Source of the DNA: Eledone cirrhosa
Lineage: Eukaryota
DNA: 64,000 bases
NCBI GenBank assembly: GCA_964016885.1
Contig: OZ024743.1
Coordinates: forward strand, 352,656,001-352,720,000
Reading direction: 5' to 3'
The notes under the pieces were generated by a model, which saw only the letters and a list, made by a program, of their open reading frames with translations, had not been told where the DNA came from and did no database searches. A program made the position numbers and the translations under genes. Below, piece by piece: positions 1 through 64,000 of the stretch. The first letter of the stretch is position 1. The number at the start of each line of letters is the position of its first letter.

Positions 1-1483
1 TCTTTCTGTTACTTTCATGACCTGGTCCATCAGCTTTATACCTCTATAGTTTCCTCTATCTAGTGCATCACCTTTACCCTTGTAGCAGTTGACAATGATG
101 CTGCTGCACCAATCTTTTGGTATGACACCTTCTAGTATTACCTGGTTAACAATACGTGTGGTTATGGTGTGACCTACTGACCCAAATGCCTTCAGCATCT
201 CGGCAGCTATACCCGATGGACCGGTTGCCTTCCCTGTCTCCATATCTTTGATTGCCTTACTTACTACGCTGCTGCTGACTTGTACTGCTGGCCCCTCTAT
301 AGGGTCTACTTGGGGTAGGGTCTCTTCTTCCCATGCATTCTCCTCATTTAGTAATCTATCATAATGACTCTTCCACGCATCCTTCTTCTCAGCACTTGTG
401 AGGGCAAGCTCACCTTTATCATTCCGGATACACTTCTCTCCAACGACACCACAATTCTCTCTGACACACTGCCTCACAATCTTGAACACCTCCTGTTTCT
501 GGTCCTCACGTTGCAAGACATGCTTGAATTTTCTATCCTTCGCTTCCCTCCTAGCTAAGTATACTTGTCGCCTAGCTTTCCTCCTGGTCTCTATGTAATG
601 TACCCTGCTTCCCCCGTTCTTCCATTCTTTTCATGCCTGTCCCTTAGCCTTAACTGCCTCATCTACCTTATTGTTCCACCACCAAGTCACTCTCCTCCTG
701 CCTATGGTCTTACTCCAACCACAGATCTCATTTGTCGCCTTTAGTAAGTTATTTTTTAGGAACTCCCAGTGTTCTTCTACATTGAATATCTCTATCTGTT
801 CTTCTTTACTGTCATAGGTGTCGAGTAAAATATTTTTAAATCTGTTACTGGCTGAGGGGTCTCTCAGCTTCCAGTCTTCTCCAGGTTGCCTTCTGTTTCC
901 AAGTTCGTCTAGTTCTGACAATGAGGTCGCTGACAACTATGTTATGTTTGGAGGTACATTCTTCACCTGGGAAGGCTTTTGTGTTTACGACCGTCCATCT
1001 GTCATGTCCTCTGATGAGGATAAAATCTATCTGACTAGAATGCCCCCCTGATCTATAGGTGATCAGGTGGTTGTTGGGTTTTTTTAAGTTTGTGTTATAT
1101 ATCGACATGTCATTGGCGTCGCAGAAATCTAGAAGCCTGAAGCCTTCTTCCTTTCTTGTGCCAACCCCATGGCCTCCATGGACTCTATAGAAGCCGTCAC
1201 GGTGTTTACCTATGTGTCCGTTAAAATCTCCTGCAATGATTAGGAAGTCATTGTCGCTTGTTACAGCAGTAGTGTGCATTAAGGACTCATAAAACCTATC
1301 CTTAAGTTCGTCTGGCAACCCCGATTGGGGTGCGTAAGCTGATATTACTGTGGTAATTGTTTTATTCAGGGCTAGTCTGAGTTTAATGATTCTTACACTC
1401 ACCCTGTTCACAGAGATTACCTTATATACCCATTTGTCAGCTAGTAGGATACCTACACCACCCATCCCATTGTCATTTCCCAC
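1..1483 (-). mobile_element. RTE-clade LINE fragment (APE endonuclease, linker, RT N-terminus), degenerate; runs off the window start
   Basis: ORF 845-1483 has APE motifs (GGVGILL, VISAYAPQSG, IIAGDFNGHIG, SQIDFIL). ORF 631-936 (WWWNNKVDEAVKAK) and bases 1-600 are homologous to the LINE at 26.4-27.3 kb. Frameshifts present; truncated at a (TA)n tract. Confidence 0.93.
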
Positions 1484-1503
1484 CTATATATATATATATA
1501 AAT

Positions 1504-1534
<31 letters not shown>

Positions 1535-2324
1535 AATATATATATATCTATATATTAATTTCAACAATGTCAGCATTCCGTGTGTCATAATTCTCGATTA
1601 TCATTGGTTCATAGGTTTCAAACGACTCTGCCCACCTCAACGACGCCAATGCATAATGCCAATAAGGGAGTGAGAGGGGAGAGTAAGAAACAGAGAAGCA
1701 AAGTGAACGCTGTGTTGGATACACTATGTATATGTGTCAGTGTAGAGACGTGTGTGTGTGTGATGTGTGTGGAAATAAGAGGGGAAGGAAAGCAATAACT
1801 ATTAACATGTGTGCGTGTGTATGTACGTGCACGTATGTTTATGTGTGTGTGCATGCAGCGTTCCACAGAAAGTAAAAACTATCAACATGTGTGAGTGTGT
1901 GCGTGTGTGTAAGTGCATGGGTGCGTGTGTAAGTTTGCATGCGTCGCTTCTGATTGCGGTGGTAATAAAACCTCCTCATATGCTGAGTCTGGCAAAAAGC
2001 TTGGATCCTATGGCCAGCCAGGGCTAGAGTAATATTGAAAAACGATTCTATTTTCGAAGTAGAAGGATCCGCCATATGGAGTTCTAACCAGGCCACCTCC
2101 CCGAGTTGAACTCTGGGCAACATTGACTGTCTATTACTCAGTGGCTAAGAGCCTGGAAATTACTGAATACATTTTTGTGTCATATAATTTGTTGTTTTAT
2201 TATTATAGCTGACCACTTATAGATAAGCATGTTTTCCATATCCATATTAATTTGGCATTTGTATAAACCATTTCAAGTAAATAGGGACCTTTTTTACATT
2301 GATGGACATCTTTTATATTAATTA

Positions 2325-2666
2325 TCTATATCTACATATAATATAAAAGATTGGAACTTCCATCATCCTTTTGAGAAACGTTGAACAACCACGTCTATGC
2401 AATGATACACGTTTTACAGTCAGGCAGAAGATGAACCATCTCCTAGAGGTCACTATTCTAGGTGGGAGCACCTAGAATTGTTCATATACTATGCACAAAT
2501 GGTACAACGAAGAATCTGGTATATCTGGAAGATTTTTTTCTATCACACAGACACCACCGACTCGCCTCATACTGTAACCAGAGAAACATCCAATACAGTC
2601 ATTTTCTCTTTTACCTGTCTTCTCTTATCATCTGTTTACCCGGGCGAAGCTGGGTACGTCAGCTAG
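2325..2666 (+). mobile_element. Non-autonomous Helitron-like element
   Basis: Starts A|TCTATATC; ends with GC hairpin ACCCGGGCGAAGCTGGGT then CTAG|T; no TSD seen. Confidence 0.6.
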
Positions 2667-2679
2667 TATATATTATTTA

Positions 2680-3310
2680 GAATGTATGAGATTAAGACAA
2701 AGTATCTGGTAGAGAATATTAAGAAGCCAGAGAAGATTATGAATGCAGGCAGGAAGCCGCTACAGTTGGTTGAGGACTTCCTGTATCTGGGAGCTAAGAT
2801 TGGGAACACAGAGGTAGATGTGGTTGAGAGGAAGAGCAAAGCCTGGGCGGCATGCCACACAGTTTGAGATCAGTGTGGAAGTCGGACCTTCGTAAAGACC
2901 TGAAGATATGAGTGAAGTCTGTGCTACTGTATGGATCTGAGACTTGGACACTGACCAAGAAACTGACTCAGATGGTGGATGGGTGCTACACGAGAAGGCT
3001 GAGGATGGCTCTGAACATTAATCAGTATACACTGAGGATGAAGAACTCAGAGCTGTACGGGCGCCTCCCAAAAGTCAGCTCGAAAGTAACACAGAGGAGA
3101 CTGAGGTCAGCTGGACATGCTCAAAGAGATTCGGAATTGACATTGCACTCAATGCTCCTGAGGGAGTCCCTACATGGACACACTATATATTGATGCCCTA
3201 AGGACAGACACTGGTCTCTGGGAGACGCAGGACATGGCAGCAATGATGAAGGACAAAGACTGTTGGAGAGAACTCGTCCAGGGATCTCGGAAATTTTATC
3301 CGCCCTAGAT
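2680..3310 (+). mobile_element. RTE-type LINE 3' fragment (second family)
   Basis: VEDFLYLG, KSVLLYGSETWTLTK and RRLRSAGH C-terminal RTE motifs. Its 3' end matches the reverse complement of 21527-21645. Confidence 0.85.
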
Positions 3311-3404
3311 ATATATATATAAAGTTATTACATCCATTTCAGAATAATACTGAGAGCAAATGGCTATATAAGCCCATCAAATATGTTTCCTTGTGGTTGT
3401 TTGG

Positions 3405-3467
3405 ATGATAAACGCCATCTGATGAGGGCCCAACTAGATCTGAAAATCAATTAAAGGTGTTTATCAT
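3405..3467 (+). ncRNA. Degenerate type-I hammerhead ribozyme motif (Penelope-type)
   Basis: 12-bp stem ATGATAAACGCC/GGTGTTTATCAT encloses CTGATGA...GAAA; helices II and III are decayed. Confidence 0.45.
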
Positions 3468-5189
3468 TTTTTCAATTTACATGGAAACTCGTATTTTCGG
3501 GCAAGTTTACATGTTTACATCTTTTTAGAAATGTGTTGGGTTAGGGTTAGGAATATTTTTACAGGCATGTACATCTCTAACATAATTCTCAGACAGAATC
3601 AGTATGAAAATATGTGACTTACTGAATTACTGCTACAACCCACTGGACAGGCTTCCACACAGTTTCCGTCTGTCATAAGATACCCTCTGGCAGATTGAAC
3701 TTGGAGCATTGCGATTGCAAAGCAAACTTCTTAACCATTCAGCCATACCTAATCTCACCCCTAAAAAGCTGAAAAAGCATCTAGTTTACTTCAACAAGGT
3801 TGAACTGTAGTTAATCAACAACAGTAACCGTAATGGTTTTTAACACAGACACAAAGTCACTTTTTGTCTTTGTTTTTGTGTTTGTAGAAGAGTTATTCTA
3901 TTAAATCAACCACAGTACTTGACTAGTACATCATTTTCTGAGCCTGGAAGACTTTGACATAAGGAGCCAATATAAATACAGCAAGGCAATTTTTCTTATA
4001 CTCTAACAAACTACTGTTAACAGCAATAATTATTGTTTGTATCGCCATGCTACAAGGGCAACGAATGTGAGATATTAGAAGGAAAAATTACTCTTGAAAA
4101 AAAGCAAAAAAAAATAAAAATTGAAACAGCAAAAATTCAACTAAAGACAAAAATAAAACAACAAAAAAACAAAAAAAGGCATTGATACTAACCAGAGTTA
4201 TCACCATTGGAAGCTCTCATGATAATTGCAACTAGGATATCTGAAATGGATGAAAATATAATTATGAATACAGTAGCTAGCTATCTCATTCACAGTCAGC
4301 ACACGTTATATATGTATTAAAAGATTAGCACTAATTAACATCTAAAGACAGAAACATGCCTAAGTTTATGGCCTGGTCCATATATAATTCAATATCAAAG
4401 AACTTCATCAAGATAAAGCATATATATAAATACGTGCCTATGTTCAAGTTCTAACTTATTAATAAGTTTTTTCATATTTCCTTATAAATCAAGAATTTAT
4501 AAATAACATTTGCCTAGTCAAAGAGGCAGTAAAAATGTCAATAAAATTCTGATGATGCAACTGTGAATATCCAGAAACACTAGCTATGGATATAGGAACT
4601 TTTTTGTGTTCTAAACAAATGACTTATAAGGAAATACGGGGGTGAGGGAGAACCATTATAAAAATATTATAACTTGAATATTAGTTATGTCATTAATAAT
4701 ACATATCTAAAAGAATATCTGTTCCCCATATACAAATATACACAATCATTATCGTCATCATCACCACCACCTAATTGCAACCTATGATCTCTTAAAGCAG
4801 AAATCTGAAACATATTGCCCACAAATTACTTTTCTATGGTCTGCAGCAGAACAATTTCCGCAACTAATTATGGAAAATTTTAAATGGAAAATTTGTTCCC
4901 CTACATTTTGTACTAATTCATAATTCATATATCCCACTTACTATCAGATACGTATTCATTTTGATGGGGGAAAAAATAAATAGCAGCTTATCAGCTGCAT
5001 TGCAGATTAGCATTATAACTGGTGGAAATTAACCCCCCCCCCCCCATATTTCACTTTTGCCCCACTGTGCCTCTTTCTCAGGACATAATAACCCTTTTCA
5101 GTCTTTGACTTTGAGACCCTGACTTATAGGATAGTGCCTAATCAATGAATTGGTCTACAAGGTTACTGAGGGTCATGACAGCAAAGTTT

Positions 5190-6325
5190 TCAAACACTCC
5201 TGAAGCAACTGTCTCCAACTGATCTGGCTGGATCCCCAACCGTGACCAGCCAAGGTCATGGATCTTATCCAACCATCTTGCTTGAGGTCTACCCCTGGGG
5301 CTCTGGCTGGTTGGTTTTGCCCATAAAATCTGTCCAGCGATTCTTTCCTGTGACATTCTAACCACATGCCCATAGTATTGGAGCTGTGATCTATCAATTC
5401 AAAGAAGAATCGGCTCTCCCTGGAATGACTTTCTGATCTTCGAGCTACTCACTCTGTCGAGCAATGTTACTCCAAAGACCCTTCGGAGGAACCCCATTTC
5501 TGCCGCTTGTATTCATGATCATATTCTTTCAGTCATTACACAAGATTCATGACGACCATAGGTGAGGGTTGGCACAAATACCGAATTGAAGACAGCGAGT
5601 TTGGCTTTTACACCTACCTCCCTTCTTCTGATTACTGAATGCTGAAGCTCGTGCATTACTGCACCAGCTCCAGTAATTCTTGCATTTAATTCAGCCTCTT
5701 ACTTTCCATCACTCGTTAACATGGCCTCGAGATACTTGAACTTCTCCACCTGATTCAATGGTACTCCATTCATTCCAGCCATGCAGCACTTAACATGGTT
5801 GAGATCAATTTCAGCATTTGGAGATCATCTTCTGGCGAGTTAAGTAACACTATGTCATCTGCAATTTCCAGCTGACTGATACCACTTCCAACCTGGCTGT
5901 GCATGTCAATCCTGTTCATGAAAATAATGAACAGGGGCAGTGACAGTATGTACCATTCAAATGGTTTTGATTTAGCATCATTTATCTGAACACGAATACT
6001 CAGGCATTATATAGAGACATCAGTTGTTGGCCTTGTGCCTAAATCAGAAATCATTATTTAGAGACAACAGGACAAGAAGAAGCTGATTATCGATCCCATA
6101 CTCCTGCAGAACCTTCCACAGCAGGTCCTGAGGAATGAGTCATATGCATTTTCGAAGTTTACAAAACAAGAATATACATCTTGGCAATACTCCCACGATT
6201 TCATGAAGACCTGCCGCAGTGTTTAGATTTGGTTGTCTCTGCTGTATCCAGATCAAAAACTGCACTGTTCATCAGCCAGCTTGGATTCAACAATCTCTTT
6301 GCCAGACACTTAACAGACTTTACTG
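5190..6325 (-). mobile_element. RTE-type LINE fragment (RT to C-terminus), degenerate
   Basis: Minus strand reads RMSQERIAGQILWAKP..PRGRPQARWLD; VEKFKYL-like and EQC.F RT segments present; many stops. Confidence 0.85.
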
Positions 6326-6329
6326 AGCT

Positions 6330-6870
6330 AAACAGCTAGCACCCTTCCGTTCACTGGGCTCGTCCGATCGAGGTTACCCTATATAATAGACAGAAACCCC
6401 TGGTCGTGCTGCAGCCACCGTGACCATCGCTAATCACTGAAGGACGATCTGCCGGCCACGGGTCGGCGGCGGAGCCGCCTAGCTGGCGAGTTGGATTCGG
6501 TCCCGCTATCGACACGGGGCAGAAGAAGGCTAGAGATATAGATGGTGGCGTGTCGAAGCACACCACGCTGCCATTTGGCCGTCGTCTGGATTCCCCGGCA
6601 GCGACGCACAGGCATACGGGTCGGTAGCAGCGGCGGACATGCGCTTCAGCAGCAGCGTGTCGTCGAAGTACACCACGCCACCATTCGGGCGTCGTCTGGA
6701 TTACCCGGCAGCGACGCGCAAGCACATGGGTCAGCGGTGGTGGACTCGACACGCATCGGCGGCAGAACACGCGGCAGAGGCGGGGTCTTGTACTCTCAGT
6801 AGCTTCACGCCATGAAACCGGGATAAGCACCAGCCAAATGTGCCTTCTGGCTTAAGACAGACTTTAGACT
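6330..6870. other. CpG-rich segment with an internal direct repeat and a SINE-like 3' tail
   Basis: GC/CpG-rich against an AT-rich background; ~59-bp direct repeat at 6552 and 6662; ends GAAACCGGGATAAGCACC...CAGACTTTAGAC followed by poly-T. Confidence 0.45.
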
Positions 6871-7959
6871 TTTTTTTTTTGTAGTTGTAATTATATTGTA
6901 TTATAAATATGACCATCTATATATCTATGTATACTTGATGAATGACCATGTTATTTTAAAAGATAGATTAAACTTGTCCGAAGTGACATGATGTTATTAC
7001 TTAATTGTTTGTATTAATAATTTATTGTATGCATTAATCAATTGTTTGTATTAATGACATTTAATTGAACATATATAACAATAAGTCAACTCCCCACCTT
7101 CTTCACCTTCACTCACTCCCATTTTTGTTCTGTACTTTTCCCCGTTTTCCTTTATATTTATATTTGTATTTTCCTCTTTGTTTAATTGCCATTAGTAGCA
7201 TATACAAATGAAATACAAGAAAAAAAATACCTACCAACCCAGGCAGATATAGCTATATTTTCTTTATTTATATACATGTGTATAGGTATATGTATACTTG
7301 TAAATCATATATATATGTATCATTATCACCACCACCACCATCATCATCATCATCATTTTATGACTGTTTCCATGCTGTGATGAGTTAAAAGGGGTCATCA
7401 TGGTGTGAGTGAATTCTTATTCAAACTTATTGATCGCCTAGACTGGTCGGAGGACTTCATCCCACTTGCATGTTCAAATTTTGGCATGGTTTTTACAGCT
7501 GGATGCCTTTCCTAATGCCAACTATTTTACAGAGTGTACTGAGTATATTTCATCATAACCTCAACACTAGAGAGAGTGTTATGTCTTTAGCCAAACTGAA
7601 GGGACCTTTCAAACTTATGTTGCCTCAGCTTATTCATCAATAATTTCACAAGGTATATTCATTGAATTAGTAAGATTACCTTGTGCCCTGCAAGTCTAAA
7701 GAATCCTCACTACTCTATGTGTCTGTTCATTTCAGGCAATGTGGTCAAGAGAGTTGAACAGAAACGAGAGCAAAGACCAGAGTGAGATAGTGTTTTTAAT
7801 GGTTTGAATAAAATATATTTGGAGTTTCATCAGCTTTTGTCAAAAAATGAATAATCTAGACAACAATAAAAATGGGGCCAGTTTTTTTTTTCTTTTTAGT
7901 CACCATGTATAGATATATCATTATCATCTGCCTTTCCATGCCAGCATGAGTTTGACCAA

Positions 7960-8106
<147 letters not shown>

Positions 8107-8109
8107 ATT

Positions 8110-8390
8110 TGTGTGTAAAAGGTAAACAGAATTAACAAAAATAACAAAACAAACAGCACTGTACATGGAAGAAATATATTAGTTTAATACTTGAAATAGC
8201 AGGAAGATAGTTTTAATGTTTCAGACACTACTCCTTCATCAGAAAATAGAGTTAGAAATAGAAAATAAATAGAAAGTAAAGAGTGATGAGAGGAAGGAAC
8301 GGGGAAAATTAGAAGAAAAAAAAATGGGGAGAAAAAAAACACGTGCGTATTCAGTCGGTCATCTATGCGCGTGCGCGTATGTATGTATGT
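8110..8390 (-). mobile_element. Penelope-type short repeat with a minimal hammerhead motif (core 8214-8242)
   Basis: Minus strand CTGATGAAGGAGTAGTGTCTGAAACATTA; homologous to 54088-54290. Confidence 0.6.
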
Positions 8391-8759
8391 TTATATCTAT
8401 TTTTGACAAATATCAGCAAATGCAGGTGGAAAGCTTGCATTTCAAATGAGGTTATTTGCACCATATTACAGACATTCTCTTGTCACATTTGCTATCAGAA
8501 ATGACTGTCCTGTTGGAAGACAACAAACAACCAGCAACACTATTATTCACAACTTGTAATACAAAAGAAATAAATGTATTTACTGATCATACCCTGCCTT
8601 ACATGATGGATTTTGTGTTCACTTCTGTCACATTCACGTTAATTTATCCCCCCCCCCCCCAATCTTCTTCCATTTAAAATCAGTTTACAGCTTTCATAGG
8701 GCCTTTTTTTAATTTTATTTTATACATTGGACTATAAAGAAGACATTACAGTTAATAAT

Positions 8760-8935
8760 GATTTCTACAATAGGCACAATGCCAGCAATTTTGGGGGGAG
8801 GAGAACGTTGTTTAAATCAACCCCAGTGCATTACTGGTGCCTTATGTTATCGGCCCTCTAAGGTTAAAAGGCAAAGCTAATCTCAGCAGGATTTTAACTC
8901 AGAACATAAAAAGCCATAACTCTATGCTGCAAAGA
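8760..8935 (-). mobile_element. tRNA-derived SINE (family A)
   Basis: Diverged match to the family consensus TTTCTAC..GGCACAAGGCCAGCAATT...AAAGGCAAAG.TAA...GATTTGAACTCAG. Confidence 0.7.
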
Positions 8936-9359
8936 ATAATGACAATAAACATAAATTCTAACATAGGTATGAGGTTGCATATTTTTAAACAGAAAAGAGA
9001 CAATTGAATATACTAAGAGTAGTATATTGTTGAAAGTTATTTTATTGACAGTAGAAAGATGAAATGAAGCATTAAACCAGATGGGATTTGAATTCAGGAA
9101 GTAGGAGATGTATCCAAATACTGCAAGTCATTTTGTCAATCTCACTATCAATTCTACCTCACCACCTTATTACACCACCAAACTACAATGATGATTCCTT
9201 CTATATAAGTAGATAGACTCAGATTCAAAGTTGGTGTGATGCTCATGCCTTTTCCAATTGCATTCATTATAAGTAGTGTCGGTAAAGTTAAATAACTATA
9301 TCTAGGAAATGAAACTTTTATCTAATCCATTTTCCAAGTGAGAAGAAGAATCTTCTTAA

Positions 9360-9560
9360 CCCTTTAGCATTTAAACCGGCCATATCCATCCAGAATTCTC
9401 TCACTTCTTTCTGTTCAAACCAGCCATAACTGGCTGCTCATACTTATGTTAAGGTATTTTTCTCAAAATAAATATTATCAAAATCTCATAGATTCGATAT
9501 TATGTGAGATATACTGTGAAAGTACAATAGTAAATATAGAGTAATGTAAATACTAAAGGG
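9360..9560. mobile_element. piggyBac-like MITE
   Basis: TTAA|CCCTTTAGCATTTA ... TAAATACTAAAGGG|TTAA terminal inverted repeats with TTAA target. Confidence 0.8.
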
Positions 9561-10209
9561 TTAATCACCTATGAGTATCATCTATTTAGAATTGATCCAC
9601 AAGCTAACAAAGGAGACTTTATGTAGTAACTTTGACCTGCTAAAATTAGTAGCTATATCTCCCTCAAACCATGTCCCTACTATTTTAAATAGAGAAAAGA
9701 ACAATTGGATAATGTAAATCTAGACATAACCATAACAATATGGAATAATAATTGCTAGTATGATTGATCATAGCTCTAGTCAATTAGAGATGACCTGAGG
9801 CTGAAGAAAAAAAAACAGCCCAGAAGAAATGAAATGACCATGAGCGATAAAAATTGATGACAAAAAAAAAACAACAACAAAATATTCAACTTAAAATAAA
9901 GTCTCATTGTAGGAAGAATTGAAGGGTTCACCCTGTGTTCAGCACATTGCAGCATGAAAAATCACAAGCTAAAGAAGTGACAATGACAATAAGATGATAA
10001 TGATGGTAAAGACCATACTGATGGTGATAGTGATGTTGATGAGGGAGGTGGCATGGGTGGTGGTGGAGATGACGATAATGATGATGATGATGAATATAAT
10101 GCCAACAATGATGTTAATGATAACAATGATTATGAAAACATAATCAGATGAGGACAATGAAAATAATAATAAAGCTGAAGGTGGGAAAGATTATAATGAT
10201 GATATAGAT

Positions 10210-10545
10210 CAGAGGTTCTCAAAGTGTTACAGTGGGTGCTAACACCCGGGATATTTGAGAAGGTCCAGGGGGGCACTGGGGCCTAAGGGACAGGAGGAGG
10301 CTAGTGGTAGAGGTGATCTAATAGTATATTAAATATCAAATGATACATATGATATATAAATATATTAAAATTAAAACTATATAATACTTATTTATACATA
10401 GTATATATTATATTAATTATTATATATAAATTAACGATTTCATATATATTATTTATAATATGCATGTAGGCAGATCTTTCTGGAAATAGGGTTGGGGGTC
10501 ACTGAGGGTATTACATGGCTTTGAGGTAGGGGCCAAAAGTTTGAT
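10210..10545. mobile_element. hAT-like non-autonomous element (uninterrupted copy)
   Basis: Starts CAGAGGTTCTCAAAGT after ATATAGAT; colinear with the two halves at 21399-21525 and 23290-23453. Confidence 0.65.
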
Positions 10546-11317
10546 TACAATAGCAACAGCAATGAAGACAGTGGTAGTGATTATTATGACAACAGATGAT
10601 AATGACAATAGTGGACACAATCACAATGATGATGATGATAATAGTGTTATGGTGGTGGTGGTACATGGTGATTTTGACACTGAGTCTTGTGCAAGAGAAA
10701 AGAAAATCATTTATATTGTAGTTTCTGCAAGAGACATAGACACAAGCAAGCAAGCTTTATAAAAGAAGAGAGATAGTTTCATTTATCTAATTTGTTTTTC
10801 TTAAGATGTTGCCAACACCACCAGCAACAGCAGCAGCAGCAGCCTACTGGCGATAAATCAGAGAAGATCTGATATGCCAAAAAATTCAATTTTCTTCTCA
10901 GAATTTTCTGCACTGCTACTTCTGTCTTTTATATCGCCACATATACTCACATCTGCCCACGACATAGACACAGCTACATACATATGCATATGCGCATGCA
11001 CGCACACAAACAACATGCAGAATTAATGACGTTTGGAACTACCAATGAAATATCTTTCCTGGTGCAACTGAAGTGCATCAGAGACTGGTGTCTTGCAACT
11101 AAATTATAAAGCTGCACAAAAATACATTCATGAATTATATAAATAGAAATTGATGCTTATGAAATAAAATTAATATAAAAAAAGTTATTAATTCTAACAA
11201 TCAATATAGATTGTGTATGTGTGCATTATGTATCTCCATCATTCTTTAATGTATGCTTCTCCTGCTACCAAAATACATATATAAAATATATATATGTATA
11301 TATCTATATATATATAA

Positions 11318-12640
11318 AAATAAAATTAGAATTTTATTTCTCACCCTAGCACAACTGATACATAAATGTAAGTACACACACATGAGGTTGGTGTTAGAAA
11401 GGGCATCCAGCTGTAGAAATCGAGCCAGAATCAGTTCCCGTATGAGCAAGGCATGGTCAGCCAACCGGACACTGCCCACAACAGGACAACCCGTCTAACC
11501 CATGCTAGCATGGAAGAATGGACGTAAAACGGTGATGATGATGATGATATAATATATATATATACACACACACACATATATACACATACATATGTACGTT
11601 TAGGTTATATCGAATATTAATAATAATATTCAATTCGTTTGTAAACAAACGGCCCGATTAAAGCTGTGCCGTGCTGATGACAAATCATCATCCATTTGTT
11701 CAACACTGGCATTGAGGAACAATCAACATGTTTCAGGGTCATTACCTGAACTGTATACTTCTGCGAATCTGTTGAACGGTTGAAAATATATAGTATTTTC
11801 TTAAGTACACATCGGCCGAGTAGCTTCCTTTGCATTCTGAGCGAGTTACGGCTGACCATGCCGAAAACTAAAAATAAAATAGAATTTTATTTCTCCCCCT
11901 AGCAGAACTGATACATAAATGTAAGTATGCATACGTACACACACCCACACACATCATATATATATATACATATGTACGTATGGGTTATATCGAATATTAA
12001 TAATAATCTATATATATATATAAAACTGAGGATGTCTGTCTGTGTGTGTGTGAGTTTGAATCCCTAAAACTAGAGAAGCACCCAACCGACTGTTTTCAAA
12101 CTTTACACATGTAATACTTATGTTTCAGGGAGTGTTCTGATAAAAAAAATTTCAAATTTTCAATGCCCTAGGGACCGCATTAGGCGATTTAGCGATCTCT
12201 CTCTATAATTCTTAGTCTTTCTCTTTTTAGATAGATACATACATATAACGTCGCACCCTTATAATATCTGTCTGCATTACGTCACTTTCTACAATTCACT
12301 CTGCGTCCAGAACGCGCCCTTATAATATCTGTCTGTATGTCTGGCTGTCTGCTGCCTCCGGTTATTCTGCCACCCTTACTCAAGACAAATCTCACACTCA
12401 TTCCCCAAACAGTTGGTAAGTGCACACAACTTCTTCCTCACGTTTTAAGCCACAGTGTTCCTTACTTACGTACCACCAGACCCTTCTTTGCCAGCCATGG
12501 TTGTGACAATACTAAGCATAGCTAAGGCGGTTATATATTTCACAATACCTTATCCCGTGCAACGCCGGGTACCACTGCTAGTATTCAATGGGCTGATTAA
12601 AGCTGTGCCGATGACAAATTGTCATCCATTTGTTCAACAG
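11318..12640. repeat. Local partial tandem duplication with different insertions in each copy
   Basis: 11318-11380 matches 11868-11930, and 11590-11705 matches 11970-12006 plus 12582-12640. A SINE/LINE tail (about 11383-11548) sits in copy 1 and a Helitron in copy 2. Confidence 0.85.
12007..12581 (+). mobile_element. Non-autonomous Helitron
   Basis: 5' TCTATATA; 3' hairpin CCCGTGCAACGCCGGG then CTAG; inserted between A and T without TSD; paralogous empty site at 11626/11627. Confidence 0.88.
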
Positions 12641-12689
12641 CAGCTGGACAACCCAATCTAGTCATTGAGATGCTAAAAGCATCTGGCAT

Positions 12690-12880
12690 GGAGCAAAAAC
12701 AACACTGTTCATCATCTAGCTTGGTCTCAACAATCCCCCTGCATCTCTTTGCCAGACACTTAGCATAGCCCTTACTGGGGAGGCTTAACAAGGAGATCCT
12801 TCTGTAATTGGAACAATCTCTCATGTCCCCCATTTTGAATATTGGGATTATACTCCTAACTGCCATTGCTTAGGTGCCTT
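12690..12880 (-). mobile_element. RTE RT fragment
   Basis: IIPIFKMGD..DCSNYRRISLLS..EQCCF, the N-terminal RT domain of the family at 5.2-6.3 kb. Confidence 0.8.
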
Positions 12881-13339
12881 TCCAAAATAGTAATATTTAT
12901 GAGATCCAGGCCACCCGGCATATTTACTCATTTTCTAGTTGTATTTTAGCTCAATGCTATGATAGGATCATGAGAAGGATCCAACTGGCCTGTCCCTCCT
13001 CATAGCAATGCCAACTAGTTCCACACTGTAAACATGGTTGTGGCTCCCAAACTGTGGTTCTGTTCTAAGAAGGGTTTGGCATGGCCAACTGGCCTTTCCC
13101 CACTCAGCAGTGCCATCCAGTTTCAGGCTCCTAAACTGGTGTTTCACTGTGAGAAGGGTTCAGCTTGGCCAACTGGCCTGTCCGTCCTCATAACAGAGCT
13201 ACCCAGTTCCACACTGTAAATGTGGTTGCTGGTAGGAAGGGCATCCAGCTGTAAAAATCCCAGCCAAATTTACAGTCCTATCGGAGCAAGGTACAGGTGG
13301 ACAATTTTGGCCGGACTTGTATACATATATATACAGATA

Positions 13340-13767
13340 AAAATAAATATAAATTATATAAGGACCTTATATAAGGACCTCTGTCATTTTCGTTTACAAT
13401 TTTATTTACATCATTCTTAAACTCCGGGGCTGTAAATCATTCGGTTATTTTAAATAGAACATTATCTAACGACTCCATTTATACCATAAACTTGGTCTTG
13501 TCTTTGCATGAAATTGTTCTTCTCAGTCCACATAACGACGTATTATCCTCGCTTGTTGTCCGTTCATTACCAGGGAACATCTTCACGAACCAAAATATCG
13601 TCTTCCTGTTTTCCTTCGGTTGCAATGTTTCTCGAAATATTTACTTCTGCGTTCACAAATTGAATTTTTTAGTTTCAGAAGATCCCGTTAATGTTGAAAG
13701 CAGCGATTCTTTGCTTAAACTTTAATCTGTTCTTATAACAAATATATATATATCTATATATATATAT

Positions 13768-13808
<41 letters not shown>

Positions 13809-14590
13809 GAGAGAGAGAGAGAGGAAGAGAGAGAGAGAGAGAGACAGGAGGAGAGAGAGAGAGAGAGAGAGAGAGATGCATCTTGTGTGTGTGTGCGGAC
13901 ATAAATATATATAACATACAGTCACAGTACGTCTTGTGTTAAAGAGAGAAAGAGACGTAAGGTTGAGGAAAGGGGAGAGTTGAACAGTGTGTAAAGAATA
14001 GATAAATAAATAAAAGTTAAAGTTTCTCACTATCTTTCTTTCTCAACCCCTCTCTCCCTTTTTTCTCATACCCTCTCTCTCTTTCTCTCTCACTCATACC
14101 CCTCCTCTCTCTTCCTCTACAGAATGGAGAACACTAAAGAACACGCAGATCTCTCTCCCTCTCTGTCTTCATATATATATATATATGTGTTTGTGTGTGT
14201 GTGAACCAGCATTCGTCGCCATTCTCTCTCTCTCTCTCTATCTGAATATCTTGTACCTCTCTCTGTATAACGGCCTATCTCACTCTCTCTCTCTACATCT
14301 CCCTTTCTCTCTTTAGATGTATATGTATATATATATGTGTGTGTATGTGTATCAATGACGTGTTCATCAGAATGTTGTTATGCAGACAGCCAGACATACA
14401 GACAGATATTATAAGGGCTTGACGGAGATTGATAACACCCCTTTAACAACAGAAAATTGAAAAGTTAGTATCTTTAGACCGCAAGGAATATATAAATGCA
14501 AGTTTGAAGTCAATCGGAGTAGAAATGTGGATTTGTATAGACTTTGCAAAAATGAGGACACACAGACAACATCAGTTTTATATATATAGA
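13340..14590 (-). mobile_element. Helitron-related element with internal (AG)n/(TA)n tracts; left boundary uncertain
   Basis: Reverse complement of 14543-14590 gives TCTATATATATAAAACTGATGTTGTCTGTGTG, matching the 12007 Helitron 5' end. 14382-14418 is the reverse complement of 12316-12352. Confidence 0.6.
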
Positions 14591-14604
14591 TAACTATATA
14601 TATA

Positions 14605-14910
14605 TTGGCCTTGCAATCGAAAAGTTGTGAGTTCAATTCTCAGACCGGGTGATGTGTTGTTTCCTTGAGCAAGACACTTTATTTCACATTGCTCTATTTT
14701 ACTCAGCTGTAGAAATGAGATGATAGGACTGGAGTCCCTATCATTCCACTGCAAAGTGATCGTGGAGGTGCCACGGCAAAAAAGCACCCAGCCCACACTG
14801 TAAAATGAGGTTGGTGTTAGGAAGGGCATCCAGCTGTAGAAATCAAGCCAAAATCAGTTCCCGTCCCACCCTTGCAAGCAGGGAAAAGCGGACTAAAAAT
14901 GATGATGATA
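14605..14910 (+). mobile_element. SINE family B (tRNA-like head, CCTTGAGCAAGACACTT core, RTE-derived tail ending (GAT)n)
   Basis: B-box GAGTTCAATTC; tail GGTTGGTGTTAGGAAGGGCATCCAGC shared with the RTE 3' UTR at 28740-28890; near-identical copies at 39514 and 59752. Confidence 0.85.
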
Positions 14911-15944
14911 TACATATATATACATACATGTATACACATATACAAACACACGCACGCACATACACTCAGATTTAGTGAGATAGACAGGAAATACAAATTC
15001 CATTAAAATGATGTGTGTAGAAATGTGGTTTTATGTTCATTTATCATTCTTCTAGTTCAAAGTTCAGTGAAGTAAAAAATAAAATAAAATACTTTTCTGG
15101 GAAGTCGGAGGACAAAAGAGATTAGTTTGCAACACACCATTAATAAAGAATAAAAATGGCAACCTTACAAACCATTCTAGGTTGTAAATTCAGAAACACA
15201 GTCCATTTCCTACATACTACCAAGAGCGCAGTTAGAATTACAATCCATATCCTATGCAGTACCAATAGTACAGTTAGAGTTACAGCCTAGTTCTTTTGGA
15301 GGGGATTGGGGTAGAAACAACTTTCCAGACAAACTACACTCCAGCATCAGGTCACTATGAATGTCAGAGGAAAAAACCTTTTATATTTGCAAACATAACA
15401 ATCTGTATGCCACAGACATACAATCCATCAAATAACTTGAATAACTTTTAACTGAAACATCTAAAAATGTAAAAAGCCAACATGTACAATAGAGTCAATA
15501 AAGAAGTACAGTGATTAGTAACAAATTTACAGATATAAGGAAACACAGAATACCTAGTAATGTTACAACCATTTGTAACATCGAAAAAAGCACAAAAAAA
15601 TATCTTAAGTACAGACTGATCAATCCAATAAAGAGTGAAATAGATGTAGTGAGCTGAAACAAAATCATAGAAGTTAACTTCAAAGTTAGCTAAATGGCAA
15701 GATTAATACAATGAAATAATAGTACCTCCATCATTGACTGGTACAATGAAAATAACAAAAACTCAGATAAATTCATATAATTCAACATAAGAAAATCTTA
15801 AGTGTTGACTGGAAAATATTTCCTAATAAAAGCGATAGACTTTACAAAAGTATTCATTATTATTAACAACCAAACAATAAGCCTAATAATGCACTTGAGA
15901 AAGTCCCTTCTATTTTATGATGGAATTTTACCTTCCATAAAGAA

Positions 15945-16110
15945 AATGGACATGTGGTTAGAATGTCTCAGGAAAGAATCACTGGACAGATTTTACGGGC
16001 AAAACCAACCAGCACATCCATGAGCTTGGCTGGTTGCGCTTGGAGATCCAGCCGGATCATTTGGAGTCAGTTCCTTCTGGATGGAGTGTTTTGAGGACTC
16101 TATCCTCATG
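15945..16110 (+). mobile_element. RTE 3' fragment followed by (AAAG)n at 16131-16226
   Basis: CATGTGGTTAGAATGTCTCAGGAAAGAATC matches the family at 5.3 kb. Confidence 0.75.
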
Positions 16111-16131
16111 GAAGGAGGAGGAGGGGGAGGA

Positions 16132-16224
<93 letters not shown>

Positions 16225-16554
16225 AAACGAACAGCTTTACAATGTAAGTATATGGAACAAAGCTAAAGAGCAAACATGCAAATTAATAAAACTACTAACT
16301 GTACTAAAACACATTAAACAACATATCCACTAATCTCTCAAAATTTGAATAGACATGAACTAGACACATTTAAGTAAAAACAAATTATAAGTAAAATTTA
16401 AGTAAAAACAAATTATTTTAAGGAGTTGAAATTCAAAATAACTATCCAAACCAAATCACCCATAGTAAACTTTCCAGACATAATATTTACTCTAACTACA
16501 GGAAAATACTATGCTGACAAAAAATAAAATTTTTTTTTAAAAATAATAATAAAT

Positions 16555-17048
16555 ATTTCTACTTTAGGCACAAGGCCATCAATTTGAAGGGGACGAGAAA
16601 GTCAATTAAATCGACCCCAGTGCATTACTGGTGCTTTAGAGATATCAAAGTAATAATTGTTTCTACTTTTGACACAAGGCCAGCAATTACCCAGTACATT
16701 ACTGGTACTTTATTTTATCGACCCCCGTAAGGATGAAAGACAAAGTTAACCTCGACGGGATTTGAACTCAGACCGTAAAGGGACGTAACTATGCTGGAAA
16801 GCATGGCGTCCGACTCTCTACTGATACTGCCATGATTTCTAGTATAGGCACAAGGCCAGTAATTTGGGGGAAGGGAAAGTCGATTAAATCGACCCCAGTA
16901 CTTACTGATGCTTTATTTTATCGACCCCGTAAGGATGAAAGGCTAAGCTAACCTTGGCAGGATTTGAACTCAGAACGTAAAGAGCCGTAACTCTAAGATG
17001 CAAAGCATATTGTCCAACGCTCTACTGATACTGCCAATTCACTGCTCT
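16555..17048 (-). mobile_element. Cluster of SINE family A copies (one partial, two near-full)
   Basis: Minus strand has A-box TGGCAGTATC.GTAGAG and B-box GAGTTCAAATCC, then CTTT(G/C)ATCCTTACGGGG..TCGATAAAATAAAG. Confidence 0.85.
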
Positions 17049-18402
17049 TAATAATAATGATAAACTGCTGTTATAAACATGCAAACATTCCAAAAGCATA
17101 TCTTCAATAATAAAGAATCCAGTCAGTTATATAATCCACATTACCCATCACCCACTGAGAAAGTAATATTCACCCAAACAGTTACATTTTACAAAGAAAC
17201 TTAAAAAATATGTGAAGACAAAGGAAAATTAGAATCATTACCAAATGTGGCACAAATGAACTAAAAACCAATACAAAACCTAAAAAAGAAATATCCTCTT
17301 GTTGAATCCATCCTCCAGCTTAAGTACAGTGACATATATGGCAAAAACAACTTCCTAACATTCCTTAACCAAACATAGATACAATACACTTTTAGCAGGA
17401 GCACAAGTTAGCTTCAGTTGCCTAAGAAACCAAAATCATCCTATCCAAGCTAAACCAATAACAAAATATCTAGAAACACAGCCAATATCCCAAAACAGAT
17501 GCAACTGCATTGAATTGAAACTATGCTCATTAGATAAGAAGTAATCTCCAAGACAATAAACAGTAAGAAAGAAAATCCCTAAATAACTGTCTCAGATAAA
17601 CAAACACTACATTTAAAACCAGATGTACATAATGTGCACTCATTCTGCAATACATACTAAAAAACACGTCTGTTTATGCACATTTGGGACCTAACTGAGT
17701 AAAAGATAAATACAATTATAAACTGAGCAATAACAAACAGTGCAAGATGTTATGTAAATGGTTCTGGAACATGCCCCCACCCCAGAGCAATACAGTAAAA
17801 TACAACATAATTATGCCATAAAAATGCTTACTCAACTGAAGTAATGAGATGGCGTCACATTATAGACACCAGAATTCAATTTTTAAACCGGTCTGAATTG
17901 CAAACATGGTAAATACCGTGAAATGACAACAGAGGCATGGAGTTGTTGGCCTGAACAGAACTACAATTTATAATAACCAGAAAAAACAAAATGACCAATC
18001 AAATTAACTAATGAAAGAGAATGTTAATTTAGAGATATTGAATACAAACAAACAGAACATAAAATTTAGCGACACATGCATACATATATTTAGTGATACA
18101 CACACACACACACACACACACACATCAATTAAACTATTTAGTGAAACAGGATACAATAATAATTTCTTTATTGACCACAATCAATGGACAACTGATGAAT
18201 TGCCAATAAGAAGTGACAACAGAACAATTAAAAAATTAAAAGAAATATTAGTCTTACAAGACATTTAGAAACTAGTCACTTAAAACAATAGCTATATACA
18301 GAACAAGTGTGCTTCAATGTATATATAAATAACTATTCGGAAATACCAAAAAAAGCAGTCACACAAAGGCTCATAGCAATAATTCACTTAACCGCCACTC
18401 AC

Positions 18403-18575
18403 CCACACAGTGGCAGACCTGAAAGGTTTTAATTGACAAACTGATATGTGTTTATACCACTGGACAGTTCCATGCTTGTTCAAGGCTAGCAAGACAAAGG
18501 GTAGAAAGAGAAAAGAAAGAGGAAGCCAATAAGGAGTCAGCCGGTAGGAGAGGTGGGGGTGTTTTACATTCAGAC
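18403..18575 (-). other. Candidate exon (unverified)
   Basis: cag|GTCTG acceptor, GTGAGT donor at 18402-18397, open frame (LNVKHPHLSYRLTPYWLPLSFLFLPFVLLALNK...); no recognisable homology. Confidence 0.2.
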
Positions 18576-19329
18576 CTGAATTCCAATGAGTTGAGTTGAA
18601 AGCTTGAAAATGAGACAGGAAACCAAAAATAAAATATACAAAATGATTTCACTCTCCTACTTCTATAGCAAATGAAAATTAGAAAAGTTTAGAAAATGAG
18701 AGAAAAATAATTGCAAGTAAAAAAGTAGACAGCTTTAGATGGCCTGGTAACCAAGAAAAAGACACTGAGAATTAATAGTGAAAACGCCTTCTCTATTCTG
18801 TCCGCCAGGGCTGTAAGGTGGCCAACACATGGGCCCCCATTTGCTTAAAATAGTGAGAAATAGGGAGAGCAGGAGAGACGGAGGCAGTGACAGTAGGAGT
18901 TTGGTTTCTTTGTGTTCAGACCTGGTGTATATGTATATATCTATTTACCACATTTGCATATACACAACCAACTTATAATTCCAGTCAGTCAAAACACTTG
19001 TGGTGAAAATTTTCAAATATTTTTACATATTATATATATTATACATATGTGTGTATATATAATGTGACAGCCAGCCACATTACTTGCTGTTTAAAATGAA
19101 ATACAAAGTATCTTTGCCTGAAAAACCTACATTTGTAAATGAAAAGGAACTTAACATAACTGTATGTAAAGGGAAAAGTGGGGTCAAATGGTGCAGAAAT
19201 TATACATCATGTGGGAAGTTATGAATGACCATACACAGTAAACAACCAATCTCATACTTTTTCAACACCTCTGGTGAGTATTTTAATCATAGATACTGTT
19301 TAGTCTTTAGATCAGACAAACATATCCCA

Positions 19330-19745
19330 CTTTGGTTTTTAGACATGGTGTATCTAGAAAGAATATGATCACAAATAAAGAGGCCAAAATGGGATTCCTC
19401 CGAAGGGTCTTTGGAGTAACATTACTCAATAAAGTGCGTAACTCAGAGATCAGAGTCACTCCAGGTAGACCCGCTACTTCTTCGAATTGAGAGATCACAG
19501 CCCCAATACTATGGGCATGTGGTTAGAATGTCTCAGGAAAGAATCACTGGACAGATTTTATGGGCAAAACCAACAGGCAAGAGACCCAGAGGTAGACTCC
19601 TAGCAAGATGGTTGGATAAAATCCATGAACTTGGGGATCCAGCTGGATTAGTTGGAGACAGTTGCTTCTGATGGGACCCGCTGAAAGGAGCGTTTGAAGA
19701 CTCTTCGCCCATGATCCTTTCAGGAATATATGGGCAAAGAAGAAG
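19330..19745 (+). mobile_element. RTE 3' fragment
   Basis: Reverse-complement homology to 5190-5500 (GHVVRMSQER..GKRPRGR). Confidence 0.8.
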
Positions 19746-21526
19746 TGTCTCTAGAACTACATATATTATCCAATGTGGTTTTAGTTATATTAAAAACATA
19801 GGATGTGATTTGAGATAACTTTAGCTGCTATTTCTAACAGCTTGAATAACCAATGCAAGAGTGCTTTCAATTGCTCATGAAGTTAATATAAAAATATCTT
19901 GTATACTATGCATAGTTGTTGCTGTTATATAGCCCACATCTGTCTTGTCGTATGTAAGTAGTCTGTTGAATGACTAGGTGCACTCACCCATCAAGTTTGA
20001 GAATCATGCTTTATATTTTGACATGCAATGATTGATTGTATGTAGTACAGTGTTGCAGTCTAGGCCCGCCGTACTCTTTCCACTGTCCAATCAGTTTCTG
20101 TATATTTATTATCATTTATTATTATCGGGTTGGTTTTGATAAAGCAGACCTATTCTGTATTTTTGCAAATATAGAACTTTATTGTACAATGCACCCATCT
20201 GTTTTAAGAATATAGAGTGTGATTTGAGAAAATTTGACTGCTATTTCTAATAGGTCAAATAACCATGTAGAGGTTCTCTGTGTAGACTCTACTGGTAACC
20301 ACAATAAGAAAAGCAAGTCAAGTGAACTCATTCCAAGCATGACAGCTGCAGTTCCCTAACACAGCTTGGGCAGGTGTGCTACAAAGCTTGGGAAGGTGCA
20401 GTACACAGTTTGTAAGCTCAAAAAAGTATGAAATATTTAAATATTAATTTCTTACATAAGTACAAGGTTGGTACTTATTTTATCGACCCTGGAAGTATGA
20501 AAAGCAAAGTCAACTGCCATAGGATCAGAATGTAAAATGTCCATAACTAAATGCCATCAGGTATTTTGTCTGATACTCTAATAATTCTGCCAGTCCATCT
20601 CCCTAGGGAGTATTTAAATATTGTAGCAAAGTTATGTGACACAGAAATGACACAATTTTTTTTTTTTTTTTTTTTTTTGGTATATTAATCTGCACACTTG
20701 TTTTGCCATCAGTTATCCAACCAACCATAGTTTGGCCTAGCACTTCTGTAACTTTACCAAATAACATGTGTTTTATGTTAATACTCTAATAGTACAGAAC
20801 CAGTTACTTTCCTTTTAAATGATATACTGACAACACAAATCTAAAATATACAGAATTCAGTATGTAACAGGCTCTATTTGGAAAAAAAAACTAATAGACA
20901 ATTTGTAGCAATTTACAAAGCATTATTCCCATCATTTCCCCCTAATTAACTCTCCGAATGCCGGAGGTTATAGTTTCTCAACGACAATGCAATAGCTGTT
21001 ACAATGTATAAGAAGCAATCACCTGAGCATGGCTTTTCATTCAGAAATAGAATTCTAATTAAAAATGAATGAAAGATTTCATGTGGTTTGATAGCATTCA
21101 GCCAAAAATGTCCTTGTGACTGGCAATCACAATGAAGCTCAAAACATGTATATAATAGAGAAAAAAACAATGAAGATACACCACATACAAATATGTAGTT
21201 TCACAAAAATCAACAAAGAAACAATAACTGAAATTTCATTTAAGTAATCTAGATAATATCAACATTTAAAGCATTCACTTTTTATTTCAAATGTTTTTTT
21301 ATAAGACATAGGATTATATTAGCCAATGTGATTTTTTAAAAAAGGACAGTAAGGAGACTTGGCTGATAATATCTACCAAGTTTAGTGACTATATAGAGCA
21401 GAGGTTCTTAAAGTTGGTCCTACCGCCACCCCAAGGGGCGTTGAGAAGGACCAGGGGCTGCTGGAGCTTAAGGGGGCAGTAGAGATGATATAATAGTATA
21501 TTAAATATCAAATTATACATATTATC

Positions 21527-21645
21527 TAAGGTGGGTAAAATTCCTGAGATCCATGGATGAGTTCTCTTTAACAGTCTGTGTTCTTCATCACCGTCGCCAT
21601 GTCCTGCGTCTCCCAGAGACCAGTGTCTGTCCTTAGAACATCATT
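21527..21645 (-). mobile_element. RTE 3'-end fragment
   Basis: Reverse complement of about 3192-3310. Confidence 0.8.
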
Positions 21646-21679
21646 ATATGTCATACTATACTTATATATAAATATTATA

Positions 21680-23290
21680 TAGGAATGAGAACAAACTCAG
21701 CTGGTGGATTTCCAGCAATCCTAAAAACATGCAAGCGTGCCTTAGCAAGACCACTGAAGATCCTCTTCAGAAGTTCTTTGGCAAGCGGTAAACTAGCCAG
21801 AGATAAAAGAAGGCACAATATGCCCTATCCATAAAGGAGGAAGCAGAGCAGAGCGGAGGCTAAAAATTACAGACCAGTCTCCCTGACGCCACATATCAGT
21901 AAGATCATGGAATGAATCATCAGAAAGAAACTGATCACGTTCTTCGAGGAAAATGACTGCCTAACTAGCACGCGCATGGCTTTTGCCCAGGAAGAAGCTG
22001 CCTTACACAGCTGTTACAATACTATGACTGGGTACTGAAATAACAGCTAAACAACTGACATAAAGATGTGACATAGTTTGGCTTTGCGAAGGCCTTTGAC
22101 AAGGTCGACCATGGAATGATATATCACAAACTACACAGACTCGGCATAACTGGAAAAGTAGGTGAGTGTCTGCATGATTTCTTAAAAGACAGAAGTCAGA
22201 CAGTTGCAGCCAATGAGGCCTTCTCAAAGGAAACATCAATAACAAGCGGGGTGTCCCAGGGCACAGTCTTGGGACCACTACTATTTTTGGTGGCTCTCTC
22301 AGACATGCCCTCTGTAATACATACAACATCCCTCACTAGCTACGCTGATGACACAAAGGTAGCACAGGCAATCAAGAACCCATGCTGATGCTACTCTTTT
22401 ACAAAACCTGGATGCCATATACAAATGGGCTGAGGACAACAACATGCAGTTTAATGCTGGAAAATACAATATCAACCTGCTAACACAATGACAGTACAAC
22501 ACAGCTACACTGGACCAACAGGAATCAAAATCCATGTGTCGAAATCAATACGAGACCTGGGTATAGACATGAGGGCCGATGCATTGTTTTTTTCACACAT
22601 CATGAGAGTGACGACAATGTGTAGACGACTCGCTGGCTGGATCTTGAGGACTTTCCAGACAAGAGACCAAGAGACCATGTTGGTACTATGGAGGACATTT
22701 GTCCTAAGCTGACTGGATGTTTGCTCCCAACTGAAGTCACCCCATAGTATCAAACGAACCACAGAGCTTGAAGCAATCCAACGAAGCTACACCAAGAGGA
22801 TTTCCACAATGAAGATGAGCTACTGGGAGAGACTAAAAGAACTGAAACTCTACTCGTTGGAATGAAGGTGGGTGAGATACACAGTGATATATATATGGAA
22901 GATCCTGGAAGGACTAGCACCAAACTTTAGTATTGAGTACTGGACCAACACCCGAACAGGACGTCACTGTGTGGTGCCAAAGTTCCCGTCTTTCACATCT
23001 AGAATAAGGAGTATATATTGGGGTTCAAAAGCCCTCAACTCTTCAAAAAGCTGCGAAGAAATTTGAGAGATTTGTATGGTATGGACGTGGATGTTTTCAA
23101 GAAACATCTTGACACTCTGCTATCCAGGATCCCAGTTGAGCTCACAGCCAGGAATGAAGGTAACCTAAGGGCAGCATCAACAAACTCCCTCTTACACCAA
23201 TGGCCAGCCAACACAGGCTTGTAGCAACAAGGACGGTGTCCCAGTATGGCCTCAGCCAGAAGGCTGGAACAGGTAAAAGAGTAAAAGAGT
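21680..23290 (+). mobile_element. CR1/L2-group LINE, 5'-truncated, degenerate RT
   Basis: NYRPVSLT, FAKAFDKVDHG, GVSQGTVLGPLLFL, YADDTK, RDLGI, LEAIQR, YWERLK.L motifs; short tandem tail GTAAAAGA; stops and frameshifts. Confidence 0.9.
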
Positions 23291-23619
23291 AGTATATATT
23301 CTATTGTGTATTATATATAAATTAACAGCTTTATTTATTATATATTATTTAGTGTGCATGTAGGCAGGTCCCTCTGGAAATTGGGTTGGAGGGCGCTGAG
23401 GGTATTATGTGGCCATGAGGGGGTCAGTGGCCCAAAAAATTTGAGTACCTCTGATGTAGAGTTTTACCTCATTAAAACAATTATAAAAAGTGCATGACTT
23501 AAAAGAAGTAATATTGAAATCAAGATTGTAAACATCTGTATGGTTTTAAGATTTCTAATAACTATAATCTGCACTTTCCTATAGATATTTCATTGATAAT
23601 AAAAGAACAAATATTATGA

Positions 23620-23870
23620 TTAACCCCTTTAATACCAAACTTCCTTAAATTGTCTCTGGTTCTACGATAAAAAATTGTTTAATTTATGTATTTATTTTTA
23701 TCTAAAAACCTTCTGCCATAATTTTATGTTAGAACCTATGTTAAATTATATTCTAAGCACTAGCTTGATAAAGAGAAAAGTAGTTATGTTAATAAATCCT
23801 TCCAAATTCTTGATCATTTGCAAATTATTCACACTGTTTTTCTAAGAAATATGGTTAACAAACGGTTTAA
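23620..23870. mobile_element. TTAA-flanked MITE (second piggyBac-like family; related copy about 37232-37469)
   Basis: TTAACCCCTTTAATACCA ... ATATGGTTAACAAACGGTTTAA; internal match TATCTAAAAA.CT..C..CATAATTTTATG with the 37.3 kb copy. Confidence 0.5.
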
Positions 23871-24139
23871 CTGCCCACTCCCAGAGCACAACTTCGGCTG
23901 CTGAACACTAAAATGTAGTTAACTTATTAATGGCAAAATATAAGGAAATGGTTATATTCAGTGAAGTGGGCTTTCTTGTAGAGGTCCAGCCTACCAAATC
24001 CACTCTCCAAGTATTGATCAAGCCTAAAGGTGTAGGAAGTAGAAGCCACCACCCAAGGTACTGCACAGGGTGATTGAACCCAAAGCAACTTGGTTAAAAG
24101 TGAATTCCAGAATCACGCAGTCATAATTGCACATATATG

Positions 24140-24480
24140 CATGAGTGTACACATAAGCGGCACTCCATCGGTTAGGATGAATGTTCCAGTCGATCTGGTC
24201 AATGGAACAGCCTGCATGTGAAATTAACGTGCACGTAGCTGAACATTCTACAGACATGCGTATCTTTAACATAGTTTTCAGGGAGATTCAGCTTGACATC
24301 GAACGTGACAAGGCTAGCCCTCCGAATTACAGGTACAACTCTCTTTTGCCAGGTGAGTGGACTGGAGCAACGTGAAATAGAGTGTTTTGCTCAAGGACAC
24401 AAGGTCCCGCTGGGAATCGAACCCACGACCTTAAGATTGAGAGCCAAATACCCTAACCACAAAGCCACACGCCTTCACAC
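24140..24480 (-). mobile_element. tRNA-derived SINE
   Basis: Minus strand A-box TGGCTTTGTGG, B-box GGTTCGATTCCC, then GTGTCCTTGAGCAAAACACT core. Confidence 0.8.
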
Positions 24481-25522
24481 ATATACACATACACACACAT
24501 ATACATACACATGCATGACCATAATCATACATGCACATGTGTGAGCATCTTCTCACACACAGACACATTCTTGAACTGCAGTTGTTTGTCAAGTGATTTG
24601 CTATCTGAGATAATGTGATAAGTATAATCAACACTGCTTGTAGTCCATTGTATCCATTAAAAGACACACACGCACACATTGTTATACAGACTTTTACTTT
24701 ATTGTTTGTTGGACTTGCGTCATTTCCGATGAGTGCTCCAGTTGATTCAATCAACTGCCTTAGCGTGAAATGAATGTAAAAATAACTAAGCATTCATTCC
24801 ATAGAGACCCATAATGTAGTTTCAGGAAGTTTCAGCATCAGACAATGACCGGCCCCAAGTATAACTGATATTTGCCAACTGAGTCGATTGAAGCAATGTG
24901 AAATAAAGTGTCTTGTTGTAGAACAAAATGTACCACCTGGTTCAGGAATTGAACACATAACCTAAATCACGTGATTAAACACAACCAATAGAAAAATGCT
25001 ACAAACTTTTGTTACAACCCAATATATATATCATCATTATCATCATCGTCATCATCACCATCATTTAATGTCCATTTTCCATACTAGCATGGATTAGATG
25101 AGCTGTCCTGTTGTGAGACAATCAAAGTAAGACGAATGTGTCTTGCTCATACAGAACTGATTTTGGCTTGGTTTCTATGGCTGGATGCCCTTCTTAACGC
25201 TGCCAACCACATTTACAGTATGTACTGGGTGCTTTTTGGCATGACACCTACATGACCATCTTACAGCGTAGGCTGGGCACTTTTTGCCGTGTCACCAACA
25301 TGGCTATTTTACATCATATATATATATATATGCACACACACACATAGACATGGCTCTTCGCTTTGCAACTGCATGGTTTTAGATTTCACCCTACAGTATG
25401 GCACCTTGTGTGTTTTCTACTATAACCTCAAGTTGACTAATACCTTGTGAGTATAATTTGGTAGACAGGAACTGTGTGTAAAGACCCACCATATGTATAC
25501 ATATGTTTCTGTCTCACAGTTC

Positions 25523-28500
25523 TAAATAATCTTCTCCTTGTTAACTACCCCATACCCCTCCCTCCCGCCCCCACCTTTATTATTTGAACCAATCACAAGT
25601 CAACGGCCTATGCTATCACTTCTAGTTGCTTTTCGATATGATGGATGGACTAAGGAATTTCTGGAGAGTCTGAAGAATCTGGACACTCGAAGACAATGCC
25701 AAAGATAATGACAAATTCACCTCATGCTGACGAAAGGGCAAGGCCCCCTCCTCTTTGTTGCGGCCGCGGATGGCCAACATAACCCAAACCCCATCCCCCC
25801 CACCCCTTCCTGCGCCCCACCCACCAAACGCAATCCAAAACTTCAGAGTTGGTACCATGAATGTAGGCACCTTAAAAGGCCGCTCTAACGAGGTTGTAGA
25901 AATGCTTGAACGTAAGGAGGTTGATGTTTGCTGTATCCAAGAGACCAGGTGGAGGGGCGGGTCTGCTAGATTCATTGTGGGTAAAAAACGATGCTATAAG
26001 TTTTTCTGGGTGGGAAATGACAATGGGCTGGGTGGGGTAGGAATCATGGTAGCAGAAAAATGGGTGGATAAGATAATAGACATAAAAAGAATGAATGACA
26101 GAATAATTAACATAAGACTTGTTCTAAATGGAACTACTGTGACAGTAATATCTGTGTACGCGCCCCAATCCGGACTGCCTCGCAATCACTTTATCACCTA
26201 CAGATCAGAGGAACATACCAGCCAGTTAGATTATATCCTTACCAGAAGACGTGACAGAGTGTCTGTTGTAAACACTAAATCCTTCCCCCATGAAGAATGC
26301 ACCTCCCAACATAGACTGATAATTAGCAACCTCATAGTCAGGACGAGACGTACTAGACAGCAGAAGAGGACAATCCTCAGGAGAAAAATATGGAAGCTAG
26401 AAATAAATTTAAAAGCATATTACTTGATGCTTTTGACAGTAAGGAAGAGCATTTAGAGTCGTACAATATAGAGGAACAGTGGGAATTCCTGAAAGCAAAC
26501 CTGCTGATGGCGGCAGACAAAATCTGTGGCTGGAGCAGGCCTATAGGCAGGAGGAGAGTAACATGGTGGTGGAGGAGTCAATTAAGGCCAAAAAGCAGGC
26601 TTGGAACGTATGGCGGGATGGGGGAAGTAGAGAAGACTATCAAGTGGCCAGGAGGGAAGCTAGGAAACGAGTGTACTTCGCAAGAAGGGAAGCAGAGAAA
26701 AGAAAGTTCAAGCATGTTCTACAACGCGAGGACCAAAAACATGAGGTGTTCAGGATTGCTAGGCAATGTGTCAAGGAAAACCGTGATATTGTCGGCGAGA
26801 AGTGTGTACTTAATGATGATGGTGTACTTGCTATCACTGACGCTGATAAGAAGGTAGCTTGGAAGTGTCACTACGAAAGGCTACTAAATGAGGAGAATAA
26901 ATGGGAGAAAGACAGTCTCCCCCACATCGACCCAATAGAGGGACCAGCAGTGTTAGTCGAAGGTAGTATAATAAGTAAGGCAATCAAAGATATGAAGACG
27001 GGTAAGGCGGCTGGGCCTTCGGAAATAGTTGCTGAAATGCATGAAAGCTTCTGGAACAGTGGGACACACCATGGTCACCCGGATAGTAAACCAAGTCATA
27101 CAGAATGAGGTTGTTCCGAAGGACTGGCATAGCAGCATCATCATTAACTGCTTCAAGGGTAAAGGAGATGCCCTAGATAGGAGTAACTATAGAGGCATTA
27201 AATTAATTGACCAGGTCATGAAGGTCACAGAAAAAGTAATAGCGCAACTAATCAGAGAGAGAATTGATCTAGATGAAATGCAGTTCGGGTTTGTGTCAGG
27301 CAAAAGTACCACAGACGCTCTTTTCATTGTACGACAACTACAGGAGAAGTACCTAGCTAAAAGTAAACCCCTATACTTAGCTTTTGTCGACTTGGAGAAA
27401 GCCTTTGACAGAGTCCCCCGTTCCATTAGATGGTGGGCTCTTAGAAAACTAGGTGTTGATGAATGGCTTGTGAGAGCTATACAAGCCATGTATAAAGAAA
27501 CAGTCAGCAAGGTTAGAATTAACAACGAATATAGTAAAGAGTTTAGCGTAAAAGTTGGTGTTCATCAGGGCTCCGTTCTTAGCCCCCTACTATTTATTAT
27601 CGCCCAAACATGGAAGCATGGCCTAGAATCAAAAGGCCTTAAAATTAACCTGTCTAAGACTAAAGTTCTAGTTTGTAGGAAGGAAAATAGGGCGCCGGTC
27701 CCATCCGGGAAGTGGCCATGCTCAGTGTGTAGGAAAGGAGTAGGTAGAAACTCCATTTTATGTCCCAAATGGAAAGTATGGGTGCATAAAAGATGTAGTG
27801 GGATCACAGGTAAGCTAACTAAGAACATAGATTTTATATGTGGCCGGTGCTCTGGTGCAATAAGTAGCAGCAAGTGCCCACAGAATACTAGCTCATTCCA
27901 TTGCACAGATGGTTCTATAGAAATAGTGGACAGCTTCCATTACCTTGGTGACAAAATCAGCAGTGGGGGAGGGTGCTCTGAAAGTACAGTAGCTAGAGTC
28001 AGAACTGGATAGAAAAAGTTCAGAGAGCTTATACCACTATTAGCCGCTAAAGGGTTCTCCCTAAAAATGAAAGGCAGGCTGTATGATGTCTGCATACGAA
28101 CAGCAATGTTGCATGGCAGTGAGACCTGGCATTGTGTGCAGAGGATATACGCAGACTGGAGAGGAACGAAGCTTGCATGCTCCGCTGGATGTGTAATAGT
28201 AATATACGTGAACGGCAAAGCATAAACGAACTAAGGGAAATTTTAGAAATAAGAGGGATCAGATGTTGTTTACTCGAGAGAAAGCTACGTTGGTATGGTC
28301 ACGTGATGCGCATGAAAGACGACAGCTGTATAAAAAAGTGCAGGGCAATAAAAATAGACGGTAGCCACGGAGTAGGCAGACCCAGAAAAACCTGGGACGG
28401 CTTGATAAATTCCGACCTCACACACTTACACGTCTCCAAGACAATGTCACTGGACCGAGAGCTTTGGCGCTACACAGTAATAGAGAAGACCCGCCTTACC

Positions 28501-28890
28501 TAAGTACAAAGTAAAACCTACTACAGTCAGTAGGCACCTCTAACAAAATACACCCCCGTCCCACTACCCCCACCCCATCCACACCACCCCTTTGAATGTA
28601 AAGTTATGTTGGTACCACAACATCCAGCCCGAAACAAATGAGGTCGTGTAGGTGTCACGACAAAAAAACACACAGTCCACGCTGTAATGTGGCCGTGTAG
28701 GCAACACGGTAAAAACCTCCCAGTCCCACACTGTAAATGTGGTTGGTGTTAGGAAGGGCATCCAGCCGTAGAAAACCCGCCAGACAGTCCTATGCGAGCA
28801 AGACAACCACTCTTGCCTCAAGTGGGAAAACTCCCGTCCAAACCCATGCAAGCGTGGAATATGGACGTTAAACGATGATGATGATGATGT
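25523..28890 (+). mobile_element. Near-full-length RTE LINE (APE, RT with PHD-like insertion, 3' UTR, (GAT)n tail); internally deleted and non-autonomous
   Basis: GTMNVGTL, CCIQETRW, YAPQSG, QLDYIL (APE); NYRGIKL, QFGF, FVDLEKAFDRV, GVHQGSVLSPLLF (RT); CxxC..C..WVHKRC..CGRC; GRPRKTW. Frameshifts present and YADD missing. Interrupts an older SINE (25340-25520 continuing at 28890-29080). Confidence 0.95.
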
Positions 28891-29589
28891 ATCCATGTCT
28901 GTATTGTGCTTACACTAATTAACAACTAGTGTTATCTATTTATGTCTTATAACTTAACATTTCAATAGATATTAATAAAATAAGTTACACACTTAAAAAT
29001 AACTACTGGGCTGATACAAAAGACTAAACCTTGAAAACAGTACCCCAGCATGGCTAAAGTCCAATGACTGAAACCAGTAAAAGAATAATAAAAATAAAAT
29101 ACACATGTGTGTGAAGTAAAACATACATAGGCATAAATAGGAGGATAAAGGATAAGGAGGTAGGTTTACACTATATTTCCTCAAGGAACTTGTTGATAAA
29201 ATGAAGCTGTTGTAATGAGATTTGAAAATGAGTCATGGGCTCTGAATGCCAAGGCAAGCAAGAATACACAGCTTCAACATTGATATATAGTATTAATATA
29301 TAAGGGAACACAGAATCAGTGTTTCATGATATACATATTTATTTATGTATGTTTCACTATCGATACACACACACACACATTTTCATCTGCTTCCTATTTC
29401 ATCATCAACTGGCTATTTCTGCTGAAGAGATAGTACTACTGGATGAGTTTCCAAATACTAATTTCGAAACAAACCAAATAACAATAGTATTTATAGACTC
29501 AAGTAATTTTATGGTTATTCCTTAAGTGATTCCCAATATCAACAGCAATAGATGCCTAGACATGCATAATTTCCATTCACCTGCAAGAC

Positions 29590-29865
29590 ACCTTCAGCGA
29601 ATGCAACTGAAATATTTCTTAAGATACAAGATTTAAGCATAGAAATTGCTATTGCTGATTTACTCTCCTGGCAGTGGAGACTTCTGGTGTCCTCGGCCCC
29701 AGGGCTACCTCACTACTTACCACCATAGGCGCTGAGCTGGCCAGCAACAGGTGTGAACCCCGCGAGTTGGAGTGGCTTTTCCAGCACGTCTCCCCTTGCC
29801 GTCCTCCGTGGGAACGCCTTCTCCATCCTGTCCGCTGGTGCGGGGGGACGACGACGACGACGACA
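29590..29865 (+). mobile_element. 3' remnant of a CRE-clade (RLE endonuclease) non-LTR retrotransposon
   Basis: AVETSGVLGPRATSLLTTIGAELASNRCEPRELEWLFQHVS, then after a frameshift LAVLRGNAFSIL; fits the CRE C-terminal pattern AVET.G.WG...DPR...LFQR.S.A..RGNA. Confidence 0.7.
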
Positions 29866-31744
29866 TTGCGTAACATTCCATATTTAGGTATTATATTAAA
29901 CATTTCATATGCTTATCAAAAGAGTGCTTAATTATTGGAACTTACCAAGATACAAATGGTGTATATATAAGTTCTGAGATAGACATCTCAGATTTCATCA
30001 GCAGAAACAAAACCTCATCGGGATGTGATGGGGAGACTGAGTGACAAGCTACCAGTAGTTTGATAAAGGACAAAAATAATTGTAGTGTCAAGGACATCAA
30101 CTTTTTTAGTGCTAGTACCCCAATAATCCACCCAGTACACTCTGTAAAGTGGTTAAGAATAGAGAGGAGCATTCAGTAATGAAAGCCATGCCAAAACTGA
30201 AACTTATATATAATAAGCAGGGTATAACCTCCGACTTGTCTGGGAGGACAATAGTTCCAAATAAGTCCTGACTTGTTCTGTAACGACCCATCCAACCCAT
30301 GCTAGCATGGAAGAAGGAATGTTAAATGATAATGATGCTGAAACATTAAAAAAACTAAGAGAATTTGTTGTCCAAACAAAGAAATGAGTCCCCACATGTT
30401 GTTGGGGTTTAAGCAGGAAGTGAACTATGCTGAGTTGTATCTTGAATGTTTTATGAAAGCTGCTATACCATATAGAGAAACGGTGGAAATAAACAATGAA
30501 AGGAAGCTCATCAGAAAAAAGTTGTAAAAAAACACAACAAAACCTGAAACCTCACCAGAAATCTGTAGAGAAAACAGATGGAAGGGACTGCTTAATCTTA
30601 ATCAGCTACACCAGCAATTGCCAAACTGTATTGCATTTGTAAGGGTTATCAAAACATTAAGATATTTGTTGTAATCAAAGCAAAATTTTCTTCTTCCAGT
30701 TGTTTCTTTCAATGTGTGTGAAAGGGAAAAAAGACTGGGAAAAGGAGAGAAGCATAGAACCAGTTTCCTAAGGGCTGAGATTTGATAATACTATGGGAAT
30801 ATCAAGGTTATACTGACATGGAAGCTTGGAAAATAAAATTTTAAATTAGGTCAGGGGAAAAAAATAAGGTTTACAGGATAATGTATAAATTTGCTAATTT
30901 TATGGATGTTTCTAGGAAAGGAGAAATTTCGAACTAATACAAGTAGATTACAGATGAAACTGTTGAAAGAACTAAAAATGAGGATGAGGTGGCACTGATA
31001 CAGACAGGCAGTGAATATGTGCAAGAAAAACACACGGGTATTAAGTAACATAATATCTAAGAATATATATGCATATGCACACACACATTTACACAAAAGC
31101 ATACACACACACATATGGATACTACTTGACATTCAGACACAAATTATTTAACTAGTAGTAGTACTAGTACTAAAGATAATAGATTGAGTATACATGAAAA
31201 ACAGAAGCTCTAAGATAAATGGTTAAATAAGTAGCCATAAATAATAATCAGCTACCATACACAATATAATGTTTCTAGTAAGAGTAACATACATTTATCA
31301 AGTAAAAAAAAGTACTGCATGAATCTAGTGTAAATTATGTTTGTTTGATAGTGCCACCACCTTCTCTCTTTCTCTCATTCTAACAGTGCACATATATTCC
31401 CATAATTTGAGTACTGCATTGAATCACACCATTGCAGTCTTTAAAAAACTGTTAGTTTCATATTTTTAAAACCAGACAATCATGGTCTTAATCCTTTCTC
31501 TAGACAAGCAAATACATTTTTCATATTTTACTGAGAAGTCAATAATATTAAAAATGGCTTCTAATTTCAGCACAAGATCACAAATTCTTGGGGGTAGTGA
31601 CCCCTGCATTTGACTAAGCATAGAAGGCAAACTTAATCATAGTAAGATTTGAACTCAGAACCTAAAAGTTCTGGAAGAAATACTTCAAAGCATTTTGTCT
31701 GACACTAACGATTCTACCGAACCACTGCCCTTACATTGATAACA

Positions 31745-32160
31745 ACAATTTCTTATTAAGGCACTAGGCCAATAATTTTGAGGAAAGGGGAAAGTTGATT
31801 AAATCGACCCCAGCACTTGACTGATACTTTTTATCAATCCTATAAGCATACAAGGCAAAGTTGACCTCTGTAAGTTTTGAATTCAGAATGTAAAGAGTCA
31901 GAACAAATACCACTAAAACATTTTGTCTGGCATTAACATTCTGCTAATTCACTAACCTTGCAATAATAATTGTTTCTACTTTTGGCACAAGGCCAGCAAT
32001 TATCCCAGTACATTACTTGAGCTTTATTTTATTGACCCTGTAAGGATGAAAGGCAAAGTTAATCTCGGCAGGATTTGAACTCAGACCGTAAAAGGCCATA
32101 ACTCTATGCCATGAAGCATGGTGTCCGATGCTCTACCGATACTGCCAATTCACCGCCCAA
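31745..32160 (-). mobile_element. Two tandem SINE family A copies
   Basis: Match to family A consensus, including the GATTTGAACTCAG B-box complement. Confidence 0.8.
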
Positions 32161-34699
32161 TAATAATAATAATCAACTAAAATAATATGCCATGGGTTTC
32201 TACATATCTTCGTCTATAACTCATTAAAATACACACACAAACATGGAAGGAATGAACCTCCATTGGTTTTGACAATGAATGTTCCAATTGTACAATCAAC
32301 AGAACTGCTTCCACATCAAATTAATGTGTAAGTGATTGAGCATGTACCAAAACATAATGCACAGATATGTATAGAAAAACAGACACACAAACACAAGACA
32401 GATATGTACATATTAAACACACATATTACTAGCTATACCTCTGCACCTATTACATACAAAAGACTACTCCTTTTGTTAGCCTGCCTGCTATTCCACTACA
32501 CTTCTTGTGTACCCCTATTTTACCTCATGTATAGTGTCCTTACTCCTTTACTATATATTGTGCATGTCCATTCTTCTGATGGTATCAGAACATCTCTTTC
32601 CTGCTCACTAAAACTTTGCTCTTTGTAAAATATATTTTGAGCTCTATATGCAACAACAAAATCACTAACAATAATAACTAACTAAACTTGAGAAAACTCC
32701 ATGGTTGTTGACAACAAAGACACAATAATTACTCTGACATATATTTGTAAAATTACATGTAAAATTTTGTTGAAGTAATTTATCACCTCTGGATGGATAG
32801 CTAAGAAAGAAAATGAAATTATTTTATTTTGAGTCAACACCTAAGAATTAATATTACAATTACTATACTGCTATATATATATTTTTTTTTTTCAGATACA
32901 TTTTAGTGATAGCTTTTCATCTTTGTTTTCTTTGCTTATTGCTATTAACTACTCTAACAAAAATATCAGTTAATTTCCTAGAAAATGTAACATGTAAATG
33001 ACTATGACTAAATACTAGTGATAAACAAATCCCTATCTTATTAAATATTTTACCCAGTGTTATATTGATTATCATTGAATAAGCTAATCTAACTGAAAAC
33101 TGAGTTCTTTGTAAAAGATTCAGTTTAGCAGATGACAGTTAATTGCACTATAATTTCTAAAAATATAGATTTTAGTTTAGTAAAAAAAAAAGAAAAAAAA
33201 AAAACGGCCTTTGTCTTGCCCCTCCTTACCTCACCCACAACCATCACTACACCTTCATTAGCCAATAGCCCTACCAACAGTGCCATCACTTTAACAGGTA
33301 TTGTAGTTCTCGGTATATTACATATATATGTGCCTGTGATTATATGTCAGTAAATAGTGTTCACTTTTCTTTTCACCTTTACTTGTCTCTCCAAATGGAA
33401 ATTAAAGACATTGATAAAGGCTTAGGAGAGTGTTTCACATCAGTCCTTTCAATCTAGTACAATCTTTTTTGCCATGACCACCAGACCCTAAAACTCTGCC
33501 TGTCCTTCCTAACCAAAGGAAGACCATGAAGTCTGAGTAGGAAAGTATTACCACTCTGCACACATCTTGTATAAACATAGCTGACAGAACTTTTGTACCC
33601 ATAGAGTTTATTTTGAACTGCCAATGTCCTCTGATAGCACTGCCAGGCAAGGCATTTCTGGAAGTTGCCCATAGTCCCTAGCCTGAAATTCCTCCAGAAT
33701 AAAATGTTCGGCTGATGATCTTCGTCAAAGCCCAGCAATTCCCTGAGAACATTGTCACTCCTACACACCACAAATCCTCTCTAAAATGCAAGGGTGGACA
33801 TACCATCAACTGCATTATCCCAATGGCAGAAAATGATGGGTGCTTGACAACATATATAATAATGAAATTGTCATAAAGCTTCTCAGTCAATTTAGCATAA
33901 GTTAAATACATAGAAAAGAAATTTATAGTAAAACCTAACCAATGTAATTTACTAAATTCTATTATACAGCTTCTATATATTAGAAGTGTCAATGGTAAAA
34001 GTTCTTCATTCGGTATATAGACTGTAGCTATGTAATAACACAAATTCTGCAATGTGTACATTTCAGATTACATAAACTGAATAATGAAACCCAATTTAAG
34101 CAATAACAACAAAAAATTATTTAATTCCAAATAAAACTGATTTAGGAAGAGACTAAATACAACGACTCAAAACTTACAGAGAAGGAAAACAAAGTGTTAT
34201 CACATGCTAACGCACACATACACACACACGCACGCACATGTCTATCTCAGAACTTATATATACTCATATACATGAGTATATACAGTAATTATTTCTATTC
34301 AATACAACACCAACAATTTCATTTATAATGAATCAATCATAATACATACACCTCGTGCTTCCTTCTCAGCTTATCCTTCTACTGATAAACAAGAGGATTT
34401 TAGCAGTTAAATCCATGAGTTATGTTTATTGTGTGATGCAATCATTACGTAATGCTACCAGCATGTACAGACCTGTGAGGGTTAACTGCTTAATAAAAAG
34501 ATTTAGTTAAAAGAGCTATATATAGACATTGTGTGTTACAGATTGATGGCACCTACTCAACTTGATTTAATACTGACAGCAGTTAAATGCGATCACTATT
34601 ACAACAATACCATCATTTAAAAAAAAGATTAAGTATTTGGCAACAGAATTTAAAGTTAAAATTACACACAGCACACGCGTATGTGTGTGTGTATGTATG

Positions 34700-34745
<46 letters not shown>

Positions 34746-35529
34746 TGCATACATGCATGCGCGTGTGCAAATAGTCTTGCAATCTGAATATGGTGAGTAG
34801 AGAAAAAACCTTCACTCAACTGAGACTATCCTCACAATTTTACAACTGGAACTCCTGTTCAGATAATGAGAGGCAAGCAAGGGAAAGAAGTCATGTAGTC
34901 TGAGCCGATCCAAGTCTTCTGGAACAATCTAAGATAATATAGTGAGAGTGGATCTTGTCTATAAGCCAACTTGGTGAAAGCAATGGACATGTTTTAATCT
35001 AATTAGATCTCCTTAGCAAAGTATATTCATTTAACAAGTTGGCTAGAATATACCGACCAAATCCTCATCACCATCAATTAATGTCCACTTTCCATGCTAG
35101 CAAGGGTTGGACAGGCTGGGAGTCTGCATCTTGCCTACATATGGTTCTACATTCTACCAAGTGCATTTTATCATGGCACCGGCACTAGAAAGGTTATCAT
35201 GTCTTTGACACAATGGGAGGGTCCTGCCAACCCTTAGTTTAGCAAACTTTCTCTGACTAGATGCCCTTCCTATCACCATTCCCTTTACAGCATATATTGA
35301 GTGCATTCATAGTGTAGATCACCAACACTAGGAAGGTTGACAGGGGGGTTATACACTGATTATGAATGTAAAAAAAAGGATAGGAGCAAAAAAATGCATT
35401 ACATGACGTGTATACATACAAATAGTCTCATACTTTGATTTACACAGTTCTTTCTCCTGTTTATAAACCAAGCATACTTTATAAGTGTGTAGATATACAT
35501 GAGTGTGTATATATGTATGTATGTGTGTG

Positions 35530-35563
<34 letters not shown>

Positions 35564-35573
35564 CATACATGCA

Positions 35574-35650
<77 letters not shown>

Positions 35651-35949
35651 TACACACACAGTGCTTCAGTAAACTGGCATCCAATATATTCTTTAAAAGG
35701 TAACAATGTTAGGAACAGGGTTTGTTGCCTTCAGTAATTCACATTTGTTTATCTATTACAATAGCGAGTACCAGTAATACACTGGGTAATTGCTGGCCTT
35801 GTGCCTAAAGTAGAAACAATTATTAATTTTTTTATAATCAACAGCTGTGGCACTGCAACAGTTGCACATTTCTATAAACATGACTGGCTTGTTAAAGTGA
35901 GTTAACAATAGTTATCAATAACCAGTGAGTTAACAATAGCTATCACATA

Positions 35950-36140
35950 TAATTGCTTCTATTTTAGGCACAAGGCCAGCAATTACCCAGTACATTACTG
36001 GTACTTTATTTTATCGACCCCGTAAGGATGAAAGGAAAAGTTAACCTCGGCGGGATTTGAACTCAGATCATAAAGGGACATAACTCTATGCTTCAAAGCA
36101 TGGTGTCCGACTCTCTATCGATACTGCCAATCCACTGCCC
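35950..36140 (-). mobile_element. SINE family A (an inverted partial copy lies at 35765-35822)
   Basis: Near-identical to 37775-37960. Confidence 0.85.
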
Positions 36141-37564
36141 TTAGCTATCACATATAATGATTTATTATACTCTTTGAAAGGATGACCGTGGAGTGTGCAT
36201 TGTTAATACACATCAAAGGCAATTGATTGGCAGATTTGTTTGAGCATTGGACAATTGCTTAGCAGTATTTGTTTTGGCCCTTTATTTTCTGAGTTCAAAC
36301 CACCCAGATGTCAACTTTGTCTTTCATCCTTTTAGGGTTGATAAAATAAAGTAGCAATCAAGTAATGGGGTTCATATAATCAGCATTCCTTTTCTCCCCT
36401 AAATTTCTGGCCTTATTATTATTATTTCACATTCATTTTTCCATGATAATATGCATTAAATGGATTATTTAACAAACAAGCCAATACTTAATTGGGGCTA
36501 CAGTCCATATAAACTGGTCAGGGCCATGTCTCCCTTACATACACTCCAGTTTTAGCATGGCTTCTACAAGTAGATCCTATTCCTAACACCAACAATTTTA
36601 TAGAGTGTATGGCGTTCATTTTATTGTAGGACCAATACAGGGGAGGTTGTCATGTCCTTGACACAACTGAAAATTCCACTCAACCATTTGTTTAGCATTG
36701 TTCTACAGCTGAATGCCCTACCTAATGCCAACCACATTAGTTTCATATTGTTGTTGTTTAGTTCCTAGATCAGCTCTGACCTGATCAAGCTGATTTATGA
36801 TTAAATGCATTTTAGCCATGCCCATCCCATCGATTCAGGTATCATTTATCTCAGACTACATTATGTGATATATCCTTCCTTTTCTAAAGTTGAGAGATAT
36901 TTAGCTGCTCTTTCTTGCAATGTTGAGGCTTTCTCACTGGCTTGTTAAATTCATATTTTTTGTTAAATGAACTTGCTGAACACTTCATGAGCAGTCAAAG
37001 TCATTTATATGCTGAACACTTCACCTGAGCAGTCAAAGTTATTTTCAAAACAATCAAGAATTTAGAAATATTATTGTAGCATTTTTTGGTTATTATCATT
37101 TTCTTTTAACCTTGGGTCAGCTCTTCTAGAAAAGAATTGTGAGCAAAGAAATGCCAATTAAGACCATCCAGCCAATACTCGACACCCACACACACACATC
37201 CATCCAGAACTATATCATCCAGTATGTTTTTTAATCCTTTTGATACCAAGTTGCCTGAAACTGCACATGGTTTTATGACACGAAACTGCTCATTTTTAAA
37301 TGTTTATATTTATCTAAAAACTTTCCATCATAATTTTATGTAGGAACCTTTCTTAAGTTATGCTCCATACATCAACTTCATAGTGAGAAAGCTAGTCATA
37401 TTGTTTTCAAAATTATTTGAAACACATTAGTAGTGCATTTATTAGAAATATGGTAGTGAAGGGGGTTAAAGGTGGCAGGATGTGATTTGGGGCAGATTTG
37501 ACTGCTATTTCTGGTAGGTCAAACTATCCCATTCATAAGGATGTCACATTACTATTCATATAAT

Positions 37565-38175
37565 AATAATTGTTTCTACTTTTGGCACAAGGCCAGCAAT
37601 TATCCCAGTGCATTACTGGTACTTTATTTTATCGACCCCGTAAGGATGAAAGCAAAGTTAACCTCGTCGGGATTTGACTATAAAGGGGTGGAACTCTATG
37701 CATATATATATATATATATATATATACGTGTGACCCTCTACTGATACTGCCAATCCACATTTCTATTCATGTAATAATTGTTTCTACTATTGGCACAAGG
37801 CCAGAAATTACCCAGTACATTACTGGTACTTTATTTTATCGACCCCGTAAGGATGAAAGGCAAAGTTAACCTCGCCGGGATTTGAACTCAGAATGACAAG
37901 GGCCGTAACTCTATGCGTCAAAGCATGGCGTCCGACCCTCTACCGATACTGCCAATCCACAATGAAATTTCAGTTGAGATTTAACAAAGATAATTGTTTC
38001 TACTTTTGGCACAAGGCCATCAATTATCCCAGTGCATTACTGGTACTTTATTTTATCGACCTCGTAAGGATGAAAGGCAAAGTCAACCTCGGCGGGATTT
38101 GAACTCAGATCGTAAAGGGACGTAACTATGCTGGAAAGCATGGTGTCTGACCCTCTACCGATACTGCCAATCCAA
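37565..38175 (-). mobile_element. Three head-to-tail SINE family A copies
   Basis: TAATTGTTTCTAC...GATACTGCCAATCC repeated at about 37565, 37775 and 37990. Confidence 0.9.
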
Positions 38176-38584
38176 AAGATAATCTCAAGTAGTTTGATAT
38201 GGGAAAAGGCTTATTTTTTCAAGTCAATATCATTTTTTATTTTTTTAAATTTTTTAAATCGCTTTCTTTTCTTTTTTTGCATGCTTACATGGGTTGGACA
38301 GATCTTCTCTAGCAAAAGGGTGAATGACATTTCACCCAATAAGGTGCTCACACCTGTGTATTACCCTATAACCCAGTGGTACTCAGAGAACCGGTTCCCT
38401 TGTAATCCCATGTTTCTTCAATACCTGTCCCATTTTGAATTGTCATCTAGTAATTTTTCACTCAACTACAACATTAACATAAGCAAGCTTTTCAAACCTC
38501 AATAATTGTATAGTCCCAAATGGAATTAAGTCTGAAGCAGCTCTTTTTTAACTGAACTGTTAATTTGCAATCACATTTGTAGTA

Positions 38585-39505
38585 GGCTATATTGGTATTT
38601 CATTTGATATATACACAATATACACTATAGTGGGGTATATTGGTATTTCATTTGATATATACACAATATACACTATAGTGGGGTATACTGGTATTTCATT
38701 TGATATATATACAATATACACTATAGTGGGGTATATTGGTATTTCATTTGATATATACACAATATACACTATAGTGGGCTATATTGGTATTTCATTTGAT
38801 ATATATACAATATACACTATAGTGGGGTATATTGGTATTTCATTTGATATATATACTATAGTTGGGTATATTGCTATTTCATTTGATATATATACAATAT
38901 ACACTATAGTGGGCTATATTGGTATTTCATTTGATATATATACAATATACACTATAGTGGGGTATATTGGTATTTCATTTGATATATATACTATAGTTGG
39001 GTATATTGCTATTTCATTTGATATATATACAATATACACTATAGTGGGGTATACTGGTATTTCATTTGATATATATACAATATACACTATAGTGGGCTAT
39101 ATTGGTATTTCATTTGATATATATACAATATACACTATAGTGGGCTATATTGGTATTTCATTTGATATATATACAATATACACTATAGTGGGGTATACTG
39201 CTATTTCATTTGATATATATACAATATACACTATAGTGGGGTATACTGGTATTTCATTTGATATATACACAATATACACTATAGTGGGGTATACTGGTAT
39301 TTCATTTGATATATATACAATATACACTATAGTGGGGTATACTGGTATTTCATTTGATATATACACAATATACACTATAGTGGGGTATACTGGTATTTCA
39401 TTTGATATATATACAATATACACTATAATGGGGTATATTGCTATTTCATTTGATATATATACAATATACACTATAGTGGGGTATATTGGTATTTCATTTG
39501 ATATA
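38585..39505. repeat. 48-bp minisatellite, about 19 copies, with two 39-bp variants
   Basis: Unit GGGTATATTGGTATTTCATTTGATATATA(C/T)ACAATATACACTATAGTG; contains the palindrome CACTATAGTG. Confidence 0.97.
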
Positions 39506-39513
39506 TATATATA

Positions 39514-39750
39514 TACTTTATTTCACATTGCTCCAGTTTACTCAGCTGTAGAAATGAGATGATAGGGACTGGAGTCCCTATCATTCCACTGGAAAGTGGT
39601 CGTGGAGGTGCCACGGCAAAAAAGCACCCAGCACTCACTGTAAATGAGGTTGGTGTTAGGAAGGGCATCCAGCTGTAGAAATCAAGCCAGAATCAATTCC
39701 CGTCCCACCCTTGCAAGCAGGGAAAAGCTGACGTATGATGATGATGATGA
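39514..39750 (+). mobile_element. SINE family B, 5'-truncated
   Basis: Near-identical to 14675-14910. Confidence 0.85.
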
Positions 39751-39765
39751 TATATACAATGGTGA

Positions 39766-40797
39766 ATAAGTAGCAGCAAGTGCCCACAGAATACTAACTC
39801 ATTCCATTGCACAGATGGTTCTATAGAAATAGTGGACAGCTTCCGTTACCTGGGTGACAAAATCAGCAGTGGGGGAGGGTGCTCTGAAAGTACAGTAGCT
39901 AGAGTCAGAACGGGATGGAAAAAGTTCAGAGAGTTTATACCACTATTGGCCGCTAAAGGGTTCTCTCTAAAAATGAAAGGCAGGCTGTATGATGCCTGCA
40001 TACGAACAGCAATGTTACATGGCAGTGAGACCTGGGCATTGTGTGCAGAGGATATACGCAGACTGGAGGGAAACGAAGCTTGCATGCTCCGCTGGATGTG
40101 TAATAGTAATATACGTGAACGGCAAAGCATAAACTAACTAAGGGAGAAATTAGAAATAAGAGGGATCAGATGTTGTTTACTCGAGAGAAGACTAGGTCGG
40201 TATGGTCACGTGATGCGCATGAAAGACGACAGCTGTATAAAAAAAGTGCAGGGCAATAAAAATAGACGGTAGCCACGGAGTAGGCAGACCCAGAAAAACC
40301 TGGGACGACTTGATAAATTCCGACCTCACACACTTACACCTCTCCAAGACAATGTCACTGGACTGAGATCTTTGGCGCTACACAGTAATAGAGAAGACCG
40401 CCTTACCTAAGTGCAAAGTGAAACCTACTACAGTCAGTAGGCACCTCTAACAAAATACACCCCCGTCCCACTACCCCCACCCCATCCACACCACCCCTTT
40501 CAATGTAAACTTATGTTGGTACCACAACATCCAGCCCGAAACAAATGAGGTCGTGTAATTGTCACGACAAAAAAACACACAGTCCACGCTGTAATGTGGC
40601 CGTGTAGGCAACATAGTAAAAACCTCCCAGCCCCACACTGTAAACGTGGTTGGTGTTAGGAAGGGCATCCAGCCGTAGAAAACCCGCCAGACAGTCCTAT
40701 GCGAGCAAGACAACCACTCTTGCCTCAAGTGGGAAAACTCCCGTCCAAACCCATGCAAGCGTGGAATATGGACGTTAAACGATGATGATGATGATGA
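39766..40797 (+). mobile_element. 5'-truncated copy of the 25.5-28.9 kb RTE LINE
   Basis: Near-identical to 27860-28890 (DSFRYLGDK..LHGSETW..3' UTR..(GAT)n). Confidence 0.95.
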
Positions 40798-41179
40798 TAC
40801 AATGTACACTATTCTTTCCCAGTTTTGATTCCTCACCTGTAAGCCAAGTGCCTCTTGTTTGAGAATCACTTTGATAATCTCTGACTTGCTCAAAATGCTG
40901 TGTGGTAGTAGAATCACATGATTGCAAAGCAGACTTTTTAACCATATAGCCAGGCATGTACCAATGAAAATTGTCACATTTCATGACAATTTTACAAGTG
41001 AATACTGATCTACATTCTTTGCCCCTTTCATTCTTCACCACCTCGTATCTTCTAATGAACCCTTACTACCTCCTTTTCATCCAGTACCCTTCTTGAATCT
41101 CGCAGCACCCCTAAGGGAGTAGAGCACCCACTTTAGGAATCAGTATAGTGATGCATTGGAAGGGAGACAAGGAGTAATG

Positions 41180-41360
41180 ATAATTGTTTCTACTTTTGGC
41201 ACAAGGCCACCAATTATCACAGTGTATTACTGGTACTTTATTCTATCGACCCTGTAAGGATGAAAGGCAAAGTTAACCTCGGCAGGATTTGAACTCAGTC
41301 CGTAAAGGGACGTAACTGTGCTGGAAAGCATGGCGTCCGACCCTCTACCGATACTGCGAT
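41180..41360 (-). mobile_element. SINE family A
   Basis: Consensus match. Confidence 0.85.
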
Positions 41361-42427
41361 AATGATATTGATTAGAGTATGGATTGTGTGCAGTTATGGA
41401 CTTATAGATGCAGGCATAGCCATGTGGTTAAGAGGTTCCAAGTTTGATCCCATTACTTGGGATGATGTATTTTATGATAACCTTGTAGCAATCCATCTGT
41501 AAATGAAAATTGTATAAACACTCTTCATATGGACTGTACATGTATTTGTGGAATACTCAGCGACTTACATTATAGTTCAATGTTTAAGTAGTCTAATTGA
41601 CCAAACAATTGGAATACTTATTGTCATAACTGACAAAGGTCCATTTACTTATATATGAACTTGACATCAATATGATTTACAGTTACATTACTTATATCTA
41701 TCTAATAAAGCTTATAAACAAATACAGTCAGCAGCTGTGGGACAGAAATTGTTAAATTATTGACAACACAAGTCATCAATAAAGTAATAGCTAGGAGTAT
41801 AGATAGCAGCTATGAACTTGAAAAAATTAAAAGGAAAGCAAAAAAGGTTAATATGCAGTTATTACAGTTATATATAGTAGCTACAACTAGATATGTCTGG
41901 TCACTGAAACCAAGAAAGGGAGAATTCCTTGAAAAACATGACGTGAATAAGCATTTACAATTAGAATGATAGCAGATGTCATATCTAATATATAAATACA
42001 GTCAACAAAACAGTTCCAACTTTGCCTCAGACACAAATACAACATTTCTTGGGAAAACAAACAGGACAAAACAAAACTTGCCATTGAAACTAATGTTTAA
42101 ATATTGATCTTATTTTGAGTAGACACTAGGTTAATTTTTTTCAAAGAGTCAGATAAAGCCATTTCAATTGTAAAAAGGATAAGAGTGGTGTATATATTAT
42201 TGATGACAGATAAAAAGTAAAATTAACCCAAGTTTGAAATGTTCAACATAAAAGGAGGAAATTAAACATTGAAACGCTAATTGATTTGATAAACTCGTAT
42301 ATAAACCAAGAAATATGTGACAAAAAAAAAAAAAAAAAATCAATGGTAAATGGGATAAGCTTATATTTGAGGTCAATATTTTGCTGATTTTCACCAACTT
42401 CAAAATTCTACGTAAATGGGGTTCTAA

Positions 42428-42810
42428 AAGTGGAGGTGAGTATTACACCATTTTCACTTTGGAGTTGAATATTACACCAGTTTCACTTTGGAGATGAATA
42501 TCACACCAGATTTATTTTGGGGGTGAATATCACACCAGTTTCACTTTGGGGGTGAATATCACACCAGTTTCACTTTGGGGGTGAATATTACACCGGTTTC
42601 ACTTTGGGGATGAATATCACACCAGTTTTACTTTGGGGGTGAATATCAGACCAGTTTCACTTTGGAGGTGAATATTACACCGGTTTCACTTTGGGGGTGA
42701 ATATTACACCATTTTCACTTTGGAGATGAATATCGCACCAGTTTTACTTTGGGGGTGAATATCATACCAGTTTCACTTTGGGGGTGAATATTACACCGGT
42801 TTCACTTTCA
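42428..42810. repeat. 29-bp minisatellite, about 13 copies
   Basis: Unit GGGGGTGAATAT(C/T)ACACC(A/G)GTTTCACTTT, head-to-tail with no spacers. Confidence 0.95.
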
Positions 42811-43667
42811 AAGTGAAATTCATATTTTGTATTATTTTTGATATATTTTGAATGAAATGGCTTTCAAAATGGTTGGAAATTGGTAAAAAAATGTATTATG
42901 TAATGTAGTTGTGAAACAATAACTATACTCTAAACGACACTTAAAACATTTTAATAATTGTTTCTACTTTTGGCACAAGTCCAGCAATTACCCAGTGATA
43001 ATAAAATTTCATGAGAATTTCAAAATTGCACCATCTCAACATAATGTGATGGTTGCCTTGGCTTATAAATAGGGTTTGGATTTTTACCTATCTCCAGACA
43101 TAAAATAGGGGGTTGGCTTATATTCAAGTATATACAGTACTTCATTTTGTCACAATGTTTCTACGAACTCTGACTTTTATGAGCCAGCAAGAGACTCTAC
43201 GTTGTTGATTTACATGTAAGAAACAGCAGCCAAATCTCCTTCAAATTACACCATAACATCTTGAAAAAAAAGTTGAATATTATCAGATAATGAGGCCTTA
43301 GATAACAAAAGTATGAGAACAGGATGGTCATAGCTGAAACACCATATATTATAAGTCTGCTTGGCCAGGGATGACAACAACTGTCTTTTAAATGCTAAAT
43401 ATTAAGAAAATTACTTCAATTAGACAAATATGAATACTATATGAAATGAAACTAAATATAGAAAGGTAAACTATCTAGTTACAACATTGACTTACAGATT
43501 AAAATACACACATCATAGTGTAAGGAAAAAAAAAGACTTGATTGAGTTAAACATGATACTATACAATTAAGTAAATGTCCCTAGTACTGACAAAAAAAAA
43601 TTATATAATTTCTGAAATTGTAGATGTTGGTTATGAATATCTTTGGATAAAAAAACAACAACATTAA

Positions 43668-43886
43668 CACTTTAGTATTTACATTACTCTATATTTACTA
43701 TTATATTTTCACGGTAAAGGCTTTACTTCACAATTATCTCACATAATATTGAATCTATGAGATTTTGATATTATTCATTTTGAGAACAATACCTTAACAT
43801 CAGTACGAGTGGCAGGTTACAGCCGGTTTGAAGAGAAGGAGGTAAGAGAATTATGACCGGGTACGGCCAGTTTAAATGCTAAAGGG
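43668..43886. mobile_element. piggyBac-like MITE
   Basis: TTAA flanks; right TIR TAAATGCTAAAGGG. Confidence 0.75.
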
Positions 43887-45709
43887 TTAACTTGGGCTCT
43901 ATATGCTTAGAGCTCCTGAGACAATACAGGATTGAGATACAGAGGAAGATAAAAAGATTTCTTTGGTCATGACTGGCCATCAATTTGCACTTGGAAAGTT
44001 ACTTTCTCAGGTTAATTCTAGTCTTCCTTCTCCATGCCAAAGGCCAATAGAGCTTGGTATCAGTGTTGTCACCATGCATATTTTTCAGCTGAGTGGACTG
44101 GAAGAATTTGAAAAAAGTGTCTCACTCAAGGATACATCAAACCACCCTGTCTGGGAATCAAACTCGTAACCATAAAATTGTCAGCCAAGCACCCTAACCA
44201 CTAAGCCACTTGTAGACTAAATTGATTGCAGGAAATCAGGCATTAAACTATTCATGTCACTGTTACTGATGATTAAAGTAGTGAATCAGTAGAATTATTA
44301 GGGCATTGGATTAAATGCACTGGTATTTGTTCCTGTTCACTATGTTCTGAGTTCAAATCCTGCCTAGGTCAACTTTGTCTTTCATCTTCTCAGGGTCAAT
44401 AAAGTACCAGTTCAGTACTGGGGTTAATTCTTCTTTTCCTCTTTCTTCTCCTCTGTCTCTCTATACAAACACCACACACATATGTGTGTGCATGTGTGTG
44501 TGCGCGCACATGTTGAAGAATGAAAACAAAAGGCGAAGATTGCTGCTTAATCAGTTCATTGTTTTACGTTCATTTCAGAATGTTGATTGATCATGATAAA
44601 TCCAGATCCATTTCCTCATCTTCCTCCGAAATATCTATAACCTTTTCTCTGGAAGAAATTAACTATGTTCAAATCTGGAGAAAGATGGATTTCACCAGGT
44701 TTAAAATACCCAAGACACACCAAGTGTCAGGATGATGCCTCTACAAGGAGTTAGGGGCCCTTTCCTTCTCTTCCAACTGATGATCATGATGCTAATAATG
44801 TTTATGATAATAATTCTAGTAAAAATGATGTTACAGATGATAATAAAAACTAATCGAATGTTAATGGCAATAATGAAAAAGAGGATGATCATGATGAAGA
44901 GGAGGATCATAATGTTAATAATAAGAAAGATGATGCTGATGATGCTAGGCCCAAATATATAAGCCAGGAAAGAAGAAAAAAACAACAACAACGCATCAGC
45001 AGTTTTTTCTGCAATTTCCTCAAGTGAAAGATATAGCATTACTTAACATTTCCACAGCCGAAAATATCTAGTGTTCTTCCCAAAAACACTTTATTCTCCA
45101 GATTACATCATCAGCATGACTGAACATAAGTAAATAGCTCTTTTAAACTACAACTTCATTGCTCATAACAATCCTCATCATCATTGTCGTCACACACATC
45201 AATATCATCACCATCCTCATCACCATCCTCATCACCATGAACACTACAACCATCACCAGCATCTGTATAGACACTGAGATCAAGAGATATTGTTGTGAAA
45301 ACAAATAGAAATAAAAACTAAAGAAACACATTTCACTAACACATTATTCTTCAAGGTCCAATGATTTTGCAAGGAGGTGCTGCCAGCCATAAAATATGTG
45401 TTCTAAATAAATGCAGTGTATTTATATATGTATACGTAAGCACACAAAGATTCAAGATTCTTTAGCTATACAAAAATTAATTACTAGTAGTATATTTATG
45501 TATGATCATTTATACAGTAATGGTTTTAGGTATTAGTGCGTGTGTGTGTAAGAACAGGCATGGCTGTATGGATAAGATGTTCATTTCATCATCTGGTTCT
45601 CGACTTGATTCAACTGTGTGGCACTTTGGGTAAATGTCTTCTACTATAACCTCAGGTTAATGAATACTTTTATGAGAGGAATTTCTTGAACAAAAATTGT
45701 GCAGAGAGC

Positions 45710-45747
<38 letters not shown>

Positions 45748-46337
45748 CTATCTATCACTGTATGCATATGTACATGTTTGTCTATGACATCAATAAATTC
45801 CCACAACATCTGGACATCCTATTTGATAGGAAATCAGATAAATCTAAAGTGTCACAATTTAGTGCTGTGTTAATGATTACTGCATCATCAAATACGTTGC
45901 AGGTTCTACTTTACAATTTGTTTTACTTGAGAAACACCAGTGGTATGAGACACAATTCAATTCAGAACTAAACACTTTTTAAGAAATGAGATAAATGGTT
46001 TACCATATCTTTTAGTCTAATAAAAATGATGATGATGATTTTGAACTGAGGCACAATAAGGCTCTCATTTTTACATTACTTCTTTTTTCCCCCTCAAGCT
46101 TGGATGTGTTAGGCAAGTTCTTCCAATGCATCATCTTTACATCTCCTTTATGTGGTCAGCTTTCACTACCTTTGCCCATCCATGGCTTCCTTCCTCTTGG
46201 AACCCATTCCTGGCACTTCTACTAGCAATCATCATTCATGCACATTACATGTCTGTAGCAGTGCAATCTTCCCACCTACATGTAACAACATCTGATTTCT
46301 CTCATACTCAGCTTTTGTATCAGAGCATCCATACATC

Positions 46338-46424
<87 letters not shown>

Positions 46425-46596
46425 TTAACACAAATCAATATATTTGATAAACAAATCCTCATATTTATGTATGTATTGTAAATGACCAAGTTAGCTAGAT
46501 AGAAATATACTAATAATAATATTACAGTTTGCCTATCATGACTTAAGATAATACATCATAAATCAACAAAAACAAACTGTATTGGCAATGGCCGTG

Positions 46597-46725
46597 GTGC
46601 TTGGACAAATTTAAATTTCAAAATCAAACCTGTTCCGTAGGCAGGTTTAAACCTAAAAATCCAAATATGTTTCGAATAATGAAAAAGTGGAAGGAAGACC
46701 GCATTTTGATCTCCTCAGCAAGCAC
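46597..46725 (-). ncRNA. Type-I hammerhead ribozyme (left arm)
   Basis: Mirror copy of 47337-47465. Confidence 0.72.
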
Positions 46726-47336
46726 TATAAAAATTGGTATGTTCCACTTCAAAATATTTAGGAAGACTGTTTAACGCACGAGGTAACCTCATGCGGTTAT
46801 CCAGTGTCTAGCTAGCCACATACTCGTGCTGCTAGAAATAACAGCCGTTTGTATGGGGCTAAAATCAGCTCAACGAAGGAGCAGTGTAAAATCAATAATA
46901 ATAAGTTCAAATCTCAGGCGATCATTTACAATGAAATAGCTCGAAGAAAGACTATTCTGAGCCGTGTAATATAGGTTAACACAAATCAATATATTTGATA
47001 AACAAATCCTCATATTTATGTATGGTCATTTACAATACATACATAAATATGAGGATTTGTTTATCAAATATATTGATTTGTGTTAACCTATATTACACGG
47101 CTCAGAATAGTCTTTCTTCGAGCTATTTCATTGTAAATGATCGCCTGAGATTTGAACTCATTATTATTGATTTTACACTGCTCCTTCGTTGAGCTGATTT
47201 TAGCCCCATACAAACGGCTGTTATTTCTAGCAGCACGAGTATGTGGCTAGCTAGACACTGGATAACCGCATGAGGTTACCTCGTGCGTTAAACAGTCTTC
47301 CTAAATATTTTGAAGTGGAACATACCAATTTTTATA

Positions 47337-47465
47337 GTGCTTGCTGAGGAGATCAAAATGCGGTCTTCCTTCCACTTTTTCATTATTCGAAACATATTTG
47401 GATTTTTAGGTTTAAACCTGCCTACGGAACAGGTTTGATTTTGAAATTTAAATTTGTCCAAGCAC
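47337..47465 (+). ncRNA. Type-I hammerhead ribozyme (right arm); predicted cleavage after C47458
   Basis: Helix I GTGCTTG/CAAGCAC; core CTGAGGA (47344-47350); G...C-closed helix II; GAAA (47389-47392); long helix III CATATTTGGATTT..AAACCTG/CAGGTTT..AAATTTAAATTTG; GTC triplet at 47456-47458. Confidence 0.72.
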
Positions 47466-47615
47466 CACGGCCATTGCCAATACAGTTTGTTTTTGTTGAT
47501 TTATGATGTATTATCTTAAGTCATGATAGGCAAACTGTAATATTATTATTAGTATATTTCTATCTAGCTAACTTGGTCATTTACAATACATACATAAATA
47601 TGAGGATTTGTTTAT

Positions 47616-47675
<60 letters not shown>

Positions 47676-48242
47676 CATATCAGTCCACACTGTAAAGTGG
47701 TCATGCTGGTGTCACGACAAAAAGCACCCAGCCTACACTGTAAATGTGGTTGGCGTTAGGAATGGCATCCAGCCATAGAAACCAAGCCAAAATTAGTCCT
47801 AGTATGAGCAGGACACTGTTATCTGATCTAGCTTGTCTCACAATGGGACAACTCATCTAACCCATGCTGGCATGGAAAAATTGACATTAAACACTAATGT
47901 TGATGATGATATATATATTATATATATATATTATTTATATATAAATATGATTTATCAAAACTCTTGGATGATTTGAAATGTGAAATGTGGGAATCCAAAC
48001 TAACTGTAACAAGTCGGTCACTATCAATAATAGCATTATAAAATCAGGTACAATACCCTTAGTGATAGGCTAGTCGCTGCTGGTCACTTTTTTCTGACCC
48101 TAAGAATATTTTACCTGATATTATAAAGCAATTATTATTTATAACAATCAACTGTTGTTACAATTATTTTCTGCATTTGGATTCCCACATATATATATAT
48201 CTATGAGTATGTGTGTGTGTGTGTGTATATATATATGTTTAT

Positions 48243-48245
<3 letters not shown>

Positions 48246-48338
<93 letters not shown>

Positions 48339-48590
48339 CGAGAGTGAGTGAGTGAGTGAGTGAGTGAGTGAGTGAGTGAGTGAGTGAGTGAGTGAGTGAG
48401 TGAGTGAGTGAGTGAGTGAGTGAGTGAGTGAGTGAGTGAGTGAGTGAGTGAGTGAGTGAGTGAGTGAGTGAGTGAGTGAGTGAGTGAGTGAGTGAGTGAG
48501 TGAGTGAGTGAGTGAGTGAGTGAGTGAGTGAGTGAGTGAGTGAGTGAGTGAGTGAGTGAGTGAGTGAGAGAGAGAGAGAGAGAGAGAGAG
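48246..48590. repeat. Compound microsatellite (TA)n(GA)n(GTGA)n(GA)n
   Basis: Direct inspection. Confidence 0.98.
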
Positions 48591-48919
48591 ATCTATGTGT
48601 GTGTAGAGAGAGAGAGTAGGGGAGATAGATAGATAAATATAAAGTTAATATTAACTGAACAAAGGGCTCAATACATGTGCACTAACTTGTGTAGAGTGTA
48701 AACTTTTATCTGTTGGAACACTGAAATCTGGTTCATTTGATTCCCATTAATCCACTTAGAACTTCCATTTATTATAGTAAAGTAGTTAAACACTGCAGGA
48801 TAAAAAAAAATCTTTTTCTGATAGAATATTAAGAAATTTACAGGTGTGGGATGTCAACCAACTTACTTAATTAACTATGAACACACATACATATTATATA
48901 TATATATATATATATAAAT

Positions 48920-49398
48920 ATCGACCTCACACACTTACACCTCTCCAAGACAATGTCACTGACCGAGATCTTTGGCGTTACGCAGTAATACAGAAGACCC
49001 GCCTTGCCTAAGTGCAAAGCGAAACCTACAGTCTGTAGGCACCTCTTAACCGAAATACACCCCCGTCCCACTACCCCCACCCCATTCGATGTAAAGCTAT
49101 GTAGCTATGTTGGTACCACAACATCCAGTCCTAAATAAATGAGGTCGTGTAGGTGTCAGGACAAAAAACACACAGTCCACGCTGTAATGTGGCCGTGTAG
49201 GTAACACGGTAAAAACCTCCCAGTCCACACTGTAAACGTGGTTGGTGTTAGGAAGGGCATCCAGCCGTAGAAAACTCGCCAGACAGTCCTATACGAGCAA
49301 GACAACCAATCTTGCCTCAAGTGGGAAAATTCCCGTCCAAACCCATGCTAGCGTGGAAGATGGGACGTTAAACGATGTTGATGATGATGATGATGATG

Positions 49399-49402
<4 letters not shown>
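48920..49402 (+). mobile_element. RTE LINE 3' end
   Basis: Matches 28413-28890; (GAT)n tail. Confidence 0.92.
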
Positions 49403-49439
<37 letters not shown>

Positions 49440-49443
<4 letters not shown>

Positions 49444-49705
49444 TCATCATCATCATCACCGTTTTATGTCCGTTCTTCCATGCTGGCATGGGTTAGACGG
49501 GTTGTCCTGTTGTGGTCAGTGCCTGGTCGGCTGACCATGCCTTGTTCATACAGGAACTGATTTTGGCTTGATTTCTACAGCTGGATGCCCTTCCTAACAC
49601 CAACCTCATTTACAGTGAGTGCTGGGTGCTTTTTCCGTGGCGCCTACACGTCCACTTTACAGTGTGGGCTGGGTACTTTTTTGCCGTGGCACCTCCACGA
49701 CCACC
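49440..49705 (-). mobile_element. RTE-tail SINE/LINE 3' end, inverted relative to its neighbour
   Basis: (CAT)n followed by GCTGGATGCCCTTCCTAACACCAACC. Confidence 0.85.
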
Positions 49706-50490
49706 ATATATATATGAATGAATGTGTGTATGTGTGAGTGTCTGAAATGCATGTCTACTTAATAAATAAAACTGCTAACTGCTCAATTGAAGCAACAGGC
49801 ATTAAAGAGCTGAATAGTTTGTAAAGAAGTACATAATTTATAGAATTGCATCAAAGGTATACCACAGCCCATTTCCTCTGCCTTGCCAACTTTGAAATGA
49901 CTTTAAATCAGCCACCTAATGCAACTTTCAAAGAGACACACGAACTAGTACAGCAGAAATGGCTGATAGCATTGTTAAAATAAGTCTTCTATATTTGTGA
50001 TAATTTTGGAAACCATTATGGCAATCATGAACCAAAGAGGGAACCTCTACGTAATTATTCAATCTGCTAAAAATAGCAGCCAAATCTCACTCAAATCTTC
50101 CATCATCTCAACCACCACCTTAGAAACTGCAACCCACATTGGTCCTAGTTGTACAGAAAATTCAGTAGTTACACCTGGAATGCCATTAATCATAGGTCTG
50201 CTGGATTGGGACTAACTTGGGGATTAAATGTCAACAATAACAACAAAAATAATGTCAATCATAAAAGCTGTGATACCAAACTGCCTGAAACAGGGGTTAT
50301 AGGCACTGTTCTTCCTCCTCTGACTAAGACTTTTTTTTAATATTAATATTGTTATCTCAGAAGAGATTCTTTTATTCTGGGGTTTTTGCTTTTCATCTCT
50401 GGCACTGATAAAAAAAGTATGAATAATAAACTGTTATTTGATTCAATGTCTAAACCTTGACTATTAACTCTTTGAGTGCCAAAAACATAA

Positions 50491-50708
50491 CCCTTTAGCA
50501 TTTGAACTACTTTATATATACTATTGTATTTGTTTGAAAAAGTCTTTATCTTACAAAATATCTCACTTAATATTGAATCTGAGATTTTGATATTATTTAT
50601 TTTGAGATCAATACCTTAATGCCAGTATGAGCAGCTGGTTACAGCTGGTTTGAACAGAAAGAGGTGAGAGAGTTCTGGCCAGATATGGCCGGTTTAAATG
50701 CTAAAGGG
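50491..50708. mobile_element. piggyBac-like MITE
   Basis: CCCTTTAGCATTT ... AAATGCTAAAGGG|TTAA. Confidence 0.8.
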
Positions 50709-51364
50709 TTAATGATTTTTACCTCCCCAAAAACATACTGGCATGTTTTAGTTTAGTTTGTGAAGTACAAAACCATACAAAGTATATAAAGCAAATTTGA
50801 TTAAATATCGCTATATTTTTAACAAGTCTTTGAAAAATGACAGTTTGAGGGACAAAGTAAGTTGAGAGAATCTGAGTGAAGGTAGCATGAGATCATCCAG
50901 CTCCAAGGAGCAGAGACCATTGTAGTAGTAGTAGTAGTAGAAAAGAAAAAGAGGAAACCACACATCTGTAAGCCAGAGACTGGAATGTGTCTGTGAGTGA
51001 CTGCATGCTAACCATATGTATGCAAACTAAATACTTACAGCTATTATCTCAATCATCAAAGAACCACCAGTTCAGATTAGCTTCAACTGGATTATCCAAA
51101 CTATTTGTAATACAGTTAACCAGAAATGTTATATCCTGGAATAAATATAAAATAATTGAATAAACAAATAAGTGTGTGTTTTCAGTATATCTGTACATTA
51201 AGAACATTGGCAATTGTTACTATGATACAGTATTTGTTTATATTGGCAAGATGTCACAAAGAAATACATATATCTATATGATTGTATCTGAGACATGTTT
51301 ACATTACAGTATTACAAGCACAGTTATAGTAAGAGTGACAATTTATGGAATTATATCATAAATA

Positions 51365-51770
51365 CCCTGTTTATACCACAGAGACCTAGCTTTTATCAAA
51401 GACTACTATTTATACCACCATTACTTATCATAGATACAGGAGGTGTTTATAGTACTTAGAGCTGTTTAAATTACAGATAAATACTTATATCACAGTACTA
51501 TTTATATCACAGAGCATAGCTTATACAACATAGAGCTGTCTATGACAGAGAACAGAACCTGTTTACAATACAGGGGGCTGTTTATGATGTAGATAACTGT
51601 TTACAACACAAAAAGCTGATTATACTACGGGAATTTTCTTTATACACAGAAATATTTTTCATATTATAGAGATGATGTTTACACCACAGAGATATTGTTT
51701 ACCCCATAGAAATATCTTGCTTGTATGACAAACATGTTTATACCATAGGAATCTTGTATATATAACAGGA
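51365..51770. repeat. Highly degenerate ~18-21-bp tandem repeat
   Basis: Recurrent CTGTTTATACCACAGAGA-like motif. Confidence 0.6.
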
Positions 51771-52082
51771 AATCATTTAACCTTTTTTTTATTGTTTTGT
51801 AATATGGTTATAAAAGTCAGAGGATAATTACCAGGGTGGTAATTATCCTCAGACTAGAAACTTAGCAGAAATTATGAGTAGGCATGTGCATCCTAGGGAA
51901 AAATGGGGATGGATTTAGTCAACCACACAAGAATAATTTTCATCTCCTTATAATTCACTCATTGAACTATGGTAGAAGAAAGACAGATGCACAAGGTGCC
52001 ATAAATAGGATTAAACACAAAGCCATGTAATTACAAAACAAACTTCTTAACAACACAGCCATGACTTCACCTATAGTATATA

Positions 52083-52427
52083 CAGTTGTCCCCTGGTATT
52101 CGCGGGGGTTACGTCCATAGAGCACCCTCGAAGAGTGAAAAACCGTGAATATTGGATGTGGTCCATAAAAATACCTATAAATGTCAAAACATAACATAAA
52201 ATATAGGTGGACAAGTACGGTATATTGTTGTTAATAATTTAGCGTTAAAAAGTGTGAAAAAATAAATATTGCCACGAAAAAAGCCATTAAAAAAAATCGC
52301 AGAAGATATTTACAATTCCGTGAATATGCGGTGGTTTTCACAAACAATTATTAGTTAGATTCTAAGGAAAATTCCACGAATAACCGGGACCACGAATGCC
52401 AGGGTGGCGAATGCTGGGTGTACACTA
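52083..52427. mobile_element. Tc1/mariner-pogo (Tigger-like) MITE
   Basis: TA|CAGTTGTCCCCTGGTATTCGC ... GCGAATGCTGGGTGTACACT(A)|TA imperfect TIRs. Confidence 0.6.
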
Positions 52428-54087
52428 TATATCATCTGTATATGAATTGCACCTTTTCACATGAAAATACATGAAAAATCAGTTTGTGACTTAGCTACTG
52501 GACCTAAATATATGGTGTATTGTAAATGTTGTAAAACAGAGGTGTGACTTATATACCGGTGCAAAGTATACATGAGTATTTATGGTATCTTTTGACATCT
52601 TTGTGGCCATATTTTTAACATGAATATGAGTTTGAGTTTTAATGATCAAAATGATGAAGAATTAAGAAAGGTTTTTTATAAAAGACTAATAATTAACAAC
52701 TGAAATCTCTTATTATCTGTCAAGTAATAATGAGATTTCAGTCGAAGATTTGAATTTAAGTCTAAACATTTTAATAAATGTGATTTCAAATTAGTGTTTA
52801 AAGGATTAAACAGCTAATTGGGAGGGGTGGGGTGGCAATTAAGATTTTTTTTTTTTAATATAAAAAGAAATGTCTTTTCAATTTTTGAAAGCTGCGTGAA
52901 TTTATCAAATGAAGTTTTCATTAAATCAAAATCTGTAACACAATGAACTTTTCCACAAGATACACTCAAAATATTATATAACAGCACAATACTTTCTTGT
53001 ACCATCATATTATGACAATAGATAATACTGGCACCAACTATGTGTGCTTTCCCTCTGTCACTCTGTCTACCTCTACACTTTTACTTCCAGCCCACTTTAC
53101 TATCTTGAGATTTTCATTAGTAATGAAATCAACTGAGGTAATGAATTCCTGAAGCCTAACGAATGATAAAATCATTTGTAATGTGAAGTAGAACTTCTAC
53201 ATCATACACACACACATATATATATATATTAACCCTGTGGTTATGAAGAGAACTTATATATATATATATAGGTTCTCTTCATAACCACAGGGTTTCAGGC
53301 TCCATCCTACTGTCCAGCACCTTAGACAAGTGTCTTCTACTATAGCCTAAAGCTGACCAATCACTTGTGAATAAATTTTGTAGGCTAAAATTTAAGGAAG
53401 TGTTGAGTTAACTACATACATCTTCCAATCAACAACATTCAACGCAGCTGGTGACCTTAATTCTATAAAATCAAGAAGCCCAACATTAAAACTGTTGACC
53501 ACTATACTGTAGGAGATATTGTTTTATATGGGACATAAAAAAAATGTCACAGCTTGCTTTAAATAATGTTGAATTGAAGTCATGCAGAGACATATGGGCT
53601 CACATATCATCATCATTTAACATATGTTCTTCTTTGCTGGCATGAGTTGGATGAATCATTACAGACCAAGTCAGTACTTAATTGGAGCTACTTGATGTCT
53701 CGGATGATCCCAAGGCCATATCTTGCATGCACACATTCAGGTTTTGACAGTTTCCACAGCTGGATGTTTTTATATATATATATATATTTGTTTGATTAAA
53801 ACAACAGGAGGCCGGATTGGTGATGTTCCTTTAAAGTTTTATTGTTGCAAAAACACTATATATATATTTTTCAATGGCTTGGTGTGGATTGCATAATTAG
53901 TTAATCAATAAAGGAACTGCAGCATACACAGAAAGTACAGAAAAAATATTTGATTTGAAGATGGCCTGCGATTTAGGTATCACTGTTGTTGCAAACCATC
54001 CCCTACTATTACATTATGGTTAACTAAACTGAATGACTAGTTCTATCCAGTGATGAACCACTAAACATAAATATATATGTGTGTGTG

Positions 54088-54290
54088 TGTGTAAAAGGTA
54101 AACAGAAATAACAACACAAACAGTACAGCATATGGAAGAAATATATTAATTTAAAGCTTGAAATAGCAGGAAAAGGGTCTTAATGTTTCGGACACTAGTC
54201 CCTCATCAGGAGAAAGAATATAAACAATTAGAAAGATTGAAGGGACGGGGGCAAGGAGACGGATGAGGAGAAGGTGGAAGTAAGAAGAGT
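54088..54290 (-). mobile_element. Penelope-type short repeat with a minimal hammerhead (core 54181-54209)
   Basis: Minus strand CTGATGAG-GGAC-TAGT-GTCC-GAAAC-ATTA with a perfect helix II; homologous to 8110-8390. Confidence 0.65.
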
Positions 54291-54291
54291 G

Positions 54292-54323
<32 letters not shown>

Positions 54324-55454
54324 TATTCAAAGCTAATGATTCACTCCAATATTATTCTTGAGTTCCATTGTTTGTTCATCTCCATCATTTGACTGAACAT
54401 ATAAATATGAAGAAATTCACATGTAACAACACTGAACCATCAGCTTCAAACCAATAATTACACTATTCTTTATTTTATTGAAAAGTTTTTCAACTCTTCA
54501 TACACTAAAACGTGTGAGCATTATGTGTGTGTGATGGTCTATTGGCATAATTCTAATAATCTATCATATATATATATAGATGAGAACACCCAAGTCAAAG
54601 AGAAAAACTACGAGAAAATAACTGAAGTTGGTGAAAATATGGCTAACAATACAAAGTATAGGAATTGAAGGACAGTTATTTTATTGATAATACACAAATT
54701 AAAAGCATAGCAACTAAATACTACAGTCACACAAAGACTACTTTATATCTAAGTCAATCATCAAACAACATAAGCGAACATATAATCTATATGATGATGG
54801 ATCCTCCATCAATTGTCATGATGAGCATTCAATAGTTCAACCAACTGAATGTTCTACTCATTAAATTAACACAAAGTAGCTTAGTATTCTACAGACATGG
54901 GTACCAGAAACAGAATTCTCAGGCAGAATCAGTGCAACAAGGTTGGACCTTTGAGTTATAGGGACAATTCATCTAATAGGCTTCCATACAGTTTCTGCCT
55001 ACCAAATTTCATTAACAGGCTTGAGGTAACCCAAGTAAAAGCCTAGGATGCCACACAGTGGGATTGAACCTAGAACCTCATTAATGTGAAGTAAACTTAT
55101 TAACCATCCAGTCATGCCTACATCCACATAGCTAAGTAAGCAACACTTTAATGATATCAAAACTTCTACACCCAAGTCTCTATGTGATTATTCAAGCTGC
55201 TGGAATTAGCAGGCAATACTGCCTCAAATCATACAAACCATAGAAAAGAAGCATAGACTACAAAGGTTTAGATATACTCTCAGACATAAAGAAAAAAATA
55301 CTGGATAATAAAGTGAGCTTCCCTATGGTAAATTCTCCCTCAAATAACACCTATCATCTTTAAGAAAAAAAAAAAAAATAGCACTCACACATTAGATAAA
55401 GCAATCCTAGATAGAATATATCTAAAAAAAAAATACAAGGTGGTTATAGCTTAA

Positions 55455-55662
55455 CCCTTTAGCATTTACATTATTTTATATTTACTATTGTATTTTTGTG
55501 GTAAAGGCTTTACCTCACATAATATTGACTCTATGAGATTTTTATATTAATTATTTTGAGAACAATATCTTAACTTCAGTATGAGCAGCCAGTTACAGCC
55601 TATTTGAACAGAAAGAGGTGAGGGAATTCTGGCTGGATTCAGCCGGTTTAAATGCTAAAGGG
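55455..55662. mobile_element. piggyBac-like MITE
   Basis: TTAA|CCCTTTAGCATTTA...TAAATGCTAAAGGG|TTAA, perfect 14-bp TIR. Confidence 0.85.
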
Positions 55663-56354
55663 TTAAATGCCTTCAACCATAGGTTTGGTCATTCACAATT
55701 GAAGCTAAACAACTATAGTAAACGCTTACAAATATGTGGATGTCAACTGAATCATTGAAAATATAAAGATGTCAATTGTCTTATTTTTCAATTACCAATC
55801 AATATTGTTTTCTTATATTGTTATAAGGACATGCACTCATAGACATATTGTATAGACTATTGAAATTTGAACTTAGGACATAGAATGATGAAACTAGACA
55901 CTTTAAAGCATTTAGCCCAAAACTTTTACCATCTCTGCTAACTTAGTGGCCTCTGTGTACTTCACTTAATATTAAATAACAATGGTTATCAATGTGTGTG
56001 TGTGGAAAGTGCTTTAAAATTCCTGTTAAAATATCATAAATTTAGACATACATACAGACATGCATTCAACACCACTTACACTTTCTTAAACACACACAGA
56101 GTTACATTTCCCATCTGATTGATTATATAACATCATTGATCTGTCGATCTTAGTGTGCTTATTAAGGTACTACAATTAATTCTTCTTCCAGCCATGTTAA
56201 TGAGTCAAGAGACAACAGCATGAACATTTGATGTCACTTGATCTAAACTGCATGGAGCCATACATTAGTTTATTAGATTCTCTTTGACATTTTAATGTCC
56301 ATTGAAACTGTGGTTCACAAAACCATGTTCAGTTTTGCAAATCTAATGCAGTAA

Positions 56355-56550
56355 TAATGATTTCTACTATAAGCACAATACCAGCAATTTGGGGAGAGGA
56401 GAAAGTTGATTAAATCAACGGCAGTGCATTACTGGTGCTTTATTTTATCGACCCTGTGAGGACGAAAGGCAAAGCTAACCTCTGCAGGATTTGAACTCAG
56501 AACGTAAAGGTCACAAAGCATAGTGCCTGACACTCTACCGATACTGCCAT
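56355..56550 (-). mobile_element. SINE family A
   Basis: Consensus match. Confidence 0.8.
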
Positions 56551-57721
56551 GCATAAGAATTCATTAACACTTTTGTGACCATATTTCAATCAATTAATTA
56601 AAAATTTTGAGGGATTTACTTAAAATCATTATATACTAAAAATATTAATTATTTACTGTCTAAGGTAATAATGTTGAATAACTACTGAGCCTCTATATGT
56701 CCTAAAGACACAACAAACACTACTTAGTGATGTCCTCATGTCTTGAAATGACCCCCACCACCACCATACTTGCAATCACTGGCATTCTAAACTTCTTTAG
56801 AAAAATTCTACTAACCTAATAAATAATCCTTATATGATATGAGCTGATGAAAGAGTTTGTATGAGGTCATTTTACCTATTTCTAGCAACCACATCTCCCT
56901 CAAACCCCACCATATCAATTTATAAAAGAAAAGAGTACATTTGATCATGTATTCTTAGATACCATTAGTAACATAAAATAGCATGGCATACAAGAATGAT
57001 TAGAGTTGACCCAAGCCCAAACAACAACCCTCTTTCTGAAAGAGAACCTTCAATTCTTTTGTGAGTTTCAGCATCCTGAGATCACCAATTCAGTTTGTGT
57101 TTTAATTGTCTTCCTGTTCTACAGCTTCCTTCCACTTGGATATCCTGGCACTTCTTTACTTAACTATTATTATCCACATGTATTACATGTGCATACCAAC
57201 ACAATCTTTCAAGCACACTACATCTTAATCCTCTTATGCCCAGTTTTTCTCACTGCTCACCTGTTCAGGAAAATTGCCCTGCTATCTTTAAAGGTGTGTT
57301 CGGGTGGGGTTGGGGTATTAGACAATGTAGACCTGGATAGACAAAAGGACAAAGTAGTGAAAGCTTGATGCTTTTGATTATAGGTGTGATCAATCAGGGT
57401 GGTCCACAACAACCTACACCAGGTGTCTATGTACTGCCTATTTTTTAACATTGTTCCCACTAGTTCTTACAACAACTGACACTCTGGTTTATGGTAGTGG
57501 TACAGCCCTTTGTGTCAAATTTGCAATGATCATCCAACAACAACTGACAAGGGAGATCAATGTTTTATGTCTGTTTTGCTTTGATCCTTGTCCGTTGTGT
57601 TTTTTTTTTTTTTTTGTGCACTTCTTGCCATGTCTGTATTCACATTAGGGATGCAGAACTTGTGTATTTATAACTAAATGGACCGAAACAATTAATGTTA
57701 AATATCACAGTATTGTGTTAA

Positions 57722-57942
57722 CCCTTTAGCATCTACATTACTCTATATTTGCTATTGTATTTTCACAGTAAAGGCTTTGTCTTACATAATTATTTCACAT
57801 AATATCGAATCTATGAGATTTTGATATTATTTATTTTGAGAACAATACCTTAACAACAGTATGAACAGCCAGTTACGGCCAGTTTGAACAGAAAGAGGTG
57901 AGAGAGTTCTGGCTGGATATGGCTGATTTAAATGTTAAAGAG
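57722..57942. mobile_element. piggyBac-like MITE
   Basis: TTAA flanks and TIRs as at 55455. Confidence 0.8.
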
Positions 57943-58935
57943 TTAATGACTATCAACCTTTTGGTATGTAATCATGGACGCAGCACATCTGAATGGTTAA
58001 GGAGTTCACTTCCCAATCATAAGGTTCAATTACCACTGTGCAGCATGTTGGGCAAGTGTCATTTACCATAGCCTGATGAGTGAAATTTTGTACACAGAAA
58101 CTGTTTGGAAACCTGTCAGATGGACTATACCTGTAATTCAAAGAGCCAGACTTGTCAAAGGGCCAGATTTGTTAAACACTGTGTCATACTGAATTTCCCA
58201 GTCTGAATTTCCCATGTCTGTGGAAGGCTCAGCCATTTGCATCTTAACTTCATGAGAAAGCTGTGTTGTTGATCAAACAACTGGAGCACTCATCATTGAA
58301 ACCAATAGAGGTCTATTCAATTCCTGTAGCCATGCAAGTAATTAACTCATCTACCAATAATGATCCTTTCCTAGTATGAGGTCCTTCCAAAAACCACATT
58401 TTCTATGTTCATTAAAATCCTATTTGCAAATGAAATTTTCCACAACACTGCCTATAATTTTTAAATGATTTTTAAATTAATCAAAAATTAGGGGAAGTTC
58501 AATAAAATAACTAAGTTTTTCATTAATAAGCTGATATTTAGAGCATCACTTTAAATTTTTGTGAATAAAATTATGATGAAAGGTTTTAATATAAGGATAA
58601 ACATTATAAATTAGCAGTTCTGTATCATAAATCTAGGGTAGTTTCAGGCACGTTAACAATTTTAATGGAAGACAAGACAGTGCAGTTATTTTAACAATAT
58701 AATCAAATTACAATTCAGGATACAAGATATCCATAGAAATATGATATATTTCCCTTTAACGATTTATTTAATTGCCACAAGGAATGAAACAAAGGACAAA
58801 AACATAACAAAACTGTTACACAACCACACAATACAATACAGTAGAAAACAAAGTCAAAATCAGAAAGGTGGCGTAGCTATGTGTTGTGTATGCAAAGTTT
58901 TTTATATACGCATGTAAGTGTACACACACACATCC

Positions 58936-58989
<54 letters not shown>

Positions 58990-58993
<4 letters not shown>

Positions 58994-60062
58994 ATCATCA
59001 TCACCGTTTTATGTCCATTCTCTTCCACGCTAGCATGGGTTAGATGGGTTGTCTTGTGGGCAGTGCCCAGTCGGCTGACCTTGTCTTGCTTATACGGGAA
59101 CTGATTTTTGGCTTGATTTCTATAGCTGGATGCCCTCCCTAACACCAACCTCATTTACAGTGAGTGCTGGGTGCTTTTTTTCCGTGACACCTAACCGGCC
59201 ACTTTACAGTGTGGGCTGGGTGCTTTTTTGCCATGGCACTTCCACGACCACTTTGCAGTGGGAGGGAGGGGTAAGAGCATATTGTCTATATTCTTCAGCT
59301 TCGGCTTGTACCCGTGGGAAGTCGGGTCTTCTGTATTACTGAATGACACCAGAGGTCACGGTCCAGTGTCATTACCTTTGAGAGGTGCAATTGGGTAAGG
59401 TCGGCTTTTGTTACCTCATCCCAGGTCTTCTTATGCTTAGTCCCACTCTCAATTAGTTTATGCTTTGCCGTTTGCGTATATTACTATTACACATCCATCG
59501 GAGCATGCAAGCTTCGTTTCTTTCTAATCTACGCAAATCTTCTACACACAATGCCCAGGTCTCACTACCATGTAGTATTGCTGTTCATATGCACGCATCA
59601 TACAGTCTGCCTTTCATTTTGAGGGGAAAGCATTTTGCAGCTAACAGTGGCAGTAGCTCCCTATATAATTGTTTCTACTTTTGGCACAAGGCCAGCAATT
59701 ATCCGAGTGCATTACTGGTACTTTATTTTATAGACCCCATAAGGATGAAAGGCAATCGAAAGGTTGTGAGTTCAATTCTCAGACCGGGTGATGTGTTGTT
59801 TCCTTGAGCAAGACACTTTATTTCACATTGCTCCAGTTTACTCAGCTGTAGAAATGAGATGATAGGACTGGGGTCCCTATAATTCCACTGCAAAGTGGTC
59901 GTGGAGGTGCCACGGCAAAAAAGCACCCAGCACTCACTGTAAATGAGGTTGGTGTTGGGAAGAGCATCCAGCTGTAGAAATCAAGCCAGGATCAGTTCCC
60001 GTCCCACCCTTGCAAGCAGGGAAAAAGCGGACGTAAAATGAAATGATGATGATGATGATGAT
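58990..60062. mobile_element. Composite of SINE B (-), RTE ORF fragment (-), SINE A fragment and SINE B (+)
   Basis: 58990-59260 SINE tail; 59300-59660 antisense to the RTE C-terminus; 59666-59755 SINE A; 59752-60062 SINE B. Confidence 0.8.
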
Positions 60063-60246
60063 ATATATATAGTTATTTATTTATACAATTTAAAACATCT
60101 ATATAGAGCCAGTAGGCCATGACAGACTTGGGGAAGTATCGAGTACTGCTTACAGTTGGTAATCAAAAAGAGCTAGTGAGACAAGTAATAAAAAATAAAA
60201 TAAAAAATAAATAAATAAAAAATAAATAAGATATATATGTTGTATA

Positions 60247-60517
60247 CAGGATGTTTATGAAAAACATTTGACTGCTTTCCATTATGAAAAAAAAATCCAT
60301 CAACTCATACATAGGTGAGAAATCCATAGTATTCTAGCTTATTTTTGTCACAATGGAAAATAGGTGGTTATGTAGCTTTCACAACTACTAACAAGTGAGA
60401 AACAACTTTGTCAGTTGCTTCCCCAGGTTTTTACTGAGACTAAGGATGTGTGATGGTAATCACAACCTTTTAAAAATTCATAGCGAAAGGCAGTCAAATG
60501 TTTTCATAAATAACCTG
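60247..60517. mobile_element. Tc1/mariner-like MITE with ~40-bp TIRs
   Basis: TA|CAGGATGTTTATGAAAAACATTTGACTGCTTT ... AAAGGCAGTCAAATGTTTTCATAAATAACCTG. Confidence 0.65.
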
Positions 60518-60584
60518 ACGTACATATATGTGTATAACACTATATTGGAGCAGATATCCTAAATTTATATATATATATATATAT

Positions 60585-60840
60585 CATCATCATCATCATC
60601 ATCAACGTTTAACGTCCGTGTTCCACGCTTGCATGGGTTTGGACGGGGGTAGTCCCACTTGAGGCAAGAGTGATTGTCTTGCTCACATAGGACTGTCTGG
60701 CAGGTTTTCTACAGTTGGATGCCCTTCCTAACACCAACCACATTTACAGTGTGGGTCTGGGAGGTTTTTACCGTGTTGCCTACACGGCCACATTACAGCG
60801 TGGACTGTGTGTTTTTTTGTCGTGACACCTACACGATCTC

Positions 60841-60842
<2 letters not shown>
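60585..60842 (-). mobile_element. RTE LINE 3' UTR fragment
   Basis: Reverse complement of 28638-28890. Confidence 0.9.
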
Positions 60843-60910
<68 letters not shown>

Positions 60911-61417
60911 AAAAAGAATTTGAAAATGCAGTTGGAGTCTGTAAGAAAGTTTATTTACAATAATATTTATAACTTTACCGGTTTCACAGGCTTCATGACT
61001 TTCAGTTAAGAGAGATGGAGAGTTGTGTGGCCATGCCGACTTGTAACTCGCATGTAACTCATGTTGGAAATTTATTTCTGTTTTATGCAAAAAATGTAGC
61101 TCAGATTGCTTGATGTACAATTTGATATGTTGAAGAAGATCACAAGGTTAGGCATAGAATTTTGTGGTAATTTTGCAGCAAAAATCAGGAGTATCATTGT
61201 TCTTTTAATTTTATACAGAAAAGTGGCTCAAATTGTTATCTGTTTAAAGGATAATTTAATAGGCCGAGTATAATCACCTGATTAGACACAGAGTGTCATG
61301 AATTAGTAAATATGGTCAGTGGCAAATCATGTCTGTTTTTTATTTTGCCCAAACAAAAGCATCTACCTTCCTCAACAGCCCCTTCTCCCCTACCGGTAAT
61401 GCAATTTTATGCTTAAA

Positions 61418-61622
61418 CCCTTTAGCATTTACATTACTCAATATTTACTATTGTATTTTCATAGTAAACACTTTATCTTATATAATTATCTCACATAATA
61501 TTGAATCTATGAGATTTTGAGAACAAGGCCTTAACATCAGTACGAGTAGCCAGTTGCAGCCGTTTGAACAGAAAGAGGTAAGAGAATTCTAACTGGATAC
61601 AGTCGGTTTAAATGCTAAAGGA
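61418..61622. mobile_element. piggyBac-like MITE
   Basis: CCCTTTAGCATTTAC ... TAAATGCTAAAGG. Confidence 0.75.
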
Positions 61623-62544
61623 ATATTACTGAGACCCAGGTTACATGACGTCTCAAACTAGTAGGAGGGAGGAGCAGCAGCAGCAGCAATAGTTGTAAGG
61701 AATGGCAAAATACCAATCATTTTGAAAAAAATACAGAGACTTGAAAATGTCAATGAACTGATTTGTAAATAACCAATAGGTTGAAAGATTGAATATGTTT
61801 AGATGTGTGAAGTTCAACCTCATCAAGAACTGCCAGATATTTATTATGAGGTATAAAAACAAAAATGGATGATTCCATCAAGTGGAGGGTTTGCAGAATG
61901 GTAAGAGTGTCGGACAAAAATGTTCTGCAGTATTTAGTTATGAAACTTTACATAAATTCTATTGATATCAACTTTACCTTTTATTCTTTTAGGATAAATA
62001 GATTAAAGTTCTAGACTAGAATTGAGGTTGATTTAATTCACCAATACTGTCAAATATACAATAGATGCTTAGTGGTTAATCCCTATCATCACCACCATTG
62101 GCATTGTTTGGTGTCAAGAATTTGATTCCATTAAAATTAGCTATGTGTATAAGACTATTTTTGAGTTAACAGAATGCTGCTAATGTGGAGATGGGGATTG
62201 GAGCAAAACTGGGTCCAAAAGCTAGTTCTCATTGTTGGCTTGTTTCCTTCTATCAGCTGCCCCTTTCCAATTACTTTTAAAGAAGTCACATCCAGCAGGG
62301 CATTTTATACTCCAGAGATGGCAGTTAGTCAAATGCATTAACTGTCCACAAGCACCTATCAATAGCTGAATGGTTAGGTATCTACTTGACAATCTTGAAG
62401 TGAATTCCTAACCATTCCTAACTTCAGGTTTTATTCTATTGTGTAGCATTTAAAAAAAAGTCATTCACTATAACCTTGGGTCAAATAAAGACTTGCCACC
62501 AAAAATGTGTATATGGTAACTACATGGAAGCCTGTCAGATGGAT

Positions 62545-63055
62545 TCATCATCATCATCATTATCATCACCGTTTTATGCCCATTTTTCCACACTAGCATG
62601 GGTTAGGCAAGTTGTCCTGTTGTGGGCAATGCTAGGTCAGGTGACCATATCTTGTTCATACAGAACTGATTTTGGCTTGGTTTCTACACCTGGATGCCCT
62701 TCCTAATGCCAACCTTATTTACAGTGAGGACTGGGTGCTTTTTGTCGTGACACCTGCTGCACAACCACTCTATAGTGTGGGCTGGGTGCTTTTTGTTGTG
62801 ACACCTACACGACTACTTTACAGTGTGGGCTGGGTACTTTTTGGCATGACACCTACACAACCACTTTACAGTGTGGGACGGGTACTTTTGCCGTACACAA
62901 CCACTTTACAGTGTGGGCTGGGTGCTTTTGCCCTACATGACCACTTTACAGTGTGGGACGGGTGCTTTTGCCGTACACAACCACTTTACAGTGTGGGCTG
63001 GGTGCTTTTTCCCTACACAACCACTTTACAGTGTGAGCTGGGTGCTTTTTGTCAT
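62545..63055 (-). mobile_element. RTE-tail SINE with an internal ~40-bp module amplified about 8 times
   Basis: Repeated CAACCACTTTACAGTGTGGG(CT/AC)GGGT(G/A)CTTTT at 62715-63055. Confidence 0.85.
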
Positions 63056-64000
63056 GATGTACCTACAATTCAATGAACCAGCCTCATCACACACTATGTC
63101 ACACTGAATCTCCCTGAGAATTATGTCCAGAGTACATATGCTTGTAGAAATACTCAGCCGTTCTGTCGACTCAACAGCTGGCATAGTTACTTATTGTCGA
63201 AACTGATGGAAGTTCAGTTACTTTCAGTTAATCAACAAAAAGCCAGAACTACAATACAACTTCTATTAATAGAACTTAATTCTTAAGATAAATTCCAAAG
63301 TTCTAAACCTCCATAATTGATAAAGATCATTATTGGCAAACTTCTTTATAATAGTAATAAACCATTATCACATTGATTACATTACAGTCATGTTGTTGTT
63401 GGTGGTGATGGCACTGATATTTCTGGTGTTTCTATAGCAACAATGTTAGTGACAGTGTTTTCCTTGGTGCTGATAATGACAATAATGGTGATGGGTGGTG
63501 GTGGTGGTAAGAAAGAAATATTTTATCAAAGTTTATTATCTATTTCTCTTAATATTTCATTCATGTCTAAAGACATTCCATTAAGATAAAACTAATTAAA
63601 AACTGTACTGATTAACTCTGTGTTAAGAAAAGACTGGCATCCAAGGAGGCAGACAAATATGAAAGATAGGCACAGAGGAGAGGAGTAATAAATAAGGAAT
63701 ACATTTTGAAGAATATCATTCAAAGTGTTGTTGTTGTTTACAGTTTAGCCAAGGAGGGAAGGGCAGTGCCTATAACCCATTTCTGGTGAAAGGGAGGAAG
63801 GAAGATATCCTCAAACTAAACACCTGTCACACCCCAACTATCACCCAAATAACTCAGAACACAAAGAGCTGGAACAAAAATACCCACAAGGCAACACCTT
63901 AACATGTCTGCCAATCCAGTCCTGAGCTTGGGTTTGTTTTTCTTTACTGAATCCAAAATAATTGTTTCTACTTTGGGAACAAGGCCAGCAATTTGGAGGG

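Follow-up and report, generated by a model that had tools for sequence, protein, structure and literature searches.

The insertion at 46418-47624 of a 64,000-nt stretch of the Eledone cirrhosa genome (contig OZ024743.1; the whole stretch is hereafter called the window) is in our view, with a probability of about 0.6, a young copy of a retrozyme whose RNA is predicted to form a 551-nt circle and which was likely pasted into a (TA)n tract by a Penelope enzyme of the Hydra clade. The palindrome is one young head-to-head insertion of a 551-nt unit devoid of ORF and named family A. On its testable features, this unit is a non-LTR retrozyme, i.e., a non-autonomous Penelope-dependent element, for which self-cleavage and a circular RNA are predicted.

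Organization of the insertion

The region forms a near-perfect inverted repeat inside a TA microsatellite (Table 1). The inverted arms (46382-47024 and 47038-47680) are 98% complementary and separated by 13 nt. Outside the TA repeats, they differ by a single base, 47159, in 551 compared positions (99.8% identity), and the nearest other sampled copy is 1.3% diverged from the window copy. In agreement with the preliminary description, which had reported a palindrome with direct repeats of period 551, each arm contains an exact direct repeat with that period, of 56 nt in the left arm (46418-46473 = 46969-47024) and of 51 nt in the right arm (47023-47073 = 47574-47624). The longest ATG frame on the circularised unit encodes 47 aa, which bears out the claim that the monomer has no long ORF. 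Each half had also been described as one monomer plus 50-55 bp. This holds for the window copy but not as a general layout, since arms in the families range from less than 100 nt to 2713 nt, in a sample whose loci were chosen by similarity and whose arm lengths are therefore biased upward. Nor do the two halves repeat a single monomer layout, as they are different permutations of the unit: the left arm (607 nt, minus strand) runs from unit position 15 through 551 to 70 and the right arm (602 nt, plus strand) from position 0 through 551 to 50. The 3′ ends of both arms point out into (TA)n, their 5′ ends meet with a 2-nt overlap and each arm carries one hammerhead. The right-arm 3′ end, at 166, is atypical and was probably produced by later trimming at an internal ATATAT.

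The 99.8% identity of the arms would also suit an assembly or fold-back artefact. Such an origin is extremely improbable, because neither arm could have obtained its sequence order from a single fold-back of the other, varied junctions and a fixed end rule characterize 76 other head-to-head insertions, and the arms of older insertions have diverged.

Table 1. Features of the insertion and of its target, in window coordinates
Feature	Position	Strand	Remark
(TA)n target, left side	46341-46422		
Left arm, 1.1 units	46418-47024	-	3′ end at the family near (S) RT start site, 186 nt past the predicted cut
Left-arm hammerhead	46597-46725	-	Mirror image of 47337-47465
Right arm, 1.1 units	47023-47624	+	3′ end 166 nt past the predicted cut; the S site lies 20 nt further on
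Head-to-head arm junction	47023-47024		2-nt overlap
Single 551-nt unit	47024-47574	+	34% GC, no ORF above 47 aa
Internal S site (47093), then GCTC...GAGC hairpin	47093-47124	+	
Internal far (L) site (47171-47175), then GCTCC...GAGC hairpin (47180-47194)	47171-47194	+	Hairpin identical to that of H2 at 15/16 positions
Most conserved motif of families A-D	47215-47230	+	13 invariant columns
5′ flank predicted to pair with loop II	47312-47332	+	Putative pseudoknot or off-state helix
Type I hammerhead	47337-47465	+	Predicted cut after C47458
(TA)n target, right side	47619-47680		

Elsewhere in the window, a frameshifted LINE with endonuclease and RT pieces, which we take to be RTE-like, lies at 25731-28012 (plus strand), a decayed Hydra-type RT fragment at 15613-15921, and minisatellites of 48 nt x 20 and 29 nt x 13 at 38580-39516 and 42431-42808, respectively. 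A LINE endonuclease fragment is present on the minus strand at 845-1483, and near it, at 2078-2156 on the plus strand, a weak HDV-like ribozyme match scores 31 bits (E 0.07), below the gathering threshold of 44. Rfam microRNA matches on the window were rejected, as they derive from the palindrome centre and microsatellites.

Unit families and copy number

A search for family A in its own genome (3.0 Gb) returned 2099 candidates, including tandem and partial-tandem copies, hence the monomer has other genomic copies, on which the preliminary description had made its proposal depend; the best 40 of the 2099 were scored and gave full-length matches with 92-100% identity. Sister families were found in the flanks of family A copies, namely B (518-519 nt, 1415 candidates), C (567 nt, 947 candidates), D (about 548 nt, 2844 candidates), F (522 nt, 2112 candidates) and E, a single copy. 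At least five sister families of 519-567 nt share the family A layout, A to D being mutually 61-72% identical where compared. Across families, the longest ATG frames encode 26-56 aa and the GC content is 31-35%. Circular folding, a check proposed beforehand for the unit, gave structures more stable than those of shuffled sequences (20 each), with z of -7.4 for A and of -2.0 to -6.8 for the others.

Two insertions were found in 60 evenly spaced 10-kb stretches (600 kb), which corresponds to roughly 10^4 copies per genome for all families together, with a wide margin (Poisson estimate of roughly 1,200-36,000). The top copies of B and C are 97-100% identical to their queries, implying that the group was recently active. 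Units are repeated head to tail at exact periods of 551, 518-519, 567, 548 or 522 nt, for up to 4.8 turns and with nothing between them. Most loci hold just one or two units, and 35 of 251 arms cross the hammerhead (cut site) at least twice. The copies, their tandems and the covarying ribozyme described below agree with the initial reading of a multi-copy, ORF-less hammerhead retroelement.

No published description of the family was found in the literature searched, a scope to which Repbase, Dfam, subscription papers and supplements do not belong, and ribozyme terms are absent from the main text of a 2026 paper on Octopus vulgaris repeats. Three sequencing runs from one sample, of a kind that is unrecorded, contain many variant pieces of the unit and no joints, and have no bearing on expression.

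Architecture and conservation of the hammerhead

The position, the motifs and the predicted cut of the type I hammerhead core announced by the preliminary description stood, but the helix II included in it comprises just 2 bp. In the window copy, stem I has 7 bp (47337-47343/47459-47465) and is followed by the core (47344-47350), a 2-bp stem II closing a 34-nt loop II (47353-47386), GAAA at 47389-47392 and a stem III of about 28 bp (47392-47457). Across families, stem II has 2-3 bp, loop II 30-65 nt and stem III is long. The Rfam hammerhead models, which had been recommended for verification, matched neither the window, searched with E values up to 1, nor the element, searched with E values up to 10, so that this variant of the hammerhead escapes Rfam.

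Covariation was assessed on an alignment of eight representatives of families A to D, family F being left out because its short stem III is unalignable. In this alignment, 224 of 232 cells are paired (96.6%) and both sides have changed in 10 of the 29 pairs (6/8 for stem I), whereas none of 500 shuffles scored as high and slid controls reached at most 50%. Among the pairs that changed on both sides is C3-G8 of the core, present in families A, B and F and replaced by U3-A8 in C and in most D copies, a swap reported to be natural and active in hammerheads (PMC3088659). The core is thus conserved and covaries among copies, two properties on which the preliminary description had made its proposal depend, and the hammerhead is, on this alignment, under selection across families. 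The hammerhead region alone folds no better than shuffled sequences (z -1.0, 28/200), and its lowest-energy fold hides the core in a rival hairpin. A pile-up of 5′ ends at the cut was considered as a trace of in vivo cleavage and set aside as too weak (5/248 at +1/+2 versus 1.6 expected locally, p ~0.02).

Each family has its own sequences for a complementarity between loop II and the strand immediately 5′ of stem I. The duplexes have energies of -11 to -23 kcal/mol and surpass dinucleotide shuffles in all eight representatives, for which 0-14 of 300 shuffles did as well. Over its first 5-7 bp, the pairing is consistent with the activating pseudoknot of hammerheads with a 2-bp stem II, and it runs on to about 20 bp, leaving 7-14 nt to return to stem II. 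Hence loop II likely pairs with the 5′ flank to form an activating pseudoknot over the first 5-7 bp, while the return of just 7-14 nt raises the prospect that the full helix is possibly an off state. The predicted pairing is weakest in family A, and the window variant at 47365 weakens it further.

The same (TA)n tracts harbor other hammerhead elements, found in the flanks of L123, L129, L148 and L107, at L045, L047 and L024, at L032:600 and L144:901, and at L069 and L070; they include minimal types with a palindromic stem III and two further U3-A8 cores.

Two preferred 3′ ends in (TA)n

The ends of 253 arms from 210 loci were mapped on five circularised units. The 3′ ends cluster at two homologous sites per family, 70-85 nt apart, which are located, in nucleotides from the predicted cut, at 186 and 264-268 in family A, 176 and 242-250 in B, 165 and 238 in C, 172 and 257 in D, and 187-191 and 276 in F. 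Out of 250 3′ ends, 106 fall at the near site, 110 at the far site (216/250 at the two sites) and 34 elsewhere, and TA follows 202 of them. The 5′ ends are scattered. A GCTC...GAGC hairpin lies within a few bases past each end site. Both ends are at preferred sites in 51 of the 76 head-to-head insertions, and these combine a near with a far end in 50 cases and two far ends in one; the other 25, the window copy included, have an atypical end.

In a family A inversion junction at L007:2748-3062, a 36-nt piece is present five times at the hairpin of the far site, which suggests repeated slippage of the RT at this hairpin. In the window, conserved TT/GTAA, CTRAY-like and TTTCTAG motifs at 47128-47230 could mark a 5′ intron of the Penelope type, ~97 nt long, or else serve as binding sites for proteins.

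Fixed 3′ ends with an optional tail, variable 5′ ends and an inverted second arm make up a Penelope-type layout. Since inverted truncated ends with a tail at one end are the standard layout of Penelope elements (PMC8557442), and since just the best 40 candidates per search were scored, the unit might be a truncated pLTR (terminal repeat) belonging to a Penelope element with coding capacity that is still to be found. This interpretation is nevertheless highly improbable, and already largely excluded, given that units follow one another at exact head-to-tail periods, uninterrupted over as many as 4.8 turns, and that no arm adjoins a Penelope frame of the same orientation unless TA lies between them. 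The preliminary description had itself envisaged that the copies could be the ends of an already catalogued Penelope family; no coding frame was found in the unit or collinear with it in the loci examined.

One template per insertion

The origin of the successive turns was addressed with 63 subfamily-diagnostic sites. Within an arm, consecutive turns were concordant in 235 of 237 diagnostic comparisons (134 expected at random), and the two arms of an insertion were so in 387 of 404 (228 expected), with the reservation that the diagnostic sites are linked, so that the counts are not independent, and that conversion between inverted arms could add agreement. In contrast, non-diagnostic differences (233 sites in 18,774 turn comparisons) are found in single units. 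Two variants common to both window arms occur in none of the 51 other arms that span the positions concerned. Among junctions whose two anchors both lie within 30 nt, 220 of 225 passages through the cut site are of exact length, and 208 retain GTC. Subfamily alleles fill every turn, whereas mutations acquired later affect individual units; this combination implies a bottleneck of one monomer, of which a ligated circle is the simplest form. The single haplotype per insertion fits one circular template, as well as a homogeneous array, and divergence within arms compared with that to the nearest copy does not, on its own, separate the circle from the array. A circular template was proposed in PMC4209133 and PMC7229834, the former making no mention of octopus.

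The main competing explanation keeps Penelope mobilization and replaces the circle by an uncut linear multimer transcribed from a tandem locus, the hammerhead cutting rarely or serving another step. In the anole system, hammerhead mutants left Penelope insertion in vitro unchanged and uncut RNA was the main template (PMC11167929), and 8 of 9 Xenopus dimers did not cleave (bioRxiv 10.64898/2026.07.22.740005). In the present genome, arrays of up to 4.8 units are possible sources and the long helix between loop II and the flank could hold the ribozyme off; the existence of arrays of 4-5 units in H1, the candidate helper presented below, together with the uncut anole template, keeps linear multimers in play. 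A multimer would, however, have to be reconciled with new mutations confined to single units when alleles are common to all turns (235/237), with loci that mostly hold one or two units and with a ribozyme that covaries across families. On balance, it is doubtful, and the circular template is preferred.

Candidate helpers

Three autonomous Penelope families of the genome share the (TA)n target: H1, H2 and a family presumably Neptune-like, a label that we base on its zinc-finger linker. H1 has an array period of 3531 and frames of 784 codons between stops, many of them identical and intact, and more than 100 identical-scoring copies are present among the best 150 of 71,866 candidates. An array of 3531-bp units with four intact 784-codon frames is found at L241-L242 (G000:C1:437198500-437216000). 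The H1 frame contains DKT, a CxCx5C linker, and CxxC and CxH around E and N, lacks CCHH and has RWR in place of RWK. H2 has a period of 3254 and intact frames of about 713 codons, and it is 54% identical to H1. In the atlas, the neighbors of both are animal HTH/GIY-YIG clusters. Pfam gave a sub-threshold GIY-YIG match for the Neptune-like frame and nothing for the Hydra frames. From these motifs, this identity and these neighbors, H1 and H2 are placed in the Hydra clade, and H1 is a very young family of a clade described mainly from cnidarians. The Hydra-clade criteria used for H1 are those of PMC8557442.

Both families behave like the units at their ends. H1, which forms arrays of 4-5 units and carries a U3-A8 hammerhead, has 3′ ends 83 nt apart that run into (TA)n, and the ends of H2 are 88 nt apart, likewise into (TA)n. 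Two-armed copies combine the near and far ends in 28 of 28 views of H1 and 14 of 15 of H2, a few views having been seen twice. A GCTC...GAGC hairpin lies past the far site in both, and that of H2 is identical to those of A and D at 15 of 16 positions. Moreover, the 35 nt past the far site of A and D match their H2 counterpart better than any of 1288 other H2 windows; family B shows this match weakly (22 of 1288), and C and F do not show it. H1 matches none of the five families in sequence, its likeness being one of hairpin shape only, and profile searches revealed no overall homology of the unit to H1, H2 or the Neptune-like family. At L051:690-819, an H2 arm and a family B arm, both ending at their far sites, directly abut head to head and overlap by 4 nt. 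This is the sole cross-family junction without TA among the 24 listed, and a nested insertion with a deletion would look the same.

Taken together, a helper from the Hydra clade is quite probable, and the chances that it is H2 or a close relative are about even. Another (TA)n-targeting Penelope family, e.g., the Neptune-like one, or several enzymes could play this role instead. The Neptune-like family is abundant (46,138 candidates), has a small hammerhead and two 3′ ends about 60 nt apart at (TA)n, C and F have no sequence match to H2, and many further Hydra families are seen as fragments only. Such a helper is unlikely all the same, as the unit tail of 70-85 nt fits H1 and H2 (83 and 88) better than about 60, the far-site hairpins recur in H1 and H2, the best Neptune-like copies are 80-92% identical to the query with stops in many of them, and H2 is directly joined to family B at L051. 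The Hydra-clade helper is thus retained.

Two further observations concern these elements. In H2 (L286-L288), CAGAAGA occupies the position of the hammerhead core just before the near end, possibly as a U4A variant or a dead ribozyme. A pseudoknotted hammerhead at the H1 stop codon in L117 turned out to be a junction artefact.

Proposed mechanism

A copy of more than one unit would first be transcribed and, as suggested by the retrozymes of coral, mussel and axolotl, the hammerhead would cut once per unit and a host ligase close the monomer. The Penelope protein would then bind the two hairpins past the start sites, which are observed ~80 nt apart, and, like the anole Penelope protein, presumably nick both strands of the (TA)n tract. 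Each broken end would prime at a different site of the same RNA, a chemistry proposed from the observed use of one site per arm and the single haplotype. Each cDNA would run round the template for a variable length, as the arm lengths indicate, before the two cDNAs are joined head to head at short overlaps such as those seen at the junctions.

A fuller version of this scheme is put forward tentatively, and is less likely to hold than to fail. In this version, a viroid-sized RNA circle parasitises the Hydra-clade enzyme by mimicking its two RT-start hairpins, an enzyme dimer primes both (TA)n ends at different sites, both subunits roll round the circle, and the loop II helix serves as an off switch in the circle. 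If true, it would name a retrozyme-helper pair with a mapped rolling-circle twin-priming mechanism.

Relation to known elements

Like the metazoan non-LTR retrozymes (Cervera and de la Pena 2020, PMC7229834; Li, Clavereau and Pollet 2026), the unit is ORF-less and low in GC and occurs in tandem or partial tandem with one type I hammerhead each. Penelope-like helpers and a circular template are proposed for them in PMC7229834 and bioRxiv 10.64898/2026.07.22.740005, as they are here; for animal retrozymes, the mobilizing enzyme and the circular template have the status of proposals in these sources and in PMC4209133. The preliminary description considered the unit longer than known animal retrozyme monomers. 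With 551 nt, it exceeds the 170-400 nt of PMC7229834 but falls within the 51-972 bp of the monomers in bioRxiv 10.64898/2026.07.22.740005, where one of nine dimers showed cleavage, hence the length is not what is new. The unit differs by its hammerhead (stem II of 2-3 bp, loop II of 30-65 nt, stem III of ~28 bp), by dispersed two-armed (TA)n insertions where the known retrozymes form long satellites, and by two mapped start sites and a named candidate helper. The pseudoknotted hammerheads of Perreault et al. 2011 (PMC3088659) share with it a 2-bp stem II, a Watson-Crick pseudoknot fixing stems I and II and natural U3-A8 pairs, but their reported pseudoknots have 4-6 bp, compared with the ~20 bp of complementarity found here.

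Like the unit, the Hydra-clade elements of Craig et al. 2021 (PMC8557442) target (TA)n, occur as tandem as well as inverted copies, bear a tail at a single end and contain a hammerhead. Those of the Eledone genome add the tail length, the near-plus-far rule, the hairpins past the sites and, for H1, the U3-A8 core, whereas the unit carries no frame and shows no overall homology to either family that could be detected, and the H1 start sites lie 19 and 102 nt past the cut, compared with 165-280 nt in the units. In the anole Poseidon element PAc (Frangieh et al. 2024, PMC11167929), the tail is likewise delimited by two internal start sites, each DNA strand is nicked and then extended, a dimer is predicted and the binding region lies downstream of the start sites. 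However, PAc is autonomous, its tail is 30-40 nt and the strands showed no difference in start site in vitro, whereas the arms of the unit almost always use different sites. Compared with this literature, the hammerhead architecture, the near-plus-far rule with a single haplotype and the putative sequence link to a Hydra-clade helper are what distinguishes the unit.

Significance

The hammerhead variant described here may show how a circle avoids being cut again, a point left open in PMC7229834. The near-plus-far rule, common to the units, H1 and H2, provides a concrete model for the inverted Penelope insertions that are tailed on one side. Finally, young families with two mapped start sites coexist in one genome with candidate helpers that are intact, so that the question of the helper and the template of retrozymes becomes an in vitro experiment.

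Follow-up and report, generated by a model that had tools for sequence, protein, structure and literature searches.

A type I hammerhead motif with a long predicted flank-to-loop II helix in non-coding retrozyme units of Eledone cirrhosa

The non-LTR retrozymes of metazoans (Cervera and de la Pena 2020, PMC7229834; Li, Clavereau and Pollet 2026, bioRxiv 10.64898/2026.07.22.740005) are, in the available text of these accounts, non-coding and low-GC tandem units that carry one type I hammerhead each, pair strongly with themselves as circles and are proposed to have a Penelope-like origin. The repeat of Eledone cirrhosa that we describe here resembles them in these respects, and its 551-bp unit lies within the 51-972 bp range given for retrozymes in the accessible part of the more recent study (bioRxiv 10.64898/2026.07.22.740005). 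The differences concern both the hammerhead and the insertions. The published retrozymes present a short helix III and loop-loop contacts, whereas the units described here present a stable helix III hairpin of 15-65 nt, a helix II of 2-3 bp and a loop II of ~27-38 nt that is predicted to pair with the 5' flank. They are also mostly inserted as 1-2 units, often in two arms, in (TA)n.

A pseudoknot between stems I and II is found in ~40% of hammerheads and proved necessary for rapid cleavage in the cases examined; stem II of the pseudoknotted hammerheads is often 1-2 bp long (PMC3088659, in its available portions; a related structure is given in PMC11300833, Zhan et al. 2024). The predicted helix between the 5' flank and loop II, hereafter P0, would likewise replace the loop contact of stems I and II with a Watson-Crick helix, and it is found together with a very short stem II and with the U3-A8 variant of the core. 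Its connectivity is that of the type II consensus, in which the loop I side pairs with the strand that follows stem II, except that here the chain is opened within loop I. However, P0 is predicted to be three to four times longer (17-24 bp versus 4-6 bp), leaves a return linker of 5-14 nt and sits in a high-copy animal repeat. It also differs from the structure 8YDC (PMC11300833), whose pseudoknot is made by the loop of an additional hairpin (helix IV).

The hammerheads of Penelope-like elements (PLEs), as described in the available part of PMC4209133 (Cervera and de la Pena 2014), share with ours the type I topology, a tandem or inverted pLTR-like structure and the U3-A8 variant. Those of fungi and protists likewise present a large helix III and are active as monomers; they have no recognisable stem I-II contact in that text, where ours have the predicted P0. 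Those of metazoans are minimal, with a palindromic helix III in place of the 15-65-nt hairpin found here, and no ORF is attached to our units, in contrast to the PLEs. The type III hammerheads of satRPV and of HDV-like agents (PMC7936874 and PMC6466107, both in part) also pair the sides of helices I and II through enlarged peripheral regions, but by loop pairings of 4-5 bp and in infectious RNA circles. The core halves of the Naiad 'HHR_half_core' motifs (PMC8557442, Craig et al. 2021) and of the type-SGC hammerheads (PMC10085705) are, in the text available, 35-50 nt apart as they are here, and Naiad elements share the (TA)n targets and the two-armed insertions. This spacing made a link with the Naiad half cores promising; we rejected it because GAAA precedes CUGAUGA at the 3' end of Naiad_Ovul, a comparison of order resting on one example of the eight half-core Naiads in the accessible text. 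Retrozymes, pseudoknotted hammerheads, a long helix III and the U3-A8 pair are each already known. In the part of the full-text literature that our search covered, no type I hammerhead from animal repeats was described with a flank-to-loop II pseudoknot of 17-24 bp.

The hammerhead motif and its repeat unit

The window (the whole 64,000-nt stretch of DNA analysed here) contains, at 47337..47465, a motif in which all the hammerhead core positions are present: C3 U4 G5 A6 N7 G8 A9, G12 A13 A14, A15.1-U16.1 and H17 (Table 1). The blocks follow the order C-G-S, which is that of type I, and we therefore rejected a non-circular permutation (type SGC and others). A strict descriptor found only two sites in the 64-kb window, the motif and its mirror copy; together with the two-sided changes in helices I and II reported below, this places the motif beyond chance. 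Judged by its sequence, it is a genuine type I hammerhead motif in a non-coding retrozyme unit. The first-pass annotation of the locus had suggested that standard motif descriptors might miss it, and the Rfam hammerhead families indeed gave no match in the window (E<=1) or in seven related loci (E<=0.5). Rfam also misses smaller hammerheads in two of these seven loci (L143 and L202).

Most of the geometry that had been proposed for the motif was borne out. Its coordinates are right, the spacing of 38 nt between CTGAGGA and GAAA is exact, and helix III, put at ~63 nt, counts 64 nt between GAAA and U16.1 and is predicted to form an extended, G-U-rich hairpin (-18.2 kcal/mol). Since this hairpin is stable, no dimer would be needed through helix III. 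Helix II is as weak as had been described, with G-C and A-U followed by U.U in the window copy; it reaches 3 bp in A4, B, C, E and H, and 2-3 bp across the set. On the other hand, the extension of helix I by CAAT/ATTG can be drawn on the window copy, but it is formed in none of four folds and is absent from subfamilies B, C and E; its 5' half falls within P0 and its 3' half within the small hairpin that follows helix I.

Table 1. Positions of the insertion and of the parts of its hammerhead in the window
Feature	Position	Strand	Remark
(TA)n target, left	46341..46422		
Inverted repeat (palindrome)	46382-47024 / 47038-47680		
Mirror arm, 536 nt of unit and 71-nt run-on	46418..47024	-	
Mirror hammerhead including P0	46597..46750	-	core at 46718; ends mapped via the inverted repeat
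Non-coding retrozyme unit of 551 bp, subfamily A, right arm	47023..47573	+	period given by a direct repeat
First GCTC...GAGCT hairpin	47097-47124	+	4 nt downstream of the commonest 3' end (unit position 71)
Second GCTC...GAGCT hairpin	47177-47195	+	second 3'-end cluster (unit positions 143-156) at or just upstream
P0, 5' strand	47312-47333	+	predicted duplex with 47355-47378, 17 bp, -13.7 kcal/mol; outside the coordinates of the first-pass annotation
Helix I, 5' strand	47337-47343	+	pairs with 47459-47465, 7 bp
Core C3-A9, CTGAGGA (CUGAGGA)	47344-47350	+	sequence
Helix II, 5' strand	47351-47353	+	G-C, A-U, then U.U in the window copy
P0, 3' strand (most of the insert)	47355-47378	+	predicted duplex; two-sided changes among subfamilies
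Linker of 7 nt, far end of P0 back to helix II	47379-47385	+	
Helix II, 3' strand, and GAAA (G12-A15.1)	47386-47392	+	
GAAA	47389-47392	+	38 nt after the core CTGAGGA
Long helix III hairpin	47393-47457	+	length specific to the subfamily
GTC triplet	47456-47458	+	
Predicted cleavage site, after GUC (C47458)	47458..47459	+	hammerhead consensus
Helix I, 3' strand	47459-47465	+	
Small 3-bp hairpin 3' of helix I	47469-47478	+	also drawable in A, B, C and E
Run-on of 51 nt into the next unit	47574..47624	+	ends in (TA)n
(TA)n target, right	47619..47680		

The period of 551 bp is set by a direct repeat (47023-47093 / 47574-47644), and no frame of at least 120 aa overlaps the unit. The insertion is a palindrome of two arms, of ~1.1 units each, that differ at a single base (47159). 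Searches of the 3.0 Gb genome returned 2098 candidates for the unit of subfamily A (40 of them scored) and, reached via neighbouring insertions, the related families B (518-bp unit; 1372 candidates), C (unit of ~560 bp; 2833), E (1910, with the hammerhead region as query) and H, all of these counts being first-look candidates and not copy numbers. The 30 subfamily A candidates that were fetched are 94-100% identical, and the related families are ~70% alike. Thousands of copies of this architecture are probably present in this one animal genome. The contigs of three sequencing runs from one sample provided further variants only. Their summed depth, which is not a measure of copy number, peaks at 47418-47453, on the 3' strand of helix III, where it exceeds most bins of the unit more than tenfold, which hints that there are more subfamilies than we sampled.

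The two arms share three changes (47365, 47407 and 47421) that were seen in none of the 28 other family-A loci. One of these private changes weakens P0 and strengthens a hairpin that buries the core, and the other two weaken helix III. The presence of such decay-like changes in both arms, which differ at one base, suggests either arm-to-arm conversion or the copying of an RNA that was already mutated. As each arm holds a single hammerhead, the pair of cuts that would free a unit is not available, and a read-through transcript might fold back on itself over ~600 bp. These three properties (a single hammerhead per arm, the 600-bp fold-back and the private weakening changes) suggest that the window copy is probably a decaying daughter insertion, and it seems likely from the predicted structures that this copy cleaves poorly.

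Elsewhere in the window, we detected broken LINE-type frames at 25731-28503 (+) and 848-1483 (-), with endonuclease and RVT_1 matches and with a PHD-finger match just below the cut-off, as well as two minisatellites (38580-39516, 48 bp x 20; 42431-42808, 29 bp x 13). The region 2078-2156 (+) gave a weak Rfam match to HDV-like ribozymes (31 bits, below the cut-off of 44; E 0.07). Rfam matches to microRNAs were also obtained in the window and were rejected because they stem from (TA)n and from the palindrome.

Covariation among subfamilies and the predicted P0 helix

The first-pass annotation had looked to paralogous copies for covariation. Close paralogues yielded none, with virtually identical variation at core and non-core positions of family A (0.0137 and 0.0138, respectively); these copies are uninformative and the signal comes only from the diverged subfamilies. 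Across 13 representatives of A, B and C, two-sided changes were found at six of the eight pairs of helix I and at two of the three pairs of helix II. The covariation score of 0.272 was reached by none of 500 shuffles (0.171+-0.010; slid controls <=0.099), although this score is not a p-value, the structure having been derived from the same rows and the rows being related. In addition, the core pair C3-G8 is replaced by U3-A8 in C1 and C2, which is a known natural covariation of the core (PMC3088659 and PMC4209133, in the portions available). Helix III is 98% paired, with one-sided A-U/G-U changes at 8 of its 19 pairs and two-sided changes at none. Its length falls from 64-65 nt in A, B and C to 15 nt in E, with H intermediate at 28 nt. 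Great length of helix III, which had been considered the hallmark of the motif, is thus not its conserved trait; what is conserved is that helix III is, in all cases, predicted to form a stable hairpin.

Judging from this pattern of substitution, the hammerhead is under selection. The motif is very unlikely to represent a chance match or a relic free of selection for ribozyme structure. Such an origin would fit the lack of Rfam hammerhead matches, the weakness of helix II, the burial of the core in the fold of the window copy and the alteration of U4 in subfamily H. It does not account for the two-sided changes in helices I and II among subfamilies that are only ~70% alike, nor for the swap of C3-G8 to U3-A8, nor for the G10.1-C11.1 pair, which is the majority pair in all eight subfamilies. 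Regarding subfamily H (loci L225-L249), which is multi-copy and presents a 28-nt helix III and an intact P0, the U at core position 4 is replaced by A or C in 18 of 18 matched copies, a replacement that the anchor used for matching required. This change could reflect relaxed catalysis, and H may either tolerate a variant core or be a family that spreads while carrying a weak ribozyme.

The 38 nt between the core halves had been interpreted as a large insert in helix II. According to our predictions, little of this segment belongs to helix II: it supplies one strand of P0, a long helix whose other strand lies in the 5' flank and thus beyond the boundaries initially drawn for the motif. Loop II is complementary to the ~25 nt located just upstream of helix I, yielding a predicted P0 of 17-24 bp. 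P0 crosses helix I, so that the two together form a pseudoknot. Where Perreault 2011 counts as a pseudoknot at least 4 bp between the stem I side and the stem II side, 17-24 bp are predicted here.

A P0 duplex of this length was found in all 13 representatives, with z of -1.9 to -7.0 relative to dinucleotide shuffles, and at most 4 of 500 shuffles were as good in 11 of the 13. The weakest were those of the window copy and of one C copy. When extended to 135 distinct copies of the eight subfamilies (all the examined loci matching the anchors, which are not independent copies), the analysis gave z <= -2 for 113. Three E copies with a foreign 5' flank presented z of -0.2 to -0.8. In a family-level matrix, the best partner of each loop II was the flank of its own family, with the exception of the decayed C3 row, and P0 ranked among the best 0-5% of the duplexes of same geometry in nine units; the P0 segments were picked after their complementarity had been seen, which these cross-family and rank controls address only partly. 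On the other strand, the pairing was far weaker in E and C1 and equally stable in A and B. The pairing that resembles P0 in family D is weak (38 of 500 shuffles did as well), and this family was not counted.

Two-sided changes were also observed within P0. Its first three pairs, on the junction side, are UA, CG and UA in A3; GC, AU and CG in A4; and GC, UA and CG in C. Further two-sided changes affect one middle pair (CG versus UA in B) and one distal pair (GC versus AU). These pairs were counted by anchors, as MAFFT misregistered E and the P0 strands. The distal pairs are among the best kept, being 86-100% paired in most columns, and the subfamily of the window copy presents mismatches at two junction-side pairs. 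The register of P0 is nearly fixed: in six of the eight subfamilies, it begins 8 nt (7 nt in E) before C3 and 3 nt after A9, and subfamily B can also be paired in this common register. These comparisons show that the predicted complementarity between the flank and loop II is kept up across the subfamilies.

Predicted folds and possible roles of P0

The nested hammerhead was the minimum-energy fold in none of eight representatives, and the folds predicted for A and B bury the core. The alternative fold sequestering the core, which the first-pass annotation had named as a possible refutation, is indeed the nested fold of lowest energy for the window copy (-40.6 kcal/mol, versus -30.9 kcal/mol for the nested hammerhead). 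A fold combining P0 with helix I stacking is more favourable than the nested minimum by 5.6-11.3 kcal/mol in seven of the eight representatives, before any pseudoknot penalty. This penalty amounts to several kcal/mol. In the window copy, the corresponding margin is only 3.7 kcal/mol before the penalty and is probably smaller than it.

We lean towards the interpretation that the known pseudoknot contact of stems I and II takes an unusually long form in P0, one that would permit cleavage of the monomer. P0 would likely brace helices I and II, such that a single unit may be able to cut itself. We prefer this brace because nested folds never give the hammerhead, and because P0 with helix I stacking beats the nested minimum. 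P0 would form first, during transcription, as a hairpin whose loop of 17-18 nt holds the 5' strand of helix I, the core and the 5' strand of helix II, and this hairpin would prevent the burial of the core by loop II. Helix III would fold next, and the loop of the P0 hairpin could then pair with the 3' strand of helix I (7-9 bp) and with the 3' strand of helix II (2-3 bp). The stem I-II contact would be replaced by the junction side of P0, whose far end would probably fray or bend in units with a short linker.

The length of this linker bears on the main alternative, a doubtful one, in which a fully zipped P0 would hold the 3' strand of helix II too far away and a monomer or a circle would cut slowly. 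The P0 hairpin of one unit would then act on the GAAA-helix III-GUC module of its neighbour, and cleavage would sense multimers without a palindromic helix III. Linkers have medians of only 5-7 nt in A, B, E and H, for a P0 of 17-22 bp. With a straight and full P0, a rough estimate of the span indicates that the linker is too short in four of the eight representatives (A2, A3, B1 and one E copy; 59-67 A needed versus 35-63 A available), borderline in the window copy and sufficient in C1, C2 and E4. Fraying would moreover leave unexplained the strong pairing of the distal part of P0, and satRPV offers a precedent, as its pseudoknotted hammerhead requires a double hammerhead in the available accounts. 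The pseudoknot of satRPV plays an inhibitory role. However, the linkers of 11-14 nt in the C subfamilies are long enough, the internal loops of P0 permit bending, and the near-fixed register of P0 resembles that of an activating contact. In addition, the insertions are mostly of 1-1.5 units, whereas it is family D, with its palindromic helix III, that builds long arrays. We would put forward only tentatively that a 20-bp pseudoknot serves as a copy-number switch: the core, held in the loop of a long hairpin, would be tethered too closely to complete helix II within its own unit, so that circles survive and tandem transcripts are cut by exchanging enzyme and substrate halves between neighbours. 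If true, this would be a new kind of double hammerhead for which a palindromic helix III is unnecessary.

P0 is unlikely to be a mere hairpin of the resting RNA circle, contributing to its stability or to its shape as a template for reverse transcription and alternating with the hammerhead without any catalytic role. Whole units folded as circles are more stable than shuffles (z of -4.5 to -7.9 for the sense strand, 25 shuffles), and since the units are self-paired overall, one extra long helix is unsurprising by itself. P0 also takes the place of helix I in the nested minimum of the A3, C1, C2 and E copies, and other hairpins of similar strength exist in the A, B, C and H units. Nevertheless, a resting hairpin leaves unexplained the constant loop of 17-18 nt and the fact that P0 abuts both helices in six of the eight subfamilies. 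Without P0, a helix II of 2-3 bp must also close a loop of 27-38 nt, and the core is left buried in the predicted folds of A and B.

Insertion footprint and the link to Penelope-like elements

The 5' ends of the insertions are scattered, while their 3' ends cluster at two sites. The clustered ends account for 33 of the 44 segments of A, 35 of the 37 of B and 29 of the 30 of C, this last count being biased since the C query ended near one of the sites. At both sites, a GCTC...GAGCT hairpin, of which each unit has two, either coincides with the 3' ends or lies ~12 nt or less downstream of them. Both sites are used, one by each arm, in 5 of the 13 two-armed loci of A, 6 of the 8 of B and 8 of the 10 of C; the arms of the window copy end at unit positions 71 and 51 and fall outside this pattern. 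Most insertions span 1-1.5 units, with maxima of 2.1 (A), 3.8 (B) and 1.4 (C) units, and head-to-tail dimers to 3.8-mers are found in the relatives. Multi-unit insertions run unbroken through the cut site, as would be expected from a circular or an uncut tandem template.

The insertions further present 5' truncation, partial tandems, an inverted 5' arm, a tail at one end and a (TA)n target, and the same features are listed for Penelope-like elements in the accessible text of PMC8557442. The assignment of the hammerhead to a Penelope-type element, made in the first reading of the locus, is therefore supported. Elements of this kind are abundant in the genome, which contains 10,597 first-look GIY-YIG candidates, and the 20 regions that were fetched include RT-EN frames. 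No autonomous ORF with reverse transcriptase and GIY-YIG domains lies within the 551-bp unit, and no autonomous partner sharing the sequence of the unit was found in 50 PLE loci, out of >10,000 candidates. Copies of the unit inside these 50 PLE loci were considered as pLTRs and rejected, as they are bounded, separate insertions.

Under our preferred interpretation of P0 as a brace, cuts at two successive units would free a unit-length RNA, whose ligation would yield a circle. A Penelope-like reverse transcriptase and a GIY-YIG endonuclease, both provided in trans, may then copy the circle into (TA)n breaks, the copying starting just 5' of one of the two GCTC...GAGCT hairpins.

Several other elements of this genome carry the same hairpin or related ribozymes. 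The GCTC...GAGCT hairpin bounds the inverted arms of an unrelated 1.4-kb family, family F (L201-L220; 1604 candidates), which carries a small PLE-type hammerhead and for which 20 loci gave no tblastn match to four PLE proteins. It also bounds an element in locus L111 (2044-2080), and a loosely similar stretch was noticed by eye near the 5' end of Naiad_Ovul. Small hammerhead-like motifs, likewise identified by eye, are found in the 3' UTRs of L114, L115, L124 and L126 and at the minus-strand 3' end of L111, one type being almost devoid of helix II; we take these PLEs to be Neptune-like. Finally, family D (L131-L145), likely a dimer-type retrozyme, forms long arrays in which a 591-bp unit is repeated almost without change; its core is of the U3-A8 form, its helix II region spans 57 nt and its helix III is palindromic. 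Its presence in several of these elements makes the GCTC...GAGCT hairpin a candidate for a shared signal at which reverse transcription of the Penelope type would start.

The hammerhead with its predicted P0 adds an architecture that is unmatched by the Rfam models and that descriptors with short spacers would miss. It suggests that a long Watson-Crick brace, located beyond the usual boundaries of the motif, can lie hidden behind a weak helix II and its long loop, in which case constructs trimmed at helix I would be without it. With their varied linker and helix III lengths, the eight natural subfamilies constitute a test series for how the circular RNAs of retroelements may cut once and then stay intact, and the paired 3' ends beside a repeated hairpin point to where reverse transcription of the Penelope type may start.
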